Part shown: positions 1 through 64,000 of the stretch, piece by piece
Layout: each line of letters opens with the position of its first letter
Numbering within the stretch: the stretch's first letter is position 1
Origin: Eledone cirrhosa
Taxonomy: Eukaryota
NCBI GenBank assembly: GCA_964016885.1
Contig: OZ024741.1
Span: forward strand, 170,500,001-170,564,000
Reading direction: 5' to 3'
Length of the DNA stretch: 64,000 nucleotides
The notes under the pieces: generated by a model
Told to the model about the DNA's origin: nothing
Databases searched by the model: none
Seen by the model: the letters and a program-made list of their open reading frames with translations, nothing else
Program-made: the position numbers and the translations under genes

Positions 1-178
1 TATGTACATATATATATATATGTGTGCATGTATGCATATATATACATACTACTGTACGTCTGTATACATATATGTATGTACGTATACATTCTTATATATA
101 TATATATATATATATAAATGTATTAAGCAAAAATTTGATTGTTTTATATTTTGTATATATATATATTATATATATATG

Positions 179-211
<33 letters not shown>

Positions 212-232
212 CTGTCTGAGTGTGTGTGTGTG

Positions 233-288
<56 letters not shown>

Positions 289-578
289 TGTGTGTTCAAT
301 AGAAGTTGTTTTGGTAAAAAACAGACGTAAGCAGTATAAAGCTCTACATTAGTAGCTTGTAGATACGATGGAGATTCAAAATAACAATAACAATAAAAAA
401 AATGATGTTACGTAACTCGTTTATACATAATAATTTATTTTAATGGTTCCATTATGTAATATATGATGTAATTTATGCAGTTGTTCAACAAAATTGGATT
501 TTCATACAGTTCCCATAACAACAGCAAATTATGAATAAACGATTTATGTAACATCAGCAATTTTCTTAATGTTATTCG

Positions 579-611
<33 letters not shown>

Positions 612-631
612 TATAATATAATATAATATAT

Positions 632-1898
632 AGAGTAGAACACACAAACGAGTATATTTTGAATTAACACGGGTAGAAAACCACTAAAGGGAAAGGCATA
701 AAATCTACGAAAAGTGTGGAAAATACATAATAGTTGGAAAGGTAAATTAAAATGCACTAACCCAGCTTTATAACTATGAAACACCTGGACAGACTCAAAG
801 AAAAGAATGTTTCACCATACACAGTGTCACAACCATAACATCCCAGGGCTCGCCGACAGGGGCAAGGACGATATGGACTGCTCTACTAAAGAGACTGTAG
901 ATAACTGAATCGCACGTGGTGAGACAACGAAAATACGTGCGTCAGACAGTACATAGCGGCTTGAATGGATAAAAAACCTGCTAGAAATAGCAGCCTATAA
1001 CCATTCAACTTCAAAAGCTCAACAGACATAGGGAACATTCGTTAGGAGCCAAAATATCAAATGAAAAAACGGAGTTAAAGATTCGCGTTAATCCCCTGTA
1101 ATTTAATGAGCTCAAGGTATAAGTACCGGGCTCTTCATAATATGATATATAGAGAACAACACACAGAAGAATATACTTTGAATTACGAGGGGTAGAGAAC
1201 CACTAAAGTGAAAGGAATTATCTCTATGTTTGTTGAGCTTTTTAAGTTGAATGGTTATAAGCTGCTATTTTTAGCGTTTTTTTTATCCATTCAAGCCACT
1301 ATGTACTGTCTGACGCGCGTCTTTACGTTCTCTCTCCACCAGTGATTCTGTTATCTAAAGTCTCTTTAGAAGTGCACTCCATATCATTTCTACACCTGTT
1401 TACGAGCCCTGGGATGTTATGGTTGTGACACTGTGTATGGTGAAACATTTTCTTCTTTGAGTCTGTCCAGGTGTTTCATAGTTATAAAGGTGGGTTAGTG
1501 CATTTTAATTTACCTTTCCAATTATTGTGTATTTTCCACACTTTTCCTGGACTTTATTTCTTATACTTTAGTGGTTCTCGATCCCTCGTAATTCAAAACA
1601 TACTCCTTTGTGTTTTCTTCTCTATATATTATATTATGAAGAGCCCGGTACTTATATCTTGAGCTCATTAAATTACAGGGCGGATTGGTAGTGTCGGTAG
1701 AGGGTCGGGCGCCATGCTTTGCAGCAAGGAGTTACGGCACTTTATGGCCTGAGTTCAAATCCCGCCGAGGTTAATTTTGCCTTTCATCCTTACGGCGTCG
1801 ATAAAATAAAGTACCAGTAATATACTGGCATAATTGCTGGCCTTGTGCCAAAATTAGAAACAATTAAATTACAGGGGATTAACGCGAGTCTTTAACTC
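632..1898. mobile_element. Non-coding composite element beside a (TA)n tract: partial tandem (unit about 520 bp) plus inverted arm
   Basis: 632-1030 is reverse-complementary to 1225-1625. 1092-1215 repeats the start of the left arm and pairs with the far end of the right arm. The right arm is interrupted by a SINE. Confidence 0.7.
1681..1862 (+). mobile_element. tRNA-derived SINE (octopus-type) with 14-bp target site duplication
   Basis: A-box-like TGGTAGTGTCGG and B-box GAGTTCAAATCC. Body is shared with more than 10 other copies in the window. TSD ATTAAATTACAGGG at 1667-1680 and 1863-1876. Confidence 0.9.
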
Positions 1899-2245
1899 CT
1901 AGTTAGAATTTTAGTCTACGACTTCAGCTATACCATTTACGTGGTTTTGTCTTTGCGTGCAATTGTTCTCTACGCTCTACATATGACGTATTATCTTCGT
2001 TTTTTCCGTTCATTGCCAGAGAACGTCTCTATGAACCACCTAAGAGAACATTAGTCTACGACTTCTTTTATACCATAAACGTGGTTCTGTCTTTGCGCGT
2101 AATTGTTATCATGACGTATTATATTCGTTTTTTCCCGTTCTTTGCCAACGAACGTTTCCACGAACCAAAGTATTGTCTTCCTGTCTTCCTCCGGTTGCAA
2201 CGTTTTTTGAAATATTCACTTCTGCGTTTATAGATTGACTTTGTT

Positions 2246-2296
2246 AGTTTCAGAAGATCCCGTTAAGGGTGAAAGCAGCGATTCTTTGCTTAAACT
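2246..2296 (+). ncRNA. Type I hammerhead-like ribozyme, U4A core variant
   Basis: AGTTT-CAGAAGA-TCCC/GGGT-GAA-AGCA..TGCT-T-AAACT. Helices I, II and III all pair. Confidence 0.6.
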
Positions 2297-2318
2297 TTAA
2301 TCTGTTATTTTAATAAAT

Positions 2319-2499
2319 ATCTATCTCTATCTATCTAAGGCGGGTAAAATTCCCGAGATCAATGGACGAGTTCTCTCCAGCGGTCTCTGTCCCTCATTAT
2401 CGCTGCCATATCCTGCATCTCCAACAGACCAGTGTCTGTCCTTAGGGCATCAACATATGTTAACCTTGGTCTTCCTCTTCTAGTGTGTCCATGTAGGGG
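2319..2499 (-). mobile_element. 3' terminal fragment of the RTE LINE with (TAGA)n tail
   Basis: Near-identical reverse complement of 62438-62615; abuts a TA run. Confidence 0.9.
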
Positions 2500-2967
2500 C
2501 TATATATATATAGTATTACGGATACTATGTATGGTTATGTATATAATAAAACCTTTTATGGTTATATATTTTTTATATATAAACCCACTGTGGGTCAATA
2601 TATGCATATGTTTTTATATGTCTCTTGTGTTGAAAAGGAGGTCAAGTATGTTATAGATCACTAAATAGTTGCACCGAAGAATCCAAACCTCGGTTTGGAG
2701 GAAACAAGTGTAAGCAAATACGTGATTTAAACTGAACTTTGATTATTGTAATCTCTCTCTCTCTATATATATATATATAGATCAGATCAGAGCAAACATC
2801 ACGGACGCTCTATCTCAAAATTATTTTTGAAAAGCATTAGAAATGCGCAACCGGTAAAACTAAAAACCAAAACTGTATACTAACCAATACTATTACTAAT
2901 TCTCACTTATTCCTAATTAAACTATTTTTCACTGTGAACAATTTGTCAGCATTTTCTATTCCGTTTA

Positions 2968-2999
<32 letters not shown>

Positions 3000-3302
3000 A
3001 CGAAGGAAATGTAGTTGGTCTTACTTGTTCCTATATATATATATATATATATATATAGTTACGGCTGAAACACATGTCACTATAGGGCTGCGCTATCATA
3101 TTTACAGACGCGTAAATAAGGAGACTTTACGTAATCTCGTGGCATGCTAGAAATATCATCATTAGAAAGGAGATAACATAAAAAAATAAAGTTTTAGAGC
3201 TTATTTCTTTTCGTATCCATAGATTAGTGGTCTCTCGAATTAAACTCATCTATTATAAACCTGATTCAGAGAATAAGAAATATATATTATATATATGTAT
3301 AT

Positions 3303-3895
3303 ATGGTGGCTGCCAACTCGTTTTCGAGTACGGCCACTACTTTATATCCATGTAGGAGAACCCCTACCGATGCGCTGAACGAGTGTGACTTTTTAGTCCA
3401 GCCAGCGATTTGAGAACTCTGGTACAAACACTACACCTGTGACAATTATTGACACATAGTGCTGGGCCTATGGTACCATGTGACGACAAGTGCAGAGACA
3501 TCTCCAGATATAAAGCAATGCCTGTGCCGTGAAGCTTTTATAGTGAGCAAATGCACTGCACAAAGCCAGTCCCACTCTCTTAACCAAGATGATATTTACC
3601 AAAAAGAAGAACAAGTCAACATCATTGGATACCATCAGGGTTGCAGGTGTTATATCAGAGTTTTCCTTCTCCTAGAATTCTGCCTTGACTAAGGCTAAGG
3701 AGTCATCTCTCCCGGTGATTTTGGATGGCCATTGACTCTTAAGAGCTCCTTTGCCCTTTGACAGGTTTTGTTTTTAGTCCTGCAGGATGTCCAAAGTCAC
3801 CCACCTGACCAAGAAACCTTGGTGGGGTTGCCAGTTTAGTCGCCAACGACCCGACCATGGGACAGGTTGTACTGGGATACATGTTACTGGGCTAT
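3303..3895 (-). mobile_element. Non-autonomous RTE-related element, about 600 bp
   Basis: Reverse complement of the family at 9524-10140 and 10216-10608; no real coding capacity. Confidence 0.75.
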
Positions 3896-3909
3896 ATGTA
3901 TATATATAT

Positions 3910-4324
3910 AAGGTTGTTGAGCTGTTTCGTGAAACGCTGCCTAAAAAACGATGTTATTCTCACCACCATCAGGAACATCCACTTACCAGGATGCCTACGT
4001 ACACCAGCTTTTCAAAACACCGCTAGCCGCATACACCGCTTGTGTATCAAACAGATCCTGCGACATCTCAACCGCCAATTACACATCCATAAGCGGACAC
4101 TCTCAGAGCGGACACATCGACTAACAATAACACCCAGCGACTTGCTCCTTAAAATCACAAAAGCAATCTACCAGTGCTACCACTCCAGAGTCCAACACGA
4201 AAAGGAACGGCTCAAGCGGAAATATGAGTGGATCTTGCTTAAACTCCACAGCGAGAACACCGACACTAACAAACAGGCAGACCAGAACCACGTGCATTTT
4301 GAACCAGAACCAAAAGCATTTTGA
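3910..4324 (+). pseudogene. Probable N-terminal fragment of a PLE ORF
   Basis: CFVKRCLKNDVI...EKERLKRKYEWIL resembles the PLE N-terminal helical region; starts at a TA run. Confidence 0.45.
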
Positions 4325-4325
4325 A

Positions 4326-4419
4326 GACGGTCTTCAAAATGCTTTTAATTAAGCATACAGTGTATTGTAAGATACACTATATATACATTCATATATATAT
4401 CGCTATTTCAGAGCACCAA

Positions 4420-4477
<58 letters not shown>

Positions 4478-4494
4478 TTGGTGCTCTGAAATAG

Positions 4495-4498
<4 letters not shown>
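4326..4498. repeat. End fragment of the 317-nt HHR family, with a palindrome centred on (TA)n
   Basis: ATCGCTATTTCAGAGCACCAATTCTAAT-(TA)n-ATTAGAATTGGTGCTCTGAAATAGCGAT. The same arrangement occurs at 54671-54820. Confidence 0.85.
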
Positions 4499-4544
<46 letters not shown>

Positions 4545-4552
<8 letters not shown>

Positions 4553-4774
4553 TGTAAGCTATCGCCGTATTTTGACTAAAGAAATTAAAGAAATTATTTA
4601 GCCTGATAGTGGGGTTAAGAACCCTCGGAGAAATGGAAAAAGATGAGTATTGACTCCCATGTACGTCAATACTCATCTTTTTCCATTTCTCCGAGGGTTC
4701 TTAACCCCACTATCAGGCTAAATAATTTCTTTACTTTCTTTAGTCAAAACACGGCGATAGCTTACATTTCTAAT
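4545..4774. repeat. Near-perfect hairpin, 110-bp arms, 10-nt spacer
   Basis: 4545-4654 is the reverse complement of 4665-4774. Confidence 0.95.
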
Positions 4775-4832
4775 AATTTCAAAGCCACTCGCTGCTTCGA
4801 AAATATTCTTACTTATATTCTTATATATATGT

Positions 4833-5069
4833 ATAAAAGCTTCACGACACAGGCATTGCTTTGTATCTGGAGATCTTTTTGCATTTGTCGTCACATGGTA
4901 CCTTGGGCCCAGCACTATGTGTCAATAATTGTCACAAGTGTAGTGTTTGTACCAGAGTTTCCGAGTCGCTGTCTGGACTAAAAAATCACACTCGCTCAGC
5001 GCATCGGTAAGGGTTCTCCTACATGGATATAAAGTAGTGGCCGTACTCGAAAACGAGTTGGCAGCCGCC

Positions 5070-5070
<1 letters not shown>
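4833..5070 (+). mobile_element. 3' fragment of the non-autonomous RTE-related family
   Basis: Matches about 10371-10608. Confidence 0.8.
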
Positions 5071-5126
<56 letters not shown>

Positions 5127-5969
5127 AATAAGGGTTGACGGAGCCACCATATTTATCAATGCCAGTACAGGTTGTATCTCGCCGCAATCAATGGGCAATG
5201 TCAGATACATTACCAGAGTATACACATAGTCATTTGCCTCAACACAACACACGTAAAACAAGTGCCTATAATGAACCCGGACTCGAGTTTCTGCCGCACT
5301 AATGCAGCAGTAAGGTGAACTGCACCATCTGTCTGCATATATTATGCAACAATACACAATCGGCTTATGCGGCTTCATTAGCGGGTATCGCCTAATCAAT
5401 AACCAATCGATCGACAGAATCCAAACACCGGCTCATGACTGTTTGTGACAACTGACACGGTAAAGCGATTAGCAACTGGCAACCGATAGGACTCTATATC
5501 TCAACTAGCCAACGACTTACAAATTTTACCTGGGGACGGGAAGCTAAAAAGGATCAATCTATTAGTTCCTGTTAGAAGCCCTCAGCCAACGTGTCTCACA
5601 CAAAAATTATCAAGGGGTGAAAAGATGGCTATTAGAAATAGCAATTCACATTGATATAGAATAGAATGGTAGCATTCGGTTCATGTCTCCAAGCCCCATG
5701 GCTACAGGAAAGCGATGGTAACAATGGGAGTGTCAAGAACCTTTAACGGACTTTAAATGCGTTCATCCATTATATAACAATATAGTAGCGAGCTGAAATG
5801 TATCAGCCACGTGCGTAGATAACCAGTCTAATTCACAACTTAAAAGAGTGAGAGACAAAATTAGTAGCAGGAAAAAGAGTGCATATCAAAACAAAAACAC
5901 AATAAAAAGTGAAAAATTGTTTAACTTATTCTCAATATTCCGCTCGTTGGGAGAATAATATATATATAT

Positions 5970-6907
<938 letters not shown>

Positions 6908-7380
6908 GTATCGACCCCAGTATTACATTGATATTTTATTTTTCAATACTCAATTGTTGAAAGGCAAATTTAGCCTCGGCGGGATTTGAACTCAAAGAGC
7001 AGAGAATCAGAATGGATACGACAAAAACCTGCATCCAACATCTTAGACAGGATCGTCAACGCTGAAATGTCCTTCACCTTTGAGCAGCTCGATCAGGGTT
7101 GATGTTTGGTTAAGCAATAAGAGCATCATGATCAGTAGCAGCAGCAGCAGCAGCAACTGCAACAACCACAACAACAACCTCTAACATCACGTGAGATATC
7201 ACACGGCATTATATTAGATTTTATTAATTTTATATCGGGAAGATCTTGATATATCTAACGTTGTCAGCTGATAGAAGACACCAATTAAAAATTAAAAACT
7301 ATAAATATGTATATATACGTGGTGATATGATACGTGAATGTATACGAATATATTCGTCTATTTAGTTATTTCATATTATA

Positions 7381-7535
7381 AGGCGACGAATTGGCAGAGT
7401 CGTTAGAACTTTCGATAGAGTGCTTTGCGGTATTCGTTCCGAATCGCTACTCTCTGAATTCAAATCCCACCGGGGTCAACATTGCCTTCCATTCATTCGA
7501 AGTGAATAAAACGTACCAGTTAAATACTGGGATAT
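7381..7535 (+). mobile_element. Diverged tRNA-derived SINE
   Basis: TGGCAGAGTCG...GAATTCAAATCCC...GTACCAG. Confidence 0.7.
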
Positions 7536-7993
7536 TTTCTTCCTCTATATCTCTTTCTCGTTTTCACTATCTTTTTCTCTCTGGAAGAAATCTGCTGTAT
7601 TCACACATGGAGAGGTTGGGTTCCGCCAAGTTTGAAAATAAACTAGAAACGCTGTATCTCAATACAGAATCCCTACGACTCCCTTAGAATTTACGGGATC
7701 ATACATGCATATCATATATAGCAATAACACTAAAGAAGAGAGGATTCCAATAGGCTTGTCATTAGTTTATCACATTCTAACGCCAGTAGTGAAAAGGAAT
7801 TCCGTTCCTACAGCACAAAATATTTGGTTTGCTCAACGATGCTCATAAATTACTAATCTGATTTTGCGTGTCGGCGATAGATAAATACACATAAAAACAC
7901 ATGTACACGACAAGGATACATACACACACATATACAGCAATAACATAAATGTGTGTGTGTGTTTGTATGTATGTGTGTATGTATGTATGTATG

Positions 7994-8455
7994 TCAGGTC
8001 GCCTCGAGTACTACTAGTAACATGTAACCCAGTACAATCTCTCTCATGGTTAGGTCGTCGGTGGGATGAAATACAAGACACGGCAAAGGGTAGAGGAACT
8101 CAACAGAGTCAACGACCATCCAAATAGTACTTTTTTCCACCTGGGAGTGAAAGGCCCCCAGTTGTCACAACATCTTTCTAGGAGAGGGGAAACTCTGAAA
8201 AATAAAAAAAAACCTGCGGCACCGGAAGCATCCGATAATGTTGACCAGTTCTTCTTTTCGGATAGTGTTTTCGATGCTCAGAGAGTGGGATTGGTTGAGT
8301 GCAAGGTCTTTCCCCACTTAAACATCTTCAAAGCACAGGCATTGCTTGTTCAGGATATGTTTCAGGTTTGTGTGACTGGCCGTAGCCTAAATGTGCACCA
8401 AACTCTATAATCTGACAAACGATTGCAGTACTCATAGCAGAGTTTGCAGCCATCA
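7994..8455 (+). mobile_element. Non-autonomous RTE-related element (diverged subfamily) between (TATG)n tracts
   Basis: Shares the 5' GTAACCCAGTACAA motif, the internal TTCTAGGAGA..AAACTCTG motif and the 3' GCAGCCATC-(ATGT)n end. Confidence 0.7.
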
Positions 8456-8544
8456 TGTATGTCTGTCTGTCTGTCTGTCTGCCTGTCTGTCTGTATGTAT
8501 GTATGTATGTATGTATGTATGTATGTATGTATGTAGTGTGTATG

Positions 8545-9497
8545 TACACCAAATTGCTTGAGCTTTTTCAGGAGAAATGTTTAAGGCGCATATTCAACAA
8601 GGCAGTACTCCTGACACCCATGTTCTTATCAAAGCAGAATGTCCAAGCATTGGGTCCCAAGTAACATCTTCTCAAATGCGCTGGACAGACAGGATATATC
8701 GTGCGCATGAAAGAAAGCAGGATCCCGAAGCAACTGTTTTACGGTGAGCTCCATCTCGCAAAAAGACCTCAACACAAACCAAAAATGAGTTTCAGGGACG
8801 GCATCAAGAGCAATCTCAAAGAGCTGACATTTGATATAAACAACTGGGAAGAAATAACTTTAAATAGGGCTGAGTGGAGAAAGCGCATAAAGGGCAGTTG
8901 CAAAACTTTTGAGGAATGTCGTATAGAACATAAACAACTGAAGCGTCAGCTCTGGAAGGACTGTGCTCACAGTCTTGATGAAGTCATCAGTAGTTGGACA
9001 TGGTAATGCTGTCAGTGTGTACCCCTCTCAAAGGCTGGTTATCACAGTCATGATGAAGTCATCAGTAGTTGGACATGGTAATGCTGTCAGTGTGTACCCC
9101 TTTCAAAGGCTGGTTATCACAGTCTTGATGAAGTCATCAGTAGTTGGACATGCAATTTCTCTCAGTGTCTGCTCCTCTCAAAGGCTGGTTATGTGAATCA
9201 CCTGAAGTCACATGAAAGGGTAACCACCTGCAACACCTCTCTAGAAAGACCTGGCGAAACAACGTCCGAGATATATAACAAAGTGTGTAGAACTAGTTCC
9301 AGTGTGAAAAGATTGTGTCCCACAGGATGACAGCACCGGTCCTGTTGAAAGCACAACTCTCTTCTGTCACCTGTGTCGTACATCATGCAGATCTACAGCT
9401 GGCCTAAAAAGTCATCTACGAAGTCATGGACGCAGATGGGATGATAACGAAGAATCAATAAGAGACGGCAATCGTCAGTGAAGACGCTGCAATCCTC
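8545..9497 (+). pseudogene. 3' part of an RTE (BovB-like) LINE with C-terminal C2H2 zinc finger(s) and (ATGT)n tail
   Basis: RMKESRIPKQLFYGEL...RAEWR, CHLCRTSCRSTAGLKSHLRSH, and a 3' stem-loop before (ATGT)n. Confidence 0.85.
8967..9192 (+). repeat. Three tandem copies of a 75-bp unit inside the RTE 3' region
   Basis: CACAGTCTTGATGAAGTCATCAGTAGTTGGACATG...TCAAAGGCTGGTTAT x3. Confidence 0.9.
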
Positions 9498-9523
9498 ATG
9501 TATGTATGTATCTATGTATGTAT

Positions 9524-10140
9524 GTCGGGTCACTCTTGAGTGCTACTGGTAATATGTAACCCAGTACAACCTGTCGCATGGTCCGGTCGTCGGCGACTAA
9601 ACCGGCAACCCCACCAAGTTTACTTGGTGAGGAGGGTGATTTTGGACACCCTGCAGGACAAAAATCAAAACCTGACAAAGGGCGGAAGAACTCATAAGAG
9701 CCAACGGCCATCCAAAAGTGTGTAAATATGTATATGCGCATGTACATATGTATTTATATGTGTATATACATGGGTGCATGTGTATGTATATGCGCGGGAA
9801 TATAGAAATAGCCGGGCTGGACACCCGATCGCATGGTTAAATCACTGGATGTGAAGTACTCCTAGCCTTTCTCAGGGCATTCTTCTAGGAGAAGGCAACT
9901 CAGGAAACTGGGATAACTCCGATATAAAACCTGCGGCTCAGTAGTTACCGATGATGTTGATCTTTTCTTCTTTTCGGGTTATAGCTACTGTCGCTCACAG
10001 AGAGGGATTGGCTCAGTGCACAGTCTTTCCACACTTTAAAAAAATATCTTCACGCACAGGCATTGCACGATAGAATTAATTAATAATTATTAATAATGGT
10101 ATATCGTGCAATGGCCATACTCGATAACGAGGCAGCCATC
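9524..10140 (+). mobile_element. Non-autonomous RTE-related element between (TATG)n tracts
   Basis: Same family motifs; 3' CTCG/CGAG hairpin, then GCAGCCATC(ATGT)n. Confidence 0.75.
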
Positions 10141-10215
10141 ATGTATGTATGTATGTATGTATGTATGTATGTATGTATGTATGTATGTATGTATGTATGT
10201 ATGTATGTATGTATG

Positions 10216-10608
10216 TGAATTTGTCAAGGCAGAATTCTAGGAGAAGGAAAACTCTGATATAACATCTGCAACTCTGATCGTATCCAATGATGTTGACTTG
10301 TTCTTCTTTTTGGTAAATATCATCTTGGTTAAGAGAGTGGCACTGGCTTTGTGCAGTGCCTTTGCTCACTATGAAAGCTTCACGACACAGGCATTGCTTT
10401 ATATCTGTAGATATCTCAGCACTTGTCGTCACATGGTACGAAGCGCCCAGCACTATGTGTCAATAATTGTCACAAGTGTTGTGTTTGTACCAGAGTTTTC
10501 AAGTCGCAGGCTGGACTAAATAGTCACACTCGTTCAGCGCATCGGTAGGGGTTCTCCTACATGGATATAAAGTAGTGGCCGTACTCGAAAACGAGTTTGC
10601 AGCCACCA
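10216..10608 (+). mobile_element. 5'-truncated copy of the same non-autonomous family
   Basis: Near-identical to the reverse complement of 3303-3690; (ATGT)n on both sides. Confidence 0.8.
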
Positions 10609-11782
10609 TGTATGTATGTATGTATGTATGTATGTATGTATGTATGTATGTATGTATGTATGTATGTATGTATGTATGTATGTATTTGTGTATGTATGTG
10701 TGTGTGTGTGTGTGTATGTGTATGTATGAATGTACGTGTTTAGGAAGGTAGATATGCATACATGTATGTGAGCGGATCTTTCCAAAAACATATTTTCAAG
10801 ACTTACACCTGATTAAGGTACTTTCCAGATACAATCTCGAGGTCTGCCATAAGCAATGTACCCTTTAATGTCATGATATTGTTTTATAACTTGAGATAAA
10901 ACTGATTAGAACATGAATGTAGTGAAAAATCTAAATACTAAAAACGATTTAATCTATGTTTCCAGACCTTGAGATCTCAGAGTTTCATGTGTTACATATA
11001 CAATCATAAATGGGGATACAGATGTTTTATAACCCTAATCATATAATTAATACATTTATAGTGTAATAAGCTTTTCGAAAATGACAGGTAATGCAACATC
11101 GCTTGTTGCTCGACCTAAAGTATGTATGATATATGTCTACAAATACATCTCTCGGAGATTTAAATATATGAATTACCATTATGATGCTCTAGTTCATCCA
11201 TAATTTAATTATATCTTGCGATACATACACTGCTGTATCGTATTGATATATATATATATATGTATGTGTTACTTACCAGGCAGTGCTAAACATCTTGGAA
11301 GAAATTAATTAATTTATGTGTAAAGTTATAAATCTTAATGCATTGGGAAACAACGTTATCCTTATGTCTATATATTAAAACGTTGAGTTCTTAACCTTTC
11401 CTTGCACAATCATCATTGGAGAAAGACAGGTCTTATAATCATATATATATATAACACAAAGTAGTACGTTTTTCTGCGTTTTACGAAACAGATACTAAAA
11501 GCAAGAGAACACCTTGAAAAAAGCGTAATATATACATATGTCGGAATTGTACCCATTAAATATTGAATTGAATATTTTCGAATATGTGTTTATTGAAAAT
11601 TTAGAAGCTTCAATATATTTTCTTGACTATGAAAACAAGTAAAACAAATTAGCCTAAAAAAGGCCCCTAAACGGAAATATGTTGATAGTTGTCAACGTTT
11701 TTTCCGTTTAGGAGATTTTATGCTGTTTGTTTCACGACTTTTCGTAGTAAAAAAAAAACATGTTGAAGCTTCTAAATGTTCG

Positions 11783-11833
<51 letters not shown>

Positions 11834-12319
11834 TTATTCAATTCATAGGTTTCAATGTTCATATAAAGCTGGGAGACCAGGACAGACGGAAGAAATTCAT
11901 AAGTTACAAAAATAAGTAAAAAAAGGTGAACATCAGGTACGATGTTTACTATGTCTCAGTTGTTGAATCATTTTGTAGCCTCCATAATTCGAAGACCTTA
12001 TTCCTGAGTGAGAACTCATTGACAATATAATTACACCGCTATCATGCCAATCTTTTTGAAGACCAATTTAAAAAAAAACACATTTCTCTCTAACATTGAT
12101 AGTTTTTATATTGGAATAAATAATGCAACATACTGGAAGGTTAGTCTTCACATAAATATAGATATGATTCGGTACGATGTGTTAAGAATGAACTATAGTT
12201 CAATGGTATGTGACTCGATCGTAGACAGGAATTTCTTTGTTTAATACCCTTATTTTGTAACTTATTTTGTATTAGATGTGAAATGTATGTGAAATGTAAG
12301 TCACATTATTGACAAGGCA

Positions 12320-13870
12320 TTGAATTCCTCACATTGTGGGCTGTGTGGCGAGAAAGGTGAGACAATAAAGCACATTATGACTGAATGTAAGATGCTTGCT
12401 CAGAAAGAGTACAAGAGAAGACACGACAACATTGCCTGATTGGTTTACTGGAAGCACTCTCATAAGTGTGACATGAACAGAAGTGAGAAATGGTATGAAC
12501 ACTAACTAGAAATGGTTGCTGAAAATGAATGATATAAGATCTTATGGGACATCATCGTCCAGTTTGACGACCTTATTGTGGCTAGAAAACCTGACATTGT
12601 TGTAAAAAAGAATAACAAAATAATTATTGTGGATATTGCTTCACAATGGGACAAAAGGGTGAACAAGAAAGAAAGTGTGAAACATTGATAATTATCAGGA
12701 GCTGAAGAAAATGAGGAAACTATAGATAATCAGACAGAGAGAGGTGGTTCCAATTGTGGTTGGCCCACTCGGAGCAGTCAGTAAAACTTTGGATACATGG
12801 CTTGAGAAGCTAGGAATTGTAATGATTCTAAGGAGGGTTTTACAATGTTGAAACGTAAGGAATGACCCATTGGCTATGGCTTACTTCTTTGGTATAGTGA
12901 CGGTATAACACCGGAGCAAAAGCGTTACGAATGGTAATAATAAGAAACATATTTGGCATTACTGTCAACATCAAAACCGTTCTTCTGAATATTATACTAG
13001 AATTGATGACCAAATTGTACTTGAGCAATGTATACCTTGGAGGAGTAGAAATTATTATAAGGGGTATCTGCGAAGGTGATTCATCTTCACCATTACTATT
13101 ATCACAGCATGTATTCTTATAACACTGACACTTAGGAAAGTTAAAATGGGTTACCAACGTGGGATTAAAGGAGTATTCATAAACTATCTTCTGTTCATGG
13201 ATGACTTGAAAATGTTTTGGAAATCCCAAACCCAGATAGATTCTTTGATAGAAACAATCCAGATATGTAGCAAGGACATCGATATGCAACTAAGGGTTTT
13301 GAAATGCTCCTCTTTACGCAATATGAAAAGAGTTAAGGAAGCAGCGTGTAGTGGATTACAGCTGTCCTCGAGAGAAACTATGGAGGGGTGTGACCAGAAG
13401 ATAGGGGATACAAGTATTTGGGGATTTTAGAAATGGTCGATATATTACATGCACAAAATGAAAGCAAAGTTTAGAGTTATAAACAAAAAGAATACGTAAA
13501 ATTCCAATCTCAATGCGAAAACTCTAGTCACTCTATTGAATACCTGGGCAGTTGCAATGGTTCCGTATAATGCATCCATTCTCAGGTGGTGAACTGATGT
13601 AGAAATACCAAAGTTGGGTACAAAGACGATAATATTAATGACATTGTAGGGAGCTTCACACTCTAAAGCATATATAAATAGATTGTACACAAAGAGAGAG
13701 AATGTTGGGAGGGTTCACATAATGTGGATTATTGTATAAGGAGTGACAGGAAAACGCTTGCAAAAGACTTGGTAAACAGTGATGAAAAGTTGCTGCAACA
13801 TGTAGCAAAAGATATGGGTATAAATGCAGATGAAATAGTTGGTAAGGAAGAGTTTCATCAAAGAATTGAA
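12320..13870 (+). pseudogene. Decayed R4/Dong-type non-LTR retrotransposon, pieces in scrambled order
   Basis: CGEKGETIKHIMTECKMLAQKEYKRRHDNIA and KILWD...ARKPDIVV (12320-12860) come before the RT motifs RGICEGDSSSPLL and LLFMDDLKMF (13050-13430). Confidence 0.8.
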
Positions 13871-13879
13871 AAGAGCCCT

Positions 13880-14060
13880 TTCGTAGTTATGTTTTTTCTG
13901 CATTCCTGCTTGTATTGGAACACGGCATTTGCTGCTGTTTTCTTCTCAAAGTGTTCCTTCACTCTGTGGTTCAGGTTTCGCGTTGTGGAACCGATGTAAG
14001 TTTTCCCGCATGCGCAGTTAAATTCATAAACTACGTGGTTCTTTAGACATGTTGAATTTG
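13880..14060 (-). pseudogene. PLE GIY-YIG endonuclease fragment
   Basis: VVYEFNCACGKTYIGSTTRNLNHRVKEH. Confidence 0.85.
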
Positions 14061-14357
14061 TGTTTGTGGTGTTGTTGCTGCTGTTCATGATAGCAGCTGT
14101 CGCAGCAATAATCCTACATTTTCTGATCGGGCCACGCCGTAGGGGTCAGCCACTTTCTTCGTCACGCTTTGAGAGGTATTGTCTTTGTGTCCGCCCATGC
14201 AGCATTCTTAATCTTACTGGGAGACCTGATCGTTTAATGTTTCTCTGTTTGTTCGTCATGATACGGCAGTTTAACGTAAACCCATTATATGTCTTCGTCC
14301 TCGTTCTCTCACTTCTTTCTCTCTTAATTTGCCTCTCGTTCTCTGGCGCTATCTATT

Positions 14358-14536
<179 letters not shown>

Positions 14537-15117
14537 CCCTCTCTCTCTGAGCTCTTTGTTTCATAAATGCCCTTTTGTGACTAAAAATTTCAACTTCCTG
14601 TAGATTAGAAAATGCAAAACATGTTCCGGGCAACATTAACCATATATAAAGTAAAACAATGAAAACAGAAAATTTCAAATAGTATTCGAGATATGGTATT
14701 TTATAATCAGAAAAAGAGTTTATGCTCACCCTGTATTAGAGGAATGACTTCTAGAGGACTAGAATAGTTTCATCCGTAGAAATCATCATGGATGCGTGAG
14801 TGCATATACATTTATATAAACATAAACGGAAATTGAATTGCATTGTCAAGATTGAGATTGTGAAGAAAAAAATCCCAAAATCACATAGACAAACAAACGA
14901 TACTTTAATCGTGTTTATCTTTAGGGAATGTCAGAAGGAAACAAATATTTCCATTAGTTGAGACAGTATAAGACACATACCTTATTGCTAGCTAGGTCAG
15001 CTAGACATTATAAGCATTAATTGAAATAAAAAAAGCGATTTCATGTTATATGATATTTTAAAACAACGTATTATATATTTGAAATATTCACCGTAGGGGA
15101 CATGTGAAATAATTGAG

Positions 15118-15157
<40 letters not shown>

Positions 15158-15164
<7 letters not shown>

Positions 15165-15965
15165 GTGAGGTTTTTTTTACAAAATGAAAAATAACCGAGG
15201 TGTCCTACACGAGTGAAAGTATAAAGAAAAAGAGATGAAATCGAAAATGCAACTGGAGTCTTATTTTTTTAAAAAATATATATATTTATTTGGTTCCTTT
15301 ACCGGTTTCGCAGTTCTTCTGCTTTTCAAAAGGTGAGTTGAGATGGAGGGTCTGTGGTTTTTCTCACATCTGGTTGGTCTCTGAATGTTACTTGTTTTAT
15401 ATGGAAAAAGTGGCTCGAAATGCCAGGTTTTTCGAGAAGTAATTTGATTGGTTTGTCAATAATTATAATAAATTTCGCGCCAGTTCGCGTGACAATAGTT
15501 CTTCAAATAAGAGGGGGGGGGTTGTCACAGGTTGTTTTTTCATATATGAGTGTTTGATTTTCTTTTTACTTGACCAACCCAAAAAAAGCCTTCGTGAGCC
15601 TCCTTTTTTCAAGTAAAAAGAAATTCAAACACTCATATATGAACCCCCCCCCCCTCTTATTTGAAGAACTATTTGAAGAACTATTTGAAGAACTATTGTA
15701 ACGCGAACTGGCGCGAAATTTATTATAATTATTGACAAACCAATCAAATTACTTCTCGAAAACCTGGCATTTCGAGCCACTTTTTCTATATAAAACAAGT
15801 AACATTCACAGACCAACCAGATGTGAGAAAAACCACAGACCCTCCATCTCAACTCACCTTTTGAAAAGCAGAAGAACTGCGAAACCGGTAAAGGAACCAA
15901 ATAAATATATATATTTAAAAAAAAAATAAGACTCCAGTTGCATTTTCGATTTCATCTCTTTTTCT
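15158..15965. mobile_element. (TA)n-flanked asymmetric hairpin element
   Basis: About 15226-15558 pairs with about 15625-15965; the left arm has about 70 bp extra. Related copy at 58445-58642. Confidence 0.85.
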
Positions 15966-16040
15966 ATATATATATATATATAATTATTATAAATAAAATA
16001 ACAGGAGGCTGGACTGGTGTAAATCCTTGAAAAGTTTATT

Positions 16041-16098
16041 ATACTATGATCATTTCAATGACCGGGTTCCGTATGAATCCGGTGATATCATCAGGTAT
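16041..16098 (-). ncRNA. Type I hammerhead ribozyme (AUA site)
   Basis: ATAC-CTGATGA-(ACCGG/CCGGT helix II)-GAA-ATGATCAT-A-GTAT. Confidence 0.75.
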
Positions 16099-16160
16099 TC
16101 GAAATATAATAAAGGAATATATAAAATCCATGGGTCCGAAATTTCGGACCCATGGATTTT

Positions 16161-16263
16161 AGTTTAAGCAAAGAATCGCTGCTTTCACCCTTAACGGGAT
16201 CTTCTGAAACTAAGTTTCAGAAGATTCCGTTAAGGGTGAAAGCAGCGATTCTTTGCTTAAACT
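16161..16263. ncRNA. Palindrome encoding the U4A hammerhead variant on both strands
   Basis: Arms 16161-16211 and 16213-16263, each AGTTT-CAGAAGA...GAAAGCA..TGCTT-AAACT. A perfect 40-bp palindrome lies next to it at 16122-16161. Confidence 0.65.
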
Positions 16264-16639
16264 TTAAGCTGTTATTTTAATAAATACATATATATAAATA
16301 TTTATATATATATATATGTGTATATATAAGTATGTATATATGTATATATGTATGTATGCTTCTGTATATGTACGTATGTATGTTTGTATGTTTGTATGTT
16401 TGTATGTTTGTATATACATATGTATGAGTGTGTGTATACATATATGTATGTAAATATGCATGTATAAATATATATATTACAATTTTAAGCAAACATTCTG
16501 CTTCCAACCTAAAATCCATGGGCGGAGTTATAAATATTTGGAAAAGGATACGAGCAAATGTTCGAGAAAAATAGTTAGACATATTGGTAACACGTAAAAA
16601 GGTTCGTTTGAATTGCAGCATTAAATTGACCTCGATTGA

Positions 16640-16945
16640 AGCGAGGGTAAGCGCTTAAAAGGGATATCTCTCTTCCCATTCGCGAGAGGCAAATCCTTAA
16701 TGTAGGATGCAATGTGCTGTGATATCAACCATGTCGCTTTGGCTGCAATACCAGGCACAACTGTTGCCGTCGTGACCTAAGGTGTCGCGGGTCCCTGAAC
16801 AGCAATTTTCCTTCAAAAATGGGAAAAGCAACAAGCCCACCTAAGGAAGGAGCCTCGTGAGGCAGTGAGATTGTTGCAGCGGGTGTTGCTGGCCGTTCTC
16901 CGAGGTAACGCCTTCACCATTTTATCCGGAGGACGCATCAGAGCT
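16640..16945 (+). pseudogene. C-terminal restriction-like endonuclease remnant of a CRE-type non-LTR element
   Basis: EGKRLKGISLFPFARGKSLM*DAMCCD and LLQRVLLAVLRGNAFTIL resemble the GKRPDG..WD..C.D and QR..A..RGNA motifs. Confidence 0.6.
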
Positions 16946-17299
16946 TCTTTGCTCAGACTGAGGTGAAGAGTCTGTTCTTCCCTCCTCTTTAAACGTTCTG
17001 TTCATTGTTTAATTCATTCTGTCATGTTATCTCTATTCTTGTTTGCTTTGTGTAAATATTTGCTTGAAATGTTCCCGAAATAGTTAATTCTGCGTTCACG
17101 GATTGATATATCTCAGTTTTAGAAGATCCCGCTTTAGGGTTTACTTTAACTTTCAAACTGTGCTGATAATAAATATGTGCTCTATGGCTTTACATACACA
17201 CACGCACACATGCACACACACACATACACACAAACATATAGCAATACACACACACAGACAAACGCACATACACATACACACACAGATACACACACACAC

Positions 17300-18420
17300 G
17301 ATCTCACAAATCTCTACCAACAACAAGTTTCCTCCACCATCCAACACCTTGTCTCCTCCTCCCTCCTCCCCCCACAGCTTCCCACCTCACTTCCTCCCCA
17401 AACTCCACAAACCCGACAACCCCAGCCGCCCCATCGTCTCCGATTGCAACTGCCCCACCGAACTCATCTCCGCCTTTCTTGACTACATCCTCGCCCCCCC
17501 CCCTCGTCACCACCCTCCCCTCCCACATCTCCGACACCAACCACGCCCTTCGCCTATTCGACTCATTCACCTTCTCACCCGGTCCACAGCCCTTCCTCTT
17601 CACCCTAGATATCAAGTCGCTCTATACAGTCATCCCCCACGCCGACGGCCTACGTGCCCACAAGCACTACCTCGAACTTCGCCCCTCCCCCATCCCCCCA
17701 CCTCAAACCTCCTTCGCCTCGCTGAGCTGGTCCTCACCCTCAAGTGTTACTCCTTCTCGGGTGAGTTTTACCAACAGGTCACGGGGTTAGCCATGTGCAC
17801 AATAATGGGCCCCAAACTATGCCAACCTTTTTGTTGGCCATGTTGAGGCCCAAATCTTTACCCAGTACACCGGCCCCACGCCCGAACTGTACGGTCGTTA
17901 CATCGACGACTGTATCGGAGCCACGACCCTCACCCGGAAACAGCTCGACTCGTTTCTCTCCTTCTTCTGCTCCTTCTACCCCTCCCTCCATTTCACCACC
18001 TCTATCTCCACCACCTACGTACACTTCTTACACATCTCCGTCGCCTTCGACCCCTCCCAACACTCCCTAGTCACCTCCGCCTTCTTCAAACCCACCGACT
18101 CCCGCTCCTACCTCGACTTCACCTCTTCCCACCCTACACACACTAAACACTCCATTCCCTACTCCCAACTCCTCAGGATCCGCGCCTCTGTAGCCGAGAT
18201 GCTGACTTTGAGTCCCAGGCCCTTTCCCTAGTCAGCCATTTCATCCGCAGAGGTTACCCCCTACGCTGCCCCCCTCTCGTCCACACCGCTCTCACTCGCG
18301 CCCGTGCTGTCCACCGCACCACCACCCTAACCCCAGACCACCGCACACCCACCCACCGTCTCCTCTTCCTCATCACCTACCACCCCTCCAACCTACCCCT
18401 CCACCGCACCATCCTCCGCC
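17300..18420 (+). pseudogene. Frameshifted PLE reverse transcriptase fragment (Neptune/Poseidon-like)
   Basis: LPKLHKPDNPSRPIVS, DIKSLYTVIPH, MGPNYANLFVG, RYIDDCIG, KPTDSRSYLDFTSSHP; ends in (TA)n. Confidence 0.9.
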
Positions 18421-18496
18421 TATATATATATACATACAACTCGTATCGAATCCTCCCGGGATTTTGGTCTTTGTAATCATTATTACTACTACTACT

Positions 18497-18995
18497 AGGC
18501 GGTGGATTGACAGTATTGGTAGAGTGTCGGATGCCATGCTTTGGCGCATAGAGTTACGGCTCTTGCCATTCTGAGTTCAAATCCCGCCGAGGTTAACTTT
18601 GCCTTTCATCCTTACGGGGTCGATAAAATAAAGTACCAGTAATGCACTGGGTAATTGCTGGCCTTGTGCCTAAAGTAGAAACAATTATTACTACTACTAC
18701 CGCCGAGGATGACTTTACCTTTCATCCTTAGGGGTTTGATAAAATAAAGTACCAGTAATGCACTGGGTTTTGCTGTACTTGTGCCTAAAGTAGAAACAAT
18801 TATTACTACTACTATTACAAAGGGCCGTGTATTGGCAGTATCGGTAGAGGGTCGGACGCCATGCTTTGTAGCACAGTTATGTCCCTTTACGGACTGAGTT
18901 CAAATCCCGCCGGGGTCGATAAAATAAAGTACCAGTAATGCACTGGGCAATTGCTGGCCTTGTGCCAAAAGTAGAAACAATTATTACTACTACTA
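18497..18995 (+). mobile_element. Head-to-tail cluster of three SINE copies separated by (TAC)n/(TAT)n
   Basis: Copies at about 18497-18688, 18700-18803 (3' part) and 18821-18984. Confidence 0.9.
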
Positions 18996-19364
18996 TTTAT
19001 AAATGTATATAAAATTCACGTGCTATATGTATCAACGAAGTGACTGGTGAGAACATACCTGTGAGAGTGGAGGGTAGGTGGCACGTCAAGGCCGTTGAGA
19101 CTTTATTGGGGCATGTGAAGGAGAATCTGATAGACATGGATCTGGCCCAAAAGCAGGCCCGTAGCAGCGCTTGCGACTATGCAGAAGTGAGCTGATTAAT
19201 CGCCAAATGCTCCATATTGTAGAGTCTACAATGTAGACTAAATGACTATATATATATATATAATTAATTAAATTAAATTAAATTAAAAGAGTCATGTCTG
19301 AGACATGCGCCATATCCACCGTATAATAAGCTCAAAGATTCCAATAAGTAGATCCGAGCATTTT

Positions 19365-19996
19365 ATATCAACTAGAAATTGATCGACATACATAAACACA
19401 TGAAACAATCACAGGGGATAATTTGTAAAGTGTGTAATCACACATAGTTATGTAGGTAACTAATTAAAGTTTAACTAGAGCTTCAAATATTACCTTTCCA
19501 AAAAAGGATTAATCCCCCTTGTATATATTTCATTAAAGAAATATATTTCACTGTTAATCCGTAAAGTCCCAGTAGTCAAATGTTGGATCTTCAGCAAGGA
19601 AGAAGATTTAACTATCTGTGCTTACACATCAAATGCAAATCTGCGAGTGAGCCATCGCACGTGTTGCATTTCTAAAACTACTAACAATATGCTAGCGTCC
19701 TCCGATTGGCGTTAATAGGGTGGTCGCCAGCTATAAATAGCAGCCGAGTCCTTTCAACTGAAGATCCAACATTTGACTACTGTGACTTTAAGGATTAACT
19801 GTGAAATATATTTATTTAATGAAATATATACAAGGAGGATTAATCATATTTTAAAAAGGTAATATTTGAAGCTCTAGTTAAACTTTAATTAGTTATCTAC
19901 ATAACTATGTGTGATTACACACTTTACAAATTATCCCCTGTGATTGTTTCATGTGTTTATTTTAAATATATGTATGTCAATCAATTTCTAGCTGAT
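19365..19996. mobile_element. Hairpin element with a hammerhead core in each arm, within a (TA)n-flanked segment
   Basis: 19365-19594 pairs with 19758-19996. Confidence 0.85.
19517..19600 (-). ncRNA. Minimal type I hammerhead with enlarged, branched helix II
   Basis: CCTTG-CTGAAGA-...-GAA-ATATAT-A-CAAGG. Confidence 0.6.
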
Positions 19997-20150
19997 ATAT
20001 ATATATATATATATATATTCAGGTTTGAGATTCACCACTGGGTAGAGCGTCTTCGTTTTTGTAGTTGGTGGGGCTAGTACGGAGTTAAATATTATAATAA
20101 AATGACAGGAGTCTGTCATTTTATTATAATATATATATATATATATATAT

Positions 20151-20306
20151 AGGGTGGGTAAAATTCCCTAAATCCATGGACCAGGTCTCGCCAGTGGTTT
20201 CAGTCCTTCATCATCGCCACAATGTTCTGTGTCTCCAAGAGACCTGTATCTGTCCTTCGGGCATCAACATATGTCAACCTCGGTCACCGTCTTCTAGTGT
20301 GTCCAA
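20151..20306 (-). mobile_element. Diverged 3' end of an RTE LINE at a TA tract
   Basis: Similar to the reverse complement of 62447-62604. Confidence 0.75.
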
Positions 20307-20574
20307 TATGGAAACGGACTAATATATTGCTTTAAACGCTGTCGGAAAAGTCGTCAACAATTGGGTATCAGTGTCATTACATAAGAAACATTGATATAAT
20401 AGAAATGCCAATAAGAACAAAATTACGTAATAAACTGAATCATGGAGATCTTGCGTTTGTATTAATTATATATATACTATTGAAGATCCGCATAGCTGAA
20501 ACAATATATATTAATATATATATATATAATATATATATATATAATATATATATATATAATATATATATATATAT

Positions 20575-20753
20575 AATTGTTTCTACTTTTGGCAGAAGGC
20601 CAGCAATTATCGCAGTGTATTACTGGTACTTTATTTTATCCACCCGGTAAGGAGGAAAGGCAAAGGAACCTCGGCGGGATTTGAAGTCCGACCATAAAGG
20701 GCCGTAACTCGTTGATGTAAAACATGGTGTCCGACCCTCTACCAATACTGCCA
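20575..20753 (-). mobile_element. tRNA-derived SINE
   Basis: Reverse complement of the 1681-1862 family. Confidence 0.85.
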
Positions 20754-20952
20754 TATATATATTATATATATATATTATATACCCTATGTATATTATATAT
20801 ATATATTATATATATATATTAAATATATATATAATATATATAATATATATATAATACATATATATATATTATATACATATACATATATATATAAATATAT
20901 ATATATATCAATGATATTAATAAATGGAAAACTATATTTATAAAACCATATT

Positions 20953-21013
20953 TATTCTATTATAAATATTTCAAGGGTACCAAAACTTTGGTACACTCTC
21001 ATCAGATAAAATA
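20953..21013 (-). ncRNA. Type I hammerhead ribozyme
   Basis: TATTTTAT-CTGATGA-(GTACCAAA/TTTGGTAC)-GAA-ATATTTAT-A-ATAGAATA. Paralog at 37168-37230. Confidence 0.7.
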
Positions 21014-21484
21014 CAAAGCCTGTTTTATAAATATTGACATATCCAGGAATGAGACCTTAACGGTTCAAGTTTTACCTGGATGTGTGTCTGTGCATGCGTG
21101 TGTGCGTGCCTGTGTGGGTTTGTGTGTACACAAGATTTAAATAGTTTAAAAAGAGACCGATTCATTTTATCAATTCATTACTCAAGTTTCTTTAAGATAT
21201 AACCAAATCACAAATATGACAAATATGACAGATATTTTTAAACATAAGTTACGAGCGAAGAAAATGACAGTAGCCACGTGTTGTGACATCTGTTTTTTTT
21301 GTTTCCTATTTGGCACATTGATACAGGATCTTGTGCGCACAGTATATCTATCATACACAATACTGTATATATTAATTCATTTTTCATGGCTCTGTCTATC
21401 ATTCTCTCTTTTTCTCTCTTTAGCAGCCACCTTCCTGATGTTTTACATCTGTCCATATTAAACGCCCGTATTCATCCATTCTTT

Positions 21485-21567
<83 letters not shown>

Positions 21568-21650
21568 GTTATTCCGGCTTGAATCGGAGGTAACCACAGT
21601 AAGTAAGGTACTCAATACATAGCAGAGTATAAAAGTTTTAATATAGATGA

Positions 21651-21699
21651 GATTCTACAGGACTAGAACTGTTTCATTCATTAGAAATCATCAGGAATC
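21651..21699 (-). ncRNA. Type I hammerhead (GUA site) inside a perfect 63-bp-arm palindrome (21634-21760)
   Basis: GATTC-CTGATGA-TTTC.TAAT.GAAT-GAA-ACAG..CTGT-A-GAATC. Confidence 0.75.
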
Positions 21700-21789
21700 C
21701 TGATGATTTCTAATGAATGAAACAGTTCTAGTCCTGTAGAATCTCATCTATATTAAAACTATATATATATATATATATAAATGGCTATT

Positions 21790-21925
21790 TCTATCTGTTT
21801 GTTTGTTTGTGAACCTAAAACTCAAAAACTACCAAACCGATCTTGATGAAACTTGACACATGTGTGGGGCTCATGTCCATTTGATTTCTTACGTATATTT
21901 CAATTTAATCAAAGAGTTCCTCGGG
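21790..21925 (+). mobile_element. Possible Helentron-associated (DINE-1/HINE-like) repeat fragment
   Basis: (TGTT)n followed by CTCAAAAACTACCAAACCGATCTTGATGAAACTTG, recalled as typical of such elements. Confidence 0.35.
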
Positions 21926-21964
21926 GGATCAAACCCCCGCTGAAAACTCTTTCTCTTCGATTCA

Positions 21965-24900
21965 TATGGAATTTAAACCATAGGTAAATGGCAAGATGAC
22001 AACAACAATGATGACAGCAACACCAACAAGAACAACTCCGCCAAAAAAAGAAACAATTTCGTTCGCACAAACTGTCCAACAGATGGAACTATATACACAG
22101 ATTGACATCTGTAATGCCGAAGAATTGCTAAGAGATGCCAAGCAATATATAACTTTTAGGGAGAATGGCGCGTTTAGCATCACTTCTCCCCAAGAATTGC
22201 GTAGAGATACTGTCCTGAAAACCATAGTTTTCATGACAATCTCAAATACCACTAGAAAACCAGCTCAATTAACTCAAAATGAAACTGAGCTGGTTCTAAG
22301 AAACTCCATGAAGGACATTACCTTCATACAGAAGGGAAAACTCTTCGGGAATTTATCGGTAATAATAAAAGACCAATTGCCGGCACAGAAATATTCTGTG
22401 TCGCCAATTGTGACCCACCTCTACACCTTTTTCCCCACATATGTGGGGAAAAGGAACCCAACAATAAGGGTAACGAGTATCGCACCAAATGTAAATATCT
22501 GGTGGATATTGAGTGGCTTTATCAACTTTGATGAATACACAATAATACCGTTAGTACCGTTAAATATAGTACCGTTACATATACTCCTTCCAGGAGTATA
22601 TTTAACAGTACTAGCTTAGAAGTTCTGGTCCAAATGAGGCCAGAACGAATAGCTAGAATCCCACAACTTGTGCCTCTGGATGGAGTTTCCTACATAAACA
22701 TTTCTGTTGAGGGTAGGCGGCCTTCATGTTACCACTGTTTAAGCAGTGGTCACCAGAGGGCTTCCTGTCCTCAATTAACTGCGATAAAAAAGGCACTACT
22801 GCCAACACCCAACAAAACAACACAACCACCACCACCACCACCACCAGAACAACAACAACAACACACAAAAATAACGAAAACAAACCAAACCGCAAACACA
22901 GTCCCACCCAACCTCTTCCCACCTAAAACAACTCCAAAAACACCCACAAGCACAACAGCTCCTCAAAACGGACCCCTCCCCAATCACACATACACCACAA
23001 CGGACGAGGCCCCGTCATCATCACTCAGTGATGATGAGAGAGTACCCCTCCGCTCCAAAAGGAAAAAAAAAGACATAACACGAACAAAAACGCAACAAAC
23101 ACACAACCACCAACACAAACAACACAAACATTACAAACAAAAATCCCCCCTCCTGAAAACAAAACAACGACAACACTCCAAACACAAACACCTACAACAA
23201 AACGAAAACGCACACAAGAACAACAGACAAAAACCAGCACAACACAACAAGAACATTACACATACATAAACAGTGAAAACAAAACCTAAATGGAGGTCAT
23301 CTCCAACGACCCTTCGGTGAATACCGAAGGGAAAACTTTTTCGAACTGTGTAGACAGACCCAATTTAAAGATGATTAGGGTCTCTACGGATACCTATAAG
23401 TCTTTCCCAAGGACGTTGGTAATCCTTGCGTTAAATCCATTAACCGCGTCCTTTTAAAATGTCCATGATCCACAGCGAGCGGTAACTGGCCCCCATCTTC
23501 GACGACTTTGAGATCTACGCATCTCTGTGTCAGCCGGGAGGTGGGGGCGGGGTTGCCGTTTTGCTGCGGAAACACTTGGACCTCGTAACACAGATGGTAC
23601 ATCTGGACTCGGAGGGTTGACTGGTGGTCCACTGTTGACGGTCGTGAAGGTGTAGCTTTCAGACTGGTGGCCTCATATGCCCCATCCGGGACACCGCGGC
23701 CAGACTTCTTCAAACGTCTAGAGACTTTTCTGGGAAGGTGCCGCTCCCTGCTGTTAGTGGGGGACTGGAATGGAATCCTAGAGTCACGTTGGGACTATGT
23801 GGGAGCATGTCCCGATGGAGGGGGTTTGGGGGTGTAACAGCCTCAAACAGGTAATCGGCCGATTTCAACTGGCCGATAGATATCGACTAGATTTTCCAAC
23901 TGTGCCACTGTGAACGTGGAACAACCACAGCGGAACATCTAGATCGTACCTAGATAGGTTTATAGTTAGAGTTAGTGATAGGGACATGTTAAACTGTCCA
24001 CAAATGTTCATGGTTCCCTATTCAGATCACAAACTAGTGACCTTCTTAGTCAACCTTGATAGAACCCATAGACAGAGACCCAGCTACTGGAAGATGAACT
24101 TGGCGTTACCGACATGCAAAGCCTACAGTAAACGGATTAGCACTTTCGTTAAGGAGCAGTTGACGGGGGCCATTGTCAGCAACAGATGGTGGTACACTCT
24201 CAAGAGGGCAGTCAGATTAGACTCGATAGTGTTAGTAAAGAATTAGTGTTAGATAGAAATAAGACCGAAAAGGAACTGGTAGATAAAGTAGAAGAGGCAC
24301 TTAGGAGTGGCAACGTAGTCAGCGTGCTAACGACGAGAACGGCCTTGGACCAGTTCTTCGACGCAAAGCACGAATGCTGCGTTGTCAGGAGCAAAATACG
24401 TGCTCTGGGAAACGAGGGAGCCAAAGCTGTTAACTGGGCCCGAGTGACAGAGCAAAAAAGTGGCAACAAGTCCACGATTTGGTCTTTGAAGGACCAAGAC
24501 GGACGCGTGATACGTGAGCCGAAGCAGATGTGCGTGTCCCTTCAGCGGCAATTTGCTCAACTGTTCGGGCAGAGCGGCGCTACGGGAGGGGCTATGGATT
24601 TCAGTCCATACCTCGATGGCCTGCCGCGACTCTCGAACAGCGAGGCGAAGTTCTGCGAAAGGCCGATTTCGGCCGCTGAGATAGGGGACGCGCTGAACCA
24701 ATGCGGCAAACGCAAATATCCAGGAATTTTACGTACAATGCCGGACTTGTTCTCCGGTCTCCTGGAAGCGGTCTACTGCAACTGGCAGCAGAATGGGAGA
24801 ATTTCCCGTTCTGTGACCAAGGGCGTAGTCACGTTAGTCAGGAAGGACGAGAATAAAGGGGATGACATAGGCAACTTCCAGCTCATAACACTGCTACACA

Positions 24901-26112
24901 CAGTGTTACAGATTTTGGCCAAGGTGTTGGCAAAGAGGTTGGCGCTTGCCTTCGAAAACCTGGTGGGAGAAGCGCAGACATGCGCAATCCCGACCAGGTC
25001 CATACACGACAACCCCCAACTCATGCGATACATCATAGAGAGGGTAGTCTGTAAACCCGGCTTCAGTGGGGCCCTGATAAACTTGGATCAGTCTAAGGCT
25101 TTCGATAGGGTTGACCATCGTTACCTGGAAGTGGTGCTCGAGGCGGCAGGGTTCGTACCCGTGTTCAGGGGCTGGATTGCTGCAATGCACAGCAGCAACA
25201 TCTGCTCAAGGGTCATGATGAATGGCTACCTCCGGAGCCGTTCCATATCACGAGATCCATCCGACAGGGATGCCCTCTCTCCTCTCTTCTGTACGTACTG
25301 ACTCTCGAGCCACTACTGCGGAAGTTGGAGATATTGCAGGGCATCCCTTTGGAACCGGGACTGCGAAAAGCGGCGTTACAGTAATGTTGTCGAACACCTC
25401 GCAGATCGGGGAGGTCGGCACCTTACTGAAGGAATACGAAAGGTTCACAGGAGCGAAGCTGAACCGGAACAAATCCGTCGGTTTGCAACTCGGAACGTGG
25501 ATAGGCAAACCGATACCTTCCGATGGCGTCGTCGGACGCTGGACGGAAGGACCGGTAAAGCTGCTCGGGGTCTGATTTGGTCCTGACCTCCAGGTGGAGA
25601 AGAACTGGAACGAGGTGACGGCCAAGGTGTTTGCTCTCACCCAGAAGTGAGCCGAGTGCAAACTATCCTTGAAAGGTCGAGCGGAGGTGGCGAACACTTT
25701 TATAGCGTCTGTCATCTACTACCGCTTGATCGCCGTGCCTTGTCCCGCCAAAACGCTCACCAAAATGGAGCGCGCGCTCTTCCAATTCCTTTGGAAGAAA
25801 CGGGCTCCTTTGGTGAGAAGATCCATCTGCTGTCAACACCCTTCCAACGGAGGGCTGGGGGTGTCGTGGCTGACGATGCGCAATCACGCTCTCAGGCTGC
25901 GGCACCTCCACGTATTCCTCACTGGACGACCGGTGTGGGCCCCGTTCGTGAGGCGAGCCTTCCTACGACTCGTCTCGCTGACCGAGCTGCAATCCTGTGT
26001 CAAGCAAAGACCGAGGAAAATGGGCAACTGGCACATCGAATGTGCTCAGGCGCTCACAGTCCTCTGGCAAATGGACACGGCGATCAGTAGAGACTCCACT
26101 TCGTCATTCTAG
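21965..26112 (+). mobile_element. Decayed Tx1/L1-clade LINE: ORF1 with zinc knuckle, ORF2 with APE + RT; 3' truncated
   Basis: ORF1 CYHCLSSGHQRASC (CX2CX4HX4C). APE motifs LVGDWN, SYLDRF, SDHKLV. RT motifs KILAKVLA-like, QTCAIP, LDQSKAFDRVDH. Many stops and frameshifts. Confidence 0.9.
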
Positions 26113-26227
26113 GGACCAGATTCGCTAAGGTGAAAAGAATAATAACTATAGACAATAGGGTTTGCCTGACTCATTTTAAGAATAAATCAAGAAAATAAAT
26201 ACAAACCGGAATTGTGGTAACTACCAA

Positions 26228-26308
26228 TTACCCAGACAGCTTTTGGTACTGCTGTTTCGCAAAATTAATTGTGAATAGGAATGGTAATTCTTGCTCATCA
26301 GTGGTTGA
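26228..26308 (-). ncRNA. Type I hammerhead ribozyme (GUC)
   Basis: Inverted copy of 26731-26811. Confidence 0.85.
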
Positions 26309-26730
26309 AAAATTAGTATCCTAGACTTCTAAGTATATTAAGAAACTGAATAGCGCGCGTATATATAACAACGCACATGGTATCTGAACTTAGCGCGTCT
26401 CACAAACTTACACCACTAAAAATAGCAGCCAGGTTTATTCGATATTTAAATTAGCTCGTGATCGTCTTTCTTTTATATTCAATTATAATATACGGGTCGG
26501 AAAAATCTCTTCCCTAGAGACTATTTTGAGTTTCTAACACAATATATACCTTTGATATATTCGGCTCCGTTAATTTGTTGAGCTAATTCAAATGTCGAAT
26601 AAACCTGGCTGCTATTTTTAGTGTTGTAAGTTTGTGAGACGCGCTAAGTTCAGATACAATGTGCGTTGTTATATATACGCACACTATTCACTTACTTAAT
26701 ATACTTGGAAGTGTCTAGGATACTAATTCT

Positions 26731-26811
26731 TCAACCACTGATGAGCAAGAATTGGCATTCCTGTTCACAATTAATTTTGCGAAACAGCAGTACTAAAAGC
26801 TGTCTGGGTGA
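26731..26811 (+). ncRNA. Type I hammerhead ribozyme (GUC), full helix III
   Basis: TCAACCA-CTGATGA-GCAAGAATT..AATTTTGC-GAA-ACAGC..GCTGT-C-TGGGTGA. Confidence 0.9.
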
Positions 26812-27152
26812 TTGGTAGTTACCAATTATTCTTAAATTGTGGCAGGCAAATCCTATTGTCTATAGTTAGTATTCTTTTCACCTTATATATTATTCATAAT
26901 ATTAATAAATGATGACATTCACATAATCAAAATATATGTTTTATTATATATTTTCGAAGGTACTGTGTTGTCTTTTCAGTACGTCCTCGTCACATAAAAT
27001 ACATGAATTGATATATGACATACCTCAACGGTCTTGATCGTTCAAATATATATATATATATAATGGAAAAATTTGAACAGGAACAAAACAGAGAGGCAGT
27101 ACAACGAATGTTTATTAATTTCACGCTCTGGAGAGTGGGGTGGTGGTGGGGA

Positions 27153-27184
27153 ACGACGTTTCGGGCATAAGCCCTTCCTCAGGT
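27153..27184 (-). ncRNA. Minimal PLE-type hammerhead
   Basis: AC-CTGAGGA-A-GGGC.TTAT.GCCC-GAAACGTC-GT, about 90 bp from a TA run. Confidence 0.7.
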
Positions 27185-28438
27185 GAGAAGTGTGTGGGAA
27201 CAGAGTTCAAAGGGTGTGTAGGGGAGTGGTGGAGAGACATATAGCGAAAGGAAACGGTGCGAATGAAATGAAAAATAAAAATAAAAATAAAGCATGATCA
27301 AAATACAAGGAATGAAATAAAATTAAATATAAAAGCATGATCAAAATAAACTGAAATTAAAAAGGGGGTAAAACAGGTTGTGGAAGGGTGTGGGGTGTGT
27401 ATGTGGATGTATGTGTATGTATGTGCGTGTATGGTCTGTCTGTATGTGTCTATGTGTATTTGTGGGTTTGTATGTGTGGAATGCGTTTATATGAAATCAC
27501 ACGGGTTCTTGGTTAAGGTGTTGTTCTTCTGATCTTTTTGTCGCGAGTTCTATTCTTTAACCATGTGGGTTTTTTTTCCTTAAGCAAGACATTTTATTTC
27601 AGGCTGATCCAGTGCATCAGCAGGAAATAAAAAAAATCTGATGTACTTATAATTCATAAGACCAGCTTTATCACACACATCTATATTATGCCACCATATG
27701 ATTAATGCATTGTTCGTCTTTTTTGTATTCCCTGTATCGTTTATCTGCATTGTTGCTGCTTTCAAGAAACAAACATATTTTATATACACTATATATTTTA
27801 TATACACTATATATATATACACTATATATATTCACTCATATATGCATGTACATTGGGGTGTTTCATTTTGAAAACTATCACCGAACATCTCATGTTGATT
27901 ACCAAACTAAATATGCTGAATTATTGGTCTATCAAATAATATTTGAAGGTGGCACACCTTCACAATCATTCATTTATAGCCTGTGGTATATTGTTTTCTT
28001 TCTGTTCACGTTACCGAATCCAATGAGGAAATAATATAACAGAAGGAAATGAAATGAAACGAAGCAGGAGGAATATGTTCAACATACACAACAATACACA
28101 ATAATATTGCGGTGAGAACGCTTTTTATATATGAAATTTATTGCTGGAAACAGCTCTCTGTCCTCTTTGGGGACTTGTCGAAATGATAATAAGCAGACAA
28201 ATTAAATGAAAATGAGAGAAACACTTTTATGAATAGAATTTATAACAAGAAACGACTTTTTCTAGAACTCGCAACTCACTTTGGTATAAGCTTCAGTTGT
28301 TCTTTGAAGAGAATTATCTTGATCATATATACAACCTTAGCCATCCAACGAGCCTGGTGGTAAGTTCTTGGTATCTAGAAGAACAAAGAAGATGGCCAAA
28401 TACAAAAATAGAGAAAGAAGAGCTTTATGTATTTGTCA

Positions 28439-28521
<83 letters not shown>

Positions 28522-29699
28522 GCATGTGTGTGTATATCTATGTGCCTTTGTGTGTGTGTAATATCTATGCATAGAACAGCTACAATTTATACGCTGCATC
28601 GTGATCCTCTTTTCCTGCGCTCGAACTCAGAAGGACATAAAATATTTCCGTTAATTCACCGTTCTGCAATGAACAATCACTTTTATTCTTCCATCCACGA
28701 AAGAGAGATGTTGTCAAATGCTATGTATATCAAATACAAACTAGTAATTAACTGGAATGAACAGTTTAAGTTACGTAATTCGCATTCATTAGTAGCCTAA
28801 TTAAATACTGCTAAGAATTTCGTTAGCCGGCTTAATGCTTCTGGCAATTTGCCGTTTTATATACATATAAAACGGCAAATTGCCGGGCTACACCACACGC
28901 ATACAGGGCTACACCACACAAAGTCACTTTCTATATATCTGAAGTGGAGATACGACAATTTCTAGGGAATTGAACGACTACATAAGTACTACAATATTGG
29001 CTGGCCGTCTTTCTACTGTTGGTTTTATTGTTTAGCACATGATCAATCCTGATCGAGCAGAAATTATAATCCATGCCAATCAATCTATAAACCTCTCTTA
29101 TTTTTCCATTTCCAGAACTACATTTACTCAAGCTTAACTTTACTGAGACAGGAGGGTGAGGTTTCGGGAAAATTAGGCTTCAATATCGAGAGAGAGACGA
29201 ACAATAAAATAGAAAATCAGTTGCTGTCAACCAAAATTTGCCGACAACGCATTGGTCAGTTCGAGTCGTCAAACTTGATGGTTGAATCTGAATCTATGTG
29301 ACTGAGAAGCGAACACCTTAACCACAAAACTATACTGGTACCGGCATTGTTTCTTTGCTAGCGAGATTACTCATATATTTATTGTATATAAACATATATT
29401 TCTCCATGTCTTACTGCTACTGCAGAAACACACACACACACGCACACACGCACACACACGCACACACACACACGCACACACGCACACACACTAACACACA
29501 CACATGCACACACGCACACACACACACACACGCACACGCACACACGTGCACACACCAACACTACGCGCGCGCGCACGCACACATATATATATATATACGA
29601 AGATGAAGGCAGATGTGATAAAGTAAATATTTATATAAATCTCGTTATGATTGGTAATAACTGTGATAATGCCACAGTCATCTCACTATCCGTGCAAAA

Positions 29700-30095
29700 G
29701 CTGTCTTACTGTATTCTTTACCCATCAACAGTACAGTTCGCTCACATAGTAACGAGATTAGAATCGAAAACCCCCTTCGGTCACGAAAGACCATGTGATT
29801 TGTACCTAGAAAGTTTCCCTTTGAGGCACAAGTCCGAGCAAGGTTGTTTGAGGTAGACCAGCTGTCACCCATGCATACCAGCGTCCCCTCTCCTCGCCAC
29901 CGATGATGTCTAAAGGAAAGGCTATGGCCGATACATCTTGGCACCAGTGACGTCGCAACTCATATCTACAGCTGAGTTAACTGGATCAAAGTGAAATAAA
30001 ATGTGTGGTTCAAGGACATAACGCATCACCCGGTCCGAGAATCGAACTCACAACCTTTCGATTGCAAGCGCAATTCTCTAACCACTAAGCCATGG
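29700..30095 (-). mobile_element. tRNA-derived SINE, second family
   Basis: Minus strand TGGCTTAGTGGTTAGAG (A box) and GAGTTCGATTCTC (B box). Confidence 0.75.
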
Positions 30096-31706
30096 CTATA
30101 ACTAATCACTAAGAGTAGGTTATAACTTATATAATCTTTGCATATAAAACATCTGCTAGAGTAGTTCATACCTTATATGGCTCCATATAATCTGGTATTA
30201 CGATATGTAATATTTTACGGCTAGATTATATATAATAACCAACGAAGGCTTTAGACACAATTTATAACATTCTATTAGTCTTACGTACGTTTGTAAAACA
30301 GAAGAAAAATTAAAGTTATGGCTAGTGAATATTCTTTTATTTTAGTAAGTCATAGTAAATATAAGTAAATCCATATACTACTAAGTAAATTGTGAGCTAT
30401 ATTGCAGTCTGTTTGGTGAGTGCCTACTTCTTCTATGGTGCTCACAGCTCCACTAAAAAGGATTAATAATATTGAAAATATCAAATCCCACCAGGAAAAA
30501 TTGTAATGCCAAATTCAACGTTATTTAAATTTAAATATTACAATGGCATTTTGTCCAGTGCTCTATAATTACTGTCACCTAGAGCTTTCACTAAATACTG
30601 CGATCCTCCATTGCCATAAGGCTAGAAATATATAGCTGGGGAAGGAATTGTTGTTGATTCAATATTCAACTGACATTTATTTTATTGAGCCCAGAATTAT
30701 GAAAGCTAAAATTTGATAGTAATAAAATCAGCAAATATTTTAAACGGTGCTCTGGCAATTCTAACATCTACTGTTTGTGATCATAGAATTGCTTGCTCAC
30801 TGGAGTATAAATACAAGAATAATAACATCAACAACGGAAACAACACCAAGAGTATATTAACTAGATATGCTAGAAATAGCACTTAAATTTCTCTCTAATA
30901 ACCACACAAAATAACATGATGTATAAAGTGGTTGTGTAGTCCATGTGCGTACAATAAAGAAAAGGTGGTCATCACTGGAAGGTCAGTAATCATAGCTTTG
31001 TTTGATCAGTTTAACCTGCACTAGATAACAATAAATATATATGGTTTCCTTGAAAACGTAGGTTCTCCTCGACAACCTTTCTTTTCTTTGACATCGTTGA
31101 TATCTTTTTATTTGAATATTTTTAACAATTGTTATTTGTTTAACAATCCACTTTCAATCATTTTCTATATTTTTTCATTTTTTGTGTGTTGTGTCATCTC
31201 AGGTACACCTTACCCACGTCAATATGAGTTGTCAAATCTATTCCTTATCACGTTATGAAAGAAAAAGAAAATTCCCCATGGTCTATAATCCCAATCAGCC
31301 TTTCATGATTGTAGATATTTGAAACAAGCCGTTGCTGAGTGCACTAACTTTACTAACACAGACTAAAAATGAAAGGCACTCATTATAATGAAAGATGGTT
31401 GTTGTTATCGAGAGGGTGTGTGTGAAAGATAGAATGTTGTCACAATAGTAAGTTACAAGTTTTGATTAGATAGGCGGGAACTTTAAGTGAAAGTTTGCCA
31501 AAACGTGTGGAAATATATGTCTGTGCGTATTATTTCTGTATGTCCTTCAACATGTAGACAACACCATATAGATTTAAAAAATGACTTTCATTATATAACG
31601 TTTTACTATTAACTGACCATACAATACGAGGGCATGATATTATAAATACCTGAAATGATAACGACTGTATTATTGTTACACACGGCTAGCCGGATGTTTG
31701 CCACAT

Positions 31707-31845
31707 AATTGTTTCTACTTTAGGCACAAGGCCAGCAATCACCCAGTGCATTACTGGTACTTTATTTTATCGACCTCGTAAGGATGAAAGGCTAAGTCAA
31801 CCTCGGCGGGATTTGAACTCAGATCGTAAAGGGACGTAACTATGC
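31707..31845 (-). mobile_element. 5'-truncated SINE with flanking duplication
   Basis: Family body; GGATGTTTGCCACATAAT at 31692-31709 and 31856-31873. Confidence 0.85.
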
Positions 31846-34027
31846 TGGAAAGCTGGATGTTTGCCACATAATATCACTATTTTACCGTCCATATGTATGA
31901 GCATTACAGAACTAACCGTACAGAAGCAGTAAAGCAGCGCCAGCAATGAATGAAGGAGAATGAAAGGACCAGACAGATTAACCCAGCTTGACGAAGACAA
32001 GCGTGCGAACTACTTTCTCAAGAACAGCGAGAACATGTTTATCATGAGGTATTGTTCAATGAGTGTACTTATTTTGTAGAATATGAAAAAAAGTATTTTA
32101 ACTAAATTTCATTGACCTAGTGTATTCAGACTGTTATTAATCTTCATCGAGAAAGTTAATCTAAACATTATTTGAACAATTTATGAAGACACATACATAA
32201 TTAACAAATACATCTTCCGGCAGCGTAGTGACGTTTAAAGACTTAGTATTTTTTAAATGTATAATAAATGGATACATATTTCATATTTTCAGCATTTGAT
32301 ATTGATATGAAAGCGACTACTCTTCTCTGAGGATCTTGAAATGGATTGTCTGTTTACATTAAGTTGCAAGATCAAGATTCACCACTTCTGCTCTTGATGC
32401 AAGTGTACGGAAGGGACGAGAAACAAATTAACAATTTTTTTCGGAAAGTAAAATCACAAAAAATTGTTTTCTCCGCGTTCCATAGAAAAGTTGTTTGCAA
32501 GCCCTGAGTTTGAGACTCCTGACCTATTAGATAACTTCATTTCATATACATAGACAGCATAAAAGGCGGTTTGGCTGTACTCTGAGTGCTTTTGATTCTA
32601 GTTCTGGTCGATCATTGCTGATATACTAACATATACTAACATAAAAACTAGCAACGAACGAGTTTCAGCATTCGTACTCAACCGGCTGGAAACAATACAC
32701 AAATCAGCCTAAAGTCATATTCTTCAGTTATAAAGAAGGAAATGCACATTGGTTGATGTGGTGCTAGATGTACTCTCTAAAGACAAACACGTAAACCACA
32801 ACATTATGTTTTTGGTCCATATATCCGTTTGTTAAAGAGTGACATTTGGGATAAACACAAACAACAAAAACAATAACAGACAAAACAATGAAATAGTTTT
32901 ATATTTTCGTTTCACCTGACAGAAATAGTAGTCAGATTTCTCTCGAATCAAGACACGAACAATGATTGTCCCATTGTATAATGGAATCCTTGATACATGT
33001 AGAAAGTGAAGATGGTGTTGGTTTGATTGTTTGGGATTATATGTTTCCAATCAAGTCTCAACTAGAACTAAATAATGTGAATAACTGGAATTACATATAT
33101 CCATTTTTGTTTGAGTTTTTAACACCAGGTCAGCCGCACAGGGACAGAACCATCATCAATGTTATTCCATCCATACGAAGCTCTTTTTTTATTTCTAGGC
33201 TAATATACATAGGAGTGCGTCAGTATCTTTAACTTTGAAAGACAATATTTAGTCAGTATTACTAGCCAGGCTACTGACTATATAGTAGCTTCATTGTGGT
33301 CTCATATTATTTGTTTGTTTGTTGGTAATAGTAAAAACATAGCAGAAGTAGTCACCTGCTGTTTATGCCAGAAAACTACAAAGCTTAGCTTAGGCAAATA
33401 ACCAAATCACTAAAATGTATATAAACAAATTTAAGAAAAAGAGAGACAGACATCGTAATTATGGATCAGACATATAGAAAGTAAATCCAACATGTAATTT
33501 GTCTTACAAAAAGGATTATCAAACGTCTGTCAAGAACTTGTGTCGATGTTATTTACTACCAGTAACGCTGCTGATTAAATCTAGGATTATGTTATGTTCT
33601 GGTATAAGTAGAGGTAATAGTTGTGACAATAGTTATGATCATAGTACTGATGATAATGGTCGTATTGTTCAGAGGAGGAGCGTAATGAAATGGATTTAAA
33701 CGAAGCAAAACTAATGTTTACACTCTTTTATTTTTTTATGACAAGAACGATTCTGTTTTTTTTTCTTCCTTTACATTCTTGTTTTGGTTTACATTTTTAT
33801 TTTTTCGTGGTGGATTTTGTTGTATGTGTTTGTGTTTGTCTTTGTGTTTGTGTGTGTGTGGTTTCTACTTTCGTAACACAATCGTTTTTCTTGTTGTGTT
33901 TGTTTTTCTGAGAGTTATCCCACTCTCCTACATTTGTAACAATGATTTGTTAAATTCAATAGGATTCTATGAAATACCTTTCTGGTCCCCTTATTTCACT
34001 TCTAACATTAAAACAGATTTATGAGCC

Positions 34028-34063
<36 letters not shown>

Positions 34064-34241
34064 AGTATGGTAATAATAATTTTTTTTATTATAATTAACA
34101 GTTGTAGTAGTAGTAGGGGCTATGGTGGTGGTGGTGGTGGTGGTGGTGAAGGTGATGGTGGCAGTCGTCGTAGTGGGAACATTGTTTCAATTTCATTACT
34201 ACTACTACTACTACTACCATCACCACCACCACCACCACTAC

Positions 34242-34292
<51 letters not shown>

Positions 34293-34340
34293 CACCACCA
34301 CCACCACTACTACTACTACTACTACAACCACCACCACCAT

Positions 34341-34376
<36 letters not shown>

Positions 34377-34397
34377 AACTACCACCACCACCACTAT

Positions 34398-34433
<36 letters not shown>

Positions 34434-34619
34434 AACAACAACAACAACAACTACTACTACTACCACCACCACCACCACCACCACCGCCACCACCACCACC
34501 ACCACCACCACCACCACCACCACCACCACCACTACTACTACTACTACTACCACCACCACCACCACTACCACCACCACCACCACTACTACTACTACTACAA
34601 TTACCACCACCACCACCAT

Positions 34620-34698
<79 letters not shown>

Positions 34699-34700
34699 GT
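34028..34700. repeat. Compound trinucleotide microsatellite (GTT/GGT/CTA/CCA/CAA)
   Basis: Seen directly in the sequence; source of the poly-L/P and poly-V ORFs. Confidence 0.95.
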
Positions 34701-34875
34701 TGTTAGTTTACACAATTCTTTCCATCAAAATGCTTCACGTTTGAAAAATTCTTGGGATAATTCTTTCAAGAATTATTTAATGCTCACTTCCTTTATTTGT
34801 TTTTATGTTTGTTGTGTTTTTATTGTTACTTTGAGTACATTCGTAATTGTGTCTCGTGTGTATACAGTGTTTGTT

Positions 34876-34906
<31 letters not shown>

Positions 34907-35067
34907 TTGTGCGTGTGTATGTATGTGGATTTGTGTGTTGTTTATGTGTATGTCTGACTTCACTCTGTGTTTGCGGATATTTGTTGCTTTGTGAACGTGT
35001 GCATGTATGCGTATTTCCTTGTGTTTTTTTGTGTTGCATTGTGTCCGTGCCTCTCCCTTTCTCTCTC

Positions 35068-35101
<34 letters not shown>

Positions 35102-37167
35102 CCTCTCTCTGTGTTTCAGTCTATCTGTACTTTAGTAACAAAAGGTATTGTGTAATAAAGAACGAATATTTGTTGGACAATGATTTTGACACGAACAAAA
35201 TACAAACGCAATCAATTTCAATCACGCTCTACACAAGACAATAATGAGTTTCTACATGGTTGCTTGATCTGCTAGAAACAGCAGCCTATCCTCCCTCATA
35301 TCCTCTTTAAAGGACTTCTCAAAGAGAAAGGCACTTAAGTAACTCAGTCCGGTATACGGGAAAAAAGGATAATGTGCTCATGCTGGACCATCTTTAATCA
35401 TCGATTTTCTCAGGCTAAACTATCACCAGTACCATCACCACTATCACCACCACCACCAGCACCAGCACCACCAGCACCAGCACCAGCACCACCACCACCA
35501 CCAACATAACCACCACCACAACAACAACAACAACGAAAAGAAAGACAAACTAAAAGAACATGTGTTTCTGCCATTCACAAATCTTTCTATTTTATTGAAA
35601 TAAGATTAACTGATATTCTTTAGCAACAAATGTTATATCATATTGCTGTGTAGATAATTTTGTTGTTACTGTTGCTGTTGTTAGTTTTGTTTTGTACCAG
35701 GTCAGATGTTAGCGCATAAACTTAGGAAAGTCGTTGCATCTGGTGACTAACATGTGACCATTATATTTTTTCATTCGGGTACATTCTATCTAGGATTACA
35801 TTATTGTATGATATTTCCTCGTCGTTATTGATTTTTTATTGTTTTTGTTTTATTTTTATTGATTTATTATTATTTTTTCTTTTGATGATGATGATGATGA
35901 TTATGGTGATAATGTTGTTTAGCTCCAGATTAAATCTGGTCCTGAAAATCAGATATGACTTACTGTATTTATATCAACTCTGAGAGTTCTGACTTCAAAT
36001 TATGTCCCCTATCACCGACCCTTTCATGGTGTAAAAAGTGAGTCTTTGACACCCTGCTGACGATTATAGACTAACTAATGAGGATGTCACAAGAAATTAC
36101 GTGTCCTTTGGCGCAACATCTTAATATGCATGAATGTTGATCGTTCATTGAAACGGGAGAAACATTAGGACAGAAATATTTTAAATGTGACAAGGTAATT
36201 TAGAGCCCCAGCTTTCAGTGATATAAAAGTGAACTTAAAATGTTTACAATAATGACGATGTGTATGATAACAGCAAATATTTATACTTTAAGCCCCAAAT
36301 CATATATTTTGAGAAGGGAGAGAGAGAGAGTGTTGTAAACTAATCGAAGCTAATACTTGACCTGTACACATTTTGTAGACACCCGTAACTCTGATAAATA
36401 ACACTGACTCCGACCGTATTTGAACTCGGGAAGGCCACTAACTCAACATCCTTCATTTTACTGCAAATGAAACATTAATAGTGTTAAGTTTGCCTTCTAA
36501 AGACACCATTATTAGATGACCAGCCAGACTTAGTTCTAATAGACAATATAATTTTATTTACTTCGAAATAGAAACTAAATACCGCCGGTTGAACAACGAT
36601 GTCATACGCAAACAGCCAGTGGCACAAATCCTTAAAATCAATAATTTCATCATTCTGCTTTCATTTTTAAAACGCTCCTACATATTGATTTCCGACTTAG
36701 GCTGAAAGCCAGAAATGTGTTAGTAAATTAAAAATAATACAAATAATGTGTGCGTAGTTTAAATTGTATTATATATAAAGTATTGACCACAGTTTCTTCC
36801 TCGTACTATGTCAATAAAGGAGAATTTATGTACTCACTCGACGTGCTGGAAGAAGCAGCCGAGAAAGAGATATCACAGATTATGTACTCATAGGTATAAA
36901 AGAACGATTCTTTGATCATGGCTGGTATAACAACAATTGTTAAATAATTCGACTTGATGTAAAACAGCAAATGCACTTATTGAAAGGTACCGAAATCCCT
37001 CAAATAAATGATGAGCTTTGTATATATATATATAAACAATTAGTTATTTAATTTGTTGATTATTCAACAAAGTTAATTTATAACAGATTAGAAGCACTGA
37101 ACAGCTTTCTTCTGGAGTATAATAGCAATAATATTAATAAATGGAAACTATCTTTATAAAACCATAT

Positions 37168-37230
37168 TTATTTTATTATATATATTTCAAGAGTACCAGT
37201 ATTTTGGTACACTCTCATCAGATAAAATAA
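37168..37230 (-). ncRNA. Type I hammerhead ribozyme (AUA site)
   Basis: TTATTTTAT-CTGATGA-(GTACCA/TGGTAC)-GAA-ATATATAT-A-ATAAAATAA. Confidence 0.8.
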
Positions 37231-37495
37231 AAAAATTGGTTTACAGATAGTAACATATCTACATATGAACTTAATGTTATAAGTTCTATGTTATGTGTTC
37301 AGTTTTAATGTTATCCTCATGAGCATCTTCATCTCGAGGTTTGAAGTTTTGTTGAAAATAGAAGTGACATAGTCACTACTTTAAAATAATAGCGTAAGGT
37401 CTTCAAAATGTTTTTAATTAAGCATACAGTATATTGCCAAAAATATACTATATATACATTCATGTATACATCGGTATTTCAGAGCACCAATTCTA

Positions 37496-37541
<46 letters not shown>

Positions 37542-37618
37542 ATAATAATAAATGCGAAGACTAAAATCCGAAGAGGGCTCGATAAGGATATATATATATC
37601 ATATATATATATATAAAT

Positions 37619-37652
<34 letters not shown>

Positions 37653-38488
37653 CTATATATATATATGCGTGTGATGATCAGGAATATAACGTCGTTCATC
37701 ATGTTTTTTCATTCACGGCTGACCTGAGGATAAACGAGAATTGTATCTTAACCAACGATGGCTCCTCGACGTTTTAGAGATAACTTCTAAATCCGGCTTT
37801 TCGTCTTGATAAAAGGGGGATAATTGAGATGATAATTGGTTAGTTGGTCAATATAGGTATTCCCCAAAGAAGGACGAAATAGTCTTATGGAGAACCTTTT
37901 TTAACGTAGCTTACTTTGATTAGATTCTTCTTGAAGCCACAGCAGCGCAACATCAACAATAAAAGCAACCTCACCAGCAGAAATAAATCATCATCACTAA
38001 CAATAACAGCAATAACCACGTAAAAAACAACAGTACCAACAACAATAACAGCAAAAACAGCATCATCAAGAAACAGCATCATTTCATACATATTTTTGTG
38101 AAAATAGATGAACGAAATATAACTGATTGTCATCGTATGCAACGAGATGGTCATGGTTAAAGCCTATTTTATTGTGTTCTATTTCGACTCTAAACAACAA
38201 CAAAAACAGCCCATACTAATGTTATTGATGGAAGAGGCAAAAAGAATCCGATTCCGATCTTATTAAAGTGAATAATGAACTGACTTTAATCAACCTTGTT
38301 AAAATCTATAACGACCCGACATCAATAGCTTTCTTAAACATCAGATTGTCCGTTTACCGGTGTCCACATCGTGATAAATATTCGGACCTGGTCTTTTTGT
38401 TGATACTATATTTTCCTCTTCCTTCCTTAATTCCTGTACACGATAATAATATAAATGTGCATAAATATATCAATATATATGTATATCA

Positions 38489-38542
<54 letters not shown>

Positions 38543-38859
38543 AACCAGTAAGACCCCGACAGCTGAGCTCAAGCCGTTTCGACGGCTAATTCTCTAATAT
38601 ATATATATATATTTCGTTTCTGAATTTGTTTAGCAAGATTCTTTATCTGAAAACGTGTGTTGAAACCGATATTGTTATACTTTGGGAGGGTCATGTTGCC
38701 AATAAGAAACACACGCAGCAGTTGCTTTCACTTCAATTTATTATAATACATTTATAAATTCAAGAATTTATAAATTTCGGGTTGGTTGGTTGGTTCCACA
38801 ACCAGATGGTTGTTTATATATTGTCAAAGTTCTTTCGTCACACTTTCTGTGACCTCTTC

Positions 38860-38901
<42 letters not shown>

Positions 38902-39076
38902 ATTATAGTATTATTCAGTTTCCCGTTGGTTTAATCATTTAATTTGATTATGTAACAAGAATGTGAAGCAGTTTACTGAAATGTTTTACTCAACGGTCGA
39001 ATTATATCAGTTGGTAAGTCCTGTGGTAATTCCACTATATGTTTAAAGTGTAACAATTTACGGAGTATATATAGAA

Positions 39077-39218
39077 ATTTACATAATTATTATTTACAAC
39101 ATCACATTACAGAAGAGTTGGAATAACATGTATTGCATAACACTCTAGACAGTGTTATGTAATAAATGTTATTCCCACTGTTCTGGAGTGTGATGGTTTA
39201 AATAATAATTTTGTAAAT
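39077..39218. repeat. Old imperfect hairpin (MITE-like)
   Basis: ATTTACATAATTATTATTTA...CATAACACT / AGTGTTATG...TAAATAATAATTTTGTAAAT. Confidence 0.65.
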
Positions 39219-39605
39219 CTCTCTCTCTCTCTCTCTATCTATCTACCTATCTATCTTTCTCTCTCTCTGGCTCATACACACACACTTACATATATACATA
39301 CATACATATATATATATCATACGTTGGATTTTACTGAGCATTATGCAGCTAAAATATGCGATGAATTCCCATCTCTACACAGACAGTAAATGATTTTATC
39401 AAAGCAGCAAGAAATACACATTTATATGTGGAAATATATCTAATTTAGTCATTACCCTGTGGACTGATAAAGATAGAGAGTTTGATGCGAATTTCGTCCT
39501 TGTTGAGAGCATCGTCAGAATCTATCTATATATCCCAGCATCATGGAGAAATACACCACTAAAGCAATTGTTTCGGCAACATACATTGGATTTGGTAAGA
39601 GAAAG

Positions 39606-39689
<84 letters not shown>

Positions 39690-39696
<7 letters not shown>

Positions 39697-40470
39697 GAGT
39701 TGAGCAAGCGGTTATCAAACAATTCTCTAAATAAATTAAAAAACGATTTAAATAATCACCTGTTCTATTGCTATTACCGACCATTCCAAAAATTGGAAAT
39801 CCAATGGAAAGAAATGGATCTTCAGACGGCTTATTTCCATACTATAAGGTTGCCAGCCCTACAGCAAGTAAATATTTCTCTTCCTGCCCAACGCATGCGG
39901 TCAAGCCGTTAAAATGACACACACGCAAAATCAGGTCGCAGATAATAGCTGTTTATTATAAACGTGATGATACTGCCACTAAAATTAGTAGCATTATTCA
40001 ACGTTTTGTTCTCTACACGAGGAGAAAAATTATAAAAGTATAATGCTACTAATTTTAGTGGCAGTATCAACACGTTTATAATAAACAGCTATTATCTGCG
40101 ACCTGATTTTGCGTGTGTGTCATTTTAACGGCTTGGCCGCATGCGTTGGGCAGGAAGCGAAATATTTACTTGCTGTAGGGCTGGCAACCTTATAGTATGG
40201 AAATAAGCTGTCTGAAGATCCATTTCTTTCCATTGGAAATTCTTTGGATTTCCAATTTTTGGAATGGTGAAACCGTCGGTAACAGCAATAGAACAGCTGA
40301 TTATTTAAATCGTTTTTTAATTTATTTAGAGAATTGTTTGATAACCGCTTGCTCCGCTCTTTTTATATTGTTCTGGTATCTCAAATTAGTACCATCGAAC
40401 CACAATTATTATAAACACCCTGCATATTTCTACAAGTACTTAGTGCCTGCTGAAGTATTCATCCACTTTT
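39690..40470. mobile_element. (TA)n-flanked asymmetric hairpin element
   Basis: 39690-39997 pairs with 40040-40367; the right arm has about 100 bp extra. Confidence 0.9.
40207..40286 (+). ncRNA. Type I hammerhead ribozyme (GUA site)
   Basis: GCTGT-CTGAAGA-long helix II-GAA-ACC.GTC.GGT-A-ACAGC. The left-arm copy has lost its GAAA box. Confidence 0.8.
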
Positions 40471-40561
40471 ATATATATATATATATATAACTTTCTCTTG
40501 GCAAATCCAATGTATGTTGCCGCCACAATTGAGTAATCAATGAACCATATTAATCTTTGGT

Positions 40562-40594
<33 letters not shown>

Positions 40595-40772
40595 ATATAT
40601 ATATATATATGTATATATTTATATAGGAACGGGTAGGATCCAGAATTAGCCGTCGAAACGGCTTGAGCTCAGCCGTCGGGGTCCTACCCGTTCCTATTAC
40701 CCACTCTACTACCCTAAGTATTGAGAACTTTAGTGCGTTATGGTCCATCTGGTTCCTTACCACATTTCCTTC

Positions 40773-40883
<111 letters not shown>

Positions 40884-41223
40884 CCAAAGATTAATATGGT
40901 TCATTGATTACTCAATGAATATTGTTTTACAAAGATTAAAAGCACTCTACAGTGAAGTTTTCTGGAGTTATTAATATTGTTCTGGAGTTATTAATCTAAA
41001 ATAAATATTTATGTATGTATGTATTTATTTCTTCTTGCATTTCCTCATACTCACCCCCTCCTTATAACTATACCCCGCTCCACATCCTCTTCTTCATTAA
41101 ATTTAAGTTTATCATGTTATTATTTGTGGTTTATAAATGTTGAGACTTGTTGTAATAATTCACTGCCAATACTGGAATTGAACCATCAAGACCGTCGAGA
41201 TATATCATACATCAATTCATGTA

Positions 41224-41285
41224 TTTTATCTGACGAGGACGTACGGAAAAAACAGCACAATACCTTCGAAATATATATAATAAAA
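41224..41285 (+). ncRNA. Type I hammerhead ribozyme (AUA site)
   Basis: TTTTAT-CTGACGA-GGACGTA..TACCTTC-GAA-ATATATAT-A-ATAAAA. Confidence 0.75.
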
Positions 41286-41329
41286 CCTATATTTTGATTA
41301 TGTGAATGTCTTCATTTATTAATATTTAG

Positions 41330-41468
<139 letters not shown>

Positions 41469-41469
41469 C

Positions 41470-41589
<120 letters not shown>

Positions 41590-42027
41590 GAGACGTATAG
41601 AGATTGTTTTAGCAAGAAGCTAACGGCATTCTATAACATATATGCGACTATAACGTCAAGATGGGAAAAGTAGTTAACGAAAGATTTAGGAAAAATAACT
41701 CAAACTCATCTCAAAAGAGAATCAGGATACAAATTCATCCACAGAATTTAGTAAAATCCATGGAAAAATCTATAGACCTTTAACTCATGATAAAACAAAG
41801 TTTGAAACACTTATCCTTCAATTTGGAATAACATCAAATGCTCTGTATAGTCTTAAAAGACTATTTCATGAAAACTTTCAGTGGAGATGGTCACGGTTGG
41901 AATATCATTCATCAGCAGAGCTCAACAGAAAACCAGGGCTCTCACAGTAATATAGTCCGAAAAAGGGAATTCTAAAACTGGCTAGTTCGCCTTCATGTGT
42001 ATTTATGAAAAAGCACATGAGGAAAAA

Positions 42028-42156
<129 letters not shown>

Positions 42157-42184
42157 TGTATATATGTATATATATGTATATATG

Positions 42185-42468
<284 letters not shown>

Positions 42469-42514
42469 TATATACATATATACATATATACATATATTTA
42501 TATATATATAGGTA

Positions 42515-42559
42515 AATATTGCTGATGAGTTGTAACAACAACGAAACTAGTTCAATATT
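42515..42559 (+). ncRNA. Minimal type I hammerhead (GUU site)
   Basis: AATATTG-CTGATGA-GTTG..CAAC-GAA-ACTAGT-T-CAATATT. Confidence 0.85.
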
Positions 42560-42981
42560 CCTTGTCTGGCTTTCTGGAGAATAGAGGAAAGGTGTTTCCT
42601 CGAAAACCAGTATGACTCTAAAAACCGGTTTGTCTGTGTGTTTACATACAGAATAGCTGGGTTACTCACAGTAAAGTAACCAGTGAAAGACTTGTTACAT
42701 CTACATATGTATACGTGTGTGTATTCATATGCATACTAGTATTTCAGTATGCATATGTGGATGTACATTTTTAACTTAATTGTTTAAGCGTCAGTCATAC
42801 AAAAGTGAGTTACAAACGAAACGAAATTTAATTTCGTTTCGTTATTTGTTTTTATCGTTTCCGCTGAACCGGTGCGTACTCACACTCTATGCAAATTAGT
42901 CTGCCCACTACTAATTTTCATAGAAAAAGCATATAACGATATGTGCTTTTACGATTCTCCAGAAAGGCCGGTAGATAGGTA

Positions 42982-43026
42982 AATATTGCTGATGAGTTGT
43001 AACAACAACGAAACTAGTTCAATATT
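42982..43026 (+). ncRNA. Minimal type I hammerhead, second identical copy
   Basis: Identical to 42515-42559, 467 nt downstream. Confidence 0.85.
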
Positions 43027-43253
43027 CCTTGTCTGGCTTTCTGGAGAATAGAGGAAAGGTGTTTCCTCGAAAACCAGTATGACTCTAAAAACCGGTTTGT
43101 CTGTGTGTTTACATACAGAATAGCTGGGTTACTCACAGTAAAGTAACCAGTGAAAGACTTGTTACATCTACATATGTATACGTGTGTGTATTCATATGCA
43201 TACTAGTATTTCAGTATGCATATGTAGATGTACATTTTTTACTTAATTGTTTA

Positions 43254-43357
<104 letters not shown>

Positions 43358-43401
43358 TATGTATATATGTATATATGTATATATGTATATATATATATGA
43401 A

Positions 43402-43506
<105 letters not shown>

Positions 43507-44076
43507 ATATACAGAGAGAGAGTGTGTGTAAGAGAGGGAGAGAGAGAGAGAGTAACTGAAAGTAAAAGAGATAAATGTTGATTCATCTCATCGATCGAAT
43601 TATCTCCGTTAGTGAACATAAACTAACAATAATTGTATGATGTAACATATTGTCTTTATAACTGAGATTGACAATAAGGCCAATTCCTACACAGATTTCT
43701 ACCCACCTCATAACCACTCACAATCCGCCACACTTTTCACCCTCAGATTAACCTGTGTTTCTCTGCCAGTGTTTTTGTCGTAATTGTTGTTCATTGTGAT
43801 GGTTGTTTGTTGTTAATTAAGTTGGTGTTTGCTTTTGATTCTGATATATTTGCTTGTGTGTTATGTGGAACTTCTAAAGCGTTGCATAAATAAGAGGTGA
43901 ATAAACGAGGTGGGGTGTTATGTAGTGAGATCTGTCTTTCTGTGACAGCATATATATATATATATATATTATATAGTTATGTAATAAGCTCTCTAGCCTA
44001 CATAGAGCACTTTTTTCCTGTACCTTTCCGACGGAATTACTTCATTTATATATATTATATATATTATATATATATA

Positions 44077-44851
44077 TATTGTTATGCTTTGGGAGGGTCA
44101 TGTTGCCAATAAGAAACACACGCACCAGTTGCTTTCACTCCAATTTATTATAAATTCAATTTATAAATTTAAGAATCTATAAATTTCCGGTTTGTTGGTT
44201 GGTTCCATAACCGGACGGTTGTTCATATATTGTCAAAGTTCTTTCGTCACACATCCTGTGACCTCTTCAGTGACTGGGGATTCTTTTCTTTGTTTTGTGC
44301 CTCTCCTTTGTTCTGTCCTACGCCATCTTGTTTGTGTGTGTGTTGTGTGCTTAGTTTGCGCATGTGTTACATCCGGGTGTCTGTGTGTGTTTTTATTTGT
44401 TTATTTATTTGTTTATTTACATGGTACTGGTTGGTTGTTTGTTCTGTGTGTGTGTGTGTGTGTTTTCATTTTGTTCTTAATTATAAGTTGTGATGTTGCT
44501 ATTCCATTCATGTTTTCTATTTAATTTTGGTTGGAGTTCATTTATGTTTATTGACTCTGTGATTTGTCTAAACCTTGCGTCTTTTCTGTGTGTAGATTGT
44601 CTTTTTATTTCTATGTTCTCTAATTTGCCCTTATGTTCTATTTTAGCATGTTGGTGGAGAATTGATGATTCTTGTTTATCTTGAAGTTCTCGCCAGTGTT
44701 CATTTAACCGTTCTCTTATACTACGAGCTGTCTCACCTATGTACACTATATTCTTATCTTTACATTGTCCTTCAGTACATCTTATGCTATATACTACATT
44801 TCTAGGTCTACAGTTAATATGGGGGCTTTGTATACAGATTATGCATTTCAT
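44077..44851 (-). mobile_element. 3' part of a PLE: GIY-YIG with CCHH-like motif, 3' UTR and hammerhead (44232-44274)
   Basis: NVVYSIRCTEGQCKDKNIVYIGETARS..EH..HQHAKIEH..RQITE..LNRKHEW; GTCA-CTGAAGA-G-GTCACA/TGTGAC-GAAAGAACTT-TGAC. Confidence 0.9.
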
Positions 44852-44861
44852 ATCTTGGTTC

Positions 44862-45110
44862 GACCCATAATTGCCGTCAGCGAGACCAGGATTTTCGAAA
44901 CGCGTGCACTAACCCCCATTTTCGACTACTATCAGATCTTTGCATCTGTTAGTTGGTCGGGAATGGGAGGTGGGTTGGCAGTGTTGTTTAGGAAAGGCCT
45001 GGATCTCGAGGTAAGGTCGATCTTCCGAGACCCGGATGGGAAGTTGGTGGTCCTGGACGTGAACAATAACGAAGGTGGTGCCTTTAGACTGGTGGCAATC
45101 TACGCCCCCA
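44862..45110 (+). pseudogene. Tx1-type APE endonuclease fragment
   Basis: IIAVSETR...GGGLAVLFRK...DGKLVVLDV...FRLVAIYAP. Confidence 0.8.
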
Positions 45111-45179
45111 TTTTCCCAATCCAAATTCCATCCCTACATCAATACTGAACACCTAAACTCTCTTTAGTAGTTTTTCCAA

Positions 45180-45880
45180 TTCGCTCTCATTTGTGGCATA
45201 CAGCTTCACGTCATCCGTATAAAACAGATAATTTCTAGTTTTGCTGTCTATTTAGTAGCCGTATTTTGTTTTGTTGAGCACTGAAGACAGAGGTGTGACT
45301 GCAACCCAAATATCCGAGGAGAAAACGAATCACATTGAAAAAATATCACAGTTAATAGTTATGCTGCTGGAATTTATAGTTCTAGCACTCTGATAGATTT
45401 GTATTCCGCATAGACATGTTGAATGTGAATAAGTTTGATATCACTGGGGAAATTTTCAGAACATTCAAAGTTTTCAAATTCCATAAGTGGAGAACATTAT
45501 TATCAAATGTAGTACTCAAACTTCTGTACTTGTTATGACAGTTTTCCAGAATCATTCGATAAATGATAAGCTGGTCTTTGCATCCGTAAGACCTACGGCG
45601 GCAAACTTTCTGTATAATAGGGAAAAGGTGATTTTCGTCCATAAATTTGTAGGTTGTCTCAGTCTAGATTTAGCTGAGAATTTTGTATGATGTGAGAAGC
45701 CAAGTGATAGGGCGATAATTTGGGGGGAATATTTGTTTCTGTCGGTTTTGGCAAGAGTTGTTATACATTTTTAGGGGTTTTCTCAGGATTGTGCATGAAT
45801 TCGTTATAGCGTTTTACCAACATATCATGGGTAGCAGTTAGAGACGATAACCAGAAGTTTGGCACTTTATCAATGCCAGG
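45180..45880 (-). pseudogene. R4/Dong-type RT fragment
   Basis: YRPIT and ENHLFPIIQKVCRRRSYGCKDQLII motifs on the minus strand. Confidence 0.7.
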
Positions 45881-45882
45881 AT

Positions 45883-46235
45883 ATTGGCAGTACCGGTAGA
45901 CGATCGGACACCATGCGTTGCAGCATAGAGTTACGCCCCATTACGGTCTGAGTTCAAATCCCCCCGAGGAGAACTTGGCCTTTTATCCAACGGGGTCGAT
46001 AAAATAAAGTACCAGTAATGCACTGGGATTATTGCTGGCCTTGTGTCAAAAGAAGAAACAATTATAAATGCAGCATAGAGTTATGGCCTTTTAGGTTCTG
46101 AATTCAAGTCCCGCTAAGGTTCGCTTTGCCTTTATCCTTACGGGGTCAATAAAATAAAGCACCAGTAATGCACTGGTGTCGACATTCCCCTCTCCCCAAA
46201 TTGCTGGCCTTGTGCCTATAGTACAAACAATTATT
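45883..46235 (+). mobile_element. Two tandem SINE copies
   Basis: Family body at about 45883-46065 and 46068-46235. Confidence 0.85.
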
Positions 46236-47080
46236 ACACTCAGTATGGTCAAATACTTGAATTCATTTATTTATTTACTTAATTGGTGGCGTGATTTTTG
46301 CAGCTACTGTAGGTGGATTAGTGATGATTGCCATTAAAGATGTTTTGACCCGAGACGGTGGTCATCGTAGCATGACACAAATACCAAACATTACGTAACT
46401 CTATAGTCCCACGCTAAGTGGTAATTGGTTTCATTTTCTGTTTATGAATGACCCACTACCTGACAAAAACCGCATTATGAATGTCCAGTTGACAACGGAG
46501 GTCCTTACACACCCATATCAACACGCACGTGCACACATATATAAACACCCAAATTAAAAATACAGGAACGTATGAATAAACACACATACATACACAGATG
46601 AAATTATGTATATAAACGCACCCGAGTAGCCCTGCCTATGTCCTTAAACACTTATTTACGCGCACATACACGAAAAGGAATGGGGTCAATGTTTATATAT
46701 ACCCATCATCACAAAGTCACAATAAACACTGTAATTTTTGTTGAATCGTCACTCTGAACAGAGCCGGGTTCATGATTTATATGGATGGCTCTGAGCCAAT
46801 CATCTGCGAAACGGGCGAAACATTTTGATGCACCTAAAAAAACAAACTAACTATATCTTGCGTTTAGATATCTTGTTTTTGAGTGTGGAACGGTCAAACA
46901 TTTATTTACTTCAATGACAAAGAGAACTTATGACATTTCATACGAAACAACAATTATTCAAAAGCAACAGATACATGTATTCAACAACAACAAAAATAGC
47001 GATAAATCTTTTTTAAAACATCTATCCACGAACGTGGAAGAAAGAAGTATCAGTTCATTTACTATACACAATAATATCCT

Positions 47081-47255
47081 CTATGAGGTCACTAAACCTG
47101 CTAGAAACAGCAGCTAACTCTCCCCCATATCACATCACTCCCTACTGTCTTAAATTTAGAAAGCATATCTTCTATGAGGTCACTAAACCTACTAGAAACA
47201 GCAGCTAACTCTCCCCCATATCACACCCCTCCCTACAGTCTTAAATTTAGAAAAC
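47081..47255 (+). repeat. Tandem duplication, about 91-bp period
   Basis: CTATGAGGTCACTAAACCT.CTAGAAACAGCAGCTAACTCTCCCC x2. Confidence 0.85.
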
Positions 47256-48487
47256 ACACATTAGACAACCATGCAGAACAACTCCATCGCAGCTCTGTTG
47301 TTCGGCTGGCATCGTCTACGCGCGTTTTACGCAAGTACTGTGAAACAATAAATTTCAACACTTCTTTGCACAGAGATAATATCCATAGGCGAGACTACAA
47401 TTGTCACTGCTGGCGCAGCTCCTGCTTTGGCAGTCCAGGTCTGCAATTCATTCACCCAGTGCCTGGCAGACAAAACAATGCTGCCATAAAATGGGTGGTG
47501 CAACCTAACTTTGGTAACTTACTGACCCAGAGCAACACCGGGATTTAATGCTAGTATATATATATATATATAAACTATAATAAAGGAAGGTCTGCGGGAC
47601 TGCGTACGGTTTATTTTTTTTATCTCGTTAGTAAAATAAGTTGGATTAATTTGAATAAATAATTGTTTCTACGTTTGGCACAAGGCCAGCAATTACCCAG
47701 TGCATACTGGTACTTTATTTTATCGATAAATAATGAATGAATATTTCATAATTTATCTACTAAATTTCGTAAACAAAAATAATTTCGTAAAAATAAATAA
47801 TTTAAAATTGATTTCTTTTCAAAGTGGCATTTCCGGTATATCGTTGCGACCACCACCACTTCAACTACCATATATATAGAAAGAGAGAGTGTTTGATGTC
47901 AACACTTCCGGTGGCGATCACTTAAATAAATATACTAATATTCTGTCACTAACTTTCTCCTAATGCAGTTTATATATAATATCGTCTTTTTTTAATGTAT
48001 CATGAATTACCTTACTGATTACATAAGACAGTGTAACAACGTCTTCGTTCAATTTCTGTTTATATTGTCAATTACGATTTTATTTGATGTATCATATTTA
48101 CATGTATATATACTTGCGTATAATATCAATATACACACTACACATGCTAGCAGAAAACCACCCGGTGGGTGGTTTTTCTGCTAGTATATATAATTGGTGT
48201 TGGATGCTTAAAGCGTCCGTATGCGGTAGTCAGTATGAGAACTCGATGCTCTCATAGAGCAGAGTATGATATCACAGAAAAAAGAGAGAATCAGTGTTGT
48301 GACGAATGGAATTTATTCTACGAAGCAGATTTTCCTTCGTAGAATCAAGACGTGTCTGAGGACCTTGCGATTTTCAGATTCAGGTTCGATTAACAAATCG
48401 ATCGTGCCTCGAGCTGGTTGCCAGAGAAACGATTGTAATATGTCCAATAAATTCCATTCGTCGCAACACTGATGCTCTTTTTTTCTT

Positions 48488-48578
<91 letters not shown>

Positions 48579-48740
48579 TTTGATGTGGTTTTTGTTGTAG
48601 TGACACTGGTCTGAGGATCAGGTAGGCTTGGAGTCTGGTATGGGATGACTCCCAGATCACGAGCCGGCAAACTGAGAAACATTTTTAACCGCGTTGAACA
48701 TTAATTCTTATATGTAACACATGCACATTGTTCTTCTTAT

Positions 48741-48786
<46 letters not shown>

Positions 48787-49445
48787 TACTCTTTTACCTG
48801 AACCAGCCATCCGGCTGAGCCCATGCTGAAGCTCTATATATTGGGTCAAAAACTCAGATTAGTCCCTTATAATCAAAATAGCCCAAGGAAAGAAATGTCT
48901 AAGCCTTGATCATGAACTTTGGTTTTATCTTAAAGAAATTAATACTTCCTATATGATCATTCATTCATTTCGTTAAATTCTTATCTGGATTAGTTCGCAA
49001 TGTTGTCTATTGATTTTATCGCATTATTTAACTTTGCCCACGGGGTCGATAAAATAAAGTACCAGTAATGTACTGGGATAATTGCTGGCCTTGTGCCAAA
49101 AGTAGAAACAATTATTTAACTTTGCCCAATATTTATCATGTAGCATAATGTCTAATTATTATTTCACTCTCTCTCATTTTGTTTTCTCTTTCTTTTTGCA
49201 TACAATAACATACCAGTATTCAATTAGAGCTCAATGTGTGATGTGTAAATGATTGAAGGCAAGAACAGAGAAACCGAGTATAAATATTATATTTCTTTCT
49301 TAGTGCCGTTCCATAAAATCGCTTCCAAAATGTACTATATACGACTAGCGTAGTTGTCTCAAGAGAGAGGGTGGGAGATGGAAATGGTGAGAAAGAGGGA
49401 GGGAGTGAGAGGGAAAGGATGAGAGAGAGAGAGGGAGAGAGAGAG

Positions 49446-49505
<60 letters not shown>

Positions 49506-50420
49506 GAACAAACAAGAGAAAATGTATCCAATACATAGTGTTAAGTATAAATATTTTATTCAGCTTAAGTCGTGTGACGCTACTTAGAATTTACGTTTAG
49601 AGACTCGTTCCAATGGCAGCTTGGAGTTTTGTAATGAAATTATATTTTGTCGAAAATGGCGTCGAGGATTTTAGCATTTCATTGGTTAAGGCCACCTACG
49701 TAAGTCATTCACTAAGGGCGGTCATACTCAGAGAGACTTTTGTGTGTATGTGTCAGTCTTCGTGTCAGTGCATATTGGTTTCAACCGAAGACAAACTGTT
49801 TTTTTTATAGCAAAACAATAATTTAGCTTTTCAACTGTGATCGACAACATATTATTTCTACGCAACAGGGAATGGTATTAACGACTAAAACACTCAAAAG
49901 TGTTGCTACAGCATAGCTGCAGTTCAATGTCTGAGACCCGTAAAATAACCAGCGTGAGTAAAATAAGAAAATGCATTCAACTGAAAGCCCCGCCCTTGCA
50001 GTAGAACTGTATTAATCAATCAAATACTGCAATTTAAGGAGCGCAGTCATTTCCTAATTATGAATTATCACCACATGGCATATATAAACACACACACACA
50101 TATATATGTATATATATATATAACGAAGGAAATGTGGTAAAGAACCAGATGGACCATAACGCACCAAAGTACTCAATACTTAGGGTAGTAGAGTAGGTAA
50201 TAATATATATATCTATATATATATATATATGTAAATCGTAAACAGAAATAACAACACTATCGGTACAGTATATGGAAGGTTGGTTAACTTTGCCTTTCAT
50301 CCTTATGGGGTCGATAAAATAATGTACCAGTAATGTACTGGGTAATTGCTGGCCTTGTGCCAAAAGTAGAAACAGTTATTAGGTTATATATTAGGTTAAC
50401 GTTTGATATAGCAGGAAGAG

Positions 50421-50481
<61 letters not shown>

Positions 50482-50572
50482 CGAAGGAAATGTGGTAAGG
50501 AACCAGGTGGACCATAACGCACCTAAGTACTCAATACTTGAGGTAGTAGAGTGGGTAATAGGAACCAGTAAG

Positions 50573-50666
50573 ACCCCGACAGCTGAGCTCAAGCCGTTTC
50601 GACGGCTAATTCTGGACTAAATGAAAATTTATCCTGGTATTTAAATAGCCGATCTTCTCAAGGGGT
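50573..50666 (-). ncRNA. Type I hammerhead, U3-A8 core variant (inverted pLTR copy)
   Basis: Reverse complement of 53974-54067. Confidence 0.85.
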
Positions 50667-51051
50667 AATTCCATATATGGTCAAAGTGATTGTCAAAAAT
50701 CAGTAGTAATTCTGTGGTTGCAAATTAGTAGGGGAGATGGTGGCTAAACCTGCCAGTAGGAGAAAGAGGGGAGGGGGTGGAGTAGCCCCAATCAAGCGTT
50801 TGTAGTGCCAGCTACAGTTGGGCATGAGGTCAAAGAAGATACAGGGGAGGGGGGGGGGGAGTCGGAACGGTAGGTAGAACAATGGGGGGTAGAAATATAT
50901 AGGAAAGAAAAAATACTGAGAGTGAAGAAAAGCAAATAAGTGTAAAGAAAAACAAAAGAGTATAAAGAAAGAAGTAAAGTAAATTAAATTCTACGACCTA
51001 GGTCTCTAGCTATTGTTAGTCTAGAATAAATAAATAAAGAAAGAAAGAAAG

Positions 51052-52848
51052 ATACACACACTGATCAGATACCACACACTGATCAGGAGCAGCCTAAACA
51101 CCACCTATAAAAAGGCCAACCACTCTTGCATCGAGGACATAAATCGAGATGGACAACTAATCACCTCCAGCCTCGGGGTCGCCGGCCGCACGGAACCTCT
51201 AGACCCACGGACACCATACTTCACACTGAAGGACCATAAATCCGATTTTGACCGTAAACCCTCTATCAGGCTTATTAACCCAACGAAGTCCGACATAGGG
51301 AGAATCAGCAAAAAAATCCTAGACCGCGTGATACCAAAAGTCAAGCAACACACCCGACTTAGCCTATGGATCATCACCCAGGAAGTAATCTCCTGGTTCA
51401 GCAATATGGAGGATAAACGAGAAACTAAATTCATACAGTTCGACATAGAGAGCTACTATGCTTCAATCACCTTACCGCTACTTACTGCCGCCTTGGACTT
51501 CGCCGAAACACTTGTGCCCATCACCGACCAGGAAAGAAAAATCATCCTCCACGCCAGGAAGACAGTCTTACTCTTTGACGACTCTAAATGGATAAAAAGA
51601 GCTCCCGACTCACCCTTCGACGTCAGCATGGGCGCCACGGATTCGGCGGAGGTCTCAGATCTTATAGGATTATTCCTAATAGCCAAACTCACTGATATGT
51701 TTCCTGCATTCGGTGGTGGATTGTACCGTGATGATGGGCTCCTTACCCTTAAAGGGTACAACCCCAGTAGTACAGATCGGGTCCGGAAACAATTAATCAG
51801 ATTCTTCCGCGACTGGGGATTTAAAATAACCCTACAAACGTCCCTGACCAGAGTAAACTTCCTGGACGTGACCCTCAACCTCGAAAACGACCTGTACTAC
51901 CCATACAGGAAACCTAATTACAATCTGCACTACATCCACCGCCGATCAAACCATCCTAGGAACATCACAAACAACCTGGTCAAAAACATCTCCCTCCGCA
52001 TATCCCGTTTGTCAGCTAATGAGCGGATATTCGATGAACATGCGCCTTATTACAACCAGGCCCTCAAGCGGAGTGGTTTCCGGGAGGAAATATCCTACTG
52101 TCCAGCTCCCATTAGCGGAACCAGCAGGAGACACCGCCGCTCACGCAATGTAACATGGTTCAATCCTCCCCACAACGCAGAGGTGACAACTCCCATCGGG
52201 AAACTATTCTTTAGGCTCATTGAAAAACACTTCCCATTACAACACCGCTACCACAACATAATTAACAAAAATACCATCAAACTCTCTTACAGCACTACAC
52301 CAAACTTCGCACAAAACATCGTCTCCTCTAACAACAAAAAACTCAACCCCGATGGCAAAAATAACCTAAATAGCAGTGGAGAACCGACCAGGAGGTGTAA
52401 CTGCCCGGATAGATCTATTTGCCCACTCGACAATAGATGCAGAGACCGTAATGTGATCTACCAGTGCAACGTGAGGACGGATACCTCCAACAAAGCCTAT
52501 ATAGGACTTACCGCTTGTGACTTCAAGACCCGGCTATACCAACATAGACATACCTTCCGAAACCCGGCCCGGCGTCACGCCACTACACTTTCGGGCCACA
52601 TATGGGACCTCAAGGACAACAACATCACCTATGATCTCACTTGGAGATTACTGTCCAGAGCCAATTCTTACACGGGAGGACGCCGTCCGTGCAATTTATG
52701 CTCGGAGGAAACTTTACAAATGCTGTTTTCGACGGACCAACTCCTAAACAAAAAAGATGAACTGGTTACTGCATGTAAACATAGATTGCGTAGGACTTAC
52801 CTCGCCCTCAAACCCCATAATGACCCGGGGGGTAGACTAGGGCTATAA
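51052..52848 (+). CDS. PLE reverse transcriptase + GIY-YIG endonuclease; uninterrupted frame, 5'-truncated at the inversion junction
   Basis: The frame continues upstream of the called ORF (TLKDHK..RLINPTKS). Motifs FDIESYY, MGATDSAE, LYRDDGL, FLDVTL, WFNPP, CNC..CPL..C, VIY..YIG..R..H, CNLC..E. Confidence 0.9.
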   Translation: MHTLIRYHTLIRSSLNTTYKKANHSCIEDINRDGQLITSSLGVAGRTEPLDPRTPYFTLKDHKSDFDRKPSIRLINPTKSDIGRISKKILDRVIPKVKQHTRLSLWIITQEVISWFSNMEDKRETKFIQFDIESYYASITLPLLTAALDFAETLVPITDQERKIILHARKTVLLFDDSKWIKRAPDSPFDVSMGATDSAEVSDLIGLFLIAKLTDMFPAFGGGLYRDDGLLTLKGYNPSSTDRVRKQLIRFFRDWGFKITLQTSLTRVNFLDVTLNLENDLYYPYRKPNYNLHYIHRRSNHPRNITNNLVKNISLRISRLSANERIFDEHAPYYNQALKRSGFREEISYCPAPISGTSRRHRRSRNVTWFNPPHNAEVTTPIGKLFFRLIEKHFPLQHRYHNIINKNTIKLSYSTTPNFAQNIVSSNNKKLNPDGKNNLNSSGEPTRRCNCPDRSICPLDNRCRDRNVIYQCNVRTDTSNKAYIGLTACDFKTRLYQHRHTFRNPARRHATTLSGHIWDLKDNNITYDLTWRLLSRANSYTGGRRPCNLCSEETLQMLFSTDQLLNKKDELVTACKHRLRRTYLALKPHNDPGGRLGL

Positions 52849-53973
52849 CACCCCACTTGCCGATTTTGCAATGGGTAACCCCTGCTTGCCAAGGGAGACG
52901 TAAGATCTTCTTTGTATTCTTTTATCGCTTCCTTTATTTCCTTCCTTCCCCCCTCTCTCCTTAGTCCTTCTACCCCAGCTCCTCTCCTTTGTCGGCGTCT
53001 TTTCTCGCCCACCCGAGGCTGCCCTTTGGCCCCTTGTAGCCTTAGTACCCCCACCCCCTCCCCTAGTCTAGGATAGATTTGGCGGACTCCGCCCTTTATA
53101 GCAGTTGGTTTAGACCCCGGATACTTGTCCCCTTTTTCCGACCGCTCCCACTATTCTCTGTGCCCTCTATATTTCTTAGTGGCACTTATGCCTTATTTTT
53201 TCGTTTCAGTATTTCTTTCTTCGCTTTTCTTTTGGGCGGGGTGGATTCTGAATTTATTCTTCCGTATTCTACCTTTACTTCGTACGAACTTTCATGTAGC
53301 TTGTTTTAGATCTTTTAGAGTTAGCATTAGTATATATTTTTCTCGGGACTCAGAATTATTATCTCGTATTAGTTCACTTTGCTGCACTGGGTGGTTGCTG
53401 GAATTGTGCCCGGGATGGAAACCTTTATTGTTTATTTCGTGGTAGTCTCTTTAGTATTTTGGCCCCTTTTGTTGACCCGTCACCGTATCATTTACGTACT
53501 TATACCTCTTAAAAGGGTCCTCGCCTATCCGTCCCACCTAGTTCTTTTACTTATTTCGTTATTTCTTTATTTCTTTCTTTACTTCTTTCTTTCTTTCTTT
53601 ATTTATTTATTCTAGACTAACAATAGCTAGAGACCTAGGTCGTAGAATTTAATTTACTTTACTTCTTTCTTTACACTCTTTTGTTTTTCTTTACACTTAT
53701 TTGCTTTTCTTCACTCTCAGTATTTTTTCTTTCCTATATATTTCTACCCCCCATTGTTCTACCTACCGTTCCGACTTCCTCCCCCTCCCCCTCCCCTGTA
53801 TCTTCTTTGACCTCATGCCCAACTGTAGCTGGCACTACAAACGCTTGATTGGGGCTACTCCACCCCCTCCCCTCTTTCTCCTACTGGCAGGTTTAGCCAC
53901 CATCTCCCCTACTAATTTGCAACCACAGAATTACTACTGATTTTTTACAATCACTTTGACCATATATGGAATT

Positions 53974-54067
53974 ACCCCTTGAGAAGATCGGCTATTTAAA
54001 TACCAGGATAAATTTTCATTTAGTCCAGAATTAGCCGTCGAAACGGCTTGAGCTCAGCTGTCGGGGT
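53974..54067 (+). ncRNA. Type I hammerhead, U3-A8 core variant (GUC site after 54062)
   Basis: ACCCC-TTGAGAA-GA(T)CGGCTA..TAGCCGTC-GAA-ACGGCT..AGCTGT-C-GGGGT. Confidence 0.85.
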
Positions 54068-54077
54068 CTTACTGGTT

Positions 54078-54171
<94 letters not shown>

Positions 54172-54481
54172 TATATTTTTATATCTGCATATCTGTTTGA
54201 CCCGAAATAGGAGATCGAATCTTCGCTGTGTGGATGATTAGTTTAACCACCATCTCAGTGTGTTTGGCCTTTAACGTAAGTTGTAAGCTCTAATTCATTT
54301 GAATTATTGAGCGCTTGCCTCACAATTCGAAAGTGTTTTCTCGTTATTTCATGGGCTGAAATTCGATTCTCGCTAATTTTTACTTATATATATATCACGA
54401 TAAATTAACGGAGGCATAGGCCTTCGCTATTCCCTGTAAATAATGTGCTCAAATAATGTGCTCTTTAAAATACAATATGTT

Positions 54482-54564
<83 letters not shown>

Positions 54565-54670
54565 CAGTGCGTTATCAATAAAACGGAAAAAACCCACCAG
54601 TGCATGGAATCTATAAACTATGAAAGGCAGACTATAGACACGCTAATTAAAAATATAAGTTCATATATTT

Positions 54671-55556
<886 letters not shown>

Positions 55557-55740
55557 AATATATATATATAATTGAAAAAGTGAAGAATAACATGGTCAAC
55601 AGTACAACAAAGGGGGATTTATTTACAGTCTAACAATTGTTTCTCTGATTAAGTCAAACAACACCGCAGGCTAAAACTATTCATAATAAAAAGTATTCAC
55701 CACCTCTAACTGGATTACCTATAACGATATTTTGTTATCC

Positions 55741-55789
<49 letters not shown>

Positions 55790-55791
<2 letters not shown>

Positions 55792-55992
55792 CGAAGGAAA
55801 TGAGGTATGTGGTAAGGAACCAGATGGACCATAACGCACCAAAGTACTCAATACTTAGGGTAGTAGAGTGGGTAATAGGAACGAGTAGGACCCCGACGGC
55901 TGAGCTCAAGCCGTTTCGACGGCTAATTCTGGTCTCAGAATTAGTCGTCGAAACGGCTTGAGCTCAGCCGTCGGGGTGCTACTCGTTCCTAT
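55790..55992. mobile_element. Short hairpin insertion of the 50480-54081 PLE family end
   Basis: Tail-bearing arm plus an inverted arm ending at GTTCCTAT-(TA)n. Similar insertions at 2998-3035, 40622-40777, 58227-58424; fragments at 38538-38595 and 50121-50200. Confidence 0.85.
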
Positions 55993-56010
55993 ATATATAT
56001 ATATATATAT

Positions 56011-56583
56011 ATTTCGTTTCTGAATTTGTTTAGCAAGATTCTTTATCTGAAATCGTGTGTTGAAACCGATATTGTTATACTTTGGGAGGGTCATGTTGCC
56101 AATAAGAAACACACGCACCAGTTGCTTTCACTTCAATTTAATTTAATATATATTTATAAATTTACAAATTTATAAATTTCTGGTTGGTTGGTTGGTTCCA
56201 CAACCAGATAGTTGTTTATATATATATAGTCATAGTTCTTTCGTCACACACTCTGTGACCTCTTCAGTGACTGGGGATTTCTTTCTTCGTTTCTGTGCCT
56301 TTCCTTTGTTCTATCCTACGCCATTTTTTCAAAAAATGGCGTAGGATAGAAGAAAGGAAAGGCACAGAAACGAAGAAAGAAATCCCCAGTCACTGAAGAG
56401 GTCACAGAGTGTGTGACGAAAGAACTATGACTATATATATATAAACAACTATCTGGTTGTGGAACCAACCAACCAACCAGAAATTTATAAATTTGTAAAT
56501 TTATAAATATATATTAAATTAAATTGAAGTGAAAGCAACTGGTGCGTGTGTTTCTTATTGGCAACATGACCCTCCCAAAGTAT

Positions 56584-56592
<9 letters not shown>
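56011..56592. mobile_element. Near-perfect hairpin of PLE pLTR (about 260-bp arms) with hammerheads at 56228-56272 (-) and 56388-56432 (+)
   Basis: Centre at 56330; AGTCA-CTGAAGA-G-GTCACA/TGTGAC-GAAAGAACTA-TGACT. Confidence 0.9.
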
Positions 56593-56653
<61 letters not shown>

Positions 56654-56825
56654 ATATATAGGTGTATATATATAAACACGTCGGACAGATACAGGAAACA
56701 GAAAACTCGAAAGAGACAAGCGCATGGACAATCCCCCCTCTCAGCTATTTTCTGGGGATCATTATGAATGCTTTAGTATTACACACCCACACACGCCCAC
56801 CTATAATTATATATATATATATATA

Positions 56826-57931
56826 TATTGTTATACTTTGGGAGGATCATGTTGCCAATAAGAAACACACGCACCAGTTGCTTCACTTCAATTAATTATA
56901 ATAAATTTATAATAAATTCATAAATTTATAAATTTCTGGTTGGTTGGTTGGTTCCACAACCAGATAGTTGTTTATATATAGTCATAGTTCTTAGGTCACA
57001 CACTCTGTGACCTCTTCAGTGACTGGGGATTTCTTTCTTACTTTCTGTGCCCCTCCTTTGTTCTGTCCTACGCCATTTTGTTTCTGTGTGTGTGTTGTGT
57101 GCTCAGTCTGCGCATGCGCCACATCCGGGTGTCTGTGTGTTTATGTAGTGTATAGCATAAGATGTACTGAAGGACAATGTAGAGACAAAAATATAGTGTA
57201 CATAGGTGAGACAGCTCGTAGTGTAGGGGAACGGATAAATGAACACTGGCGAGACCTTCAAGATAATAAGATAATAAAGAATCATCTGTACTCTACCAAC
57301 ATGCTAAAATAGAACACAAGAGTAAAGTAGAGAACATAGAAATAAAAATAGAATCTACACACAGAAAAGACGCAATGTTTAGGCAAATTACAGAGGCAAT
57401 AAACATAAAAGAATTACAACCAAAATTAAATAGAAAATATGAGTGGAACAGCAACATCACAACTTACAATTAAGGACAAAATGAAAACACACACACACAT
57501 AGAACAAACAACCAACCAGTAACATGTAAATAAACAAATAAATAAATGAACGTAAACACACACAGACACCCGGATGTGGCGCATGCGCAGACTGAGCACA
57601 CAACACACACACATAAACAAAATGGCGTAGGACAGAACAAAGGAGAGGCACAGAAACAAAGAAAGGAATCCCCAGTCACTGAAGAGGTCACAGAGTGTGT
57701 GACGAAAGAACAACTATGACTATATATAAACAACTATCTGGTTGTGGAACCAACCAACCAACCAGAAATTTATAAATTTATAAATTTATTATAAATTTAT
57801 TATAATAAATTGAAGTGAAAGCAACTGGTGCGTGTGTTTCTTATTGGCAACATGACCCTCCCAAAGTATAACAATATCGGTTTCAACACACGATTTCAGA
57901 TAAAGAATCTTGCTAAACAAATTCAGAAACG

Positions 57932-57934
<3 letters not shown>
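56826..57934 (+). mobile_element. 5'-truncated PLE: inverted pLTR, GIY-YIG remnant, pLTR with hammerhead (57674-57721) and tail
   Basis: VVYSIRCTEGQCRDKNIVYIGETARSVGERINEH. 56826-57142 pairs with about 57555-57877. Confidence 0.9.
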
Positions 57935-57980
<46 letters not shown>

Positions 57981-58638
57981 CACACACATAAATATATATA
58001 TTTTCGCCCTACGGCTAACGATGGTTGGAATCAATAATCCGGAAACAGAGAGTAATTATTTAAAAAAGACAGATGTTTTGCTATGGCAGATAATTAATAC
58101 TATTCTGGAGAAGGGCGCAAACGAGAAGGTCATAATTATTATACTAACATCATATGGTAAAATGAATAACCTTCCTTCTTTTTATTACACACACAGAGAC
58201 ATATTTGAATATATATATATATATAAATAGGAAAAGAGTCAGGACCCCGACGGCTGAGCTCCGGCCGTTCCGACAGCTGGGTCTGCGTGCAGACCTAGCT
58301 GTCGAAACGGCCGTACCTCTGCCGTCGGAGTCCTGACTCTTTTCCTATTACCCACTCTACTACACAATATCGAGTATTCTGGTGTGTTATGGTCCACCTG
58401 TTTCCTTACCACACTTCCTTCGTTATATATATATACATATATATATTAGAAAGTGAGGTTCTTTTACAAAATGAAAAAAAAACGAGGTGAAAGTATAAGG
58501 AAAAAAAATGAAATCGAAAATGCAACAGGAGTCTTTTTTATAAAAATATATATATATTTATTTGGTTCCTTTACCGCTTTCGCAGTTCTTCTGCTTTTCA
58601 AAAATAGAATTGAGATGGAGGGTTTGTGTTTTCTCTCA

Positions 58639-58726
<88 letters not shown>

Positions 58727-58768
58727 TCTCTCTCTCTCTGTATATTTATATATATATTTATATATATA

Positions 58769-61700
58769 TATTGTTATACTTGGGGAGGGTCATATTTGTG
58801 TATTGAGGGTACTTGCAGAAACATGACAACAACATACATAGGCGAGACAGCTCGTAGCATAGGCGAAAGGATATACCAACACTGGGGGGAACTAAAAGCA
58901 CGACCAAACGGTTCAGTACTATACGAAAATGCCAGACAACAACAGGACGGTAACATAGACAACATAGAAATTAGAATAATATCTAAACATAGAAATGTCC
59001 CAGCAGATAGGCAAAACAGTGAGGCCAGTGAAATGGAACTTAGAAGGCCAAGACTAAACAGAAAAAATGAATGGAATAACAACAACACACAAACAAACAA
59101 CACTAACCTAAGAGAAGTATAAATAAATAAATAAATAAATAAATAAATAGATGAATAAATAAGTACATACGCAAGCACAATAACAACAAACACATATAAA
59201 CACACACTAGTAAAGATAGAATACATTAACCAATACACAGTCACCCAATCACGAACACACATCATACAAAACACTATACACACACGCAAACGCATGCGCA
59301 AAGAAGACAAAAAAAACAAAACAATTAAATAAATATATAAACAGACTAAAAAAGATGGCGTAGAAAATACAAGGCAACGGGAGGAAACAATAGCACCACT
59401 GATGGTGTTGCAGATGTGCAACGAAAGAACTTTGATAAACTATATATATGTGTTGATAAACTATATATATAGAGTGGCGCCGGTAAGGTATTGTCAGCCA
59501 TTGAAAAGAAATATGGAGAGTCGATCTAACAGCAGTAGGGTTAGAGCCCCTAATTACACTGTCAAGGAGCAGCTTGGTCGTTATGACTCTGCTGGCTTAG
59601 AGCCACAGAGAGGGCCAGTGGATGATGGATCAGCTGTCTCTGAGACAAATATAAATAATGCAGTTTTGTCCTGCAGAAGAGCCATCAAAATGGGCACTTT
59701 GAATGTGAGGACTATTCGAACGCTGGAGAAGAGAGAGGAGTTGGGACATCTGTTCGAGGAGAGTGGTATACAGATACTTGCGATCCAAGAACACAGGATT
59801 CTAATCGATGAGCCCGTGAGGAGTATGATGATCGGGAGGAAGAGCCAGCTCATCACTACATCGGCAGTGAAGAACACAACAAATGCTGCAGTGGGAGGAG
59901 TGGGTTTTGTGTTTAGTGCAAAAACCAATCTGTTGGTGAGGGAAATAATGCCTATCCCCCCGCGAGTGTTGAGGGTGACCTTCAATGGAAACCGAAGACT
60001 GACAGTCATCTCAGCCTATAGTCCAACCGAGGGGGACAGTGATGTGAATGCGGAGGAGTTCCATGAGGGGGTGTGTAGAGCTGTCAACACCACTCAGGCA
60101 CACAATATCCTGCTTGTTTTGGGGGACTTCAATGCACATCTGAGTAAGGAGGGCAGTGAAGATCCTTGCTGGTACTTCCATAACAACACCAACCGAAATG
60201 GAAGACTACTGAGAGACACCCTGCTGGAAGCGAACTTGATGGCGACCAACCTAAGGTTTAGGAAGAAGCTGGGGAAGATGTGGACCTACATCTCAGATAT
60301 GCACCTGTCCAAGTCCCAGATTGATTTCATTCTGGTGAGGAAAAAGTGGCGGAATAGTGTTCTGAACACGGAACCATACAGCTATTTCAGTACACTGGGT
60401 AGTGAACACCGGCTTGTTATGAGTGAGGTCCGCGTGAGCTTAAGAAAGAGCAAGGCTCAGCCCCGGAAAACAATCTATGACTGGGGAGCTTTCAAGGAAG
60501 ATGATAAGCTACAGGAGAGGTTCACAGTGGAAGTGAGAAACAGGTTTAGTGCTCTGTGTGGAGAGTCAGAGGAGAGAGAGATTGGATGGACTGAGGAGAG
60601 TGTGACGAGGAGGTACGGGCACTTCGCCAATGCAGTGGCGAAAGCAAGTGAAACCCTGGTGCCGAGGAAAAAGAACAAAGGGAAGCACGTCAGCTCTGCA
60701 AACCCAAAAGTGTGTGCAGCCAGAGAACACCTGAAAGCTGCCAGGGACCAATTCTATGCTGATCCTACGGAGGAGAGGATGGAGACTGTGGAGGTGTTGA
60801 GGGAAGAGCTCTGTACCGCTTACACTGAGGTCAGAGAGGAGGCACTGATAGAGAAGATCAGAAGTGTGGAGAGAGCGGTTGACAGATCTGGATGTAAGGA
60901 GAGCTGGATGATCATCAACGAGATCACAGGGAGGAAGAAAAGGTGTTCGAGTCAGATCCAGGGAACGGGGCCCGAGGATAGGAAGAGGAATTAGCTAGAC
61001 CATTTTAGGACACTACTAGAGCCACCCTCCACAGCCCAGAGCACTGGGGAGATCAGGCGGCTGTTTGAGGAACTGGATGTTGAGACAGAGCCCTTCACCA
61101 GAGAGGAGCTTCAGAGAGCCAAGAAGAAGATCAAGGAGGGCAAGGCTCATGGAGAAGATGGAGTGGCATCAAAGGTGATGAAGAGGTGTGATTTTGATGA
61201 TATCATCCTGGTGTTCTGTAACGGGGCACTGGAGTTAGGAGTTGCCCCGAATCAGTGGAGGATCAGTAACATCGTCCCAGTGCCAAAGAAGGGAGATCTC
61301 TCTAACACCAACAACTACCGGGGGATCTCACTGACGTCACTTGTGGCAAAGACCCTCAACAGGATGATTCTTAACAGGATCCAGCCTGAGATGGAGAAGA
61401 AGCTCAAGGACAACCAGAACGGCTTCAGATAGGGTAGATCAACCACCAGTCACATCCTGATGCTGAGGAGGATATTAGAGGGAGCTAGAGCAAAGTGCCT
61501 TCCTGCGGTCATGGTTTTCATTGACTTTAGGAAGGCCTTTGATTCTGTGGACCGTTGCTGCCTGATGAAGATCTTACAGTCTTATGGAATCCCCAAGAGG
61601 ATAGTGGACCTGATATCACTGCTCTACACCAACACCAAAGCCCAAGTCATTACACCTGATGGGATGACAGAGTTCTTTGAGATACTGGCTGGAGTGCTCC

Positions 61701-62853
61701 AGGGAGATACATTGGCTCTCTACCTTTTTATCATCGTAGTGGACTTTTGTATGCGCCTTGCACTGGAGAAACACCAGGACTCTGGCTGTACTGTAGCACC
61801 GGCTCAGAGCAGGAGAATTGGGGCGAAAAAGGTATCGGATGCTGAATTTGCCGACGACATAGTTTTGGTGACAAATACAGTGAAGGAGGCAGAGGATTTG
61901 ATGCGGGAGGTTGAGACTGTGTCGATGAGTGTGGGGCTGAGAATGAATGAGACTAAAACAAAATATCTGGTAGAGAATGTTGAGAAGCCAGAGGGGATTA
62001 CTAATGTAGGCGGGAAGCCGCTGGAATTGGTTGAGGACTTCCTGTATTTGGGAGCAAAATTGGGAATACGGAGGATGATGTGGTTGAGAGGAAGAGCAAG
62101 GCCTGGGCGGCGTGCCACAGCTTGAGATCGGTGTGGAAGTCGGACCTTCGTAGAGACCTGAAAATCCGCCTCTTCATCGCTGTAGTGGAGTCTGTGCTGC
62201 TGTATGGGTCTGAGACTTGGACACTGACCAAGAAACTCACTCAGATGAGGGATGGGTGCTACACGTGAATGCTGAGGATGGCTCTGAACATTAATCAGTA
62301 TACACTGAGGATGAAAAACTCAGAGCTGTATGGGAGCATCCCAAAAGTCAGCTCAAAAGTGACACAGAGGAGACTGAGGTTGGCTGGACATGCTCACTGA
62401 CATCCAGAGTTGACATTGCACTCAGTGCTCCTTTGGGATCCCCTACATGGACACACTAGAAGAGGAAGACCAAGGTTAACATATGTTGATGCCCTAAGGA
62501 CAGACACTGGTCTGTTGGAGATGCAGGATATGGCAGCGATAATGAGGGACAGAGACCGCTGGAGAGAACTCGTCCATGGATCTCGGGAATTTTACCCGCC
62601 TTAGATAGATAGATATATGTGTTTGTGTCTATATTGTATCTGTATTTTTTATCGTTGGTCAGTCAATGGTAACATTGAGGAACGAATGAATTAAATTAAC
62701 CGATATAAAAGACACAGAAGCGAAAAGCGAAAACCAACCAAACAGTGAGTATGTTCTGTTATTAATTCTGGCAATATTACATAAATATGACTCTCCCCAA
62801 GTATAACAATATTTGTTTCGACACACGATTTCATATCAAAAACCTCGCAAAGC
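58769..62853 (+). mobile_element. Related PLE remnant (GIY-YIG, 3' UTR, hammerhead-like 59397-59434) split by an RTE insertion
   Basis: YIGETARSIGERIYQH..LNRKNEW. The short inverted arm 58769-58797 matches 62783-62811. Confidence 0.8.
59472..62615 (+). mobile_element. Nearly full-length decayed RTE-clade LINE (APE + RT) with (TAGA)n tail
   Basis: GTLNVRT, QEHR, SAYSPT, LGDFNAH, IDFILV; YRGISL, QNGFR, FIDFRKAFDSV, GVLQGD, FADDI. Stops at 60992 and 61430, frameshift near 62060. Confidence 0.95.
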
Positions 62854-62884
<31 letters not shown>

Positions 62885-63039
62885 GAATAATCGAGAATCG
62901 GAATATCAGCCTACGAAATCACGATAAACATAATCCGACATGTGTGGCAGAGGGCTCAATAATTTGGATAAATCAGAACTATAACCATCGTTAAATTACC
63001 AACACATAGAGATTATATATATATATATATATATATTTA

Positions 63040-63163
63040 TTAAAATAACAGATTAAAGTTTAAGCAAAGAATCGCTGCTTTCACCCTTAATGGGATCATC
63101 TGAAACACCCGTTAAGGGTGAAAGCAGCGATTCTTTGCTTAAACTTTAATCTGTTATTTTAAT
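63040..63163. ncRNA. Hairpin of the U4A hammerhead family; complete core on minus strand (63057-63106)
   Basis: GTTT-CAGATGA-TCCC/GGGT-GAA-AGCA..TGCT-T-AAAC. Confidence 0.6.
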
Positions 63164-63252
63164 ATATATTTGCTCTACGGTTCTTATATATTTGATATAT
63201 ATTTATCCTTATCGAGCCCTCTTTGGATTTTAGTCTTCAAATTTATTATTAT

Positions 63253-63310
<58 letters not shown>

Positions 63311-63537
63311 CTGTATGTGTGTGTAATAAAAACAATAATGGTATGCCATATAATTATATTCTTCAAACAGTGGGCAACAACATTTAACATCAGAAATATA
63401 ATGTTTATGTATCGTCAGTAAATATAGGATCCCAGTATGTGGCAGATGTCATTTAGTGAGCATTTGAACTTATACGCAGAAAACAAATCCGGCAAATTCA
63501 AACTCATCTAATTTTACTCTTGTTTAATGAAAACTAG

Positions 63538-63800
63538 TGGAGGCACGTGGCCTAGTGGTAAATGGTTACGATCATAATGTCGTATGTTCGATTCCTGGGA
63601 TGCGTGTTGTGTTCTTGAGCAAAACACTTCATTGCACGTTATTCCAGTATACTCAGCTGAAAATGAGTACCAGCAATAGCTAGGGGTTAAACTCTGTGAT
63701 GGACTGGCGTCCTGTCCAGAGTAGGTATGTACTCTCAGTTGCTGCACGCCATGAAACCGGGATAAGCTCCGGCCAAATGAGCCTTCTGGCTTAGACATTT
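63538..63800 (+). mobile_element. tRNA-derived SINE, related to the 29700-30095 family
   Basis: TGGCCTAGTGG A box, GTTCGATTCC B box, TTGAGCAAAACAC body. Confidence 0.8.
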
Positions 63801-64000
63801 TAGTGAAAACTACAGATCATACTTGGATAAATAAAGAAAATGTTTATAAAGAACCAGACATCAAATACATAACAAGACATTCATATTTTGTTCATTCTGT
63901 CACACGGCATATCAAATAAAGTTAATGCTCATGAAGTCAGGACTGTCGCATAATATATTCGCTGGACCAAGGAAGGCTTAAGCTTTGGCGTAATTATTTC

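Follow-up and report, generated by a model that had tools for sequence, protein, structure and literature searches.

Retrozymes and Penelope-like elements

Non-LTR retrozymes were defined by Cervera and de la Pena (2020; PMC7229834), who showed that they give rise to circular RNA, proposed that the circles are copied by a reverse transcriptase (RT) and considered Penelope-like elements (PLEs) strong candidates for supplying it. As described in the accessible text of that paper, the retrozymes of coral, mussel and axolotl are non-coding tandem units of 150–450 bp, each with one canonical type I hammerhead; they have a GC content below 50%, are highly self-paired, occur in thousands of copies and are found together with PLEs. 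In a more recent study (Li, Clavereau and Pollet 2026; bioRxiv 10.64898/2026.07.22.740005, below bioRxiv 2026.07.22.740005), where unit sizes extend from 51 to 972 bp, it was likewise concluded that PLEs mobilise retrozymes; in the part of the preprint available, a PLE origin is inferred from co-occurrence and pLTR homology, and the mechanism is left open.

PLEs with a C-terminal endonuclease, exemplified by the Poseidon PAc elements (PMC11167929; PMC8557442), provide the second point of comparison. The PLE protein cuts and extends both DNA strands; synthesis begins at two sites within the RNA, and the stretch between them is the 'tail' (PMC11167929). PLE copies are accompanied by inverted, 5'-truncated copies with the tail at one end only, according to the accessible part of PMC8557442.

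A tandem unit embedded in a TA tract

The window analysed here is a stretch of 64,000 nt from contig OZ024741.1 of the Eledone cirrhosa genome assembly. The retrozyme insertion occupies positions 42510–43253 (+) and consists of a 467-nt unit (42510–42976) followed head to tail by a partial second copy (42977–43253, 277 nt), amounting to 1.6 units in a single arm. The two copies, spaced by 467 nt, differ at two positions only (42759/43226 and 42773/43240). They are bordered by unstranded (TA)n tracts on the left (42028–42509) and on the right (43254–43511), and with (TA)n on both flanks of insertions a target-site duplication, which in non-LTR retrozymes exceeds 4 bp when present, is unreadable. 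Three tandem units contain no ATG-started frame longer than 22 aa, and the GC content of the unit is 35.8%. The initial annotation of this locus, a non-coding unit repeated 1.6 times within TA tracts, is thus borne out. Its 3' limit, 43253, also stands; its start, 42511, does not, since the element begins at about 42510 and this 5' end is a variable truncation, by chance coinciding with the beginning of a hammerhead, and not a fixed end. The 3' end (43242–43253, +) runs into (TA)n at a position that recurs throughout the family (site A, see below), and the window copy has retained the A arm only.

With 467 nt the unit is somewhat larger than those of PMC7229834 and falls within the range of bioRxiv 2026.07.22.740005. 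Circular RNA has been shown for the former retrozymes, whereas the present family is known from DNA sequence alone. Two other assignments were considered and rejected: plant LTR retrozymes carry type III hammerheads in LTRs that flank a unique centre, while the motif here is type I and the units lie head to tail; and no ORF with RT and GIY-YIG domains, as expected of an autonomous PLE (pLTR), was found in sense in the unit or in 17 flanks.

Canonical type I hammerheads with a palindromic helix III

Each unit copy opens with a 53-nt type I hammerhead motif (42510–42562 and 42977–43029, both +), and the two motifs are identical. The core is intact. In the conventional helix numbering, helix I comprises 7 bp, a bulge and 3 bp, helix II has 4–5 bp with an A-rich loop, and helix III, the sole short helix of the motif, is a 6-nt palindrome (42546–42551 in the first copy). 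The cleavage triplet, which in hammerheads follows the NUH rule, is GUU, a weaker triplet than GUC; it places the predicted cuts after 42552 and 43019, where the initial annotation had put them, and these would delimit a non-coding monomer of 467 nt (42553–43019, +). Each of the 23 variant types listed has U, C or A immediately before the cut; the search pattern permitted any base.

Minimal hammerheads of the PLE type have reduced helices and are devoid of the usual loop 1 and loop 2 elements. The contrast between these and canonical hammerheads is drawn in the accessible text of PMC7229834. Although the identical, palindromic type I motifs exactly 467 nt apart had been recognised correctly, their description as minimal has to be abandoned: the bulged helix I, the length and A-rich loop of helix II and the alignment to Rfam Hammerhead_HH9 all identify them as canonical. 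Both match the full HH9 model (E 9.3e-08, 38.6 bits, and E 2e-06, 34.4 bits; gathering score 52), and no Rfam family reached its gathering score anywhere in the window. Closest in architecture are the axolotl HHR_Amex1 and newt satellite hammerheads, which, as far as described in the accessible text of PMC7229834, share the very weak helix III, the palindromic cap and canonical helices I and II and cleave well only as dimers; the sequence of their units is unrelated to that of the present retrozyme.

In an alignment of eight hammerheads from the window family and its sister family (see below), 96.3% of the cells pair, compared with 36–54% in slid controls. Two-sided changes affect 3/10 pairs of helix I and 3/5 pairs of helix II (6/17 pairs overall), and the covariation score was reached by none of 500 shuffles, a control that ignores relatedness, the two-sided changes reflecting few independent events. 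With this qualification, the covarying helices point to a hammerhead ribozyme under selection.

An abundant family with a diverged sister

In order to assess the distribution of the unit, the whole assembly (3.0 Gb, 1796 contigs) was searched. Of 538 candidates from the DNA search with the unit, 38 were scored, and these gave 190 matches; those listed were 97–100% identical. The exact hammerhead pattern matched the genome 6,205 times and a looser pattern, which also captures the sister family, 37,208 times, with no match to the control in either case. Arrays in the 67 loci mapped range from <1 to about 30 units per arm; the longest seen, in a locus with one arm only, comprises about 50 units (24 kb) and lies at contig C5:39860600-39884689. 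On sequence criteria, the window family is a young and very abundant repeat. The tandem non-coding units with type I hammerheads, the thousands of copies and the covarying helices together uphold its initial identification as a retrozyme.

The sister retrozyme family (e.g. L114:1966-2431(-) and L157:2082-2503(+)) has units of 422–538 nt, and a single exact variant of its hammerhead has 10,374 matches. It is commoner than the window family and has the same fold and ends; it is characterised by a TA-rich internal rod of variable length, a GUA cleavage triplet and a U-U mismatch at the base of helix II. A scan of metagenomes returned 44 single matches, none of which (0/44) was similar to either retrozyme family by BLAST; two of the 44 were loosely hammerhead-like.

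Insertions with two fixed 3' ends

The 67 loci, a small share of probably thousands, were drawn from the best DNA-search matches (37), by position from the list of exact hammerheads (24) and from another genome search (6); arms or pieces of at least 28 nt were counted. Of 114 such arms or pieces, 105 end at one of two points of the unit, site A (unit 271–279; 45 arms) or site B (unit 344–347; 60 arms), which are about 70 nt apart (69–74 nt). Nearly all of these (99/105) are followed by (TA)n, and every locus with two opposite arms ending at A or B has one of each (38/38). The remaining nine pieces are mostly short junction inversions, and one stops at an assembly gap. In the sister family, ends fall at homologous points and two-armed loci, read by eye, combine A and B in 8/8 cases. 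Site A lies inside a small hairpin (42775–42788, +), a putative RT start site, and site B, which may be the second, follows a U-rich unpaired stretch. The segment between them (42787–42855, +; unit 346 = 42855) constitutes the tail, present on one arm only of two-armed loci. Both sites are mid-monomer, away from the ribozyme; downstream of the cut, the distance is 234 nt to A and 303 nt to B.

As far as can be read from sequence, ends of one A and one B in TA are the tail signature of PLEs. The likeness to PLEs with a C-terminal endonuclease (PMC11167929 and the accessible part of PMC8557442) includes two 3' ends, a tail on one arm, an inverted 5'-truncated arm, partial tandems, an AT-rich target and a hammerhead upstream of the start sites. 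Unlike the Poseidon PAc PLEs described there, the retrozyme has no ORF, its tail is about 70 nt rather than 30–40 bp, and its start sites are U-rich instead of lying in an AC-rich stem-loop. Non-autonomous elements of the Chlamys clade, e.g. MRC1, are also non-coding PLE passengers with multicopy head-to-tail insertions; in the accessible part of PMC8557442, however, this clade mostly lacks canonical hammerheads, and the 3' ends of its passengers are similar to those of autonomous families. Since copies sit in TA microsatellites and have two fixed ends, as in Penelope-like transposons, a PLE enzyme likely inserts the retrozyme, and we consider it very likely that the family is mobilised by a PLE. 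The TA targeting and PLE mobilisation proposed at the outset thus gain support from the arms and from helix covariation. As a whole, that interpretation was right about the retrozyme, TA and the PLE and wrong about the minimal hammerhead, and it had missed the two fixed mid-monomer 3' ends.

Some flanks deserve separate mention. At L007 and L135/L136 the DNA beyond the TA tracts forms an inverted duplication on either side of a two-armed insertion. Other tandem units, of about 613 and about 400 nt, directly adjoin the 5' junction of single retrozyme arms (L131:3255-4507 and L132:357-1433); a simple scan detected no hammerhead in them.

Fold of the monomer

The monomer is predicted to be heavily self-paired, as initially proposed: its minimum free energy is -162.7 kcal/mol as a linear molecule (z -10.2; 0/100 shuffles equally stable) and -158.4 as a circle (z -11.2; 0/200 shuffles equally stable). 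All the hairpin motifs originally listed for it are present. A branched fold plan is common to both retrozyme families, with two-sided change in 23 of 82 consensus pairs. The complementarity noted between the 5' and 3' ends of the monomer is real and continues helix I; by itself it does not point to a circle, because the same stem would form between adjacent units of a linear multimer too.

When the circle is folded in silico, helices I and II are present (pair probabilities 0.66–0.99), helix III is absent (0.0), and the loop of helix III is paired with the core (0.72–0.92). These model pairings, together with the analogy to dimer-dependent hammerheads, suggest that tandem RNA may be cleaved by way of palindromes pairing with each other, and that a monomer circle would remain closed.

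RNA template of the insertions

We propose the following model for the window copy as a 5'-truncated copy of a non-LTR retrozyme. The retrozyme would be transcribed, and its transcripts would likely cleave themselves into 467-nt monomers, probably via helix III palindromes paired in the tandem transcript. By analogy with the retrozymes of PMC7229834, as far as accessible, a host ligase would likely close the monomers into circles. A PLE protein would then likely nick both strands of a TA tract and start reverse transcription at sites A and B. A single protein dimer would serve the two strands, priming at site A on the first and at site B on the second; copying would probably roll round the circular template, and the two cDNAs would be joined back to back. 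Some arrays have been lengthened by later duplication at the DNA level. Judging from the motif, its covariation, the fold, the ends and TA, we hold this model as a whole with moderate confidence. The same moderate confidence attaches to the circle as the main template. More doubtful, though possible, is the specific version in which a dimer of the 1267-aa PLE protein described below would engage one 467-nt circle through the conserved fold, prime the TA strands at the two fixed sites and copy 17 or more turns on each side, with cutting confined to tandem RNA.

Given the distances of A and B from the cut, any arm longer than these must have been copied across the cleavage junction. This holds for 93/105 arms, a proportion inflated by the use of whole units or hammerheads to locate the copies. 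The 5' ends of arms are spread over the unit and only 2/105 fall within 5 nt of the cleavage site (2.5 expected), which argues against cut linear RNA as the usual template and leaves circles or uncut multimers.

Near-identical arrays of 20 or more units across both arms fit rolling-circle copying of a circle. Locus L033 has arms of 5.8 and 14.3 units whose internal units, 19 over the two arms, all carry one variant, and the exact 31-mer with this variant matches the genome 18 times, each time at L033 (18/18). In locus L084_85, about 20 units are identical apart from one base, located at the junction; like L121_22, this locus has two long arms with next to no variation. When five array-wide variants were checked, one (that of L033) was private and the other four occurred in several loci; the latter are subfamily markers, so that only L033 speaks for a single monomer template, and its source could be absent from the assembly.

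The main competitor, which we regard as rather unlikely, retains the family and PLE priming at A and B and takes as template an uncut linear multimer transcribed from an existing array, cleavage and circles being side products or serving another role. Hammerhead cleavage was dispensable in vitro, where uncut RNA was the main template (PMC11167929), and according to the accessible part of bioRxiv 2026.07.22.740005 one of nine retrozyme dimers cleaved. Long arrays that could act as sources are present in the genome (an arm with about 50 matches at C5:39.86 Mb, 17 matches at C18), and long uncut transcripts would give no 5' pile-up at the cleavage site either. Arms of mixed units that switch haplotype or share the order of differing units (L016, L049 and L125), and two arms of different haplotype (L035), fit linear multimers or two RNAs; the ordered heterogeneous units of L016 and L049 count in favour of this competitor. 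Against this, 14–17 consecutive hammerheads would have to stay uncut in spite of their covarying helices, the L033 variant occurs at no other locus of the assembly, and the origin of homogeneous long sources would still have to be accounted for. In L125 (1776-2242) an arm changes subfamily between unit positions 44 and 112, an interval that opens at the cleavage site; this one case may reflect either ligation of a mixed dimer at the ribozyme or a jump of the RT.

Considerably less probable is that short PLE-made insertions were expanded afterwards by unequal crossover or slippage, in which case array length would be uninformative on the RNA template. Local DNA amplification is the explanation given for retrozyme arrays in the accessible part of bioRxiv 2026.07.22.740005, and variants with periods of two and four units, broken by the terminal unit, show that DNA-level expansion has occurred in L002, L037 and L048; variants also recur in L082_83. 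The youngest loci (L033, L084_85 and L121_22) are nevertheless long and almost invariant in both inverted arms, and each would thus need two independent, fast expansions. The alternating units of L002, L048 and L037 were also considered as products of dimeric circles, a reading rejected because the terminal unit breaks the period. A 496-nt contig resembling a de Bruijn cycle (466+30), from a run of contigs of unknown kind, was not counted, as trace DNA of tandem arrays would give the same.

A candidate driver PLE

A candidate for the PLE enzyme is encoded by an intact 1267-aa ORF in a 4286-bp tandem unit. Its hammerhead lies 173 nt before the ATG, and its two ends, 60 nt apart (compared with the 69–74 nt of the retrozyme tail), fall inside the start of the ORF. 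Two-armed loci with both ends in view are of the A+B type, in TA, in 10/10 cases. The best 108 of 43,703 candidates are 99–100% identical over 381 aa with no stops, which makes this PLE as young as the youngest retrozymes. That its family is the driver is a tentative assignment to which we give slightly less than an even chance: an intact, TA-targeting PLE with matching A+B arms shows presence, not partnership with the retrozyme. The full PLE unit has no significant DNA similarity to the retrozymes (best E 0.069 for the window family; E 0.006, low-complexity, for the sister family), and the match at E 0.069, an 18/21 antisense correspondence between end B of the retrozyme and end B of the PLE, was treated as chance. 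A Pfam search with the 1267-aa ORF found nothing; the GIY-YIG domain was detected only in a fragment of this PLE within the window (44076–44908, -; E 4.7e-05), a truncated 3' piece outside the retrozyme that has its own hammerhead near 44270 and ends in TA. Also outside the retrozyme, the window contains a two-armed pLTR insertion of the candidate (56009–56591, unstranded), 98–100% identical to the intact unit and with one end of each type. Further sites of the family are at window 56825–57937 and 38609–38859 and at L147:5347-9147(-). The hammerhead of this PLE is of type I, and its arms of more than two 4286-bp units run through hammerheads too.

Among the flanks of 17 single arms, three lead to PLE coding fragments that point away from the retrozyme and belong to three families (L042, L031 and L055). 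L031 and L055 abut fragments of two other PLE families, and the sole direct junction between candidate PLE and retrozyme (L042/L128) joins two B ends. At L027 the window and sister retrozyme families are joined. One further flank of the 17, at L034 (2190-2490), leads to a TA-ending element, whose hammerhead has a different helix III palindrome and which forms the opposite arm of a retrozyme insertion; L034-like DNA is present at window 37389–37666 and related motifs at 21694–21700.

That the unit is simply the pLTR of a coding PLE missed by the sample, the loci being its truncated ends, is very improbable: the PLE-type ends of the retrozyme loci, the retrozyme pLTR homology reported in Xenopus (accessible part of bioRxiv 2026.07.22.740005) and the limited number of loci read leave some room for this possibility raised by the initial annotation, but the units lie head to tail with no ORF, none of the 17 single-arm flanks read has a sense ORF upstream, and the start sites that fall inside the ORF start in the candidate PLE and in PMC11167929 have no such frame around them in the retrozyme.

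Other retroelement frames are present in the window and the sampled loci. A 604-aa open frame at 51034–52848 (+) represents a second PLE-like family, with RT and GIY-YIG-like motifs recognisable by eye; it had no match in Pfam. LINE-type endonuclease/RT frames occur at window 59333–62300 and 24153–26112 (broken) and at L132:1688-4807 (a 1040-aa open frame).

Implications

The class of non-LTR retrozymes is already known, and the window family is a new addition to it. The initial statement that no description of this family was known applies to the family, which was not found in the literature searched, and not to the class, described in the accessible text of PMC7229834 and bioRxiv 2026.07.22.740005. 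Neither the present family nor a PLE-end signature in retrozymes was reported in that literature, which took in few subscription papers. By term search, tails, inverted arms and microsatellite targets are all absent from the main text of PMC7229834, and tails and inverted arms in retrozymes from that of bioRxiv 2026.07.22.740005. In the latter study the case for PLEs is built on co-occurrence and pLTR homology, whereas here no pLTR homology was found with the one full PLE unit compared, and the case is built on insertion anatomy, which, as read from the genome, is unusually direct evidence for PLE mobilisation of a retrozyme.

As far as their accessible text goes, both defining papers (PMC7229834 and bioRxiv 2026.07.22.740005) left open which enzyme mobilises animal retrozymes and whether the circle is the template. 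For the Eledone cirrhosa family the start sites have been mapped and are shared with a diverged sister family, two-armed loci strictly combine one A with one B end, some arrays are very young, and a candidate enzyme is intact; with these the question becomes testable in the published in vitro PLE assay. For the genome itself, about 37,000 hammerhead motifs make these retrozymes a sizeable repeat class of Eledone cirrhosa.
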